NCBI GenBank assembly: GCA_951406725.2
Contig: OX597826.1
Span: forward strand, 38,192,001 to 38,256,000
DNA: 64,000 nt
DNA from: Octopus vulgaris
Taxonomy: Eukaryota
Direction of reading: 5' to 3'
This document shows positions 1 to 64,000 of this stretch, one piece after another (the stretch's first letter is position 1; each line of letters begins with the position of its first letter). The translations under genes and the position numbers were made by a program. Below the pieces are notes generated by a model. It saw nothing but the letters and a program-made list of their open reading frames with translations, made no database searches and was not told the origin of the DNA.

Positions 1-534
1 ACTTATTGATCAGACCTCGTATGTGACACAAGTCTGTATGATTTGACACCCAGCCACAAACACACACGCACGCGCGCTTGCTCTAATATCTTTTATCTTT
101 TGTTTCAGTGCTTGGACTACGACCATGCTGGAGCATCGCCTTGAAGGTTTTCGTCGAACAAATCGACTCCAAGACTTAATTTTTAAGCCTAGTACTGATT
201 CTATCGTTCTCTTTTGTCGAACTGCTAGTTTACAGGGACTTAAACACACCTTTACCAATTGTCAAACGGTGGTGAGGAGGAGACAAACAAACACACACAC
301 ACTATTAGAGAAAGAATCGTGGACAGAAGAGGAGAAGGGGAGGAGGAGGAGGGAGGAGGAGGAGGAGGAGGAGGAGCAGCAGCAGCAGCAGCAGCAGCAG
401 GAGGAGCAGGAGGCAATGAAAGAATATTGAATATTTTTCATTTGAAACTTAATATTCTTTTTTGTAAAAGCAGCAAGAAATTTGATTAAAAAGCTTAATT
501 ATGAGTGTACGATATTGCATGCATCTTATCTTAC

Positions 535-586
535 CTGTTATTAACCATATTATCAAACGTATACTTCCAAAATTACCATCTCTTAT
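535..586 (-). CDS. Possible small downstream exon ([17 protein letters not shown]-)
   Basis: Strong CAG|GTAAGA donor at 534-533, weaker AACAG acceptor at 587-588. Only phase 0 is open, compatible with the TM exon. Confidence 0.25.
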
Positions 587-599
587 CTGTTACACAGGT

Positions 600-652
600 A
601 GATAGACAGACAGACAGATAGATAGATAGAAAGGTAGGTAGACAGATAAATG

Positions 653-741
<89 letters not shown>

Positions 742-763
742 GCAGACAGACTGACAGACAGAC

Positions 764-841
<78 letters not shown>

Positions 842-867
842 GCAGACAGACAGACTGACAGACAGAC

Positions 868-926
<59 letters not shown>

Positions 927-992
927 CAGGCATACAGACAAACAGACAGACAGACAGACAGATAGATAGAGAGAGAGATACATATGCATACA

Positions 993-1023
<31 letters not shown>
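600..1023. repeat. (GATA/GACA)n and (GT)n microsatellites
   Basis: Direct inspection. Confidence 0.98.
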
Positions 1024-1351
1024 CAATATTCTTGAGTACTCGAATATGTACGTGTGAAGGTACTTAACTTCCGGTACAAAACGGAAGTAACATTCAATGC
1101 ATACATATACTACAACATATACTACCTTTTATGTTAATAAAATATACCACAATACGATAATTAAATCAGTTTAATTAGCCCCAATAGACAGAGGACCCTT
1201 GTTGGCTCAGACAGTATAATTTACGCCACACGTGAAAGTAATCACCGAATTACTCTAGAAAACCTTTAAGATACGGTGTTTATTTCTATAAAATATACTG
1301 TAAAACAGTAATTAGTTCTGTTCAATTAATCTTAGCAGTTAATCATTTTTG

Positions 1352-1795
1352 CATGCATGCATACATACATACGTACATACATACAAACATATGTACGTTC
1401 GTACATATACACACATACATAAATACATACATACAAGCATGCATACATGCATACATACATACATACACACATATTCACATACACATACATAAACATAGAT
1501 ATACACAAACACACACACATACATAAATACATATATACATTCATACATACACTCGCACATACACGCATGCATGCATTCATACATACACACGCACATACAC
1601 GCATACATACATACACGCATACATACATACATATATACATAAATACATACATACATACATACATACATGCATACATACATACATGCATACATACATACAT
1701 ACACGCATACATACATGCATGCATACATAAATACATACATACATACATACATACATACATACATACATACATACATACATACATACATACATACA
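1352..1795. repeat. Degenerate (TACA)n microsatellite
   Basis: Direct inspection. Confidence 0.97.
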
Positions 1796-1811
1796 ACAAA
1801 AATTTGTCGAC

Positions 1812-1924
1812 CTGTTTTGCTGCTTTCCGTCTTCGAAGACACCGCACCAAAATGGCGACCACAATAAACGCCACAACAGCCAAACACACCGGAAGTACAA
1901 TAAACAGAATCAGTTTCCAGTTAT
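1812..1924 (-). CDS. Internal coding exon encoding a transmembrane helix and basic stop-transfer segment: (D)NWKLILFIVLPVCLAVVAFIVVAILVRCLRRRKAAKQ
   Basis: Pyrimidine-rich acceptor TTTCTGTTATGTTTCAG before 1924, CAG|GTC donor after 1812, open frame with a ~23-aa hydrophobic run followed by RCLRRRK. Non-repetitive island within microsatellites. Phase 1 start, phase 0 end. Confidence 0.65.
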
Positions 1925-2404
1925 CTGAAACATAACAGAAACATTTGATTAGCATTTAATATTCTTTATAACAATAAAGATTTGTATCTAAATCACTTCA
2001 ACATTACCAGATCCCTTCAAGATAAAAAGATACGTAGTTGAGAGTGTGAATTACTGCAAACTGTTTGGTTTATGCTACTGTTTGGTTTATAAACATAATA
2101 TTTATATTCTCTATTGAAATGCGCTGAATAAGATAATCTATGGAAAGTCTAGAATCTATCGTCAATATCTTAAGTTTTTTGCACGTTTTTAAGGAATAGA
2201 GACTGAAGTGTCTCGTGCACTGAATACCGTAATTTCTTTGAGTGTGAACGCTTTGAGTATAGTAGGTTAGGATTCTGCTTAAATACAATAAATCTAAAGA
2301 TGGCAACTCTGCTGAAGGATCTGAGTTTGAAGTATCAAGGGACCTTGTTTTTCACTTCTTACTGAAACCAAATGTATTGATAATATGTGCACACAGACAC
2401 ACAG

Positions 2405-2468
<64 letters not shown>

Positions 2469-3325
2469 ACACATGTACAAATATACATACATACATGTAT
2501 ATCGAAAACATTTGCTTTATTGAACTCATATGTACAAAGACAAAGAATACTGATGGAGTATTACCATGAGGTGCAAAGATGCCGCGCCTGATTTAGTTCA
2601 TTGAGACAGAAAAAAAAATTACAATGAACTTTTGTGGAAGGGTATAAGCCCCGTGAATCACCCGGAGGTGAATATTCCGATCAAAATTAGGGAGACAAAA
2701 CATTTCCGAATCACTCTGAGGAAACCTACGGTTTCTCTACCCAGATCAGAAAATCGCATTTATGGCTATAATTATAAGGGAACAACATTAATAGATATAG
2801 AAGGGTTAAACTCGAAAAACTGGGAGTTTCAGGCGAAGAAAGTGACCAACTGTCACACAATTTACAGATAGAATTTGTAAGAGGAACAGTAAAATATGCA
2901 AGACTTTTCTAAAGTTCGACATCGAACATTTATATTATTGTTCTTCAAATTGTTATGATGAATTTTTTGGCACTTCCTTCTTACAAGAACCCAAATAATT
3001 AAAACAAAAGCAAAAAACATAGCAGACGCATACATACGTACATATACACATATATACACTCATACATACTGATAAATAGTCTCTTGGATTTTAATAATTG
3101 CAAAGGGCGACGTTGTCTAACTTCTGAACAGGCTCCCTCTGGAGGCTTCTAACATAACAAGGATCAACGGCCAGCTGGACCTAGCATCGACTTATCGGCC
3201 AACTGGTCGTCAGTTCGTGACCGGTTATAAGTAGTAGAATCAGTTACAGTATAAGAGTCTATAATTCTGTTATGGACATTCCCCTCTCTCACTCTCTGTC
3301 TCTCTCTCCCTTACTCTCTTTCCCT

Positions 3326-3393
<68 letters not shown>

Positions 3394-3562
3394 TACGAAT
3401 TACAATGGATTGAAACCGTAATGCTCCAATTTTTCGTCAGTGTATATTTTGGGTTTTATTGAAATATTAAATTTCGTTTTTGGATTTGGTTTGCAAGATT
3501 CTTTATATGAGTTCGTGTGTTGAAGCATATTCTGTTGTGTCTGGGGAGAGTCATTCTCTTTT

Positions 3563-3817
3563 AGTGCCTTATTATTTAACACACTCACCGGTAAAATTTC
3601 CACTTATTTCTTATTTTTATTTTCTAAAATTTTCGTTGCGTCTTGCAACCTTTTCAACCTTTTCATTAGTCAAAACTATTAAAAGGTTGCAACCTTTTTA
3701 ATAGTTTTGACTAATGAAAAGGTTGAAAAGGTTGCAAGACGCAACGAAAATTTTAGAAAATAAAAATAAGAAATAAGTGGAAATTTTACCGGTGAGTGTG
3801 TTAAATAATAAGGCACT
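3563..3817. repeat. About 255-bp spacerless palindrome (probable inverted PLE pseudo-LTR pair) carrying HHR-like motifs on both strands
   Basis: Arms are exact reverse complements around the AAAAGGTTG|CAACCTTTT centre, apart from one extra T. TTGAAAA G GTTGC-aagac-GCAAC GAAA AT TT tag at 3723-3756. Confidence 0.9.
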
Positions 3818-4009
3818 GAAGTATTAAAATTATCTTCAAATTCAGAGCCAAATATTTAAGAAGTTCTCTTTGTAAGCATGAAAGCCTGAGTTTGTTCTTG
3901 TGCGGTTTCGTGAGTTTTTGTATGTTTTTAGGTATATTTCTGTGGAGTTTTTGTTTTTCTTTGTTCTTTTGAGTAAGTTTCTAATTGTATTTCTATGCGG
4001 CTCCATATC

Positions 4010-4074
<65 letters not shown>

Positions 4075-4195
4075 CGCGTGCGTGTATGTGTGTGTGTGTG
4101 TGTGCGTGTGTGTGAGTGTGTGTGTCCCTGTGTCTGTGTGTATATATATGCACTGGTATGCTAGCGTAACACCGTAACTGGATGCGTTGGCAGAA

Positions 4196-4408
4196 AGGCG
4201 GCGAACTGACAGAACCGTTAGCACACCGGGCGAAATGCTTAGCGGTATTTCGTCTGCCGTTACGTTCCGAGTTCAAATTCCGCCGAGGTCGACTTTGCCT
4301 TTCATCCTTTCGGGGTCGATAAATTAAGTACCAGTTACGCACTGGAGTCAATGTCTGTCCTTGTTTGTCCTCTGTCTTTAGCCCCTTGTGGGTAGTAAAG
4401 AAATAGGT
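4196..4408 (+). mobile_element. tRNA-derived SINE family B
   Basis: GGCGGCGAACTGACAGAACCGTTAG head, GAGTTCAAATTCC B box, central GGTCGACTTTGCCTTTCATCCTTTCGGGGTCGATAAA (resembles the Meta/Sauria-type SINE central domain). Many decayed copies (5570-5950, 15770-16070, 19440-19570, 21160-21260, 22850-23000, 23860-24025, 45080-45245, 45795-45990, 62845-63010). Confidence 0.85.
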
Positions 4409-4821
4409 ATATGGATGTATACACATGTCACTGGGTAACAGTATTGTCATTTGTACAGCGAGGGAGGTGAGTCCTTGCAGGTGTGTGTATGTGTGTGTGT
4501 GATTGTATGGTTGTGTAGTTGTGGAGATGTTTGGATGCGCAACAGTGTGGGCTGTAGATGTATGTAGTTCAGTAACTGTACAGACGTATAAGTGTAGCTA
4601 TGTGACTGTGTGACAATGTACACGTGTAGCTAGAGAAACGTATGTTTGGGTCTTGGTATGGTTGCGTGGCTGTATGCTTGGGTGTTTGTGAATGCTGAGA
4701 TGTGTTGTAACACTGTGTCAGTACAAACAAACCTTCAATGAATGCTAACCTACATAATAAAGTCATTGCCGCAATACAATATAATAGATGCCATAAATAA
4801 TATCAGGATATTTAATAATTA

Positions 4822-4924
<103 letters not shown>

Positions 4925-4983
4925 AATATATTAGTGCATATATAGATGCATATACATGCACATACATATATCATATATATATG

Positions 4984-5015
<32 letters not shown>

Positions 5016-5098
5016 TGGAGAGAGAGAGAAAGAGACGCACATGCATACGTACATTCATACACATACACATGTACGTGTGTATGTGTGGTGTGCATGTG

Positions 5099-5169
<71 letters not shown>

Positions 5170-5387
5170 TCATGAATATGAGCATAAGAAAGAGACTTAA
5201 GTTAACAGAGAGAGGGTGAAAAAGAGAATTATGAGAAGAAAGAGAGAGAAAAAAAAGATTTTTTTTTTCCTTTACAAAATTTTCACAAAAATGAAACACA
5301 TCCTGCTAAACATATTCTCTATTCAACAAGAAATAATTAAAACCATATAACATCCGAAACAACAACAATAACAACAGCAACAACGTC

Positions 5388-5419
<32 letters not shown>

Positions 5420-6229
5420 CAATAATAATAAATGATGATGATGATGAGGAGGAGGAGGAGGATAACAATAATAATAATAATTATTATTTTTTTAAGTTTC
5501 ATTATTATTATTATTATTAATATTATTATTATTATTATCATTATTATTATCATTTCTATCTTTGGCACAAGGTCACGAATTTAATAATGATGAAGATTTT
5601 TTTTACCCTGGCCTAAAGCCAAACGTATTTTGAGAAAAGTAAGGAAAGTCACGGTTGATTAAACGGACTGAAGTGTTTCACTGGTACTTTAATATATCGG
5701 TCACATGGCAGAATGAATGGTAAGATCAACTATGGCAGGATTTGAACCCAAAATTTAATTGATTACACCACTTTATCGCCTCCAATAATAGCAACAACAA
5801 TTGGCAAAAGACCCATAGATCTGAGAGGAGGGGGCATTAGTCGATTCATTTACCCCAGTGGTTGACTGGTATTATATTTGAAAAGCTAAGTTGACTTTGG
5901 TGGGATTTGAACTCCGATCGTAAAGAATGGTTCCAAATACCACAACACAATAGAAGTGGAGTGGGTTGAGTAAAATCCGACATTTGTTAGTCATCACTCA
6001 AGGATAAAAGTGATCTTCTGTTGCTGCTTGGGTATAAAATACATGCGAGAAATTATTTCATGAAATTGCATCAGAATTTATTGAGAATTTATTGAAAATT
6101 GTAGTAATTCCATTCATTTGTTTCCGGTCCACTGCTGAATGAAAGCCTCAACATGCAGTTTCCGTTTTATCTGTATTGGTTGTAGCCCTAGCTGGTCATC
6201 CTGGTCAATAATGAGTTGGGTTGGGTGCT

Positions 6230-6670
6230 CCTGTGGTCGAGTGATTAGCACTGATCATCGGTGCCAAGACGGAATTTAAACACAGAACGCAAAAAGCCAG
6301 AACAGATGGGAGAGGAAGAACTCCTTTCTCGTTAATCAACAAACGACCTGTTGCTCTCGTTCCCTCCACACTTCCTGTCCGAAAGGTCTGGGTCAGTGGC
6401 TCAAGGTACATTATATACCCAAAACATGATAGCTTTGTGGGCTTGATTCTCGATAAATGGTATCCTGGGACTCTTGGTGTAGCAGCGTTTGTTCTCGTCT
6501 TTCCAGATTATTCCCGGAGAGGACAATTGGCTGAATGAACCCGTTTGCTGGCTTCAGTTTTACGTGTAGAGTTACGTCTTCTGGAGAGAAAATCTTTTCC
6601 ATTCTTATAAATATTGTTTTAGCTGTAAACTTTGAGTAACTTCTACACAGAGACCTTCCTGTTTTAATGA
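6230..6670 (-). pseudogene. Decayed RTE-clade LINE ORF C-terminal fragment
   Basis: Frameshifted translation KTIFIRMEKIFS..VKLKPANGFIQPIVLSG..IIWKD..RIKPTKLSCFGYIM..TGSVEGTRATGR resembles the RTE post-RT motifs (PIxLYG, ISWKD, RKLxYFGHIMR, GKVEGKRxRGRP). Confidence 0.75.
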
Positions 6671-6834
6671 ACAACAACGTTGACCTCGGTGGGACCTGAA
6701 CTCGAAACGCAGAAAGTCGGAACGTACAACACAAGGAATTGCGCCCGACAGTCTAACAGTTCTACCAATTCCCCGTCTGAGATTGGTTAAACTAGGAACT
6801 ACTAAAATATGGAAACATTGTGTGGAGAAATAAC

Positions 6835-7038
6835 GATTTCAAAATATCGCATAAAGGCAGCAATTTCGTGGGAGTGAATAAGTCCATTACATCCCCCCCC
6901 CCAGTTTTTAACTGGTACGTGTTTTATCGACCCGGAGAGGATGATAGATAACGTCAACCTTTGTGGAATTTGAACTCAGAATGTTAGGACGAAGTATTTT
7001 GCCCCGCGTGCCAACGGTTCTGCCAGCTCGCCGCCTTC
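6835..7038 (-). mobile_element. SINE family B copy
   Basis: Reverse-complement similarity to 4196-4408. Confidence 0.8.
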
Positions 7039-7620
7039 GTGTGAGGTAATATTAAACAGAAAAAAAGTGGAAGCATATGGGATAATATGGATGGAGAATT
7101 GTGCAAGGATGTGGAATACCATGTATGGATGACCAACACTGTTAGAATATCAAATATAATTTAAGAAAATAATTCTCGTTTAACTATTAATGTTGTTACT
7201 TGCCACGCTGAGAAAAGCTTTCTGTAAAAGCAGCAAAAAAAAAATGAGACAGAATGAACTGCAAACTTTGAAAATTTTTGTTAAATGAAGAGAAGACATT
7301 TGACAAGAATATATTGGAGTTTTGAATAGATGAAGGTGAGAAATGGCTTCGAGAGAAAGAGGGAGACAAGAGGGGGAGGAAGAGAGTGAGGGGAAAAGGG
7401 AGGGAGAGGGGCAAATTAAGGAAACATGAGTAATTGATTAACTATGTAAGCAGAGCCAAACCTAATGAATAAATAAATAAATTTGCTGATAATAATTAGT
7501 TAAGTGAAATAGCAAGCATTCAACTGCAGAGACAAGTAATGAAAAGTGTTTTAACATATGACCGTTTGGATTGGTTAAGCTGATTTCACAACGGATAAGC
7601 TACGCTGATGATGATGATGG

Positions 7621-7670
<50 letters not shown>

Positions 7671-8013
7671 GCGGGGATTGCGGTGGAGGTGGGTGAGGAG
7701 AATGATGTTGATGATGACGACGACAGCGATGAAGATCATGATCGTAATAATGACGGTTGCTGTATTGAGGGGTGATGATGAGGAGGAGGAAGAGGAGGAT
7801 GGCGATGATGGCGTGGTTGGAGTGTCTATAAATATAAACTCGGGGATTTTCTATAGAGGTACTATGTATCTGTTTCGCGGTTTAGGGTTAGGTCCAGGAA
7901 GTCAACCTTTGTATGATGACGATTACAATGATGGTGAATGGGGGAGATGATGATGATGATGATGATGATGAGGAGGAGGAGGAGGAGGAGGAGGAGGAGG
8001 GACTATATAATAC

Positions 8014-8080
8014 CTAACGAGTAGTCTTTACGTTGAAATGAAATGTCGACATTCGTGAGATATTCTTGTCCCAGTACCAT
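8014..8080 (-). CDS. Putative first coding segment MVLGQEYLTNVDISFQRKDYSL, at the 3' end of a long, mostly 5'-UTR exon
   Basis: ATG at 8080-8078, 22 codons plus 1 nt, then AG|GTATTA donor. Phase 1 matches the 1812-1924 exon (G+AT = Asp). Confidence 0.45.
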
Positions 8081-8921
8081 AAGAATTATACAACTACTTT
8101 TTATTATTTTTTTCTTATTATATTCCTTACCAAAATTTATGTTTTGGTGTGGATACTGAAAGATCTTTTGGAACGTCTCAGATTGGTAACATCGATTCAC
8201 CCAGTGTCCAACGTTAGATTTCTTTTGTCTTTGACAGTATGGATAAGTTCACCTGACGCAGAATCAAGACGGATCTGATGTTTTGATGTTAGCCCCCTTT
8301 TTCTGGGACAATATGTCTCTTTGAAATGACGATTTTGTTTTCTCTCTCGAACCAAGGGTAAGATTATTCTTCTCCCGACGCAAAATTTTTCTCCCTCAGA
8401 CCAAAAGACAATCTTGAAGTGTTAAATTCTTCTCCAAACTCACAATCGTCCTTCCATTATGTTTGTCAACATAAACCGTTCTTTGAAGATTTTAGTTCTG
8501 GTTAAGTTTTTCGTGCGGACTCTACATGGTGAGACAGAAATAGATGAGGCAGACACCCTGGGTGAAAACGACCTAAATTAAGGTCTTTGGTTTTTTTTTT
8601 TTTTTGATTATTTGAGATGATCGAGTAATGTTGTTGTTGCAGCAGAAGAGACAGATGAGGAAAGAAGGCATCGGTGAGAAAATGGAAGAAATGTTTTCGT
8701 GAATGAACGAGGAGTTGTTTTGTTACCAATCGCAGGAATCATCTTTCTTTTAGAAGAACCAAGAATATTTGTGTGGAGCAACTGTGATCTGTACCCTTGT
8801 CTGAGATAGAACATGTGACTAAAAAAGAGTCAGCGACCGTCTTCCGCTGCTTCTGGTTTTGAAAAGCAAAAACCAACTTGTTAATATGCCTTCACCGTAA
8901 TTTGTATAGCTTGGCATTCGT
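8081..8921 (-). other. Putative long 5'-UTR portion of an exon, with upstream ATGs/uORFs
   Basis: Unique, repeat-free 0.85 kb block with a CCTTCAG acceptor at 8922-8923. Upstream ATGs at about 8917 and 8814. Confidence 0.3.
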
Positions 8922-9234
8922 CTGAAGGTTTTAGTTGTTTCATGTTCATTAATGGAAGATATATTGATAAAATACTGTATATTCTGTTGGTATGTCTCGT
9001 GCTTCTTGGTCTCAGATCAGCCCTCAGTGAGCAAGCCTGTGATCAAATGCATTCCAGTTGTGACCGTCCAGTGGAGTTTTTTCAAACAATGCATTATCTA
9101 ATAAAACTTATTATTTTTGTTTCTTTGCTTTTAATCTATAGTGTATAAGAAAGAGATTTGGCTATTATTTTCATAAAATCGCGCTACCAGATAAATGTTC
9201 CCAGTTACAAGGGCAACAATTTGTTCCAATTATT

Positions 9235-9433
9235 CTTTTACTTGTTTCAGTCATTTGACTATGGCCATGCTAGAGCACCGCCTTTAGTCGGGCAAATCTT
9301 ATTCTTTGTGAGCCTATTACTTATTCTATCGGTCTTTTTTGCCGAACCGCTAAGTTACGGGGACATAAACACACCAGCATCAGTTGTCAAGCGATGTTGG
9401 GGGGACAAACAAAGACACACAAACAGACACACA

Positions 9434-9471
<38 letters not shown>

Positions 9472-9474
9472 TTC

Positions 9475-9568
<94 letters not shown>

Positions 9569-9733
9569 GCGACGGGCTTCTTCCAGTTTCCGTCTACCAA
9601 ATCCGCTCACAAGGCTTTGGTCCGCCCGAGGCTATAGTAGAAGATACTTGCCCAAGGTGCCACGCAGTGGGACTGAACCCATGACCATGTGCTTGGTAAG
9701 CAAGCTACTTACCACACAGCCACTCCTGCGCCT
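9235..9733 (-). mobile_element. Full-length composite tRNA-derived SINE (family A: tRNA/CORE-like head, internal (TA)n(TG)n, second conserved module)
   Basis: Head GGCGCAGGAGTGGCTGTGTGGTAAG..GGTTCAGTCCC..CACCTTGGGCAAGT, tail ..CCAGCATGGCCGCAGTCAAATGACTGAAACAAG. More than 12 copies or fragments in the window (e.g. 100-285, 19657-20000, 28790-29285, 34680-34930, 59244-59372, 63815-64000). Confidence 0.85.
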
Positions 9734-10053
9734 TAAGTAGTCTTCTCCATTTAAAGAGGTCAATTTATGTACCCCAATGGCGTCTCTATTCTTGATACTT
9801 CTACCAAAATATTTTTCCCCAATTAGAAAACCAAATTGTTTGAAAACTGGACAAAACGTTCATGTGTTAAATTTATCTGATAGTAATTATTTATTCAAAT
9901 AGATCATTATGTAATTAATTAAGAAATCAAAGATATTAATATCACCTAAACATAGATATCAAACACTGGATGAGATAAACAACCTTCTCACCCAAGTTAA
10001 AATGTTATTTTAAGGACGCTAAACAAATTTACTAAAAACAACAAATAATTTTC

Positions 10054-10386
<333 letters not shown>

Positions 10387-10834
10387 ATCTTTTTCACATT
10401 CTTAATCTCTCTTGCGTTTTCTCTCCTTTTTTTCTTTCTGTTTTTTTTTTCCACCACGCACATGCACACTTACACATAGGCACACACTCATAACACACAC
10501 AGATGCCTTCGCACACGCATGCACACACACCGTCCATTACAACAACAACAGCAACAACAACAACAACAAAAGGCAGCTACAGTGGAACTTGTCATTTGGA
10601 CATTTAAACGAAAAGTTGACCTTTTAGGGCGAAGTTAGCGCCTGAATGACAATGGTATTAAATGGTAATTCGATATGCAATAGAACAAACTGTAATGGAA
10701 AGCTATTCTTTAGAAAAGGTTCTGCTCCAGTTTGAAGGTTTCCATCGTTTGACATTCTTCCTTGTTTTAGCCCAGTTAATGGATGCTTTCACATTAGTTG
10801 TTATATATTTACTTAAAACATACATTACAACGCA

Positions 10835-10972
10835 TAGATACATACATACACACGTACATGTATACATACATATGTGTGTGTATGTGTATGTGTGTGTGTG
10901 TGTGTTATATAAATGTATATGTAGATATTTATACATATATATATATATATACATACATATATACATACATAA

Positions 10973-11011
<39 letters not shown>

Positions 11012-11268
11012 CATATATATATATATACATATATAGATATATACATATATATACATATATATATACATATATATATATCCATATACATACATATATATAT
11101 GCATATATATACATATATATATATCCATATACATATATGCATATATATATGCCCATATATATATGCATATATATATGTATACATATATACATATGTATAT
11201 ACATATACATACACATATATACATGCATATATATATATATATACATACATATATATATACATATATAT

Positions 11269-11322
<54 letters not shown>

Positions 11323-11353
11323 TATATACATATATATACATATATATATATAT

Positions 11354-11438
<85 letters not shown>
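10835..11438. repeat. Long degenerate (TA)n microsatellite
   Basis: Direct inspection. Confidence 0.97.
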
Positions 11439-11439
<1 letters not shown>

Positions 11440-12706
11440 CCAGGAGACAGAGAGTGTGTCAATGTTGTCACTTTTCCTCCTAGAAATAACAATCAATTTC
11501 CTCCATATCGTATCATACTCCCTTTAAAGAGGAAGGATATATTTTGGGAGGAGGAGGAGAGGAGGGGAGGTCTAATGATATCGGAACATATTTGTTGGTG
11601 TTGAAGACCAAAACTATTCCCATAATGCATTGTTATTATTTTCCAAACTCTTCGATTAATTGAATTTCTTGGAGTTATTGCCCTTGCTTGATTCTTAAAC
11701 ACACACGCCATCCACACTGAAAGGAAGGGGTATTTGTTTGCTCATAACTTGGATAGTCTCAAATAATTGAAGATTCTCAACTCATTATATTATTATTACA
11801 TATCCAATGCCTGCCATATTTTTGTTTAAATATACAATAACACTTGCCTACATATTAGCAATAAAAAAACAACAACAATATAGTGTATATCTGAACGATG
11901 CAATAATATTTTCAAATGTTTTCCCTGATATCTTGCAACAATATTCTTGTCGTCTTCAAAACTACGAAAGTCAAAAAATGTCATAAGAAATCTAATATCG
12001 TTCTTGGAACAATTGCAGGGATCGGTTCAGAAATATTCTTCCAGTAACTTTTCAAATAAGTCAAATTTTAAATATGTTGAAAATATTTATGGACTTGATG
12101 CCATCAAATGTGAGATTCTTAGAGAATATAAACAGAAGAACTCCACCAAATTGACTACAAACATCAGAGAATCTATTACACGAGATGAGAATATAAGAGA
12201 ATATAAGACACGTAATTCAACGCTTTAGAAAACGAAGAGATGTGTACGGCATTAGAATAGAACCAAAACTAACTTCAACTTAGATCATACCTCGAAATTC
12301 CATCAACATAAAATTGACCTCATAATTTTAATAATGTATTTAAAATGTGATGCAAAAACATTATAGAGTTGAAGTTATGGTGTCAAAAACAACAAAGGAA
12401 TTTAATAAAATCTTTTAAAACCATTTTGGACAACTAACAACAAAGTTCTTGGTTTCTTTGACGTCTCGTTTGACCGAAATATAAAGTGAATTTTATAACA
12501 GCCTCTGGCAGTTCCACTGTCTCATCCGCGTGATTGTTCGCTTTAAAACTGGAGTACATTGTTTGCAATGGACGGATACGTGGCCTCGCCTTGTTTGTTA
12601 TTTTCAGAACGTTTCGGCTGATGTACTTTCTATTGTAAATAATGTACATAATTCCTCATCTCAAAAATATAGAATATTAAAACTGGAATGTTTTGTGGTT
12701 GCTTCG

Positions 12707-12770
<64 letters not shown>

Positions 12771-13126
12771 CATGCTGTATCAAATCCGAGCGGAGTTCAT
12801 TTGGCGAGATATCTCTTATGCTACCTGACGTCATGTTGCTTCTACACCGAGGGATGCACCACAACTAGTTGTATAGCTTCCCACCAGCGAGGGAGGGATG
12901 CAGGATGTGTCGAAACGATCGTTGTGAGTAATAAAGTTTTGCGTGCATTCCATTTTCCGTCTCTACCTTTTGTTTTATACTCAACGTACACTGAGGATTT
13001 CCTGAGGTAGATCCAACGACAATTCTGTAATTACGGTGATGGCACCAGGTAGCCGTAGACGGTGAACGTGCTTTATCAGTGTTCTACTAGGAACATACGC
13101 AACACTTAAATATTAACTGGTGTGTG

Positions 13127-13228
<102 letters not shown>

Positions 13229-13355
13229 CAAGGAAAACGAAAAGGATGGCAATGACTTCAACCTTTCGTTTAAAAATAAATGTGATACTCTTTTTAGATG
13301 TAGTATGTAATCCTTCAATTAATTTATAGCCATGCATAAAAATTATATATATACA

Positions 13356-13483
<128 letters not shown>

Positions 13484-13520
13484 ATAATTCTCTAAATGAG
13501 ATATAGACAGTAACTGCTCC

Positions 13521-13799
13521 ATAACATAAGGGACTAAAGCCATCTGAATATGGCTAGGGACAGGGCAGGGTGGTGGGGGTGTTACTGTTGCATTTAACCC
13601 CAGGCGAACATCGACGTCGCCAGATAGGCTTGACACCATCACGGTGTCCTTTAACCTTCCCTTTGCAGGTTAAAGGACACCGTGATGGTGTCAAGCCTAT
13701 CTGGCGACGTCGATGTTCGCCTGGGGCTAAATGCAACAGTAACGCCCCCACCACCCTGCCCTGTCCCTAGCCATATTCAGATGGCTTTAATCCCTTATG

Positions 13800-13803
<4 letters not shown>
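13521..13803. repeat. About 280-bp near-perfect hairpin (about 137-bp arms, 9-nt loop) embedded in (TA)n
   Basis: Arms are reverse complements with three transition mismatches. Mirrored ORFs 13554-13754(-) and 13570-13770(+) in the track. Confidence 0.95.
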
Positions 13804-13867
<64 letters not shown>

Positions 13868-14431
13868 CATACTGTGTAGTGTAATCTATGTGTTTGAACA
13901 ACCTCTCTCCTGAGCCGAGAGATATAAAATCCTTTACGCCAACAGACGTCCTTATATAAATAACATGGAAAGCAATGGAGAAAACCCGATGGGTTAGCAG
14001 CAGGACGGGGATATCACGAGATACAGTTACCTGCCTTAGCTAGCCAACCCGATCAGGCAGATCTTCTACACTGCTACCCCTTCACGAAGTAAATGCCTCT
14101 ACATCTCACTGTTCTTTCTTGTTGTCTCTTCTCCGTCTTTTACAATATTTTACTTTAGTTTTCCATTGACGAAACCATAAGTTTCCGTCCCTCCGGATTC
14201 TGTAATCCAGCCTAATCTCTTTAGAATGAATAATCAGCCTGTTTCTTATTATAAAGCCACCAATCATAACTCAACCTTACAAAATACTCATTAATTAAAA
14301 AATGAGTTCTTCTGATAACTATTTACAATCAGCTTCTGTAAACACACATTTAACTACATTATTTCAATATTAAAAACAGATCATCGGGCATCGTTCTCTA
14401 ATGATACGATGTATGTGTGTTCTCGTATGGA

Positions 14432-14466
<35 letters not shown>

Positions 14467-14707
14467 TAACAATTGAGGATAAAGTCTTTAAAAGAAATTA
14501 TCAGTAGTCAGCGTGAAAAACCTCGTATGAGAAAAAATCCGTAAATTCTTCCTCTTTGAAAATATTCATTTATATTATAATGAGGGTACTACTATTAGTA
14601 GATACCAACACGCTAAGAGGGACCAATGCGGTCAAAACTACTAAAAATAAACAAAATATTACCGAATGCAAAACTTCAAAACACATCATTTTAAAAAAGA
14701 ATTCAGT

Positions 14708-14770
<63 letters not shown>

Positions 14771-15029
14771 ATATAATTTATATTGTATTATACTACAGAT
14801 ATTATAGAGAGAGAAATGCATGTATAGAAAAATATGGTACTCCGTCGGTTAAGGCGACGAGTGTTCCAGTTGATCCGATCAACGGAACAGCCTGCTCGTG
14901 AAATTATCCCGTTGAAACCCCTGTGCGAAACCGGTTAGTAAGATCGAAAATAATGGCTATCTAATACTATACACTTTGAATAACACACACACACAAACAC
15001 ATACGCACCTACATGGATGTGAGTATATA

Positions 15030-15292
15030 TTTATATCGTTGCTATTAGGCAAAAGTGTCGTACGTCCAAAACGTTGCTTTTTCAGAAAACAAGAAAATAG
15101 TTTCACCGTTCTATAGTAAAACCGTTGTACTACACTTTGACAATTTTTGATATCTTGGCATCTGAAGCAGATGGAGATACGATAGTTTAACCAAAAGAAC
15201 CAACTATTGCAAGCAAAAATAATATTGAAAAAAATGCCTTTGGTCAAATTTGGACATACGACAGTTTAACCTTAATAACAACGATGTACATA
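15030..15292 (-). mobile_element. Copy of the 260-bp MITE family
   Basis: Reverse-complement similarity to 40545-40810. Confidence 0.75.
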
Positions 15293-17027
15293 CGGTATAT
15301 ATATATAAAGTAAATGGATGTTTATGTCGATGAGGAGTAATCGAGTTATTCGATCGGCTGAACTGTCTGCTGCTGGCAGAATTATAAAGTAATTGGTTGA
15401 GTATTCCGTAGGCACTTGTACCCTTAACTTAATTCTCAGACAGAATCAGCATGGCATAACATGAGAGAATGTTGGACTGTTTAATTACTGGTACAGTCCG
15501 GTATCTGTTTAGGTTAACGATAGCGGTAGTAGTTGTAATTGTTGTTGATCTTGCAGTTTAACTCTAGGTCGCCTCTGGTGAAACAGATTAGTAATCAACG
15601 ATGATACGTTCATGAGCATCAAGTCTTTTCCTGCGGGATTAGTGTAATTCGGACTACAATAATACAGACACATTTGTTACTATACTGACTAAAGCTGAAA
15701 TTCTTCCCGCAATGTATTTCATAGTTAATTACTTTTAATTCATTAAAATATCGTCGTTGTCTCCCCTGCCTCATTTAACCAGATCGATTAAATAAATTAC
15801 CTGGAGTTCATACATTATTTTATCGATCACGAAAAAAGCTGGAGCTAATGGTGACCTCAACAGGATTTGAACTCCGAACATAAAGAGCTAGAACAAATAC
15901 ACCAAAGCATTTTGTTCGACGCTCACGCAGTTCTGCCAATCCATCGTGCTAGATTTGTACTTTATCATTTCAATCCTCGGCGGGATTTGAACTCAGAGCC
16001 TAACGTCCTATAACAAATGCAGGAAAGTAATGCATCCGACGCTCTAACAATTCTGACAGTCCACCCTTCTCACAATGCGTACAAACACACACAAAACTGA
16101 CAGATTCTTTTCCCATCAGACCAAAGATATAGACTCTCTTGGTAGCAATGGAAAACCACACCCTTCGTGTATCCTCAAGGGTACAAGTGAAGTTTAAGGT
16201 TTTTTGATATGATACTCTTCATTACAATTGCTACCATACGTAATTTGTGGTGAATATATTTGTGTAAGGGGACAAGAAGATTTAATCGCATCCCGATAGG
16301 TTTTAAAAGGAGAGCCATATCAACTCAAAAACAATGTCTCGTGAATGATGTGTCACGCCTGCCAGCCGAGATGCCAGGAAATATCTCGAATGGTGCCAAC
16401 TACGTTGTATGAAATACTTACGGACCCAGACGTCATTTATATCTGTCACATGACAACCGGACCCCAGATGTTATTGAGATCCAGGATGAAATATATCCGT
16501 AGTAAAATATTTACTGCCGTAAAAGAAATTTAATTGCATGTCATATGTAAGTCAGAAGAAGTGGTGGAAGACAGAATCGAAACCGGGACAGCGGTTAATT
16601 GTGTTTAGTTATATCCTGTTATATTCTGACTTTTTCAAATTCAAACAGGGTCAACTTTGTCCTTAATTCGGCCGAAGTCGATAAAACAAGAACTAGTCAT
16701 ATACTGGGGTCCATCTTCCCTCTAAGCTACGCACATGTGTAAGTGCACACACCCTTTGCTCGCACGTTTTGTCTCAATTAATATACTAATTAATAGTTAT
16801 GCTAATTATATAATCAGTGTCACGTATACTTTTGGGACAGAACCCCTAAAAGTTACAGGGAACATTGCAAGGGGTTAACAGAACTATCTGTGCCCTACAA
16901 CTTACTACACAGAAAACAACGCACCTGTAGCAGAAACCACTGTGTGTGTATGTGTATATGTGTGCGTGTGTGTATGTGTGTATATGTGTGTGTGTATGAG
17001 TATGTGTGTATGTGTGTCTGTGTATGG

Positions 17028-17312
17028 TGAGGTCACGTGGCATAGCGATTAGGGTTTCCGGTTCACGATCCGGCGGTGCTTTGTGTTCTTGAGCAAGGTA
17101 TTTTATTTCACGTTGGCATAAATGCGTTGCACATGTAATTCAAAAGGGCCAGCTTTGTTCCATCCTGTGTCTCTCTGAATCTCCCTGAGAACTGCGGTAA
17201 GAGCACGCGTGTCTGCGGAGCACTCAGCCACTTGCACGTTAATTTCACGAAAAGGCTATTCCGTGATCGGCTCAACTTGAACACGCGTCGTCATAACCGA
17301 CGGAGTGTCAGT
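17028..17312 (+). mobile_element. tRNA-derived SINE family C
   Basis: tRNA-like head and tail CACTTGCACGTTAATTTCACG..CCGACGGAGT, shared with 14836-14908(-), 15320-15480(-) and 32966-33135. Confidence 0.75.
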
Positions 17313-18856
17313 TTTTTTATGTATGTGTGTGTGAGAGAGAGAGAGGGGGGGGGGAGCATGTGTGCATGTGTGTGTGTGCGAGTATGTGCGTGCGTGTATG
17401 TGTGTGAGTGTGTGTATGTGTGTGCGTGTGCATGTGTGTGAATGTGACACTAAACCGTACCAAAATGACTAAGAATTCATTATATTTAGAACTTGGTCAA
17501 TCCCGGTTGCCACCAACATTATTGGCTTATTGTAACGTCAGTCAGTTTATATATGAAATACAAACAAGATATGGTTTTAAAGACTGCTTTTACTTATTTT
17601 ATTGGATGTCTGTGGAGATTTGGGGCTGACTTAGGTTTCCTTTGTTATTTCCTGTAAGGTTTTGGAGAATTTTTGCTGCATTAATAATCGCTAAGTGGAG
17701 ATTAATTTAAGAGACAAGCGAAAATCTCTTCACTGAACTGAGATTCTGTTAGGGCGTTTAGTTTCAGAAGATCAAGCTAAAATAGGTTTACGTGTTTCCT
17801 TTCAGAACTTGGCCCTATGTTATGGTTGTGAAAATGCCATATTCTAAGAGGGAGGCCATCGTTGATTCGCTTTATTTAAAAATAAAAAAAAGACTTCAAT
17901 TTTTATTTTAACAACTTCCCACCCACCCACCCCCCTTCTGTTAATAATGAAGATCGTTAAATTTATAGAAGTTTTTCAGTAATTGCCATCATCGTCGCCA
18001 GAGGCGGTGCTTCCTCGCTATCGAAAAATGGTTTCCATGGTTTAAGACACCCTGAGCGGAGGGTATTATTCGCTTGCTAGTTTCCTTATTGCGGAATAAG
18101 TATGGCAAGTTCCATCCTTACAGTATTTGATCTTCAAAGACCCTGTACTCATGGCACACAAAGGTTAAGACGATGAGCTATCTGTCTAATTGTAGAGACA
18201 CGCCAATGACACAGTCTGTCGCAGTCCACCTTGACACCTTCTCTCAATGTATAACTTGACACTCCTTATGGAAAATTTTACACATTTTGGGTCCTTTTTG
18301 TTATTTTCTCGTCTACTCTTTCTCTCTCATTCTCTCTCATCTCTCTTTCTTTTTTCCCCTCTCTTCTCTTCTCTCTTTCTCTCCCTCTCTTTATCTATAT
18401 TTCTATCTATCTATCTTTCTAACACACTCGCCCTGACACGCACAAGTACTCTCTCATACACATACTGTTTCTCGCACACTCTTTCTTTCTCTCTATGTAA
18501 CACACACACTCATCTTTCTATCTCTCCTTCTCTCTCTCTCCTTCTCTCTCTCCTTCTCTCTCTCCTTCTCTCTTTCTCTTTCTTGCTCTTTTACTCTCCC
18601 TAAAACTCTCTTACATAGACATACACAGATTGTCTCTACAGTCAGCCACATACACACGCACACACACACGCGCGCACACGCATACACACACACACACACA
18701 CACACATTCTTACTGTTCTGTTAACGTTGTTGCTGTTAAAATTGCTTTAAGATCTGCGACTTAAAAATAATTTCTAAGTTCAGTGCTGGGCCGTAAATTA
18801 GTCGAAAGCGATTGAAATTAACTGAATCGACGTGAAGATATTTAAAATAAACTGGA

Positions 18857-19222
<366 letters not shown>

Positions 19223-20485
19223 AAGTAAAAGAGTAAAAGAGTATCCATGCGTCAGATACAACGTGAGTCCATCCTAACCATCAGCGACAGGCATCAGCCG
19301 AGTGCTGGAAAATCCGGGTTCAATTCCAAACGGGGAAGATACGAAACTGTAGTTTATTTTATTAATCCTCAGCGAAAAGAAGAGGGATTGGAGGGCCAAG
19401 TGGAATCTGAAGCGTTTCGAACTCATAACTTAAATAATTCTTTCTACTCTAGGGACAAGGCCTGGGATTTTGGGAGAAGGGGCAAGTCGATTACGTCGAC
19501 CTCAGTACTCAACTGGTACTTAATTTATCGAGCCCGAAAGGATGAAAGGTAGAGTCGACCTCGGTGGCCACAACTTACATAATTCAAACTCACAACTGAT
19601 GCTCGGCCGTTTCTTCTTCACACACACACACACACACACCTCTTTTTTTAATTCATGATGTGGTAAGAAGTTTTATTTCCAACCACATGGTTCTAGGTTC
19701 AGTCCCACTGTGTGGCACCTCGGGCAGGTGTCTTCCACTGTAGCCTCAAGCTAACCAAAACCTCATGAGTGGATTTGGTAGACGGAAACTGAAAGAAGCC
19801 AGTCATGTGTGAGTGTGTGTGTGTGTGGTCCCCATCACCTCTTGACAACTGATATTGGTGTATTTACCTTCCTGTGATTTAGCGGTTCGGTAAAAGTGTC
19901 CAATAGAATAAGCACCAGGTTTTAACGAAAAAGAAGAAATGGGGTCGATTCAACGCGTTGCTCCAGCATGGACGCAGTCTAATGACTGAAACAAATAAAA
20001 TGACATCATTTCTACCAAGATATTATGAAACCATTTATAGCACAATGACATGGCCTCTCCCAGATGTGCGTGTATGTGTGTGTGTGTGTGTGTGTATGTG
20101 TGTGCGTACGTGTACGTGTGTGTGTGTGTGTGTGTGTGTGTTAAATCTATGAGACAATTTACGAAGCAAGAAAATTCTGAATATTTTAGGGGCTGAAACA
20201 GGGAAGACGTGACATTTGTGCCTAACAAATATGCCTTTATTATATCAATCTCTGTACTTGGCTGATACTTATTTTTATTCGGGGCATCAATTTTAATATC
20301 GTTATGATTTGAATGTGAAGATGTAAATAAGAAAAACGATTTTAATAGAATGTTTAAATACTCTAAGACAATAGTAATATTGTCGTTATATGTATTTTTA
20401 TGACTAGCTGTCTTTGTAAATATTTATAGATTATGACTGTGAAATAGAGGGTAGGGAAATAGTTGAGAGAAAGGATTGACGGTTG

Positions 20486-21143
20486 CAGTGGCGACTCGTA
20501 GATATAATTAGTGGGAGTGCTGCTTCAGAAAATTTTTAGCCGTTTTTTTTTTTTAATATTGTGTAAAAGGAAACACACATTTAAAAAGAAAATTTATACA
20601 TAAACTTGATTGGTTCGCGTTTTAGCTACTGCCGGGTAGTGTGTTTACTTTGTTCACTGAACACAGCCGCGAATTCTCCCTTGTTTTTCAATAATCCCCG
20701 CAAATCACAAAATAAGGTGGGGAATCTGCCCTATTTTTCAAATTCTGGCAGCAACACTGAAGCTGAAAGTAGGACAATAATCTAATTCTATACTTTATCA
20801 CATTCAAGAATATAAACAAGCTTTATAAGTACAACATACGCGGAGTCAAAAAGTAATACTAGCTTTCACCAGCACACCAGGGACGGCACTGCGTGAACGA
20901 CAGTACTCTCTCTCCCTAACGTGCAGCTTCCTATCTCGAACACCGCGCACAGTTCTATACAAGGATTTTTGTATTTGACATAAACTAGAAGATGGCTACT
21001 GACATTAAGCTTAAGGATTATATAATGTACAAGTGTAAAGAAAGAATTAAAGAAAGGACTCATTATATTGAATGTTATCGATAACATCGAGTGGAAATAG
21101 GGGGTGCTGCAGTTCCGCAGTGCCTGTACACAAGCCGCCACTG
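20486..21143. mobile_element. Non-autonomous hAT DNA transposon
   Basis: TIRs CAGTGGCGACT / AGCCGCCACTG. 8-bp TSD GACGGTTG / GACTGTTG. Confidence 0.85.
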
Positions 21144-21258
21144 GACTGTTGTCATATGGACGCGAACCTTGGCAGGATTTGAACTCAGAAAATAAAGAAC
21201 CAGAAGAAATGTGGCAAACATTTTGTCCAATGCACGAACGATTCTACCAGCTCACCGT

Positions 21259-21300
<42 letters not shown>

Positions 21301-21421
21301 CAGCCGGATTTTAAGTTTTCCCAAATTCTCAGCCATCAGTCTCTCACCAAAGATTTTAAAAAATCAAACTGTGTCACTTCTAAGTGAGTTGTAAAATTAT
21401 GTCGTTATACACACACACACA

Positions 21422-21531
<110 letters not shown>

Positions 21532-24500
21532 AACCGACATAATCTCTTATTACAGACCTTTTACTCTCGAATAAACATAGAATTAAAGATAACTCCTCGT
21601 CAAGGGAGCGATGAATCGACTCAAACTCAAGGATATTTGTGGTTTTTGTTGTTCTACTTGTTGCTGTTGTTGTTGTTGTAACAGAGAAGAGAAAGAAAGA
21701 AAAATTAATGTCTTAGACAAACAGGAAGTCATTTTGTTTTCAATTTATTGTTTGTCATTTGCTCACCCCCACCACTATTTTACATATTATATATATATAT
21801 ATACACACACACACATACACACACACACACACACACACAATACATACATACATACATACATACATACATACATACATACATACATACATGCATACATACA
21901 TACATGCATACATACATACATACATACATACATACATACATACATACATACATACATACATACATACATACATACATGTCGCAAACATTATGTTATAAAA
22001 TTTCAACTGACGTCTGCGAAAATATGTCGTACCCAGTTTTTATCAGCTATACACACCCTTTTGCTGTTTTATCTCTTTCGATCACTGAAGTGCGGCCATG
22101 CTACAGCTCCGCTTTCAAATATTTCTCAATCAATTCTTCTGTTGACCCTCAATCCGAAATCGGTCTGGTATTCATTGTATCAGTTTATATTTATTGAATG
22201 GCTAAGTTCACCTAAGTATTGTTACATTACTTTAGGGACAGAAATACCAAAAGGCACCGACAGATGAGGCACTGATTTCACACATATGAACACACATAGT
22301 ATATTTATAACATATATATAAATACATATGTATATGCACATGTATATATATATATATATATATAAATGCATATATACACATACACACAAAAGGTTTCCGT
22401 ACAGTTTCCATCTTTCAATTACAAGACACCGATGAACCTGAAATTATTGCAAAAACGACTTGTTCAAAATGTCGCTCAATAGGGTGGTACTGGTAATCAT
22501 GGAGTTACGAAGTAAACTTCTTAAGTCTGTTGTACACCCCGTGACCCTTTACAGAGACGCTAACATTGGAAACTAGGTTTCAGTGCTCGTAACACAGAGG
22601 ATTCTGATAAAAGCCACCTAAGTGCCATATGGTGGTACCCAAGGTGCTAATGTTTATAGGAAAATTCACCGTAAAACAAAATATTAAATTGGAAAAAAAA
22701 AACCTTAGTAGTTTTCTTAAAATGGCGACTTCATCAATCAACCTTCCAATTAGAGAAGGGTAATTTCTTTCAAATTAATTATTTAGTTTACAGTCGGCTC
22801 GTGTGCCTTCTTTGTGGCGAAATTTCCTGCAGCAAATTTTTCGGATTCGAGTACCAATCACTAATCTTGGAGTGATACGTTTTTAACCGCCTCTGAAATG
22901 GTGAGAAGTATAATTGACTTCGATAGGATTTGAACTCAGAGCTAAGAGACCCAGAACGAATACCGCGAGACATCTTGTCCGACGCTCTAACTACTCTGCA
23001 AAATCAGAAAACACTCTTGTAATAAAGCTGAGAATCATGTTTCTCTGTATTTATCTTGGTGATGTCTATGGGGAGATGTCTTGTCGCATCAGTTCTGGCT
23101 TCGAATGTTAGGATTTCATATATTATTTAATATCACCAGTTGCGTACTGGGGTCGATTTAATCGACTGGCCCCCCACCCCACTTCCCAAAAATGTCGGGT
23201 CTTGTGCCTAGAGTGGAAAAGAATATCACAGGTTTCTTCAGGGTGGAAAACGTGGCCTCTGGGTGCCGGCGAAATGGTAACAGGGATCTCGTATCAGATG
23301 GAGCGACGCATCGACTGGAGTAATAACTGGGTCACGCATGAATAGGGATGAATACAAAGAGTGAACCCCTGCTTAAAATGTGATAAATGATGGTAGTAGA
23401 TGTAGTAGTCATTTGAAGAGAGTTCTCGTAACCACTGTGAGCTGCTAACAAACCTTTGAACACATGTAATGGTACAATGTAATAAAGAGAAACGCAGTAA
23501 TACATTTGTATTTTGGGAACATTCGAGAAAAATTGTGACTTCTATAATAATCTAAGTTGTGTTATCTTAACACGGGGTGACACGTGAAATATTAACAGGA
23601 AGAGATACGTATCTTGGTGAGATTTATTAAATCTTAATCAGGATTAGTGTTATCATTGTCAGCTGAATGAACAAATATATTCCTGACGAAATATAATCTC
23701 AGGCAGTCTATGATTTTATATATACATGTGTGTGTGTATGGGATGTTACTAAATTTTAGTTTCTTTCGTGACGTTTTACATATTGACTATTGTAGCCCTG
23801 AGATATAACGTAGCTAGCTCGATACTTCCATAATTAATGCAGTGGACTAATAATTGGGGTCGATTGCATAGACCCCAAAAGGATGAAAAAGAAATCGTGA
23901 TTTTGGTCTTGTCAATTGTAGATACTTGATTGTAGAAAATTTGAACGCAGAACGCAACGAAACGGAAGAAATGTGGTAAGTGTTTTTGTCCGACGTGTTA
24001 ACGTTTCTGCCAACTCGCCAGCTAAACGGGTTATGCACCGATATGATTAATAAAACAAGATAAGCAATAAGATTTCTTCGTTTTTCTCCAAATTGTTAAC
24101 ATGAAAATATAGTTGTTAGTTTTTAAGTTTCCATATGAAATAGCAGCAGACATTTTTTGTTTGTCTTCAGTGAAAAAAAATTGAAAATCGTTGCTTGAAG
24201 CAAAAAAAATCGTTGATAGTTAAAGATATTTTGAAATTTTGTTCTCGAAATATAGTGAATACTGCGTACATTGGAATTGTTTATCCAAATAGAACTTAGT
24301 ATTTTCGGGAAGTATTTATCTGTCGAAACAAATTTCTCCATTTGCTGTGATGTCGATGAAATATATGGGAAAATTATTTTTTTTTTCAAACTGATACAAG
24401 ACATTATGTAAATAAGTAATTTCTCTTGGGAAATGTCGGCTTGTCAGACTGAATATAAAAAACAAAACACAATACGCGTTTATATGCTTACGTCCTAATT

Positions 24501-25135
24501 CTCTGTGAGAATCGTGAAAGTTAAATGGAAGAAAATCATTTCAGTACGGAACTTACGATAATTTAAAACTTTATATAAAAAAAAAAATCTTGTGATTTGT
24601 TTGGCTTTTACTAAAGTCATGAAGGCACCTCAAACTTCTAGAAATAGTAACCAAGTTTCCCTCAAATCACTCCTAATATATTGAATATGGAAAGGGCACA
24701 AAAGGAAATACATATTTTATAATGTAAGTCCGAGGTAAAAATCTGCATAAAATAAGATGGAATGGTCTCGGTTTGGGTATGTTTGATCATGGACTGGTGG
24801 CTCAGGGTTAAACAACAACGACAGAAACAACAGTAGCAACAACGACGACGACGGCGGCAATAGAAGCCATTGCTGAAGTCTTTTCCACACTCGTTGACTG
24901 GGACGTCGAAGTGAAGTACGAACAGTAAATGTTCAGTTTGGACAATTAGAGGGAAAGTTAGTATTTGGAGGGGGGGGCGATATTGGTGGGAAATATGGAT
25001 TTTTCATTGTTGGTGTTGTTGCTGTTGTTTTCGTTTCTTTAGTGAATGTAGTTGTTGTTGCTATAGTTGTTGATGTTGTTTAGCCCCAGGTCAACACATG
25101 TGCAGGCACATACATACACACGCACGCACACACAA

Positions 25136-25176
<41 letters not shown>

Positions 25177-25194
25177 AACACACTCCCCATCTAA

Positions 25195-25399
<205 letters not shown>

Positions 25400-26218
25400 A
25401 TACTTTTATCAAACAAGAGAGACACATTAATCTGTGGAATATGGTGAGATATCAGCGAGGAGCTATCAAGTGAATATCGGTCAACGGAATAGGTGGGGGG
25501 GGGAGAGGGTGAAGGGATAGCCAATAGTGACTTTGTATAGGAACCACATTCCTGAGTATCGTATTACTGTGGTGGTGGTGGTGGTGGTGGTGGATGATTT
25601 CGTCGTCATCATCGTCGTCGTCGTTGTCGAGTCGTCGCCGTGCTCGCAGCAGCGGCGGTGGCGTTAGTTGTGGTGTTGGAGGAGGAGGAGGAGGTGGTGG
25701 TGGTGGTGGTGGTGGTACAAAGAAGAAATATTTGTAAACAGAAATATGGGTATTTATGATGAAAAGAAATAATAATAAAAAAAAAAACAGGAATTTCAAA
25801 TATCAAAATTATTAGTTTACATGTCACGACATGCGTTTGAGTGTAACACTTTAAACAAACTCAACTATGGAACGACATCGAAAACATAATCGAAATATTT
25901 AACATAACAAAGCAATATTATGTTGTGTACATTTCTGAATAAACAATAATATTTATAACAATAACATCTATAAAACAAGGAATTGCCACCCGTTTTGCCA
26001 TTAATATGAAATAATTTCACATTAAATCAATGAAGAGTAAAATAACGACATAATTTTATGTACTGTTGTGTGGAGAAGAGTAATGTTAATGTAAACGGGT
26101 GTGTGAGAAAGAGAGAGAGGAGGAAAGAGTGAAACGGATCAATATTTGTCTATAGTTTAGAGAGGGCTGGGTACTTATGAGAAAGAAGTGTGTGTATTTT
26201 AAAGCGAGAGATTTTGGA

Positions 26219-26261
<43 letters not shown>

Positions 26262-26310
26262 TGTGTATGTAAGTATATTTATATGTGTGTGTATATATAT
26301 ATATATATAC

Positions 26311-26534
26311 TTCTTTCAGTCATTTGACTGTGGTCATGCTGGAGCACCGCCTTTAGTCGAGCAAATCGACCCCAGGACTTATTCTTTGTAAGCCTAGTAC
26401 TTATTCTATCGGTCTTTTTTGCCGAACCGCTAGGTTACGGGGACGTAAACACACTACCATCGGTTTTCGAGCGATGTTGGGGGGACAAACACAGACACAC
26501 AAACACATACACATACATACATACACACACATAC

Positions 26535-26588
<54 letters not shown>

Positions 26589-26667
26589 CTGAGCGCCATA
26601 CTAATACAATTGTTCGTTTGTTTTCCACCTGCCTTCGTCTTTTGTTTATTTTCATAAAGCCTCCCGT

Positions 26668-26701
<34 letters not shown>

Positions 26702-26860
26702 TATATACACACACAACGGACTTCTTTCACTTTCCGTCTACCAAATCTATTCACAAGGCTTTGGTCGTCCCGAGACTATAGTAGAAGACTCTTGCCCAAG
26801 GTACCATGCAGTAGGACTGAACCCGGAACCATGTAGTTCGTGAGCAAGCTACTCACCACG
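26311..26860 (-). mobile_element. SINE family A copy with a PLE fragment (26586-26670) inserted in its microsatellite
   Basis: Similarity to 9235-9733. The insert resembles 27730-27815. Confidence 0.8.
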
Positions 26861-27815
26861 ACTTGGCAATGACACTCCGGTCTCGCGCCATTTCCTCTCT
26901 ACCAGTCACTCTTTGCAACACCTGTCTTTGTTCGGATTGTCCTTACACAGGGCCATCCGAACTCCCACCTTCGCCGTGAAGGATTTATCTTCTCTCTTCG
27001 CTCCTTTGCGCCAAATGGACTCAACCTTCCTCCCCTCTTCATCTAACCCCCCTCCCTTCTCCTCTCACACCTACTTCCTCCTACCCACCTCTCTTGCTCC
27101 GACTCCTACTTCTTCTCTTCACTCTTACTCTCCTCTCTTCTTTTCACTCCTTCCCACCTTCTCCCTTCCCCCTCTCCCTTCAGTGTCACCCCTCCCTCGT
27201 AACCCCACCCCTACACAATCCAAACCCACCTTCCTAATCCATCCCACTCCATCCCTTAAATCCACTCCCACATACACCACCTCTACCCCACCCTTAGCCT
27301 AACTCACACCCCATCTTTGCTTTCCCCACTCTCGCCTTCCCACATCCCCACACCACGACACCACACCACACACCACTACCATACCACACAACACCACATC
27401 CCATGATACCACATTGCACACACTAGTACTGACCACTTTCCAGCCCCACATCTTCATCTACACACATGCACACACGCACACGTCAAGGTCACCAGCCCTC
27501 TTCCACACGCACATACATGCTCTCTTATACACACGCACGCGCACCATCGTTTTGGGATCACCACTACTTTATTATCTTCCCTTCTTCCTAGCTCTTCTCT
27601 GTGACCCCTCTGTCCGGCATTCGCCATGACAGACCGCTAGTCACTACACATTCTTTATTTTCTCTCTTGTTTCTTTGTGTGTTCCTTTCTGTGGAAGAGC
27701 ATAGGCTCGAAACGTTAAAGACTTTTTCACTTCCCGAGCGTTAAACTAATACATCTGTTTGTTGTCTACACCACCTGACTTCGTCTTTTTTATATTTTTT
27801 TTGTAATTCTCCCCC
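26860..27815 (+). mobile_element. 3' part of a Penelope-like element (Neptune-type): GIY-YIG endonuclease C-terminus, C-rich 3' region and HHR-bearing pseudo-LTR
   Basis: 26860-27026 translates, with one frameshift, as TPVSRHFLSTSHSLQHLSLFGL..RREGFIFSLRSFAPNGLN, matching the PLE C-terminal motif PVxRHF..ExxxIFxLxxxxPxGLN. HHR-like motif at 27685-27720. Ends in (TA)n. Confidence 0.8.
27685..27720 (+). ncRNA. Minimal type I hammerhead motif with A6U core
   Basis: cttt CTGTGGA a GAGC-atag-GCTC GAAA cg TT aaag. Stems I and II pair perfectly. Confidence 0.6.
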
Positions 27816-28982
27816 TATACATATATATATATATATAATAAATGAAAAAATGCATTGTAAATAAGCAACAACAAATCATATCCGTATAGTGAGTGTACAA
27901 CGGGACGGGAGACAGACACGGAGGCTCCCTAATTCTTCATCACTTATCAACCAAAATGGTAACACTCAGTTTTGCACCGTTAATGATAAGACTGAGAACT
28001 TCCCATATTGGTGGTGCCTGTGGAGTGTGTGTGTGTGTGTTATGTGTTTTTAAACAAAAAAAAAGGAAAAAATAAGAAAGAAAGAAAGATTTTTCTGGGA
28101 TGGTTGAAATTTGATAAATAGATCATTTTAGTGTTATTTGGTTACTATGACAAACAAACTGAACGATTCTGTAGATCCTTTTAACATTATCTTGGGTTGG
28201 CTATAGAAGCAGAGAGAGAGAGAGAGAGAGCCGTGTGCGTTTATGTATGTGTCTGTGTGTACGTATATGTATGTGTATGTGTGTAAGTATGCTAAAGAGG
28301 CAGACAGACAGACAGAAGCTGGTGTGTTTAGGTCAATCTTTTTTCAGAGAGATAAAAACACCACTTCCCCCAACCCGTTTCTCCGCCTTCTTCTAATGTA
28401 TTTGGCTTGGTGCCTTTAGTAAGAAACCAATTTCTCCATGACCCTTATTACAATTGAAGGATTAGCTACAGTAATAACATATGACATTTAAACCTTATAT
28501 CTTCAAACTGTCGTCTGTTACAGCCCTACACCCGTAGTTGTTACCACACTTCTGTCTCTTTAAAATTTGGGTTCCCACCCTGAGAGCTGTGGGCGACCCA
28601 AATTGGTTTGCCGTATAATTATGAAAGGGTCACAGAGTTAAAATGTTATACTTAGGAAATATTTAATAAACCGTAAAATGCTCATGTTATATACCCATGA
28701 GGACATAAGGGCCACTACACAGCTTTTGCTTAACACAAGGGTCACAACATGATGTTTACTAGACATAAGGGCCACAGCATTTCTTAGTCATAGCTATGTA
28801 GTTAAGACGCTCGCTTTGCAACTACACGGTTTCGGATTCGGTCCCACTCCACGGCATGTCTTCTGTTATAGCCCCGGCTGGACCAATGCTGTTTGAATGA
28901 ATTTGGGAAATGGAAACTGTGAGGAAACCTGTTATATATTTATACATATTCCTTTACTTCTTTTACTTGTTTCTGTCATTTG

Positions 28983-29025
<43 letters not shown>

Positions 29026-29560
29026 CGTGTGTGTGTGTGTATATATACACACACAATACACACATGTGTGAGTGTGTATGTGCGTCTTTGTAATTGTGGT
29101 TGCATCTCTACCGTTTGTCAACCGGTGTTGGTTCATTTACGTCCTTGTAACTTAGCGGTTCAGCAAAAGAAACCGATAGAATAAGTATCAGATTTTAAAA
29201 TAATTTCTGGAGTAGATGTGTTCGACCGGACCCTTCAAGGCAGCGCAACAGCATGGCCGCAGTCTAATGACTGAAACAAGTAAATGATTAAACGAATGAC
29301 GATCACAACACAACATTTATTAGAAACACAATATTTACTGCAAAAACAAATTTGATATTTTCTGCCAAAATGAAAAATGTCAAATAATTTTATTAAAATT
29401 CCTAAAAAATTGTTTAAACATGCTTGTCAAAAAGTATCGGAGGATTATTGATTTGGTAAAATAGGTCAAAATAGCAAATGGTTGGCACCTGATGGTATAT
29501 AGAGACACACTCGCTACATGTGTGTCTGGAGCGGAGTGTGTATATGTATAAATACATACA

Positions 29561-29612
<52 letters not shown>

Positions 29613-29695
29613 TATGTGTACGTTTGTATTTATACATATACACATATACACATACACACACACACACACATATATTTATATGCATGTATGTATGT

Positions 29696-29726
<31 letters not shown>

Positions 29727-29873
29727 CATACGTATACATATATGTATAAACAAAATCGCGGGCGCGCACACACCCATTTAATATTGGCCCAGTTCAAACA
29801 ATGCCATTCTGTCTCGTGTATAAACCACCAAATAATCTTTAACATTCTTTAGTCGTAAACACGACTCATAATG

Positions 29874-29917
<44 letters not shown>

Positions 29918-30136
29918 TCTGTGTGGGGGGAGGGTCTTGTGGTCTATCTGTCTGTCTGTGTGTCTTTGTATGTGTCTATATACGCGCTTACACGCATACA
30001 CACACACATATACATATTCTTCACATCCCTCTCGCCATTCTCTCTTTAACACACTTAAATATCCCACTTTTATTTTTCTTGTCCGTTGACTTATATACAA
30101 ACACCTCTCACTTTCTCTTTAAACATACAAACAAAA

Positions 30137-30191
<55 letters not shown>

Positions 30192-30334
30192 CACACACGA
30201 GACACCTCAGCTCCTCTCTCCGTTTGTATTGAAAGACAGACATCTAAGTTTCTGTTACCCTCTCGATGTTTGACATACAGTGATCTATCTATCAAGTATC
30301 TATCTGTCGATAGATCGATCGTTCTGTATGTCCA

Positions 30335-30400
<66 letters not shown>

Positions 30401-30603
30401 ACTTCCTCTCCATCATCATCATCATCATCATTGTCATCAATTGTGGAAATATTATAGATAAGTGGTTCTCAAAGTTTACCCCTATCAAGCAAGTCTCAAA
30501 AGTTCAGAGAAGCCCCCCCACCCCAACTCTTTCACTGTAAAATCAAAGACAAGGAATGATGATCAATCGTTGCATTAAATGATGATGATGATGATATATA
30601 TGT

Positions 30604-30750
30604 AATATCCGAAGTGTACATTATTATATATTCATTACGGCCGATGTTACCAATCGGTTTCGCATTAGGTATTCAACGAACTGTTAGTAGCAATACGATT
30701 ATGTAACCCTGAGCTCATCAGAGGTAGCCGATATGGCTTCTGATGAGGAA
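30604..30750 (-). ncRNA. Further copy of the long-stem-II HHR family, with the start of an inverted second arm
   Basis: Minus strand: ggctacct CTGATGA GCTCAGGG..CCTAATGC GAAA CCGATTGG TA acatcggcc. An inverted ggcttCTGATGA follows at about 30735-30746. Confidence 0.65.
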
Positions 30751-31559
30751 TAATGAGGTATAGAGAAAGTGAGAATTTGTGGTAAAGATAATTGCAATGT
30801 TTTCACTTTTGGAACATGGATGAACGTCACAAAACGTCCAACTTGGAGTAACCTCCATGCAGTTGCTCTCACACCCAACTGACACATCAAAGAAGGAAGG
30901 ACATTGAATAACGTAACCTTAGATATTTGGTCACGGCTGGAGCGTGACCACGCCATCTAATTTGATAATACGTCTCTTAATTCAAGGTCGACCTGAGACT
31001 AAATAACAACACCAACAGGATCTTCGAACATGACCACCACCGACAAATCCTTTGTAAAGTCAGGGGATGTAGTAAAAGTAGCAGGTTAATCTCCCTCAAA
31101 TCACAACCATTGGATGATGTAATCCTAGATACATTGTGACTGAATAAACGGCTAAATGATCTCGGCTGGAACGCTTTTGATCATACTAACCGAACGCTAA
31201 ACAACAACAACAACAACAATATAATTTTGTCTGCTAAGAAGGAAAGAAAAAAAACCCAATATTTTAAACGGTTAATTAAAGGTAATTGAGAGGAAACTCT
31301 GTCATCCCTTGGACCGTCCAATCTCCAGATAATATCTCTAAAATGGTCTGATGAGGTAATAGCCATTAAAACAATTAACCTTCCTGTCTGTTGGTGGTCA
31401 CTGACACCAATTATGACGATTGGATTCAAGGTAAAGCTTAAACAATTGACTGCAATGGCGTTTCATTTTACAATTTATACTCATTCACATCATTGTACTT
31501 CCTTTCAACTTCCACTTCGTCCGTACGGATTTATATCATCTTTTGTATAATTATATAAG

Positions 31560-31594
<35 letters not shown>

Positions 31595-32108
31595 AGTACT
31601 ACTATTAATGCTGCTGCCTCTTCTTTTCCTTCGTCTTCTCCTCCTCCTCCTCCTCCTCCTTTTCGTCCGTTCTGTAGTCTACTGTACATAAGAGGTTGTT
31701 TGCCTCTCGTTCAATCCCTCACCATTCTGGTAAAATGAACTCTGTGACCCTTCCCACAACGCAAACATTACTGATTCTGAGAGAGAGAGGGTCGTGGTTG
31801 GAGGGTTGTAGAGATAGACAAAGGCAGAGACCAGAACGGGTCTAAGTATTTTATTTTATCTACACTGGAAGGGTGAAAGGCGAATGTGACCTCAGTAAAA
31901 TTAGAACGCAGAACACAAAAATCCCAAACAATTACAGCATGGATGCCAGCTTGCCACCGACATTATCTCCACCAACAATAGAATATATTATTCTGTGCAT
32001 CTTACTTAACGTGGATATACTATCGGAAGCCGCAAAACTGCAGTATTCGTCTTGCGAAAGCATCTCAAATAGACGTATTAGTATAAAAGCACAGAAGTGT
32101 ACCCGTAA

Positions 32109-33135
32109 CGTGAAGACGCGTGGCTTAGTAGTTAGAGTACTCGGCTAACGATCTTAAATCCGTGAGTTCGATTCCTTGCATCGTATTGTGCCCTTAAACA
32201 TTTTACTTCACCTTACTTCAGTCCACTCAGCGGGAAAAAATTAACTGTACCTGTATTTGAAAGCGCCATCCTTGATTTTTTTTTTTTAGTTTGTTTGTTT
32301 GTTTCAAGTTTAATGAAAATCTTAAAATTTGGTGTATTGTTGTCATTTTCCAAAGGGTTAATCTAAGAGGTTAATCTAAGGGTTTAATTCACTTTTTCCC
32401 AAAACAATTTTTTTAATAGTTACAGAGATTTGAAATTTGATACTTTTAACACAGTTAGGAAATAGGATTTGGAAGCTGTCATTTTATGCGTGACTGTCAC
32501 GTGTTGTCAACTAGAAACAAATGAAATATTTTGCTTTACGCACGCCATATCTTTTTTTTGTTTTTTTATATTTGGAATTTTCATAAAATTTTTACGAGTT
32601 TGTATTCTACACACAGGAATTCATACGATTATGCAAAAATCATAAGCAAAATTTGGTGCGTAATTTAAGGCCTATTTAGCTATTATTCTTAGCCCATCTC
32701 ACGACCACCTCATACCTCATGTGTTTTAAGCATTTAATAAACGAAAATGACCACGTAGGTAAACAGCTTGGTAAATCGGCACTTATGTGTCTGCGGTTTC
32801 TATTGGCTAAAATTATTCAAAGTTTGCAAACTTTAAAACCTATTAATCCTATTTATTAGTTTATGGTGAAAATTAATTTCATGTCAATGATTACCATACA
32901 AAACTACATCAATACACCAAGTATGAAATCAATTGGAACAAAGACTGAAGAAACTGAAAAAGTCCCCAGCCTTGTCATATTCGGTGTATCACGCTGAATC
33001 GCCCCGAGAACTATGTTAAGGGTACGCGTGTCTGTAGAGAGCTCAGCCACTTGCACGTTAGTTTCACGAGCAGGCTGTTCTGTTGATTGGATCAACTGGA
33101 TTACTCGTCGTTGTCACCGACGGAATGTCAGTTTT
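32109..33135 (+). mobile_element. SINE family C copy interrupted by a MITE
   Basis: A/B boxes TGGCTTAGTAG / GAGTTCGATTCC. Body resumes after the TSD at 32966. Confidence 0.75.
32274..32965. mobile_element. Older MITE with 8-9-bp TSD (Merlin- or Mutator-like) interrupting a SINE
   Basis: TSD CCATCCTTG / CCAGCCTTG. Degenerate TIRs GA(C/T)TTTTT..AGTTT and subterminal TTGGTGTATTG / CAATACACCAA. Confidence 0.65.
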
Positions 33136-33235
33136 TTCTATGTAAAAAACGAAAAGTATCCAACAGTAATGGAATGACTATATCGTGATTTCTGTGTCTT
33201 TGTACGTCATCAGCTGCAAGTATCCACTATCAACC

Positions 33236-33358
33236 GAAGAAGAAGAAGAAGAAGAAGAAGAAGAAGAAGAAGAAGAAGAAGAAGAAGAAGAAGAAGAAGA
33301 AGAAGAAGAAGGAGGAGGAGGAGGAGAAGAAGAAGAAGAAGAAGAAGAAGAAGAAGAA
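33236..33358. repeat. (GAA)n/(GGA)n triplet repeat
   Basis: Direct inspection. Confidence 0.98.
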
Positions 33359-33360
33359 TA

Positions 33361-33727
33361 CAGTAGTGGCATGGCAATAGCAGGATGTTGATGGAATCCA
33401 CTTAAATAGTCAAGTGACCTGAAAGTGACTCGTTGTGGATGATAGTAGTGATTGAAATCGTTCTGAATAAATTATTGTTTTGAATCTATCATTTTTAATA
33501 TTTGCGTGGGTGTTATTCTAAGGGCCTGGTGACAGTGTCATTTGTTGTGGATGCATTCAAAAAAGGTTGGTAATTTGTGATAAAGAATGACTCTTTACTA
33601 ATCAGTCGCCTCAAGAATTTAATCAGAACGATTTCAATCACTACTATCATCCACAACGAGTCACTTTTAGGTCACTTGACCATTTAAGTGGATTCCATCA
33701 GCATCCTGCAACTGCCATACCACTACT
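33361..33727. repeat. Inverted repeat with about 112-bp arms and about 140-bp spacer
   Basis: 33361-33473 is the reverse complement of 33616-33727 with a few mismatches. Confidence 0.9.
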
Positions 33728-34022
33728 ATAGCCTCGGGCCGACCAAAGCCTTGTGAGTGGATTTGGTAGACGGTAACTGAAAGAAGCCCGTCGTATATAT
33801 GTACGTGTACGTATATGTTTGTGTATCTGAGTTTGTCACCGCAACATCACTTGACAACCGATGCTGGTGTGTTTACGTCCCCGTAACTTAGCGGTTCGGC
33901 AAAATAGACCGATACAATAAGTACTAGGCTTTCAAAGAATAACTCCTGGGGTCGATTTGCTCGACTAAAGGTGCTCCAGTATGGCCGCAGTCATATGACT
34001 GAAACAAGTAAAAGAATAAAAG
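33722..34022 (+). mobile_element. SINE family A copy (5'-truncated)
   Basis: Similarity to 9235-9733. Confidence 0.85.
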
Positions 34023-34040
34023 AATATATTTATATATATA

Positions 34041-34104
<64 letters not shown>

Positions 34105-34203
34105 TGTATATATAAACTTCATTATTAAAACTGCAAAACCATCACAAAAACTCCTACTCGTAATATTTAAACGTATAACCTCAATTGTTCCATTTTCAAT
34201 CAC

Positions 34204-34245
34204 AACTGTCCGACGATCGGGAATGTGAAACTCTGAGTAGCAGTT
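34204..34245 (+). ncRNA. Decayed hammerhead motif inside a TA-flanked element with an internal inverted duplication (about 34090-34350)
   Basis: aactgt CCGACGA tcgggaatgt GAAA CTCTGAG TA gcagtt. Stem I has 6 bp, stem II is broken. 34092-34160 is an inverted copy of 34234-34282. Confidence 0.5.
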
Positions 34246-34374
34246 TTTGTGATGTTTTTGCAGTTTTAATAATAAAGTATATTGGTCTACCTCCGGTATT
34301 CGAGCACTATTTTTCCAACCTTGTTTCACATTTATGTGCTTACTCTGCTATATATATATATATATATATATATG

Positions 34375-34652
34375 GTGATGGACCCTCCCGTCGTTAGCCG
34401 ACGTCTGAGGGTTCGAAAATTTCCTACCGAACAGATTATTTGTTTATAGTGATCAAATGTTTGTATAGACATAAGCTCACTCCCTCCATCATATCGACAT
34501 TAACTGTACATGTCGAATGACGAAATGATCGCGGAGCAAAGTGAAATGAAGCGCTTTGCTTGGGAACACAACGCAATGCCCGGTCTGGGAATCGAACCCA
34601 CGATCTCGCAATCGTGACTGCAAAACCTTAACCACTGAGCCATGCGCCTTCA
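34375..34652 (-). mobile_element. tRNA-derived SINE
   Basis: TGGCTCAGTGG A box, GGTTCGATTCCC B box, non-tRNA body. Head related to 55477-55690. Confidence 0.7.
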
Positions 34653-34802
34653 CATACATATGTATATATATATATTCGTTTATTTGTTTCGGTCACTTTT
34701 GCTGAACCGCTAAGTTACGGGGACGTAAACACACCAGCATCGGTTGTCAAGCGATGCTGGGGGTGGGGAGACAAACATACACAAGCATACACATATACAT
34801 AC

Positions 34803-34838
<36 letters not shown>

Positions 34839-34930
34839 GACGGGCTTCTTTCAGTTTCTGTCTGCCAAATCCACTCACAAGGCTTTGGTCGGCCCGAGGC
34901 TATAGTAGAAGACACTTGCCCAAGGTGTCA

Positions 34931-34973
<43 letters not shown>

Positions 34974-35111
34974 CTTCACACACACACACATATATACATA
35001 TTGTATGTATGAATGTATGCATAACCTATTGTCCTTCTGTTGCCAACAATCATTAGATCTCTACCTCTATTTTCTGAGCGTCAATGTTCAACAGATCTTT
35101 ATTTTACTCCT

Positions 35112-35241
<130 letters not shown>

Positions 35242-35566
35242 ACATTAATTTGCCAAATTTGCAAATTGGATAATTTCTACGATTACTTTCACAAAGATTG
35301 TCTTATTTTCTAAGATGCAAATCTTATTTCTTTGAACTAAGCACATGTCAAATAATTAAAAGAAGACAGGTTAATTGCTTAATTATTCCAATAGCAAGTT
35401 ACTTGGTTCTTGTAAATTTTGAGTTTTGGCGAAAATTACACTTCACATTCTTCTACACTTAAGCTGTATACAAGAAACATTTTAGAAGCCAGACGAGTCT
35501 ATTTTAAGGTTAGCAACAGTTCAAGTAGTAGTAGTAGTGATAGTAGTAGTAGTAGTAGTAGTAGTA

Positions 35567-35785
35567 ATGGTTTCAAATTTTGCCACAAGTGCAGCAATTT
35601 TAGCGGGAGGAGGATGAGTCGATTACATCGACCCCAGTACTTAACTGGTACTTAGTTTATCGACCCCTAACAAATGAAAAGCAAAGTCGACCTCGACAGA
35701 ATTTGATCTCAGAACGCAAAGACGGACGAAATGCCGCTAAACATTTTGCCCGGCCTGCTAACGATTCTGCCAGCTCGCTGCCTTC
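35567..35785 (-). mobile_element. SINE family B copy
   Basis: Reverse-complement similarity to 4196-4408. Confidence 0.85.
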
Positions 35786-35815
35786 ATAATAATGATAATG
35801 ATAATAATAATAATG

Positions 35816-35877
<62 letters not shown>

Positions 35878-35879
35878 CA

Positions 35880-36410
35880 TGGCTTTTGATCTTAACTCAT
35901 TGGAAGTGTTATCATGTACATTGTTTTGTCTTGGTATAAAAGATGGGCTACAGCAAATATTCTGCTCAATACCACAGATTTGCTTGTCAGTTGTTTGACC
36001 TTAACAAGTTGACCATGTCCCTTAGCGGCTGACAATATGTGCATCTCTGATCATGAGCAAAAGTAGTGGGGGAGCATCATAGCCGTGTGTTGAAAGGAAT
36101 TCTTGGAGGCTTGGATAATTCACCTTTGGAAACATGGGTGATTCGTTCAACATCCTTAAACAATCCTTATTCAGGGACCTTTTGAGCGGGATGGGCTACT
36201 CGACCAGAAGAAAATTCTAACTGGGCCCAACTACAAGGTCATGCGTTGTTTATCTTCGTATGGGGTCTCCATGTTGCGCACATATGGTTGCGCGAAGCAT
36301 GTGCCTGGTGTACCCTTATCAGAGGGTTAGTCATGATGGGTATATTGGGCTTCGTATATTTTTACCCCGGCGTCACTTTGATGGCATGCGCTGCTCTCCC
36401 ACTCAGTATG
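35880..36410 (-). mobile_element. Probable dispersed repeat (retroelement UTR-like) flanked by (AAT)n/(ATT)n tracts
   Basis: Complex block bounded by trinucleotide repeats. Family not determinable from this window. Confidence 0.35.
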
Positions 36411-36560
36411 GATATTAATAATTATTATTATCATTATTATCATTTCTCTTTATCATAGGTCTTGTTGGAGTTCCCGGAGTCTTTCATGCGTAGTGCGCTT
36501 GCCACCTGCAACCTACGATACCATGTTATCCGTTCTTTTCAGATATCTAATACTTTTCTG

Positions 36561-36615
<55 letters not shown>

Positions 36616-36693
36616 GGAGTTAAGAGCTCTTTCGAGGTTATGATAGCCAAAACGTTAGTTACATTGTAATGGAGAAAGCAGAGAACAGGTCGG

Positions 36694-36724
<31 letters not shown>

Positions 36725-37171
36725 CATACACTCATTGCCCAAAACATCAAGGTATTTCTTTCTTGCAGCATAAAATTAATTGCTTTTTATTCCTGCTTCT
36801 GTTCGTAGTTGATTTTCTTCAGTTCCTGAAACCTTTTAAACGTTTAAATGTTTCGTCCTTATACAGTGCTTCACAGCGAGACAATATGTTGGTTTCTCGG
36901 GGAAGGATTATAAACTAAAATCCTCTCCAATAGATAAATTGTTTCTTAATCGTTCTTAAACAGTAAAATATTTTATCATATATGAACGCCATTTTACGTA
37001 ACCTTTTTCAAAAAATAATAAAAAAACGTATTTTTATGCTACTGTTGTTTCTGTTATCGCCGATTTTTTTTTTAGTCAAAAAATATACAACTTGCTAAAC
37101 TTGCTAAAATGGTACTCCATCTGCAGCTAGTCTTAATATGGACCTAAATTGCCCAAAATAAGCAACTTCAT

Positions 37172-37298
<127 letters not shown>

Positions 37299-38030
37299 AG
37301 TTTCCGGTTTTTGTTGTTGTCGTTGTTGTTCAGACCAAAGTCAGCCCTGATCCTAGTAGACTTATGACAAAAAATAAAAAAAGAACATTCCAGCTACCAC
37401 CATGTACTTCATCCATGATGAAGCATTTTGTTTTTGTTATATTCTCTCTTCTGAGAATGACTCATTGCTTTGTAATGAGTCTTAGATTGGAGAGGGCAGT
37501 AAAGAATGCTTCGTCATGGCTATAGCAGAGGGAGATTCGGGTTCGAAGTGGATGGAACCCGTAGCTATCTACCTGGTTCCTCACTAAAGGAAGTTTTTTT
37601 AATTAAACAAAAAACAGTTTCCTTGAATATTGAAAAGACTGCTCCTCCTGCAGCCTTGTTCCATCTTACCAAGTTTCTCTTTGAGGCTTTCGCTTCAAAG
37701 TCAGGTGTGGTGGCTGCAGGGTTAACAGAAGTAGTGGGGTAATTGGATTACAGAGTGGGTCAAAAACAAGAACCCTAGACATTTCCTAACAGCATCACTA
37801 CTGCTCGGTACCGCATTGTCAGAAGGGGCTCGTTGTGACACCCAGCCAAATGCGGATGAGGTGATGTCCCCAATGCAAGATGTATTGGGGGGACACCTTC
37901 ATCAGAGGAAATTTTTTTTGGGGGGGGGGTAGGAAAAGGAGGCAGCCAAGATCATTTAGTCCTTATTCCAGAACTAAAATGGGACGACATATCAGTCTTT
38001 TTATACTTTATAACACTGCAACCCTTACAC

Positions 38031-38282
38031 AAGTGGGTCTCAACCGGGGTTTATGTGACCCTTAAAGGCTCCATATAAAATTTTGTTATCAAAATTAGTC
38101 TGCAACAAATTGGTTAAACGTCTACAATACACAAAATATTCTCTATACAATTCCTAAAATTATTTAATTATAAAAATATTATAGGATTTTTGAAAACATC
38201 GACTGGCTATGGGGGTGGGTCCAGTAGAGTAAAATAGGAACCAAAGGGGTTTCCTAGGGGAGAAAAGGGTCGAGAACCATTG
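38031..38282. mobile_element. hAT (Charlie-like) MITE
   Basis: TIRs AAGTGGGTCTCAACC / GGTCGAGAACCATTG. TSD CCTTACAC / CTTTACAC. A related right end lies at about 55700-55877. Confidence 0.8.
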
Positions 38283-38515
38283 CTTTACACTAAAATTCTA
38301 AATGCTCCATCTTCACCTCCACTACAACCGCACTAACCGTCCTTTCAGCACCACCAATACTACTACAATACTAACTGTCCCATCTCTCTACCACTACAAC
38401 CCTTACTACAGTACTAATTACTCCTTCACTCCACAAACTACCACCACTACTGCATCCTTGTCTCGTCTCATCTCCACAACCACTACCACGAAATTTCTCT
38501 CTCTCTCTTTCTCTT

Positions 38516-38557
<42 letters not shown>

Positions 38558-38937
38558 CTTAATTTCCCCTATTAACTCAGTCACATCACCCTAATTACAC
38601 CCAGACAGACACCTATACACCCACCTAAACACAAATTACAAACATCAATTTCTCTTTTATGTCATTGTTCTTCACTCTTCTCTCCTCTCTCTCCTCTCTC
38701 TCTCTCCTCTCTCTCTCCTCTCTCTCTCTCCTCTCTCTTTCCTCTCTCTCTCTCTGCCTCACTCTAGACATACATAATACACACACCTACATACAAGCAC
38801 GCACACACGCACATATATATATGTATACATACATATATATGTATATATATATATATACTTATATATACATATATATTATATATATACCTACACACACACA
38901 TATATATAAATTACATTATATATATACAGAGGGAGAA

Positions 38938-38974
<37 letters not shown>

Positions 38975-39301
38975 AAGACAGCAAGAGAGAGAGAACGAGA
39001 GAGAGAGAGAGACAACGAGAGACAGACAGACAGACAGGCCCTTTGATAGTAGCGCTACCACCGCTGCTGCTGCCACTTGTCAGCATTTGCCGTCAACCCT
39101 AGGCAGATAATAAAGCATTTCCTGTCACACACACATTTATTACAAATGTCCAGCTGCCATATCTTTCAATGTAATTTGCTCTTTAAAACAACTTCTAATT
39201 TGTAAACTATTTACTTTTCATGGAGCTTTAGGAAGGAAACTGGGTCCTTCACATCTGAATTAAAAGAAAAAAACTGTTAAACATCCGAAAGCAATTATCG
39301 C

Positions 39302-39826
39302 TTTCTAAGATATAGACACAACGTCGTAATTTCTATGACAGTCATAACGTCACAATTGCTTAGCAAAACTCCACAGTTGCTAAGATATAAGCACAATGTC
39401 ACAGTTTCTATGATATGGGTACACCATCACGGCCTCTAAGATATAGACACAACGTCGTAATTTCTATGACAGTCATAACGTCACAATTGCTTAGCAAAAC
39501 GCCACAATTGCTAAGATATAAGCACAATGTCACAGTTTCTATGATATGGGTACACCATCACGGCCTCTAAGATATAGACACAACGTCGTAATTTCTATGA
39601 CAGTCATAACGTCACAATTGCTTAGCAAAACACCACAGTTGCTAAGACATAAGCGCAATGTCACAGTTTCTATGATATGGGTACACCATCACGGCCTCTA
39701 AGATATAGGCACAATGTCACAATTTCTATGACATGGGAACACTGTCACGGTTTCTAAGATATAGGCAGAATGTCACAGTTTCTGAAATATAGGCACAACG
39801 TCAGAATGTCACAACGTCACAACGTC
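39302..39826. repeat. Higher-order minisatellite: 131-bp unit x3 plus a degenerate tail, built from ~27-28-bp subunits
   Basis: TATAGACACAACGTCG at 39311, 39442 and 39573. Subunit consensus about TTTCTAAGATATAGGCACAATGTCACAG. Confidence 0.9.
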
Positions 39827-40283
39827 CTTTTACTGTTTCCCTGACATCTGAGCAGAAAGAGACGAGCGGGTGCGGAGTTCGAGTGGGAGTTCATTCTGAT
39901 ATGGCAGGATTGGGTTTAGTGAAGTTGTAGTCGAGAACCGAGGGGAGGGATTTGGTGGTGGGTGGGGAAGGGACGGACGTATTCTTTGATAAACAAACTA
40001 TCATTTTATATTTTTGTCCTTTATTCTTTTACCGGTTTCCGTTATTGAACTGTGGCCATGCTGGAGCATCGCTATCTAACCAATATCATTATCTCCAAGA
40101 ACAAAAACCAGTTTTTCTTCCCCGTGTCTAGTAATAAGTTTATATTTAGATATTATGTAAAAACGCCATTAGTGAGATTTGTTGTGGTTGTTGTTGTTGT
40201 TATTTTTAATTTGTGAATATTCTAGTGTTTCGTCAACAACAACAACAACGACGACGACAGCAGCAATAACAACAACAACAACA

Positions 40284-40315
<32 letters not shown>

Positions 40316-40544
40316 AATTGTGACAATGCACGGCAAGAACAGTGGCATCTACAATAACAACAACAAAATAACAACAATAACAACAATAACAACCACAAGT
40401 ACTACTATAACGAAAACAACAACGTCAACAACAACAGCTTCTGCTGCTGCTGCTTAATTGTCAAATATCTTTACAAAAATCAATTTTTGCACAATTATTT
40501 CTTTTCCTTTCAAATCAATATCCCAACTGACGAATAATACATAT

Positions 40545-40810
40545 ATACATATCGTTGCTATTATGTTAAACTGTCGTATGTCCAAATTTGGCCAAATGCG
40601 GCTTTTTTTTCAATATTCATTTTTGCTTGCAATAGTCGGTTCTTTTTGGTCAAACTATCGTATCTCCATCTGCTTCAGGTACCAAGATACCAAAAATTAT
40701 CAAAGTGCAGTGCAACGGTTTTGCTATGGAATGGTCAAAATATTTTTTCGTTTTCTGATAAAGCAAAGTTTTGGACTTACGACACTTTTGCATAATAACA
40801 ACTGTATACG
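40545..40810 (+). mobile_element. About 260-bp MITE-like dispersed repeat, intact copy
   Basis: Short TIRs TATCGTTG..TATTATG / CATAATAACAAC. Other copies at 15030-15292(-) and 42330-43030(+, interrupted). Confidence 0.75.
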
Positions 40811-41366
40811 TGTGTGTGTGTGTGTGTGTGTGTGTGCATACATACAAACACATACACCTCCATAGAAAAATGTTCGACCGTCAAAACTCTCCAACGTTTT
40901 GGTAAACTATCCCAGCTGTAACCAATAGCAACGCCTGTAAACAAACAGACATGAAGAATGTCTGCAGAATACATAGGCTGTAAGTTTAGAAGCGTCTAAT
41001 GTTGTGTTTCGTGTGAGGTGTTGAAATACTCTGTAAATATATTCCTCTGCAGAAACTGAATAATTATTATATTCTTGCGCGGAAATCTCTTTCTTTTTGT
41101 GTTCAAGAGAGTGCTTCTTCGTTTACGAGAACGAGGGTTTAATGGGGGACAGGGGTGCAGACAGGAATCTGTTTGGGTCGGTGAGAACATACGAAATTAT
41201 GGGAGTGGTGAGTGGGTGTATATATATTCACACACACACACACCCCTCTCACGAACATATGAATATAGATATGCCTGTGTAGGTATGTATGTTTGTGTGT
41301 GTGCGTGTGTATGAGTACGTGTATGTAGATATATATGTACGTATTATGTACGTATGCAAAAGACAA

Positions 41367-41462
<96 letters not shown>

Positions 41463-41850
41463 CAGAAGCTTGTTTCCCGACCACATGGTTCTGGTGTTAC
41501 TCCCTCTCCGTGGCACCTTGAGCAAGTGTCTTCTACTATAGCCCTAGGCCGACCAAAGCCTTGTGAGTGGATTTGGTAAATGGAAGCTGAAAGAAGTCGT
41601 ATATATATGTGTGTGTGTGCGCGTTTGCGTGCGCGTGTGTGTGTGTGTGTGTTTATCCCCTACTATTGTTTGACAACCGGTGTTGGTTTGTTTATGTTCC
41701 CGTAATTTTCGGCAAAAAGAGTGTGATAGAGTAAGTACCAGGCTTTACAAGAAAATAAATACTGGATTCGGTTTGTTCTGCTAAACCCTTCAGCACGGTG
41801 CCCCAGCATGGCCGCAGTCAAACGACGGAGACAAGTAAGAGATAAAAGAT
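41463..41850 (+). mobile_element. SINE family A copy
   Basis: Similarity to 9235-9733. Confidence 0.8.
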
Positions 41851-42329
41851 ATATGAACGTATACGTATGTATATTAGCGTGGGTGCGTGTGTGTTTGTGT
41901 CAATGTGCGTGTGCGTATATGTGCATGTGTGTGTGTGTGTGTGTGTGTGTGTCAGCGTAATTTGTTTTTAATAGGAAGGAAGTGTAAGATGTCAGTGTTG
42001 TATGATAGTGAACATTAGGGTGTGGTGTTACTAATCACGTGTATATGTGTACCTATATATGTTTGTGTGCGTGTGCGTGTGTGTGCGTGCGTGTGTGTGT
42101 TTGTGTGTGTGTGTGTGTGGGTGAGTGTGGGTGTGTATAAGTGTAGGATGATGTGACTATCAGCAAATATTTTTGGCTGTTGATCGTCTGTATTTAGAGA
42201 CATACCCCATTTAAAGTATGGCGTGGTGTGTGCATGTGTGTGCGAGTGTGTGTGTGCGAATGTGTGTGTGTTTGCGAGTGTGTGTGTGTTTGCGAGCGTG
42301 TGTGTGTGTGTACTGACCAACAGATGAAT

Positions 42330-43030
42330 ACATATCGTTACTATAATGTTAAACTGTCGTATGTCCAAATTTGGCCAAATGCGTTTTTTTTTTTTCTAAT
42401 ATTTATTTTGGATCTTTTCGGTTTGAACGGCAGTTTTTAACAATTTCTAGGTAACTAAAAAAATTTTAAACATCGTATACTGGTAGAATGTGTTTATAAA
42501 ACATCGTTTTCTCTTGGCTTTATTGAGAAAATTCTATAGTTTGTAAGATATTTGTTGTTTTTTTTCTTCAATTTCTGCAATTTCAACCAATCAGTGAGTT
42601 AAAAAGCATTCTGTGCCGTATGAATATGTCCCTCGTTTAAGAAACAGATTGGGTTTATTTACATTTGTGAAGAAAAAAGTTACCCTTCCCCCACTCCTAC
42701 CCCTAACCCTAACCCTAATAGAGATTGAAATGCAATAGATCGATTCTATGGTCATAATTATGGTTGACAATTTCATATAACACCGCTAGAAAAAACTGCC
42801 GTTCAAACCGAAAAGATCCTTTATTTTTGCATGCAATAACCAATTCTTGTGGTCAAACTATCGTATCTCCAGCTGCTTCTGATGCCAAGATATCAAAAAT
42901 TAACAAACTGCGGTACAACGGTTTTGCTATGGAATGGTGAAACTATTTTGTTTTTTGTTTTTTGTTTTTTGTTTCTGAAAAGGCAACGTTTTGGACTTAC
43001 AACACTTTTGCACAATAACAACGATATATA
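42330..43030 (+). mobile_element. Copy of the 260-bp MITE family split by the Merlin-like MITE
   Basis: Flanks 42330-42409 and 42820-43030 rejoin to match 40545-40810. Confidence 0.75.
42410..42819. mobile_element. MITE with 29-bp perfect GG-terminal TIRs and 8-bp TSD (Merlin-like), containing (CCCTAA)3
   Basis: GGATCTTTTCGGTTTGAACGGCAGTTTTT at both ends in inverted orientation. TSD TTTATTTT. Nested in another MITE. Confidence 0.85.
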
Positions 43031-43259
43031 TTACATACGTACATACATATGTACATATACCCACAAGCACAACAGACGGTTGACGGATTGACTGAGTGGG
43101 GAGAGGGAGAGGGAGAGAGAGAGACAGAGATAGACTGACAGACAAACGTGATTTAGATGAGTGTCGTGTCTAATAGAGTGCGTGACTAAATCGTTTGTGA
43201 TGAACGGCAGAAAATACATCTAAGAGCATCGACTTGGGTCGCTTTTAGACATTATGTCT

Positions 43260-43684
<425 letters not shown>

Positions 43685-44559
43685 TGAAACCATGGCGACT
43701 GAAGAAGGGGAATTTTCCTTGTGTTATTTGTCCTGTACTCTATCTTTCCGTTATTTAAGAAAAATATCCAGTTCCTTGATTTTGTGTTTGTGTTTTCGTT
43801 TCTCATTGTGTTCGACGTTTTTTTGGTGTCCTGTACCTATATGCATGTATATATACATGTAGAGGTTGATACGTATATATATGTATGTATATATGCATAT
43901 GTTTTATTTATTAATTTATATATATATGAGTGCATATGTCTCTGTAAAGCAATAAAACAGTTCAATTGATATCAAGTGCCCCCTTAGAATATATCCTGCT
44001 TCACTTTCTCTTTTCCTCTGTTTCTCACGTAAAAGGATGACTACTTTCTCAACGACTTCCCCTCTCTCCCCATCTCTCTCTCCCTCTCCCCTCTCTCTCT
44101 CTCTCTTTCCCATTGCTTTATCTTCATCCTCACTCTTTAATATGTCATACGTATTATCTCGTCGTGAAAATGAGCAGACAGACAGACAGATGTACCACAT
44201 CAGGTAGCAGCAAAGTGTTGATATATTGTGCAAGTTTCTCATCAGTTTTTTCCAGCTGACAGTGGTGGTGGTGCTGGTGGTGGTGGTGCTGCTGCTGCTG
44301 CTGTTGCTGCTGGCGGTACGGGTGGCGCTGGTTGTAGCGTGGGGGGTGTGGGTAAGAATTACACTGTGGTTCTGTCATTATTTCCACCCCCACTCCATCT
44401 ACCCTTAAATATCATGGTTCAACCAACATTAATTCTAGACCAAACATTTAAAAAAAAAATCAACTGAACTCCCATTTTTACTTTCTGTTCTTCACTTTCA
44501 CTCTACTCCTTACCCCACCCATAACACCCAACATACCCAATAAATCAACGAGGGACTGT

Positions 44560-44925
44560 CTACACGCTTTCGATCTTTCCAACCGGTAGAAATAGCAGCT
44601 AAACCACCCTCGATTTCCAACCGACCGTCATTTTATAGAACACATTAGATAACGGAACCCTAAATACATGAGGGATGGTTACGGCTGGAGTGTCTTTGAA
44701 TGGGGATTTAATTCAGCTGGAGATCATCAGAGGTTAATTAACAATATTCAACATAACCCACGCCCACTTTGAGTTAATGAAGGAGTATCCCTTGACCTGT
44801 TGGAAAAAGCAGCTGTCGTATTCAATAATAATGTTCAAAGACGGGATGGTCATAACTGGAATACTTTTGATCATTGGCCTGTTTGATCACTGCTGACCCA
44901 AGGTTAAACAACAACAACAACAAAT
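44560..44925 (+). mobile_element. Two tandem decayed copies of a dispersed repeat ending GGCTGGAA..TTTGATC..GGTTAAACAACAAC
   Basis: The same motif series occurs at 24630-24820, 31060-31215, 47810-47990, 52700-52875, 58570-58720 and 9000-9070(-). Confidence 0.6.
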
Positions 44926-45253
44926 ACAAAATGCTATGCCATGGGGCTCGAAGGAGTCGTAGGAACATCATCCTAGCATACGGCTTGTCTTGGGCACTTT
45001 TAGCCCCGACAGAGTTAATCCTTCTCCAAGTTTGAACCCAGGAAAGGGACAGACAAAAAGAAAGACAAGAAAGACCTCAGTATGTGACTGGTACTTTATC
45101 TATCGACCCCCCCCCCCAAAAAAAAAAGAAAATGAAAGGTCAAGCTGACCTCGGTGGTATTAGAACTCAGGTTGAAGAGAGTCGGAACGATTAACAGAAA
45201 ACAATTTATCTGACGCTCTAACGACTCTGTCAATTGGTCGCCTACAACAACAA

Positions 45254-45570
45254 GGGTATATGGCGTAGTGGTTAAGAGCGCGGCCTACCAACCCCAAGAT
45301 TCCGAGTTCGATTCCAAGCAGTGACCTGAATAATATTAATAATAATAATAATAATAATAATAGTATTATAATAATAATAATAATAATAACAACAACAACA
45401 TCGAAAAATACCTTAGGAATGAGAATCCAGGTTCGAAATTTCCCCAAGGCACCTGATGAAGGCTGGAAGGTATATCAGCTGAAACGTTGTGTTAACAACA
45501 AACAAGAGAGAACAAATATCCGTCAAATGTATATAATGTAAAAAATTCCTCATCTTTTAAATATAGAACT
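45254..45570 (+). mobile_element. tRNA-headed SINE-like element with (AAT)n linker and HHR-containing 3' module
   Basis: A box TGGCGTAGTGG (45261-45271), B box GAGTTCGATTC (45304-45314), HHR at 45448-45493. The 3' module recurs, rearranged, at 12560-12675. Confidence 0.7.
45448..45493 (+). ncRNA. Minimal type I hammerhead motif
   Basis: ggcac CTGATGA a GGCTG-gaaggtatat-CAGCT GAAA cg TT gtgtt. Confidence 0.7.
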
Positions 45571-46364
45571 TAACGCATCCGATTACCAAAATACAAAAGT
45601 GATTCCTAAGATTATCGATTTTGTTGTGTCGGTTGATTGTTTTCATTGGCTCATTACAACCCCACTAGGATGTCCATTGGTAGGAGAATTCACAGTTACA
45701 AGGAAAAAGAAAAATTAATTACACGGAAAATGGAACAAATGGAAATTCATTTACATACGCAGATACACATGTCTACTGAATATTATAGATTTTAACTTTG
45801 GCACAAAACCAGAAATTTTATGCAGAGAGTGTATTGAATTACATCAACCTCAATGTATGACTGGTACTTTATTTTTATCGACTGTCGATAAAGAAGAACT
45901 AAGGTTTTCCTCGGTGGATATCTAACCCAGAACATAAGCATCCGCATCAAAATCCCACAAGATATTTCGTGCGACGCTGCAAAGATTCTGGGACTTCCTA
46001 AATCGATGACTGCTGTTGTTGGTGGTGTAAAATATCGATCACATGACCAGATGGGTTTCAGGTGGTGACCGGTGAGGCTATGGTCACCTGGCTGACCATT
46101 GGAACCGAAGCCAAATACAGGGGATTTTGTCAGAAGTATTTGGAATGAATCCTTCAAGGAAAAGCAGAATCGACCCCAGAACAGGACTTGACTTATCGAC
46201 CCCGAAAGAATGAAAGCTACAGATGCTTCGTTGCTTTTGATAATTGATCAAGATATTTAGTGGAAACGTCTTGAGGGTCGATACAATACCAATAAAAATA
46301 GATTAATAGTTAAGAAAAGATATATAGTCAAGTTATCTCACTCATATCTTGATTGTGTGTGTGT

Positions 46365-46412
<48 letters not shown>

Positions 46413-46443
46413 ACTGAAGTGTACAATATTATAATATCTATTA

Positions 46444-46537
46444 CGGCCGATCTTACCAATCAGTTTCGCACTAGGGGTTTAATGGAATGTTAGATAACAG
46501 CCCGATTATGTAACCCAGCGCTCTTCGGAGATGGCAG
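46444..46537 (-). ncRNA. Type I hammerhead motif with extended stem II (left arm)
   Basis: gccatct CCGAAGA GCGCTGGG..CCTAGTGC GAAA CTGATTGG TA agat(c)ggc. Stem I has 7 bp with a bulge, stem II has 8 bp including G-U pairs. Confidence 0.7.
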
Positions 46538-46581
46538 TTAGGGAGTCCATAATTGAGAAACCATATCTGAGATTCCATAAC

Positions 46582-46665
46582 TGCCATCTCTGAAGAGTAT
46601 AGGGTTACATAATCTAACACTCCTAGTTCAAACTCGTAGTGCGAAACCGATTGTTATCATCAGCT
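46582..46665 (+). ncRNA. Type I hammerhead motif with extended stem II (right arm, more decayed)
   Basis: gccatct CTGAAGA GTATAGGG..CGTAGTGC GAAA CCGATTGT TA. Confidence 0.55.
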
Positions 46666-46750
46666 GTAATGGATATATATAATATTGTATACTTCGAGTA
46701 ACATACCTACACTATTGAGTGCATACTTTTTTCTGACTAAGGGATCCTTA

Positions 46751-46945
<195 letters not shown>

Positions 46946-47299
46946 TGTGAAATAGAAAGATGAATAATCTTGTAGTAGATTAATCAAAAGTTTAACCGAT
47001 ACCTTAGTAGCAAAAATCACAGCAGTAAAACAGCACGGTTGGAGGTACAACCATATGGTGTTGCAACCGTGCGTTGGTGCGGATAATTGAGGCTCCTCCT
47101 TCTTCTTCTTCTTCTTCTTCTTCTTCTTCTTCTTCTTCATCATCATCGTTATCATCATCATCGTCGTCATAATCATCACCACCATCACCATCATCGTCAT
47201 CTTCTCCTTCTCCTCCTTCTTCTTCTTCTTCTTCTCCACCCCCTACCCCTTAAGTTTGTCACTAATGTTTTTTAGTATAACACCTACGCTAATTCTATA

Positions 47300-47675
47300 A
47301 ACAAGCCTGTCAATATAAATATTCTCCTGAATTGAACTGAGACTGCCAGCCGCCACTGACCATTCAAAATACGACCATCAGGGCACTCCCAGATTCTCCC
47401 ACCCCCCTTTCCTCACCAGCCTTCCCTCTACTACCCTACCAAGAACTCACAACTACCTCGAACACACAAGTGCAAACAAGGGAGTCAGAGAAAGGCAGAA
47501 TGCCACTTAAATCTGAACACTACTATAGAAATATTCTTTTAAAAAAACTTTTCTTCTAATTTTTCTAAATTTAATTATTTAATCGTTACAGTTGAAAAGG
47601 TCTCAAAATGACCGAAACCGGTACTGAAATGTTCACTATAAAATTATTTTAGCATTTTCTATTTTTTACTTGTTT

Positions 47676-47680
<5 letters not shown>
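47300..47680 (+). mobile_element. PLE 3' fragment with a U3:A8 hammerhead at 47586-47629
   Basis: A YKYSPELN* terminus resembles PLE IxxxKPxLN ends. ttacag TTGAAAA GGTC-tcaaaat-GACC GAAA CCGG TA ctgaaa. Ends in (TA)n. Confidence 0.6.
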
Positions 47681-47717
<37 letters not shown>

Positions 47718-48491
47718 TATGAACCGTGTACCTATGTACCGTGTGCTCTACATATTCTGTTATTCTTAATCTTCAAAACTAAAAATTTCACAACAGACTA
47801 ATAACGTGGTATTTGACCTACTAGAAAAAGCAGCCAAAATTTCCTACAAATCTCAAAACAAAAGGGTGCGTTTGATAATATAATCCTAGGTAGAGTGTGA
47901 ACAACAACAACAAAAAAACATGGAATGGATATGCTTGGATCGCCTCTGGCCATAAGTCTGCTAGATCAGGGCTGACGTGAAAAGAAAACAAAAGCAACAA
48001 ATAATAATGGCAACAAAATTTACATTAAGGATTCTTTGTTTTGGGACAAAGAAAAATGTAAGGGAGTGGTAACGTAACAGCCCGGTTCAAATCCCGATAG
48101 AATCAATAGAATAAACAGAAATATCTGAAATGTGCTGATATAATAGGCGGGGTTCGTTATAAGATGGGTGTCCCTGAAACTATTGATGTGACACATGTGA
48201 CGATAGAGGGCATCACGTGTGTGGTTTACGACATCGACACAACATGTTGCACAGATATATTGATAGAACACACGCACACACACGCACACACACACATATA
48301 TATATATATATAACTAATGAGGAGTTGGTGACTTTCTGTGTTTGTTCAACGTTCGTCTGTGCATTTAGTATATCTTTCAACTTGACCTTCAGTGTCTGTT
48401 TTCCGTTTGTTTATTTATTAGCATACGTGTTTTGACTTCGAAAAAAAATATATATATATACACACACACACGCAAACACACACACACACAC

Positions 48492-48729
<238 letters not shown>

Positions 48730-48765
48730 ACGGAGTTAAACGCAGGTGTTATTCAAATCTTTATA

Positions 48766-48832
48766 CTTCCGACATATGTTTCGAAGAGGGAATAAAATGA
48801 TGTAAAACAATGCGCTCTTCTCATCAGGGAAA
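48766..48832 (-). ncRNA. Canonical type I hammerhead ribozyme (PLE-type, palindromic stem III)
   Basis: tttcc CTGATGA GAAGAG-[26 nt]-CTCTTC GAAA CATATG TC ggaag. Fully canonical core with a GUC cleavage triplet at 48773-48771. Confidence 0.85.
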
Positions 48833-50040
48833 AAAAGAGAAACAAAACACATCAATAAGCCATTTTAACCGAATGTGATTACTGCATATATGATGAAGGG
48901 AGCGCTGGTAAGTTATATATATATGGCAAATGAAAGACGGAAGATGGAATATACGCGAATTTATTAATCACAATTCTTTCGACACATTTAGCATACATAC
49001 ATACATACATACATACATACATACATACATACATACATACATACATACATACATACATACATACATACATACATACATACATTTTGTGTCCTTTACAAAA
49101 TAATGACCAGAACTAATACGAAATATCTGAATCACGAAGGTAATACTCTACGATAAAATTCAATTCTGAAAGTCATTCTTAAAGCACCAGTATGGCATCA
49201 GAGACTGTAACTCGGAGTTGGTATTTATAATTACTAATCTACTCTATTACCCACCATGTTGAGAATTAAACTATAAAGAAAGAGATGAGATTAGCATTGT
49301 AAGTAAATATATAAAACGAAGGATTTGAACATATTTTCAAAGATGTCTTCCAAAGTTTGCCTTTACTTGACTTGATTGTCGTTTACGTTACCCTCCAGAA
49401 AATTTACATTTATTTATAAAGCCAACAAATGTTTCAGGTCGCCGCATGGCATAATTTTCATGGTTCAGAGGAAAGCAGAACAAAGAAGTTCCAAATCCTA
49501 CCCCGAAACTTGACATCACATTCCATTTAGTTTCACACTTTATAACCGAATTTCAAAGCGTTACTCAAAATTTTGTGACGTAATCACAGTGACAAATAAC
49601 TGACTCGGGACTTTTCACATTCCAAATCGACATTTTATCCACTGAACTTCCATAAATCTCTCTTTATTTTCAACCACATCAACAACAACAACAAACATTT
49701 TATATTTTATATCTCTTTGTTTCAGGTGTTTTTACTTCTCACAATATTTTATTTATATTATTTTTTTTTACTTGTTCCAGTCATTAGACTGCGACCATGC
49801 TGGGGCACCACCTCGAAGAATTTTAGTTGAACAAATCGACCCCAGGACTTATTTTCTTTTCTACTTTTTTTTTGTCGAACTGCCAAGTTGCGGGGACTTA
49901 AACACACCAACACCGGTTGTCAGTCGGTGAAGGAACACAAAAAAACACACAGACACACACACATATGTATATGACCTCGTGTGTACCGTTGGCGATTTTT
50001 TTCCTCTGTCTTCCCTTCTCGGGATCTTTCCTTCTCCTAT

Positions 50041-50075
50041 GTTTCCGACGAAGAGCTCCGCTCGAAACGTTAAAC
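50041..50075 (+). ncRNA. Minimal hammerhead motif with CCGACGA core, in a PLE pseudo-LTR fragment (about 49975-50175)
   Basis: gttt CCGACGA a GAGC-tcc-GCTC GAAA cg TT aaac. Confidence 0.65.
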
Positions 50076-50185
50076 CCTCCTTCTTCCCTTCTTTCCTGAG
50101 CGTCCAATAATACTATATTTGTTCCACGTCCTCGCGTTGTTGTGTTTTTTTGTGTTTTCTTGTTTGGATTAACTTTATATATATA

Positions 50186-50775
50186 TATATAATTATAACA
50201 ATAAGGGTTTGCAACAAGTTGCATGACCACATACCGAAAATTTTAGAAATAGCAGCCAAAGAACTACTATTTCCTTTTTCTACAAAAATATGTCTCTACA
50301 GACAACAATATTTGTAACTCACATATGGCAAAAAAAGAAGGAAAGATAATGAAATAAAACAGTCCTCGGTTAATTATGGACGTACGTTTCTGGATTAGAA
50401 TCATAAGATTCATTTCCTTTATCAACATAATATTCCGGTAAATAAATCTAGAAATGCTAGGAAAACCTACCTCTTATATTTCCGACCAAGCGTCATCGGA
50501 ACATATAAAAGCTAATCAGCATATCCACATTTATACAGACAAGTGAATTCGTATTTCCCTCCAAATTTTTTCTACCACGCGAGTCACAAATAGTACTGCC
50601 GAAAAAAGATTCGTAGTTTTGTCTGGTGGGGGGGGGATAATCATTACAGATATAGGGTGAAAGATAATTAATTTAATAAAATCAACAAATTTCACCAAGT
50701 AGTATTTCGGCATGGAAAAGGACCATATTCGGTAAAAACTTATATAATTATAACAATAAGGGTTTGCAACAAGTT
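50186..50775. mobile_element. Non-coding element bounded by 35-bp direct repeats, inserted in (TA)n (PLE-like)
   Basis: TATATAATTATAACAATAAGGGTTTGCAACAAGTT at 50186-50220 and 50741-50775. Confidence 0.6.
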
Positions 50776-51039
50776 ATATATATATATTTGTATGTATGTA
50801 TGTATGTATGTATGTATGTATATACATACACACACGACAGGCTCCTTCCAACTCTCCATCTTTCAAATCCACTCACAAGGTTTTGATCGGCCAGAGGCTA
50901 TAGTAAGAGACATCTGCCGAAAGTGCCGCACAGTGGGACTGAACCTAGAACCATGTGGTTGGGAAGCAAACCACGCCTGTGTTTTTAAAACTAAAGACTG
51001 ATTTTAAAACATGGAGTCTAAATATATCTCTTAGTTTAA

Positions 51040-51260
51040 CCCTTTAGCATTTAAACCAGCCATATCCGGCCAAAAGTATTCTGCCTGTTTTATGTTCAAA
51101 CTGGCTATATCTGGTCTCTCACACCAACCCTACAATATCGTTTTAAAAATTAATAGCTACCTCATCAAAATCTCATAACTACAAGATAATGCATGATTAA
51201 TTCAAAACAATTTGGATAAAAAGGGATTAATTTTGGCAGAATAATGTGAAAACTAAAAGG
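51040..51260. mobile_element. piggyBac-type MITE
   Basis: TTAA-CCCTTTAG ... CTAAAAGG-TTAA termini with TTAA TSD. Confidence 0.75.
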
Positions 51261-51760
51261 TTAAAAAGAAAATACGAATAAACGCCATGACCAGGAATGT
51301 AGCAGAAAGGAATCCTAAGACACGTTCGGTTCTGTAACTTCTTGTTATTGTTGTACTTCTTACTTTAATTTTGCAGAAATTCAGAGATAAAAGTCAAAGA
51401 TTGTCTCGCAGAGGCGATCACGTGACCAGTCTCTTTAACAGAATATGTTAATGAATATTTAAAGATCAAAAGACAATTTTGAATCGGGATAGGTTATTCT
51501 TCAGTGGAACATCTCTTCTATTTATGGATATTAGAGAAACAAAAAAATCAGTATAAAGATACGTGTGTGTATGTGTGTGTGCGTGCGTGTGTGTGTGTGT
51601 GTGTGTGTATTTGTTTGTGTGTGTATACATATATATATAGAGAGAAAATAGTAAAAAGTGAAAAAACTACAGAAGGCTTAAAGGTTAAAAAATATATATT
51701 TGCGTCAATATGTCTGAAGAATATTAAAAAAATTTTTTCCCTTACAATGGCATAGTTTAG

Positions 51761-51799
51761 AAGAAAGACCGGTTTCGCGTTTAGCTTTTCAAATTTCTT
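51761..51799 (-). ncRNA. Minimal hammerhead motif with U3:A8 core
   Basis: aagaaa t TTGAAAA GC-taaac-GC GAAA CCGG TC tttctt. 6-bp stem I, within a TA-flanked PLE-like fragment (about 51640-51835). Confidence 0.6.
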
Positions 51800-51832
51800 A
51801 CGACATTATGTTTATGTTGAATAGAGTTATCG

Positions 51833-51907
<75 letters not shown>

Positions 51908-52979
51908 CAAAATAGCTACTTGTAAAATCTCAAGAAATCAAGGTAGTAGCTATACTAACAAGTAAAGTCAATCACCACATCAAAGTGGCTGTTCCATGTG
52001 TGTGTGTGTGTATATTAAGATATATGCATGTATATTTACCTACCTTGGAACATGCTTACACAACAGAAGCCATTGACCAGCAATAGAAACCACCACAATT
52101 TTTCTGGCGCCCGATTAACGTTTCCAACGTGGAATAAACAGAGGTTGTTTATTTGTTGGCCTTTTTCTCTTTTTACTACACGAACAGATTGTTGGAGAAT
52201 CTATTTGTTTCATGGTTTTGCTGCTTGCTTAGTGACTATTTCTGCCCAACTACATACACTAAACAAATATGTACTATTTTACATGAAGCACTGTTGTTGG
52301 GCAGAACTGTAAAGCGTACTAACGATGGACTTAAAGTAGATACTTAACGTTTTGGTAAGATTTTTTTTTTTAATATCTACTCTACATCTGGGTAAAGTTT
52401 GAAAAATATGTTAAAGACATTGTATCAAGCCTCAATGACTCAAAGGGTCAACATTTTTCTCATGGTACTAGAATAAATAGTTTTACTTGATGGCCTGTTG
52501 GTAAGTTAGTAACAAAGCGTATATAATTAAGTGGTGCTAATTGACGGAGACCAGAGAAGACAAAAGCGAGATAAGTAAACCGTTTTCTCATCTAATAAAA
52601 ACAAAACAACAAATCAGACATTTAAAGTGACAATAGAAAGAAATGCTCGACACCCTCTTCAAAAACTATTACGAACTGACAAGAGGGTCATTTACACGGT
52701 CACACGACCTGCTAGAAATAACAGCAATTATCTCTCATAGCTCACTGTCCAGGCATCAATTAAGACTACATGAGATTATGTAGATCTAATTAAACTAAGG
52801 AAAATGCGGGAAAGTCATGAGAGGAGTGTCTTTGGTTAAAGATTTATAAGACTTGACTTGACCTGACGTGGAACAACAAGAAGAAAAATGCATTAATAAA
52901 ATATTCGTAAAACTAAGAATAGTTGTACAATGTACAAATGTACTATAATAAAAAATAATACATATTTGTATAATTTTAT

Positions 52980-53116
52980 TGCTTCCCAACCACATGGTGC
53001 TGGGTTCAGTCCCACTGCGTGGCACCATGAGCAAGTGTCTCCTGCTGTAGCCTCGGACCGACCAAAGTCTTGCGAGTGGATTTCATTGACGGAAACTGAA
53101 GGAAGCACGACGTATT

Positions 53117-53151
<35 letters not shown>

Positions 53152-53390
53152 CTATGTGTGTGTGTGTGTATGTGTGTGTGCCTTTGTGTTTGTGATTATC
53201 CTCTCTCGCTGTGTGATGACTGGTGTTGGTTTGTTTACGTCCCCGTAACTTAACTGTTTGACAAAAGAGAACAATAGAATAATTACCGAACTTTAAAAAA
53301 ATGTACTGGGGTCAGTTTGTACAGCTAAACACTTCTTGGGAGTGTACCCCAGCATGGCCACTGTCCAGTGACTGCAACAAGTAAGAGATA
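52980..53390 (+). mobile_element. SINE family A copy
   Basis: Similarity to 9235-9733. Confidence 0.8.
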
Positions 53391-53430
53391 GCTCATAACG
53401 TTCGACAAAAATTGTCTGTAGGATGCAATA

Positions 53431-54165
53431 CAGTAATCCCTCGCCATATCGCGGTTCACCTATCGCGGTCCACGTATCGCGGTTTCACCTATCGCAGTTT
53501 ATTATTTAAGCTTTAGTCGATTCCTCTGTGGCGTTGTTTTGCATTTATAATAAAATAAATACAGTGATACTTCGCAGTACGAGTTTCATTCGTTCCAAGA
53601 CCGAGCTCGTCTTACGATTTACTCGTTTTACAGATCAATTTTCCACATTGAAATTAACTAAAATATAATCAATCTGTTCCAATCCCCCAAAAACCACTCA
53701 AGAATAATTTTTTATGGGTTTTAAAACAGAAATGGTGTAGTTACGAGTAAAATGACAATTATAAAAAAGAGAATGGAAAAGAAATATGTAAACTGGTTTT
53801 ATTAACTGAATTACCTTAAATATGGGTCTTGTGTTCTCGTACATTTAATGTATTTATGTTTAATAATGCCTGTACAATAATGTGTATAATTAAAAACAAT
53901 GTTTACAATTTAGATTAATGTCTGAGAGGTTGTATAATAGTGTGTATAATTATGTACGATACCAGTCACCTACTGGGACTAACATAATATGGAAAAGAAA
54001 AAACGTAGTCTTGTACCAATGTCTGTAAACATATTGTCTCCTCGCCGAAGATTTGGTCTTTGCATTCACTTATGTCAAAAACAAGAGCTCATTTGCCAGG
54101 AACTTCGCAAGAGTAAATTAAAAGACCCAGTTTTCGGCAACACTTCTGTTTTAGTAATAATAATG
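53431..54165 (+). mobile_element. Two adjacent or nested Tigger/pogo-like transposon left ends
   Basis: TA-CAGTAATCCCTCG with subterminal TATCGCGG repeats at 53431, and TA-CAGTGATACTTCG..TACGAG at 53562. Right boundary uncertain. Confidence 0.55.
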
Positions 54166-54672
54166 AAAAAGTTTGATATAATTAAATACTGAGTAATTAA
54201 GATGAATTACATTTATTTCACAACTACCCTTACTTCGTCTGCATCCACCACAATCCTGTCTACTTCTACTACTACTACGACTGGCACCCTCACCGACACC
54301 AACAGCTCCACCACATGCACTAGCATCATTATCACTTTCACCACCACCACCACTTTCACATAGAATACTTCTATTACCAACGACACCGCCACTTTCTACT
54401 GCCACAATGACAACCACCCTTACCCCAACTACTAAAAACCATCACCACAACTACCACTACCACTGCCACCACCCCACCGCCACTATCACCACTATTACAA
54501 ACTCTACTAAAACCATCCCCACCACCACCACCATTCACCCTTCTTAATCAATAACTAATAAAGGTTTACAAGACTCGCCCTTTAGGTATTGTTCTCGTCA
54601 TTAATCAATAGATTCTTCGTTTTGGAAACATTGGTTTTCTAGTCTAGCAGACATTTACTCATTGGTCAACAA

Positions 54673-54716
<44 letters not shown>

Positions 54717-54877
54717 ACACACACACGCACACACACACACACATACACACAAGCACACACACAGCAAATACGGTCGAGGCAACATATGTGTTCTATCGAT
54801 TCACGTGGAGTGTCACATGTCACGCATCACTTCTTCCCCAAAATACGCTTACTCCATGTAAAAACTTTCAAAATGTG

Positions 54878-54919
<42 letters not shown>

Positions 54920-55059
54920 TGTGTGTGTCTGTCTGTAATTACCTTTGTTAAAGCTGTTACAAGGAATCAAAATATATATGTATATATATATATATATATA
55001 TATTAAGGTATGTAGAAAAATACAACATGGACAAGAACGTATAACTCTTAGAAGACGAC

Positions 55060-55187
<128 letters not shown>

Positions 55188-55444
55188 CAGTTTTGTATAT
55201 ATTTTTGACTTTTTACATATATATATATATGATACAGATAGACTGATATAGATATAAATATAGATATGGATGTGTGTGTGTGTATTCAAATCTATTTAGC
55301 ACAATGAAATAGAAGCTAGACTTTACATATACAAAATAGAAACATCCGGCATTAAAACTCTCTCGCTCAAAACGTGTTTCTGATACTACTGTACCTGGTA
55401 TCAGTCAAAATATTACTCAATTCTTTTCGTCAAGGATATAATTC

Positions 55445-55475
<31 letters not shown>

Positions 55476-55476
55476 T

Positions 55477-55690
55477 TGTGGAGTCGCAATGTTCCAGTGG
55501 TTAGGGCAGCGGGCTCGCGGTCGTAGGAACGCGGTTTCGATTCCCAGACCGGGCGTTGAGAGTGTTTATTGAGCGAAAACACTTAGAGCTCCACAAGGCT
55601 CCGTTAGTGTGGTGGTGAACCCTGCTGTACTCTTTCACCACAACTTTCTGTCACTCTTTGATTTCTATCTTACTCGGGTGAACCCTCCGA
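55477..55690 (+). mobile_element. tRNA-derived SINE
   Basis: CCAGTGGTTAGGGCAGCGGGCTCGCGGTCG..GGTTTCGATTCCCAGACCGGGC head followed by a non-tRNA body. Confidence 0.7.
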
Positions 55691-56277
55691 GCCATTCGAC
55701 GTTAAAAAAAAATCCTGTTATATTTTTATAATTAAATACTATTAAGAATTGTATTAAAAACAATTGTTAAAATATTTTGTGTTGTAGAATTATAACTAAT
55801 TTAATGCAGATAAATCTTAGCAAGAAAATGTGATATGGACCTCCAAAGGTCAAGTGAACTCCAGGGAAGAACCACTGGCTTTAACTGTTGCTTTGTAGTC
55901 TTAGATATATTTTAGTAAGAGGGTCTTTACATAGGTGATTGTGATAGTTAAAAACAAATCAACATCGATCTCTTTGGCTTTGTGCTACACTGTGCACCAG
56001 TTCAGGTTGGGCAATTGAGAGGAGACGGTGCGGCAAGGACCTTGTGCTAGCCTCACTCCACTTCTGCGTAAAAACAAATTCTTTGTGCAGGTCGTTCAGT
56101 AACATCACGTGTTTATTTCTTTTTCTTTTTTCTTTTTCTTTTTATACAAAACAAAGGTGGGTACTGAGCACGACGTCGTTCTCAACTGTAAGATGGACTT
56201 ACCACCAAGAACGATGTGTGTGTGTATAAATAGATAATGTATGTGTGTATGTATGCGCGTGTGTGTGTGTGCATGTA

Positions 56278-56348
<71 letters not shown>

Positions 56349-56518
56349 TTACATACGTATATATACTTACATACATACAAACAAAAATACCCTGTCGTTG
56401 ATGTTAAAATTTCAATGAAGGAGCCTTGGATCTAGGTTAGAAACCGGTTCTTTCTCTTTTGGCAAGAAATCTTGAAATAAACTGAATAATGACATACATA
56501 CATACATACATACATACA

Positions 56519-56549
<31 letters not shown>

Positions 56550-57483
56550 GTATATACACCAGAGTGTTCGATAAATAGATAGTTAGACAGACGCACATAC
56601 ACACACAGAGACACGCACACACAAACACATGCATACATACAGCTCGAGGTGGGGCGGGGATATGATACCAACAACGACAAAGTGGTCAGGACAAAAAAAA
56701 GTCTGTGGAAATTCAATGCTTTTTTTTTAACATCAAACGAAAACGAATTCAGGAAAGATAAAAATAAAAACCCAGTTTAAAGGGAATTTTTGGAAATACT
56801 ACCCCAACATAAACAATGGGCTTTTTTTGTTTGGCTTTCTGTCAAAAATTTTTTTTTGAAAAAATAATACGTATATGAATATATCTTAGAGATGGTCTAG
56901 ATGACACAGCCACTAGAACCAAACATACATGATAAAATCACACATACATACATACATACATACACCCATGATTATACACAAATACATATATACCCGCATA
57001 TACTTGTGTGTGTGTGTGTCTGTGTATGTACCAATAGTCATAACTATAACACACTTCTACAAATATTCAACCAATAATTATACACATTCATACATACATA
57101 AGTACGTATACATTCGTCATACACATATATCCATAAATTGACTTACGCACCCACAAATACACATACATTCATCTTGATATATATATAAACACGTTGACAA
57201 CTTGCCACCTAATATCGACAAATACACATACATTAACATCATACTGCATATATATACACACACACTTATATACATATATATACTTACAAATATACATGTA
57301 AGTGGATGTATGTATGTATGTGTGTATGTATGTATGTATGTATGTATGTATGTATGTATGTATGTATGTATGTATGTATGTACGTATGAATGTATGTATG
57401 TATGTGTATACGTCTATGTGTATATACCAGCCACACGGCACATACACTCGTGGTTGACTAAATTTTCAGTGTCCTAATTTTTA

Positions 57484-57534
<51 letters not shown>

Positions 57535-57674
57535 TGCATACGAATTGTCTCTTGAGGTTCACAAGTGTATATATGTATATATGTTTCTATGTATATGTGC
57601 AAATGTGTGTGTGCACGTGTGCGTGTGTGTATGTGTTTGCATTACACTGCAAGGGGGAGAGTGAATAAGCGATA

Positions 57675-57721
<47 letters not shown>

Positions 57722-57884
57722 CGTGTGCAGGGTATCGAGGGCGAGGGTGGGAAGAGAGGGAGTCGGAGAAGAGAGGGTAGGGAGTGCCGTGTTGATGAGA
57801 GAAATCGCGGGTGGAAAACAAACGTCTGTCTTTCGTCTCATTGATATAAAATATCACCAAATTCCAACAATTTCAAATAAACAT

Positions 57885-57898
57885 GTTGTCATGGAAAC
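57885..57898. promoter_or_regulatory. RFX X-box-like motif
   Basis: GTTGTCATGGAAAC fits the GTYNYCATGGNAAC consensus and lies in unique sequence beside a G-rich, CpG-containing block. Confidence 0.35.
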
Positions 57899-59192
57899 AG
57901 TAAAAGTGTACATTCCATTCTTTGAGATTGGACACCCGAAATCATGAAGGAATATTCTAAGAACTGCTGCTAAATAAACACATTAGAGTTCACACTTAAT
58001 CGAAAAAGGGAGACATTACCAAGAAAAGGACCAAAGAATTCTTTGTTTTGGATCTACTAATGAAAGTGCAATGTTTTGTTTAGTTTTGTTTTTGTTTTTT
58101 TAATGTCAGAATGTTTGTTTTTAAAATGTGTTCAACATGTCCCTGTGGCCAGTCCCGGAGCGTGATCAAATCTCAAATCCTACTTGATGCTGTTGTTTAC
58201 GTTTTGAATTATTTTATTTACATCCGCAAGGAATTCTTGCTCACGGAGAGATTATGAGGACAAACTCAATCATATGAAGACATAAAAATCTTATTCGTTT
58301 GCTTCCTTAAACACGTTGGAATATTCTCGTGAGGAATATGTAAAACACAGATTTGGCTCTTGAGTGCAAATATTAATGTAACAGACTGATCTATGACCTC
58401 CGAAGAGATTCATAATGTCGGTATTTAGATCTAGATTCAACAGCATTTAGCAGAAGCCAGATACATTTTATTTCGGGTAGGATTACACCCGCAGAGAATC
58501 CACTATAGATTATCGCCTGGTAATTCAACAAATACTATTCATCTACCAACAACAGAGCCTCTATGTAGTTGCTCGACCTGCTATAAATAGTAACCAATAC
58601 TCCCTCAAATCATACACTAGTGCCTTAAATGAGAAAAGAACAGATAATCTAGCCATATATGTCTCTAAAAGGGATGGTCATGGCTGGAATATCTATAATC
58701 GAAGATATGTCTGATCGATCACAACTGGTGCCAGTGTTGTTGCTTTTTGTTTTTTTAATGATTTGACCTAGAGTAAAAGATAATCCCAGTGCCTTCTCAG
58801 GCTGTCCGACACGGTTGCGATTAACGTGGCAAACGTTTTTCTTGAATATTAACCAACATTGAAATAGCTTTAAAAAGAACTTTAGATATTTTGTTCATTA
58901 GAAATCACTAAAAACTGAGTTAGAGCAGAAACACGAAAACGGAAAATTGAATTACAAGGAATTTACTTGAAACAACCGTGATAAAATGCTGGAATAAACG
59001 TATGCCACCCCGAATCGAGTGATTAAGGACGCATACGCTATGTATGTATGTATGTATGTATGTATGTATGTATGTATGTATGTATGTATGTATGTATGTA
59101 TGTATGCATGTATGTTTATGTATGCATGCATGTGTAAAGAGAAAGAGAGAGAGAGAGAAAATGATCATGAGAACGAGATATACAGAAGTGAG

Positions 59193-59227
<35 letters not shown>

Positions 59228-59372
59228 TGCAAGAGTATATATACTTCCCATCCACATGGTTCTGGGTTCAGTCCCACCGCGTGGAACCTTGGGGAAGTGT
59301 CTTCTACTATAGCTTCGGGTTGACTAAAGCCTTGTGAGTGGATTTGGTAGACGGAAACTGAAAGAAGCCCTT

Positions 59373-59418
<46 letters not shown>

Positions 59419-59661
59419 TGGAACAAAAACGCTATAGAGGGCATTAAAGCGTTCGGACAGATAGATGATACAAAGGCGCACAAGAGAAACAACAATATGA
59501 AGGACAGACAAAAAAAGACGGGTCATTCTTGGCTTTCTTTCATCAGTCAAGATGGTTCGATCTGGTTGCCCCTAAAAAAGTCTAAGCTAAGAACATTAGA
59601 CCCCTTTGTAAGAAAGCTAACGAATGTGTACGGCAACAAAGACAAAAAACAAACATATATG

Positions 59662-59729
<68 letters not shown>

Positions 59730-59754
59730 CAATAATAAATCTCTAAGCGAGATG

Positions 59755-59817
<63 letters not shown>

Positions 59818-60372
59818 GAGAGAGAGAGAGAGATGCGTATATACTTACATATACGCCCATTCATAAGCACACAAACACACAAACACACACATACATACCT
59901 ACATATACACATGCACACTCGTACACACACAAACACTTACACAGATACACACACGGGCGTGCACATACTCATACACTCTCAAACACTTTCATTAATACAC
60001 ACAATACACACACACATACACACTTATACACATACACATACCCATTGCCAAGTTTATTCAGTCTCTTCGCGGATGTAATTTTCAATGGCATCTCACGTTT
60101 CATTATATTAGTATGGAGTGTTTAGTAAAAGCTATAAATAGTTCGATAGTTACTTGCCGGAGGACCCTCAAAAGGGATTCATATTCATTAAAAGATGCTG
60201 ATACTGTTTGTTTAAAGAAATATCTTAATTCTTATCTAGGATTTCCTCTTGCGATATCAACTTCCCGACAGTGGCCCATTTAAATATTTGCTGCTATCAG
60301 ATGTCGACGTAGAGCGAAAACCAGGAATTTCCTACTCAATTCACCAAAAGTTTCTTCACATTTTTGTTGATT

Positions 60373-60440
<68 letters not shown>

Positions 60441-60879
60441 ACTGCTGTTCTTGTTGCTCTTGGTTATTTTTATTGTTGTTTTGTCCCAAGTCAGCCCTGA
60501 CCAGATCTTTAATGATCGAAGGCGCTCCAATGTTGCGAGTGTAGGAGCTTCTTTCTTTTTCAGACATGTTGTACCTAAGACTGCATCGCCAATAGGTCTT
60601 ACCTTTTTTTTTTAATACAAAGTGTGATATGTCATAGCTCCTCCCAACTGGTCGGACAGCGCGTGAAGGCTTCCCTGTTGACCTGTCGTTTATGTTTTTG
60701 TGAGGTGGAGTGAGCTGTTTGTTTTGTTTTGTTTTTTTCTTGTTGGTGTTTAAATTAAGATGAACTTATTCGGTAGTTTAGGTGAGTCCTATGGCCTTAA
60801 CGAATCGTTCTGCAGCGTGTTTAGAGAAAGGTCGGGAAAGATCTACTCACACAGCCAAAGAAAGAAATAGATAGAGAGA

Positions 60880-61075
60880 GTTTACGAAAAAAACAAAAGA
60901 CGAAGACAGGTGGTGTACAAAACAAACAGATGTATTAGTATAATGTTCAGGAATAGAAAAAGTATTTTACGTTTCGAGCCTACGCTCTTCTACAGAAAGG
61001 GACACAGAAAAAAATAAACAAGGAGAGAAACAAGGAGAGAAAAAAAAGTGTGTAGTGGCTAACGATCTATCATGG
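60880..61075 (-). mobile_element. PLE pseudo-LTR fragment of the same family as 27620-27815, with HHR motif at 60965-60999
   Basis: Reverse complement reads cttt CTGTAGA a GAGC-gtag-GCTC GAAA cg TA aaa, with the same flanks (TAATACATCTGTTTGTT..ACACCACCTG). Confidence 0.75.
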
Positions 61076-61077
61076 CG

Positions 61078-61133
<56 letters not shown>

Positions 61134-61141
61134 TTTCTCTT

Positions 61142-61174
<33 letters not shown>

Positions 61175-61462
61175 TGAATACATACACGCACACACAAGCT
61201 CACACACAAACACGTGTGCTTTTTCACCCTCGGTGGCCTTTGTCTATTATAAACTAGAAGATGCGAAATCTAACAACTATTAACAACAAAGAATTTTGCT
61301 TCAGTTAATCAACCAAGACTTACATTTTTAATAAATTCGTTGACAGTAACTTCGAAGTTTCACTGAATGTAAAGTTTATTCATACTGTTTTGAATAAGTA
61401 GTACTACCAGCGAAACTTTGAAAATACTGTCAAGAAAATATTTATCATCATCATCATCATCA

Positions 61463-61519
<57 letters not shown>

Positions 61520-61520
<1 letters not shown>

Positions 61521-61824
61521 CTCCGTGCTGGAGGCACGTAACAAACACCATCCGATCGTGGCCGTGCCAGCCTCGCCTGGCCTCCGTGCCGGTGGCACGT
61601 AAAAAACACCATCCGAGCGTGGCCGTTCGCCAGCCTCGTCTGGCACCTGTGTCGGTGGCACATAAAAAGCACCCACTAAACTCACGGAGTGGTTGGCGTT
61701 AGGAAGGGCATCCAGCTGTAGAAACACTGCCAGATCTGACTGGCCTGGTGCAGCCTCCGGGCTTCCCAGACCCCAGTTGAACCGTCCAACCCATGCTAGC
61801 ATGGAAAGCGGACGTTAAACGATG

Positions 61825-61826
<2 letters not shown>
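61520..61826 (+). mobile_element. 3' part of an RTE-related SINE/non-autonomous element with internal ~60-bp tandem units
   Basis: GGCAC(G/A)TAA(A)AA(A/G)CACC repeated three times, GTTAGGAAGGGCATCCAGCTGTAG, and a GGACGTTAAACGATGAT tail into (ATT)n. Confidence 0.65.
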
Positions 61827-61886
<60 letters not shown>

Positions 61887-61924
61887 CAGTATTGTTATTA
61901 TTATCAGTATTGTTATTATTATTA

Positions 61925-62830
61925 TTGTGGGTTTCCTTTAAAATGAAAATCAGAGAGGCGTCCGTTAGTTTTAGCAAAGAATTGCTTTAGAAAGCAATAG
62001 GATAGAAAATGAGGTGTTAGCGGCGAAAATGGCACCTGAACATTACTTCGACGTCAAACACAGGTGCGGGCGATGAATCATGGAGCCCGGGTGGCGGAGG
62101 CACAAGATAACAAATCTTGAATTCGGTTTGTGATGGACGGTATCGGTCGTGTGCTCTCAGATTGCCGTGTTTCGGCAGCACTTCGCCGACCTCTTATCGA
62201 GGAGTGGCATACTTGAGACAGCGAACTTTGAAGCCTAACTCGATTGTATGTTGCGTCTATCAGACAAGGAGATCGGGTGTTGCGAGAAGCCGATTTCAGA
62301 GGAGGGAGTGGCGGATGTACTAAGCCGCTGTGTAGGATGCAAATCATTTGAAGGTCTGCTCTATGAACTATATTTCCACAGGTCTAACTTGTTTGTTCCG
62401 GTTTTGGCAGCCGTCTACTGCACCTAGCAACATACTGGGAGCATTCCCAATCGTGTGAGCTGAGGATGCGAATAAGGGGGGTGTGATGGAAAATTTCAGG
62501 CTCATAAGATTTTAGGCAAGATATTAGCCAAGGTGCTCTCCAAGAGGCTGGCGCTTGTCATCGATGGTGAAGTCGGGGATGCAGAAAATTGTGCGATCTC
62601 TAATAGATGTATTCATGACAACTTTTACTTCATGCGATACATCGTAGAATTGGTTGGGAATAGATCTGGCTTTGGAGGAGCTCAGTTCAATTTGGACCAG
62701 TCCAAATCATTTGACAAAGTGAACCATCGCTATCTAGTGTCTGTACTAAAAGCTGTCGGTTTCGATTCCGTCTTCAGAAGCTGGATGACCACAATGTATA
62801 GTGGCATCTTCCCTGACGTACATCGAACAA
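61925..62830 (+). pseudogene. Decayed Tx1/L1-clade LINE reverse transcriptase fragment
   Basis: KILAKVLSKRL..IHDN..LDQSKSFDKVNHRYLVSVLKAVGF matches the Tx1 RT motif LDQEKAFDRVDHxYL. Stops and frameshifts upstream. Confidence 0.85.
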
Positions 62831-63433
62831 AGTGCTAAGGGACATTTCTCCCGGGATTTTACGTTCTGAATTCAAATACCTCGAAGGTCGACTTTGCCGT
62901 TCATATTGTTGGAGTCGATGAAATGAAGTACGAGTCGAGCACCAAGGTCAATGCAATCGACTAGCTGCCACCCACCCTCCTAAAATTGCTGCCCTTCGGC
63001 CAAAACTGGAAGCAATTATTATTATATATTAAAGATAGGTATTCTTGTCTGAGGTGTATTCAGCCACTTACACAATTATTCAATGAAGAAACAGCTTATT
63101 TAAAAGCGTGGGGCGGTCGTCGTCGTGGTCGTAGTCGTAGTAGTGTGGTGATGATGATAATGATGATGATGATGAGGAGGAGGAGGAGGAGGGGGTGGGA
63201 ATGAGTGTAATCAATGCTGGCAGATGATCAAACATGGTATTGGGGTTTCCCCTGTCTGTTTGGCAAAGGAACTAATTTAGAAGGAGAAATATTTGTATCG
63301 GCTGAATGGAATGGTAGGGGAAGCGGGGATGCTGCAATAGCGCACACACACATATATATATACAGGTTGATGTGCGTATGCGTGTGTAGGTGTATGTATA
63401 CACATACATAAATACACACACACACACACACAC

Positions 63434-63493
<60 letters not shown>

Positions 63494-64000
63494 GTATATA
63501 TATATATATATATATATATTTCGGGATGGTCATTTGGTTTTGGTTTTGTCCAATAAACACACGCACTATATATGTTTTTTTCTTCACTCGTCTATTACTG
63601 TTCTTATTTTATTATTTTAACTCATGTCCATTGTCCGGAAATCTTTCGTCACACATCTGTGACCTCTTCGGCGACACTTTTTTGTTTTCGTGTATGTTCT
63701 TACTCCACCTGCCCCATTCTGTTCTTCTAAGATGTGTATCCTTATGTGCGCATGCGTTTGTGTCCTTGTATGCGTATGTGTGTGCGCGTGTGTGTGTCTT
63801 TCTGTCAGTGTTTTCCCTCCCATCATTGCCTGACAACCGATGTTGGTGTGACAACCGATGCTGGTGTGTTTACGTCCCTGTAAACTTGCGGTTCGGCAAA
63901 AGAGACCGATAGAATAAGGCTTATAAAGAATAAGTCCTGGAGTCGATTTCTTCGACTAAAAGGCGGTGTTCCAGCATGGCCACTGTCAAATGAATGAAAC

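Follow-up and report, generated by a model that had tools for sequence, protein, structure and literature searches.

The fold-back at 46410-46702 of the window, the 64,000-nt stretch of Octopus vulgaris DNA that was analysed, is very probably a pair of 5′-truncated 3′ ends of a decayed Hydra-clade Penelope-like retroelement (PLE), set head to head in a TG/TA microsatellite and likely derived from one insertion event. The layout itself, inverted PLE ends with a tail on one side, is already known (PMC4209133; PMC3846280; PMC8557442). The initial annotation had offered two readings, inverted PLE pseudo-LTR (pLTR) pairs or a small retrozyme-like family cleaving transcripts of either polarity. The first is supported by a variable junction, a one-sided tail, microsatellite flanks and a link to a Hydra-clade ORF; the second is not, since the arms match the 3′ ends of ORF-bearing copies, arrays are absent from the sampled loci, and the ribozymes are damaged and predicted to be paired out.

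The fold-back of about 290 bp was borne out by folding, with an MFE of -150.8 kcal/mol (z = -20) that none of 200 shuffles equalled, and its arms are 71-74% alike. Each strand has one type I hammerhead-shaped motif, both facing outwards (left core at 46522-46528 on the minus strand, right core from 46590 on the plus strand). Shape, strand and direction were therefore annotated correctly, but the motif quoted combines the best stretches of the two arms, neither of which has an intact hammerhead. The stem II domain described as about 50 nt is 54 nt in the left arm, whereas the right arm has an 11-nt deletion, and the annotated interval covers the fold-back but misses the tail at 46702-46751, through which the full element extends to 46751 and is asymmetric. 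The window is rich in microsatellites, which swamp the repeat-finder output for its whole length. In Rfam, a hammerhead was absent among the best 150 of 233 window matches, a list crowded by microsatellite matches, and none reached the gathering score in five of five family loci. The parts of the element and the other copies in the window are listed in Table 1.

Table 1. Features of the fold-back element and related copies (window coordinates; positions with a sign are profile positions)
Feature	Coordinates	Strand
Left flank, a (TG)n microsatellite that likely belongs to the insertion target	46354..46409	
Left arm, subfamily A: 5′-truncated PLE 3′ end, no tail	46410..46544	-
Left type I hammerhead with stem I and 54-nt stem II	46446..46535	-
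Inversion junction, 15 nt given to neither arm by the profile	46545..46559	
Right arm, subfamily A: 5′-truncated PLE 3′ end, from position -28	46560..46701	+
Right hammerhead remnant, core CUGAAGA intact at 46590	46583..46665	+
PLE tail, optional extension of about 60 nt, small deletion here, this side only	46702..46751	+
(TG)4 then (TA)n microsatellite, right flank	46752..46945	
Second copy, one arm (-15 to +119), core CUGAUGA at 30721	30603..30736	-
Third copy, mid stem II (from +41) to short end, without CUGANGA box	14907..14983	+

The left arm spans profile positions -16 to about +117, counted from C3, and its short end reads TTAA. Its hammerhead has the core CCGAAGA (U4C) at 46528-46522 and GAAA from 46467; stems I and II are as the initial annotation quoted them, stem III is CUGAUUGG with one U-G, and the predicted cut lies between 46454 and 46453. 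The U4C change is reported to lower activity considerably in vitro (PMC3088659). In the right remnant, stem II opens GUAUAGGG and carries the deletion, stem III reads CCGAUUGU with a mismatch at 46654, and proximal stem I is broken at 46657-46658, where the 3′ strand is UCAUC rather than AGAUC. The 15 nt at the junction sit within three imperfect 14-nt repeats and are unmatched in every other pair examined. Among sequencing runs guessed to be RNA, one gave a 148-nt contig identical to 46419-46537, with sparse flank contigs, and three further ones gave nothing specific to the locus; these contigs are not taken as a sign of expression.

Two other stretches had been annotated as related. At 30604-30750, described as a truncated form of the same architecture, there is one arm, with stem I GGCUACCU and of another subfamily than the arms at 46410; the second arm amounts to about 10 candidate nt, the short stretch 30737-30747, which may be the start of an inverted opposite arm. 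The fragment placed at 14911-14946 does belong to the family but is longer. Elsewhere the window holds a near-perfect AT-rich hairpin of 135 nt (3623-3757), unrelated to the hammerhead family; a minus-strand CUGAAGA at 62777 with GAAAC close behind, in a GC-richer, repeat-like stretch and without a workable stem II; and, at about 1800-1930 on the minus strand, a short frame, possibly an exon that would put nearby repeats in introns, whose product would likely have one transmembrane segment with basic residues after it.

Related copies were collected by a DNA search (1489 candidates, 40 scored) and by two pattern samples, both chosen against dimer bias, one anchored on the core (the first 30 of 58 matches, 29 distinct loci), the other on the element end (40 of 40 matches). 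Among 146 distinct arms, 124 cover the ribozyme, of which 116 fall into four subfamilies and 8 are unclassified. Judged from sequence, both arms of the fold-back are 3′ ends of a decayed Hydra-clade PLE, and arms of fold-back pairs cannot be told apart from 3′ ends in copies that bear the ORF. Upstream of the ribozyme, and in the same sense, longer copies hold a decayed ORF with an RT thumb, a CxCX5C linker and an endonuclease whose remnants show CxxC and CxH around E and N; such frames were recognised at many loci by motifs and by similarity to loci L077 and L066. A CxCX5C linker, and CxxC and CxH flanking a conserved E and N, are features of the Hydra clade (PMC8557442). A 250-aa open fragment of the family, from locus L052, which matches the family 3′ UTR, shows 52% identity over 256 aa to L077 and 47% to an intact 717-aa ORF of a sister family. 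In a by-eye comparison, both the protein and the hammerhead of L077 agree with the published Hydra-1_Obim. L077:4069-5505 is a decayed copy of the Hydra-1_Obim family, with a short-stem hammerhead at about 5355-5410.

The clade assignment rests on thumb, linker and endonuclease remnants, RT core motifs being present only in sister families: the 717-aa ORF has RWK and DKT motifs, and the N-terminal RT region of the hammerhead family was not recovered. Reference PLE proteins were compared by eye and through L077 as a stand-in. No complete ORF of the hammerhead family occurs among the recovered loci, Pfam gave nothing significant for nine of nine protein fragments, the intact sister ORF included, and a PDB sequence search with protein fragments was empty. 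In the Atlas, only some members of the clusters retrieved carry GIY-YIG or RVT, which gives no more than a lead. The Naiad clade was dropped, as the endonuclease is C-terminal and hammerheads are present. The hammerhead family is decayed by 10-12%, which blurs breakpoints, and in two runs of unrecorded kind the contig depths, when added up and set against the locus contig, give a rough estimate of some hundreds of copies at 85% identity or above.

Across the family, the hammerhead consists of CUGANGA, GAAA and UH around three helices with stem I open (type I), N7 being the sole core position that changes between subfamilies. The core is kept in 69 of the 124 arms, and the core together with proximal stems in 32, neither window arm among them. 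The three-way junction is the MFE structure for the majority sequences of subfamilies A, C1 and C2 and not for that of B, and ensemble support for it is strong in subfamily A only (0.77-0.89). Compensatory changes between subfamilies occur at three positions, one in stem I (-5/+80) and two in stem II (+10/+57 and +13/+54). In 65 gap-free arms of the 124, the covariation score was 0.197 vs. 0.180 in shuffled alignments, above 498 of 500 shuffles; pairs with two-sided change showed no excess over shuffled ones (326/500), and RNAalifold recovered the base of stem II alone. Support for the putative family ribozyme is moderate, which is what neutral decay of the copies would lead one to expect. In the palindrome transcript, read in either direction, the junction pairs have a probability of 0.00, as they do in a modelled fresh palindrome, and by prediction a read-through RNA folds into a long duplex in which the mirror arm pairs out the ribozyme. 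Since the antisense arm would be transcribed first and the junction pairs have this probability, cleavage of both polarities is not expected.

These properties bear on the reading that the arms form a separate non-autonomous retrozyme-like family, in which short hammerhead RNAs, possibly circular, would be copied by the PLE enzyme and cleave both polarities. Animal retrozymes derive from PLE pLTRs (bioRxiv 10.64898/2026.07.22.740005), and the excess of arm starts 0-45 nt upstream of the core, described below, is what a short ribozyme-bearing template would produce. However, the sampled loci, 146 distinct arms from a sampled genome, contain no head-to-tail arrays of short units, short copies have the same subfamily bases as ORF-bearing ones, and 5′ ends are scattered, with none fixed. 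The retention of core and proximal stems in only 32 arms, to which neither window arm belongs, and the predicted sequestration of the ribozyme by the palindrome also count against this reading, which we consider quite improbable.

A head-to-head partner was found in 10 of the 29 core-anchored loci and in 12 of the 40 end-anchored loci, the majority thus being lone arms. Pooling gave 33 distinct pairs including the one in the window, about half of them from the dimer-biased DNA search. Their core-to-core spacers measure about 39-78 nt, with one of 445, and pair breakpoints vary from +127 to -349; the initial annotation had asked whether the inversion junction is fixed or variable, and with 18 core-to-core lengths in the 24 pairs that have both cores, it is variable. 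A tail of about 60 nt is present on exactly one arm in 31 of the 33 pairs and on both arms in none; in the remaining two it falls below threshold and by eye is partly deleted. Pairs occur in all four subfamilies, and both arms belong to one subfamily in 22 of 23 pairs (shuffle mean 7.3), the exception having an unclassified arm. Sequence difference is 18% between arms of one locus, close to the 21% between loci. Comparison of tail with non-tail arms yielded no diagnostic base (smallest p 0.09 over 126 columns, 12 pairs). On inspection, the flanks of pairs are mostly TA/TG/CA repeats. By eye, no consistent fixed-length TSD was apparent in the 33 pairs, where microsatellite flanks hide short ones. 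In three loci (L120, L148, and L216), the inverted partner is a tail or a piece of tail without a ribozyme.

A MITE, or another fixed non-autonomous TIR unit that moves whole, would have the same outline. Many copies are 270-390 bp long, short ends terminate in TTAA, and two loci, L004 and L006, apparently have one common junction, which could reflect a re-mobilised dimer. However, the junction otherwise varies, the tail is on one side in the 31 pairs noted, pairs arise separately in four subfamilies without arm-specific variants, and they are outnumbered by lone arms and ORF-bearing copies, while TTAA belongs to the element end, which the tail follows on one side. A fixed interior and symmetric termini were not found in the 33 pairs, and the MITE class was rejected as most improbable; the label "MITE-shaped" describes the outline and not the nature of the element.

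The same genome holds a young Hydra-clade PLE family (L066-L073 and L147-L216, e.g., L066:3408-5558) with 2049 exact 45-nt matches, several intact 717-aa frames, 2579-bp tandem units, an optional tail of about 70 nt and, in the copies inspected, a hammerhead whose core is CCGAAGA (U4C) and whose stem II measures 31 nt. As a control for the old family, most of the first 100 places listed for it on contig C1 were examined, and their loci gave 104 arms, including 32 head-to-head pairs. Both families share a zone of frequent 5′ truncation. In the old family, 18 arms in the 40 end-anchored loci start 0-45 nt upstream of the core, the truncation rate per nt at risk being 0.019 there vs. 0.003 within the ribozyme and 0.007-0.010 further upstream. 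In the young family, 26 of the 100 arms starting at or upstream of +38 begin in this zone (18 loci), at 0.0072 per nt vs. 0.0016, 0.00015, 0.00095, and 0.0010 in the other zones. The window arm ends at 46544 and 46560 belong to the same observation. Such a hot zone just upstream of the ribozyme would make short palindromes common. Breakpoints lie 10 nt or less apart in 8 of the 32 young pairs (shuffle mean 2.0, p 1.5e-4), and 15 of 41 minor alleles are common to both arms in 15 long young pairs, vs. 2.9% between loci; together, near-equal breakpoints and common minor alleles argue that both arms come from one template lineage. As a finding, this hot zone, common to the old family and its young sister, appears to be mildly new: no earlier report was found in the literature searched, whose coverage excludes most subscription journals, Repbase and Dfam, and in which Craig et al. 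was the only work found on octopus hammerheads. Three young arms starting at -14 have the same extra GA directly before each, and the lone young arms L188, L208 (both inverted), and L193 (direct) open with 6-13-nt templated pieces of their own 5′ end. Inversion after insertion, at a lone arm that was repaired by the host or that folded back during replication, has a close to negligible probability, since it accounts neither for a tail restricted to one arm in 31 of the 33 pairs nor for the frequency with which near-identical young copies are paired, although some young junctions carry 11-13-nt templated inverted pieces and non-templated bases, which resemble end-joining scars.

If the feature is, as we favour, two PLE 3′ ends from one insertion, the PLE's own endonuclease would have cut the microsatellite, and reverse transcription would have started downstream of the hammerhead at two points, from which the tailed and the short arm, respectively, originated. 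Copying would have stopped upstream of the hammerhead core, within a few tens of bases of it, perhaps by run-off at the RNA 5′ end or by release at the base of stem I. The joining of the two ends would then have needed hardly any microhomology, or none, whether they belonged to two cDNAs of one RNA or to one cDNA folded back. The hammerhead would simply be the pLTR ribozyme normal for the parent element, here with a long stem II, and has decayed at this locus. Two RT start sites define the tail, and start sites with two-strand extension have been shown, for another PLE (PMC11167929). Palindromic junctions have been read as self-priming, and single-cDNA fold-back has been proposed (PMC3846280), while the inverted 5′-truncated copy, the one-sided tail and (TA)n targets are already published (PMC8557442). 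The two-cDNA and fold-back routes both fit, the tailed arm being longer in about half of the near-symmetric young pairs; a fixed fold-back order, with the tailed arm always longer, is not seen in young pairs. Cleaved RNA as the template was also rejected: 4 of 40 end-anchored arms start at +80 to +86 and none of the 40 at +75, the ribozyme cut, which leaves such a template unsupported.

More speculatively, and as a possibility we do not hold to be probable, the palindromes might reflect a strong-stop-like replication step. Copying would begin at two start sites of a single RNA, and the 5′ end of that RNA, or its ribozyme domain under protein protection, would be located 0-45 nt upstream of the core; both cDNAs would end near the same base and be joined head to head, and the hammerhead would act as the enzyme's RNA handle that sets the copy stop, and not mainly as a cutter. 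The role as a handle would fit the young, abundant sister family, which keeps a U4C core.

Among known systems, the closest is the Hydra clade of C-terminal EN+ PLEs, with Hydra-1_Obim as its nearest member (Craig et al., 2021; PMC8557442). Common to both are CxCX5C, CxxC/CxH around E/N, a C-terminal endonuclease, a sense type I hammerhead near the 3′ end, (TA)n flanks and a one-sided tail, and an inverted 5′-truncated copy is listed there for Penelope-13_HM. The window family is nevertheless a separate one, at 52% aa identity to the Hydra-1_Obim-like L077, and a 12-nt motif of its ribozyme is absent from the supplement of that paper in either orientation. Its stem I is extended (about 15 pairs), its tail is about 60 nt vs. 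30-40 in the Hydra clade, and its stem II domain is 54 nt vs. 12-24 nt in the Hydra motifs listed in PMC8557442 File S2; the combination of a 54-nt stem II with the three compensatory changes is mildly new relative to those published motifs, which do not exceed 24 nt. A stem II domain of about 52 nt has a precedent in the hammerheads of Selaginella PLE-X1 (PMC8557442 File S2), a plant, endonuclease-less, rDNA-targeting element unrelated in sequence to the window family (PMC8557442). The dual hammerheads of Schistosoma mansoni likewise lie on opposite strands, 100-700 bp apart, have been read as truncated PLEs, and have a helix II larger than usual (Cervera and de la Pena, 2014; PMC4209133). 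However, those motifs are minimal, without helix III and with a helix II of 7-8 bp (PMC4209133), whereas in the window family helix III consists of 2 bp capped by a tetraloop and helix II is a bulged helix of about 20 bp. Adineta vaga Penelope elements form the same inverted pLTR pairs, with an optional tail on one and junction palindromes (Arkhipova et al., 2013; PMC3846280), but show TSDs of 8-10 bp (PMC3846280), which microsatellite flanks would hide here. Metazoan non-LTR retrozymes also combine a type I hammerhead with a short, non-coding, PLE-related repeat (Cervera and de la Pena, 2020; PMC7229834); they consist of 150-450 bp units repeated head to tail and are expressed as circles (PMC7229834), whereas the window unit is head to head and the end of a coding element.

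In itself, the locus at 46410-46751 is the unremarkable remnant of a dead retroelement. Remnants of this kind look like MITEs and ought to be annotated as Penelope 3′ ends. The hot zone common to the two families, together with near-symmetric, allele-sharing arms and about 2000 near-identical copies, constitutes a natural data set on PLE insertion and inversion. The young-family data set also bears on the role of the pLTR hammerhead, a question left open in PMC11167929 and PMC8557442.

What the first reader, a model, noticed from the sequence alone, without database searches (positions are those of the whole stretch)
47586..47629. Hammerhead with a UUGAAAA core: U3:A8 covariation of the C3:G8 tertiary pair
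Seen: stems I and II pair, stem III is the palindromic GAAA-CCGG-UA, but the core is UUGAAAA instead of CUGAUGA. Known: positions 3 and 8 form a tertiary Watson-Crick pair in the active hammerhead, and U3:A8 is a recognised natural compensatory variant. Inference: this is not decay but a functional variant that standard CUGANGA descriptor searches would miss. It sits at the 3' end of a PLE-like fragment.
Basis: partly seen in the sequence, partly recalled or inferred. Interest (0 to 1): 0.75.

Follow-up and report, generated by a model that had tools for sequence, protein, structure and literature searches.

The report
Variant hammerhead of a young Penelope
This is one of thousands of copies of a likely self-cutting RNA at the end of a young jumping gene; its unusual core letters are the family norm, not decay, and were already described in other animals, but cutting itself is untested here.

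Summary
Observation confirmed. 47586-47629 is a type I, dimer-type hammerhead with a U3:A8 core, in the terminal repeat (pLTR) of a young Neptune-type Penelope-like retroelement (4.4-kb unit, RT plus GIY-YIG, (TA)n targets). U3:A8 is the family norm: 1789 of 1861 exact copies carry UUGAAAA; only 5 differ at position 3 and 5 at position 8. Older subfamilies keep it while stem II pair 10.1:11.1 moves from A-U through G•U to G-C. The variant is published: Cervera and De la Peña 2014 report about 1300 U3-A8 PLE hammerheads in Schistosoma, one with this same UUGAAAA core. Less ordinary points: (1) position 17 is A, so U3 is predicted to pair with it (P 0.71-0.84), like the inhibitory C3-G17 trap; (2) 5' ends of truncated copies rise from 0.6 to 2.7 per base at the predicted cut, a possible trace of cleavage in vivo, though RT stalling in stem I fits too; (3) nearly all copies read through the site. 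Cleavage was not assayed. The scan's notes hold other hammerheads in this genome but not this sequence. New member of a known kind.

The parts
47093..47687 (+). 5'-truncated insertion of a young Neptune-type Penelope-like element: only the 3' UTR / pLTR end (low-complexity CTT/CAT tract, C-rich tract, hammerhead, T-rich end), no ORF, no tail, no inverted partner in the window
   Evidence: blastn to genomic copies and full elements; copies 100% identical over 47480-47680; descriptor scan of both strands
47586..47591 (+). Stem I, 5' strand (predicted extension to 47584)
   Evidence: sequence; folds; pair counts
47592..47598 (+). Core UUGAAAA: U3 = 47592, A8 = 47597
   Evidence: 1789 of 1861 copies; exceptions listed
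47599..47613 (+). Stem II GGUC/GACC with 7-nt loop; pair 10.1:11.1 is A-U, G•U or G-C and the loop 5-7 nt across subfamilies
47614..47622 (+). G12-A15.1 and the palindrome ACCGGU, predicted to form stem III between two hammerheads
   Evidence: dimer fold -27.1 vs monomer -9.8 kcal/mol; intermolecular 15.1:16.1 P 0.92
47623..47624 (+). Predicted cleavage site after GUA (A17 = 47623); A17 can also pair with U3
   Evidence: hammerhead numbering; P(U3-A17) 0.71 monomer, 0.84 dimer; step in 5' ends of copies
47624..47631 (+). Stem I, 3' strand with predicted extension
47680..47715 (.). (TA)n target into which the element end merges
   Evidence: copies examined end in (TA)n

Best explanation
This is the terminal-repeat hammerhead of a young Neptune-type Penelope-like retroelement, whose U3:A8 core is the family norm and likely forms a weak, dimer-dependent self-cleaving ribozyme that would cut only a minority of element transcripts. 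Shown: location, copy number, fixation of U3:A8, stem II covariation, tandem arrays with hammerheads 4.4 kb apart. Inferred: read-through transcripts of tandem elements bring two hammerheads together; ACCGGU pairs between them to form stem III; U3:A8 replaces the C3:G8 tertiary pair; cutting after GUA falls about 125 nt upstream of ORF1. Predicted: U3 also pairs with A17, which would keep much RNA inactive, so the reverse transcriptase mostly copies uncut (or religated) RNA. The window copy itself is a passive 600-bp 3' fragment.
For: Fixation: 1861 exact copies of the stem II-to-stem I 28-mer, 1789 with TTGAAAA; non-U at 3 in 5 copies, non-A at 8 in 5. Older subfamilies keep U3:A8. Pair 10.1:11.1 on 23 distinct rows: A-U 12, G-C 7, G-U 3, other 1; cells changed on both sides 9, reached by 0 of 500 shuffles; A-U sits on the long-branch old copies and G-C on the young ones, a move to the pair the literature calls highly conserved (PMC4209133). 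Element: RT E 2.7e-8, GIY-YIG E 3.8e-4; tandem units of 4.38-4.43 kb. Dimer fold restores stem III. 5' ends of truncated young copies: 18 events in the 30 nt before the cut, 27 in 47622-47631, 28 in 47635-47655; p 7e-7 against upstream, 0.007 against downstream. One copy (L054), nested among U3:A8 sisters, has both C3 and G8. Natural U3:A8 hammerheads, with the pair earlier shown active in vitro: PMC3088659 (passage).
Against: No cleavage was measured. The excess of 5' ends is a plateau over 47622-47631, which is also the 3' strand of the predicted extended stem I, so RT stalling explains it about as well; the two control searches used different anchors and cover only the first 100 of 140 and first 50 of 63 matches. 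It amounts to a few dozen events against about 1800 copies that span the site. None of the first 30 of 31 matches examined runs on from the cut into ORF1, so no unit-length copy with a ribozyme-made 5' end was seen. Related copies inflate the shuffle test, and the covariation rests on one pair. The GIY-YIG score is under Pfam's cut-off (21.1 vs 22.6). In the anole PLE, hammerhead mutants did not affect insertion in vitro and no RNA-seq reads ended at the cut (PMC11167929). The C3:G8 copy is a single case.
Confidence: 0.7

Rival explanations
1. The motif is a hammerhead-derived structure that no longer cuts appreciably (held by U3-A17 pairing) and is kept for another role, such as protein binding, dimerisation or template positioning.
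For: P(U3-A17) 0.71-0.84; the analogous G17 change lowers minimal hammerheads at least 300-fold (PMC3884650); nearly all copies read through the site; PMC4209133 says functions other than cleavage cannot be ruled out.
Against: All catalytic positions and the 3:8 pair are kept across subfamilies; stem II moved to G10.1-C11.1; the rise in 5' ends starts at the cut, with no truncation starting at 47618-47621. U-A is weaker than C-G, and tertiary-stabilised G17 variants still cleave.
Confidence: 0.2
2. The ribozyme is efficient, and transcripts are cut and religated into circles that are reverse transcribed through the restored junction, which gives intact hammerheads and tandem arrays.
For: Seamless head-to-tail arrays of three or more units (L214-L216); model proposed in PMC4209133; a step in 5' ends at the cut.
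Against: Read-through transcripts of tandem sources give the same products; PLE minimal hammerheads are slow in vitro; the U3-A17 pair predicts low activity; no data on circles here.
Confidence: 0.08
3. The core is a decayed CUGANGA that hitch-hiked with an amplifying master copy.
For: Young copies are nearly identical, so their number alone reflects few sources.
Against: U3:A8 persists through old, intermediate and young subfamilies whose flanks differ by roughly 10-25% while stem II changes on both sides; the same core occurs in a Schistosoma PLE.
Confidence: 0.02

Closest known systems
U3-A8 minimal hammerheads of Schistosoma mansoni PLEs (families Sm3, Sm4; Cervera and De la Peña 2014, PMC4209133; main text parts 1-3 of 4 and supplement parts 1-2 of 3 read)
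   Same: U3-A8 core in a PLE pLTR, about 1300 hits; Sm4 in a Cercyon element has the same UUGAAAA core; dimer-type stem III; inverted pairs of motifs.
   Different: In Fig. S3 the two U3-A8 examples have G17 and U17, an extra base before stem II and no extra palindromic stem III bases. Here N17 is A (can pair with U3), stem II is 4 bp without the extra base, stem III is a 6-nt palindrome, the host element is Neptune-type, and the motif is nearly invariant in young copies.
Natural U3:A8 core variants (Perreault et al. 2011, PMC3088659; passages read)
   Same: Same compensatory replacement of the C3-G8 pair.
   Different: The passages read do not tie those examples to a high-copy Penelope family.
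PLE hammerheads with a small palindromic helix III (Drosophila, mosquito, shrimp; PMC4209133; Lünse et al. seen only as cited in PMC6765202)
   Same: Type I, palindromic stem III, predicted to cleave as dimers in tandem transcripts.
   Different: Those listed have C3:G8 cores.
PAc (Poseidon of Anolis) hammerhead (Frangieh et al. 2024, PMC11167929; parts 1-2 of 4 read)
   Same: pLTR hammerhead near the ORF start; tail on some ends; uncut RNA as the main template.
   Different: C3:G8 core, Poseidon clade, single ORF; shown to be protein-assisted, which is untested here.
Neptune/Nematis EN+ PLEs (Craig et al. 2021, PMC8557442 and preprint; passages read, figures not seen)
   Same: RT then GIY-YIG, CX2-5CxxC linker, pLTRs, inverted 5'-truncated partner, tail on one end, microsatellite targets.
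   Different: Here a 414-aa ORF1 overlaps the RT-EN frame by a -1 shift; the Fig. 1 legend says ORF1 can be separated by a frameshift in some PLE types, and I could not see which.

Membership tests
Type I hammerhead ribozyme | Core U4 G5 A6 N7 A9, G12 A13 A14, A15.1-U16.1, H17 | tested here: met
   Rfam HH9 alignment
Type I hammerhead ribozyme | Watson-Crick pair between positions 3 and 8 | tested here: met
   U3:A8 in 1789 of 1861 copies; one C3:G8 copy. The strict C3/G8 consensus is not met.
Type I hammerhead ribozyme | Stems I and II with covariation | tested here: met
   stem II pair 10.1:11.1 A-U/G-U/G-C; stem I shows no informative covariation
Type I hammerhead ribozyme | Stem I / loop II tertiary contact | not tested
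   no model or test made
Type I hammerhead ribozyme | Site-specific self-cleavage after H17 | not testable with these tools
   only the indirect step in 5' ends
PLE pLTR dimer-type hammerhead | Lies in the pLTR at both ends of a full element | tested here: met
   L031, L214-L216, L218, L219, L223
PLE pLTR dimer-type hammerhead | Stem III unstable in the monomer, palindromic, formed in the dimer | tested here: met
   P(15.1-16.1) 0.0 in monomer, 0.92 between molecules; prediction only
Neptune-type EN+ PLE | RT followed by C-terminal GIY-YIG | tested here: met
   Pfam RVT_1 above cut-off, GIY-YIG just below
Neptune-type EN+ PLE | CX2-5CxxC linker between RT and EN | tested here: met
   CX4CxxC before the GIY-YIG; shared with Nematis
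Neptune-type EN+ PLE | Tandem/inverted insertions, 30-40-bp tail on one end, microsatellite targets | tested here: met
Neptune-type EN+ PLE | Single ORF (as stated for canonical EN+ PLEs) | tested here: not met
   ORF1 and RT-EN lie in different frames with the same overlap in 15 of 15 copies
Neptune-type EN+ PLE | RT phylogeny places it in Neptune rather than Nematis | not tested
   no reference set held; hence 'Neptune-type', not membership
Non-LTR retrozyme | Short non-coding tandem monomer | tested here: not met
   the unit is 4.4 kb and coding

The most novel reading that the evidence does not exclude
U3:A8 with A17 is a built-in switch: U3 alternates between A17 (off, stem I extended over the cut) and A8 (on), so the element keeps most template RNA uncut and cleaves only when dimerised or helped by its protein; the step in 5' ends at 47622-47624 is then a genomic record of cleavage in vivo.
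Probability: 0.3. Interest if true: 0.55.

Novelty: new member of a known kind. Interest (0 to 1): 0.3.

Why it matters
What PLE hammerheads do in vivo is still open. This family is young, has many open RT-EN frames, an age series of ribozyme states, natural single variants and one natural C3:G8 copy, and a possible cleavage trace in its own insertions, so it is a convenient test system. It also shows that a family of over 3000 copies can be missed by Rfam thresholds and CUGANGA descriptors. The core variant itself is not new.

Tried and rejected
Isolated double mutant: rejected. C3:G8 as the ancestral state of the young subfamilies: rejected; L054 nests among U3:A8 sisters and older copies are U3:A8. 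Polarity against sister families was not established: 28 CUGANGA-GGUC matches were mostly unrelated to the element (only L054 of 12 examined), and the endonuclease search returned only this family. Expression: no RNA holder listed on record; runs guessed to be RNA hold the stretch as contigs, which cannot show ends; whether other species labels share U3:A8 stays open. ORF1: no Pfam family, no usable atlas hit. Retrozyme reading rejected. Rows dropped before the truncation count: 51 of 100 and 20 of 50 matches were indels or point changes, not truncations; paired arms of one insertion were counted once. Papers not held and so not read: Lünse et al. (PMC5785218), Przybilski and Hammann 2007 (PMC1986816), Nelson and Uhlenbeck 2008 (PMC2271363), Hammann et al. 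2012; these may already hold U3:A8 rates or U3/A17 data. Searches for U3-A8 data and for an octopus PLE hammerhead found no description of this family; most subscription journals are outside the library.

Full report
Observation. The window at 47586-47629 holds all parts of a type I hammerhead with the core UUGAAAA: stem I UUACAG/CUGAAA (5 of 6 pairs), stem II GGUC/GACC, GAAA, the palindrome ACCGGU and A17. Rfam misses it at gathering thresholds and scores it 19.7 bits against HH9, E 0.036. As a lone sequence it is weak: folding z -1.22, and a relaxed descriptor hits in 7 of 60 shuffled windows.

The family. A search of the own genome (2.8 Gb) returned 42 matches from the best 40 of 695 candidates, essentially all identical over 201 bases. 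The 28-mer from stem II to stem I occurs 1861 times, 1789 times directly after TTGAAAA; the other 72 were not listed one by one. With the flanks fixed, position 3 is not U in 5 copies and position 8 is not A in 5, one copy being in both sets. So U3:A8 is the family norm. A looser search gave 1757 further matches, most of the first 100 listed being older subfamilies that still read UUGAAAA (read by eye; 30 fetched).

The element. The window copy spans 47093-47687 and ends in (TA)n. Full copies are units of about 4.4 kb with the hammerhead in both pLTRs. [quoted passage not shown] Inverted 5'-truncated partners, a tail of about 30 bases on one arm and tandem arrays match that paper's description. 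A 414-aa ORF1 begins about 125 nt after the predicted cut and overlaps the RT frame by a -1 shift in 15 of 15 copies. I did not place the RT on a tree, so 'Neptune-type' is a description.

Signs of selection. A tree of 65 distinct pLTR segments forms a ladder: long-branch old copies have A10.1-U11.1 with a 5-nt loop, intermediates G•U or G-C with 5-6 nt, young copies G-C with 7 nt. On 23 distinct rows that pair is A-U 12, G-C 7, G-U 3, other 1. The rows are related and chosen from fetched loci, and some G-U could be CpG decay, so this is one compensatory path, not many events. G10.1-C11.1 is called highly conserved in PMC4209133. One copy, L054, has C3 and G8 and nests among U3:A8 sisters; it is a probable reversion, and a single case.

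Mechanism. Stem III does not form in the monomer (P 0.0) but does between two molecules (P 0.92; dimer -27.1 against monomer -9.8 kcal/mol), the dimer route described for PLE hammerheads. Tandem units supply partners on one transcript (inferred). Because N17 is A, U3 is predicted to pair with it and extend stem I (P 0.71 monomer, 0.84 dimer; 0.0 with C3:G8 or with C17 or U17). This mirrors the C3-G17 trap proposed for minimal hammerheads, where G17 lowers the rate at least 300-fold, though tertiary-stabilised G17 forms still cleave (PMC3884650). The two U3-A8 examples in the 56-row Fig. S3 of PMC4209133 have G17 and U17. I therefore expect weak cleavage.

A possible trace in vivo. A note of this scan on another family (e1-8662772) suggested testing whether copies begin at the cut. 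Among young copies on contigs C1 to part of C17 (first 100 of 140 matches; first 50 of 63), 49 and 30 arms were true truncations. Counting paired arms once: 18 events in 47592-47621, 27 in 47622-47631 and 28 in 47635-47655, or 0.6, 2.7 and 1.3 per base; p 7e-7 and 0.007. No arm starts at 47618-47621; 10 start at 47622-47624. Against this reading, the plateau also matches the 3' strand of the extended stem I, where RT could stall; the anchors differ; and none of the first 30 of 31 matches examined runs on from the cut into ORF1. Nearly all copies span an intact hammerhead, so most templates were uncut or religated, as found in vitro for the anole element, whose hammerhead is protein-assisted and dispensable for insertion (PMC11167929).

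Known or new. U3:A8 in nature was reported in 2011 (PMC3088659) and in PLE pLTRs in 2014, with about 1300 hits in Schistosoma and a dedicated descriptor; Sm4 has the same UUGAAAA. I found no description of this family, but four key papers were not held and part 3 of the 2014 supplement was not read. The scan's notes have no entry for this sequence; one of them (e1-8663039) calls the host a cephalopod, which I did not check.

Verdict. Real, well supported as a conserved PLE hammerhead, not decay; activity likely but untested; new member of a known kind. Interest 0.3, mainly for the predicted U3-A17 brake, the age series and the step in 5' ends.

Noticed in passing
L214:7937-9178 (-) and L214:5646-7997 (-); overlap near L031:3590-3600: Full elements have a 414-aa ORF1 and a 784-codon RT-EN frame overlapping in the -1 frame at a U UUU UUA heptamer, the same in 15 of 15 copies. 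A programmed frameshift is likely; the run also ends in AG, so a splice acceptor is possible. No stimulatory structure was tested.
   Followed up: partly
L031:6658-6661 (hammerhead A6-A9), run X8: Six contigs of a run guessed to be RNA read G at all four core adenosines and then resume the reference (table 7). This looks like A-to-I hyper-editing of inverted-repeat transcripts and would destroy the core; no matched DNA run, and a different organism label from the best DNA holder.
   Followed up: no
L054 / L221 (G000:C13:524780-524809): Single copy with canonical C3:G8 inside a U3:A8 subfamily; 2 of its 5 differences from its nearest sister in 380 nt are this pair. From the single-change counts about 0.006 such copies are expected (my arithmetic; higher if limited to older copies).
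   Followed up: yes
window 45447-45494 (+): A second, canonical CUGAUGA minimal hammerhead with an extra base before stem II, of PLE type.
   Followed up: no
window 33100-33720 (-): 3' end of a related PLE (endonuclease C-terminus 64% over 25 aa) with an inverted piece and a degenerate CUGAUGA motif at 33213-33207.
   Followed up: partly
L214-L216, L224: Head-to-tail arrays of three or more full units on contig C9; an array of short inverted old-subfamily pairs on C1 near 73.28-73.30 Mb.
   Followed up: partly
runs X1-X19: The pLTR stretch is held at 75-100% of words under four organism labels, so the family is shared among related species or moved recently.
   Followed up: no
window 39304-39803: Tandem array with 131-nt and 28-nt periods.
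   Followed up: no
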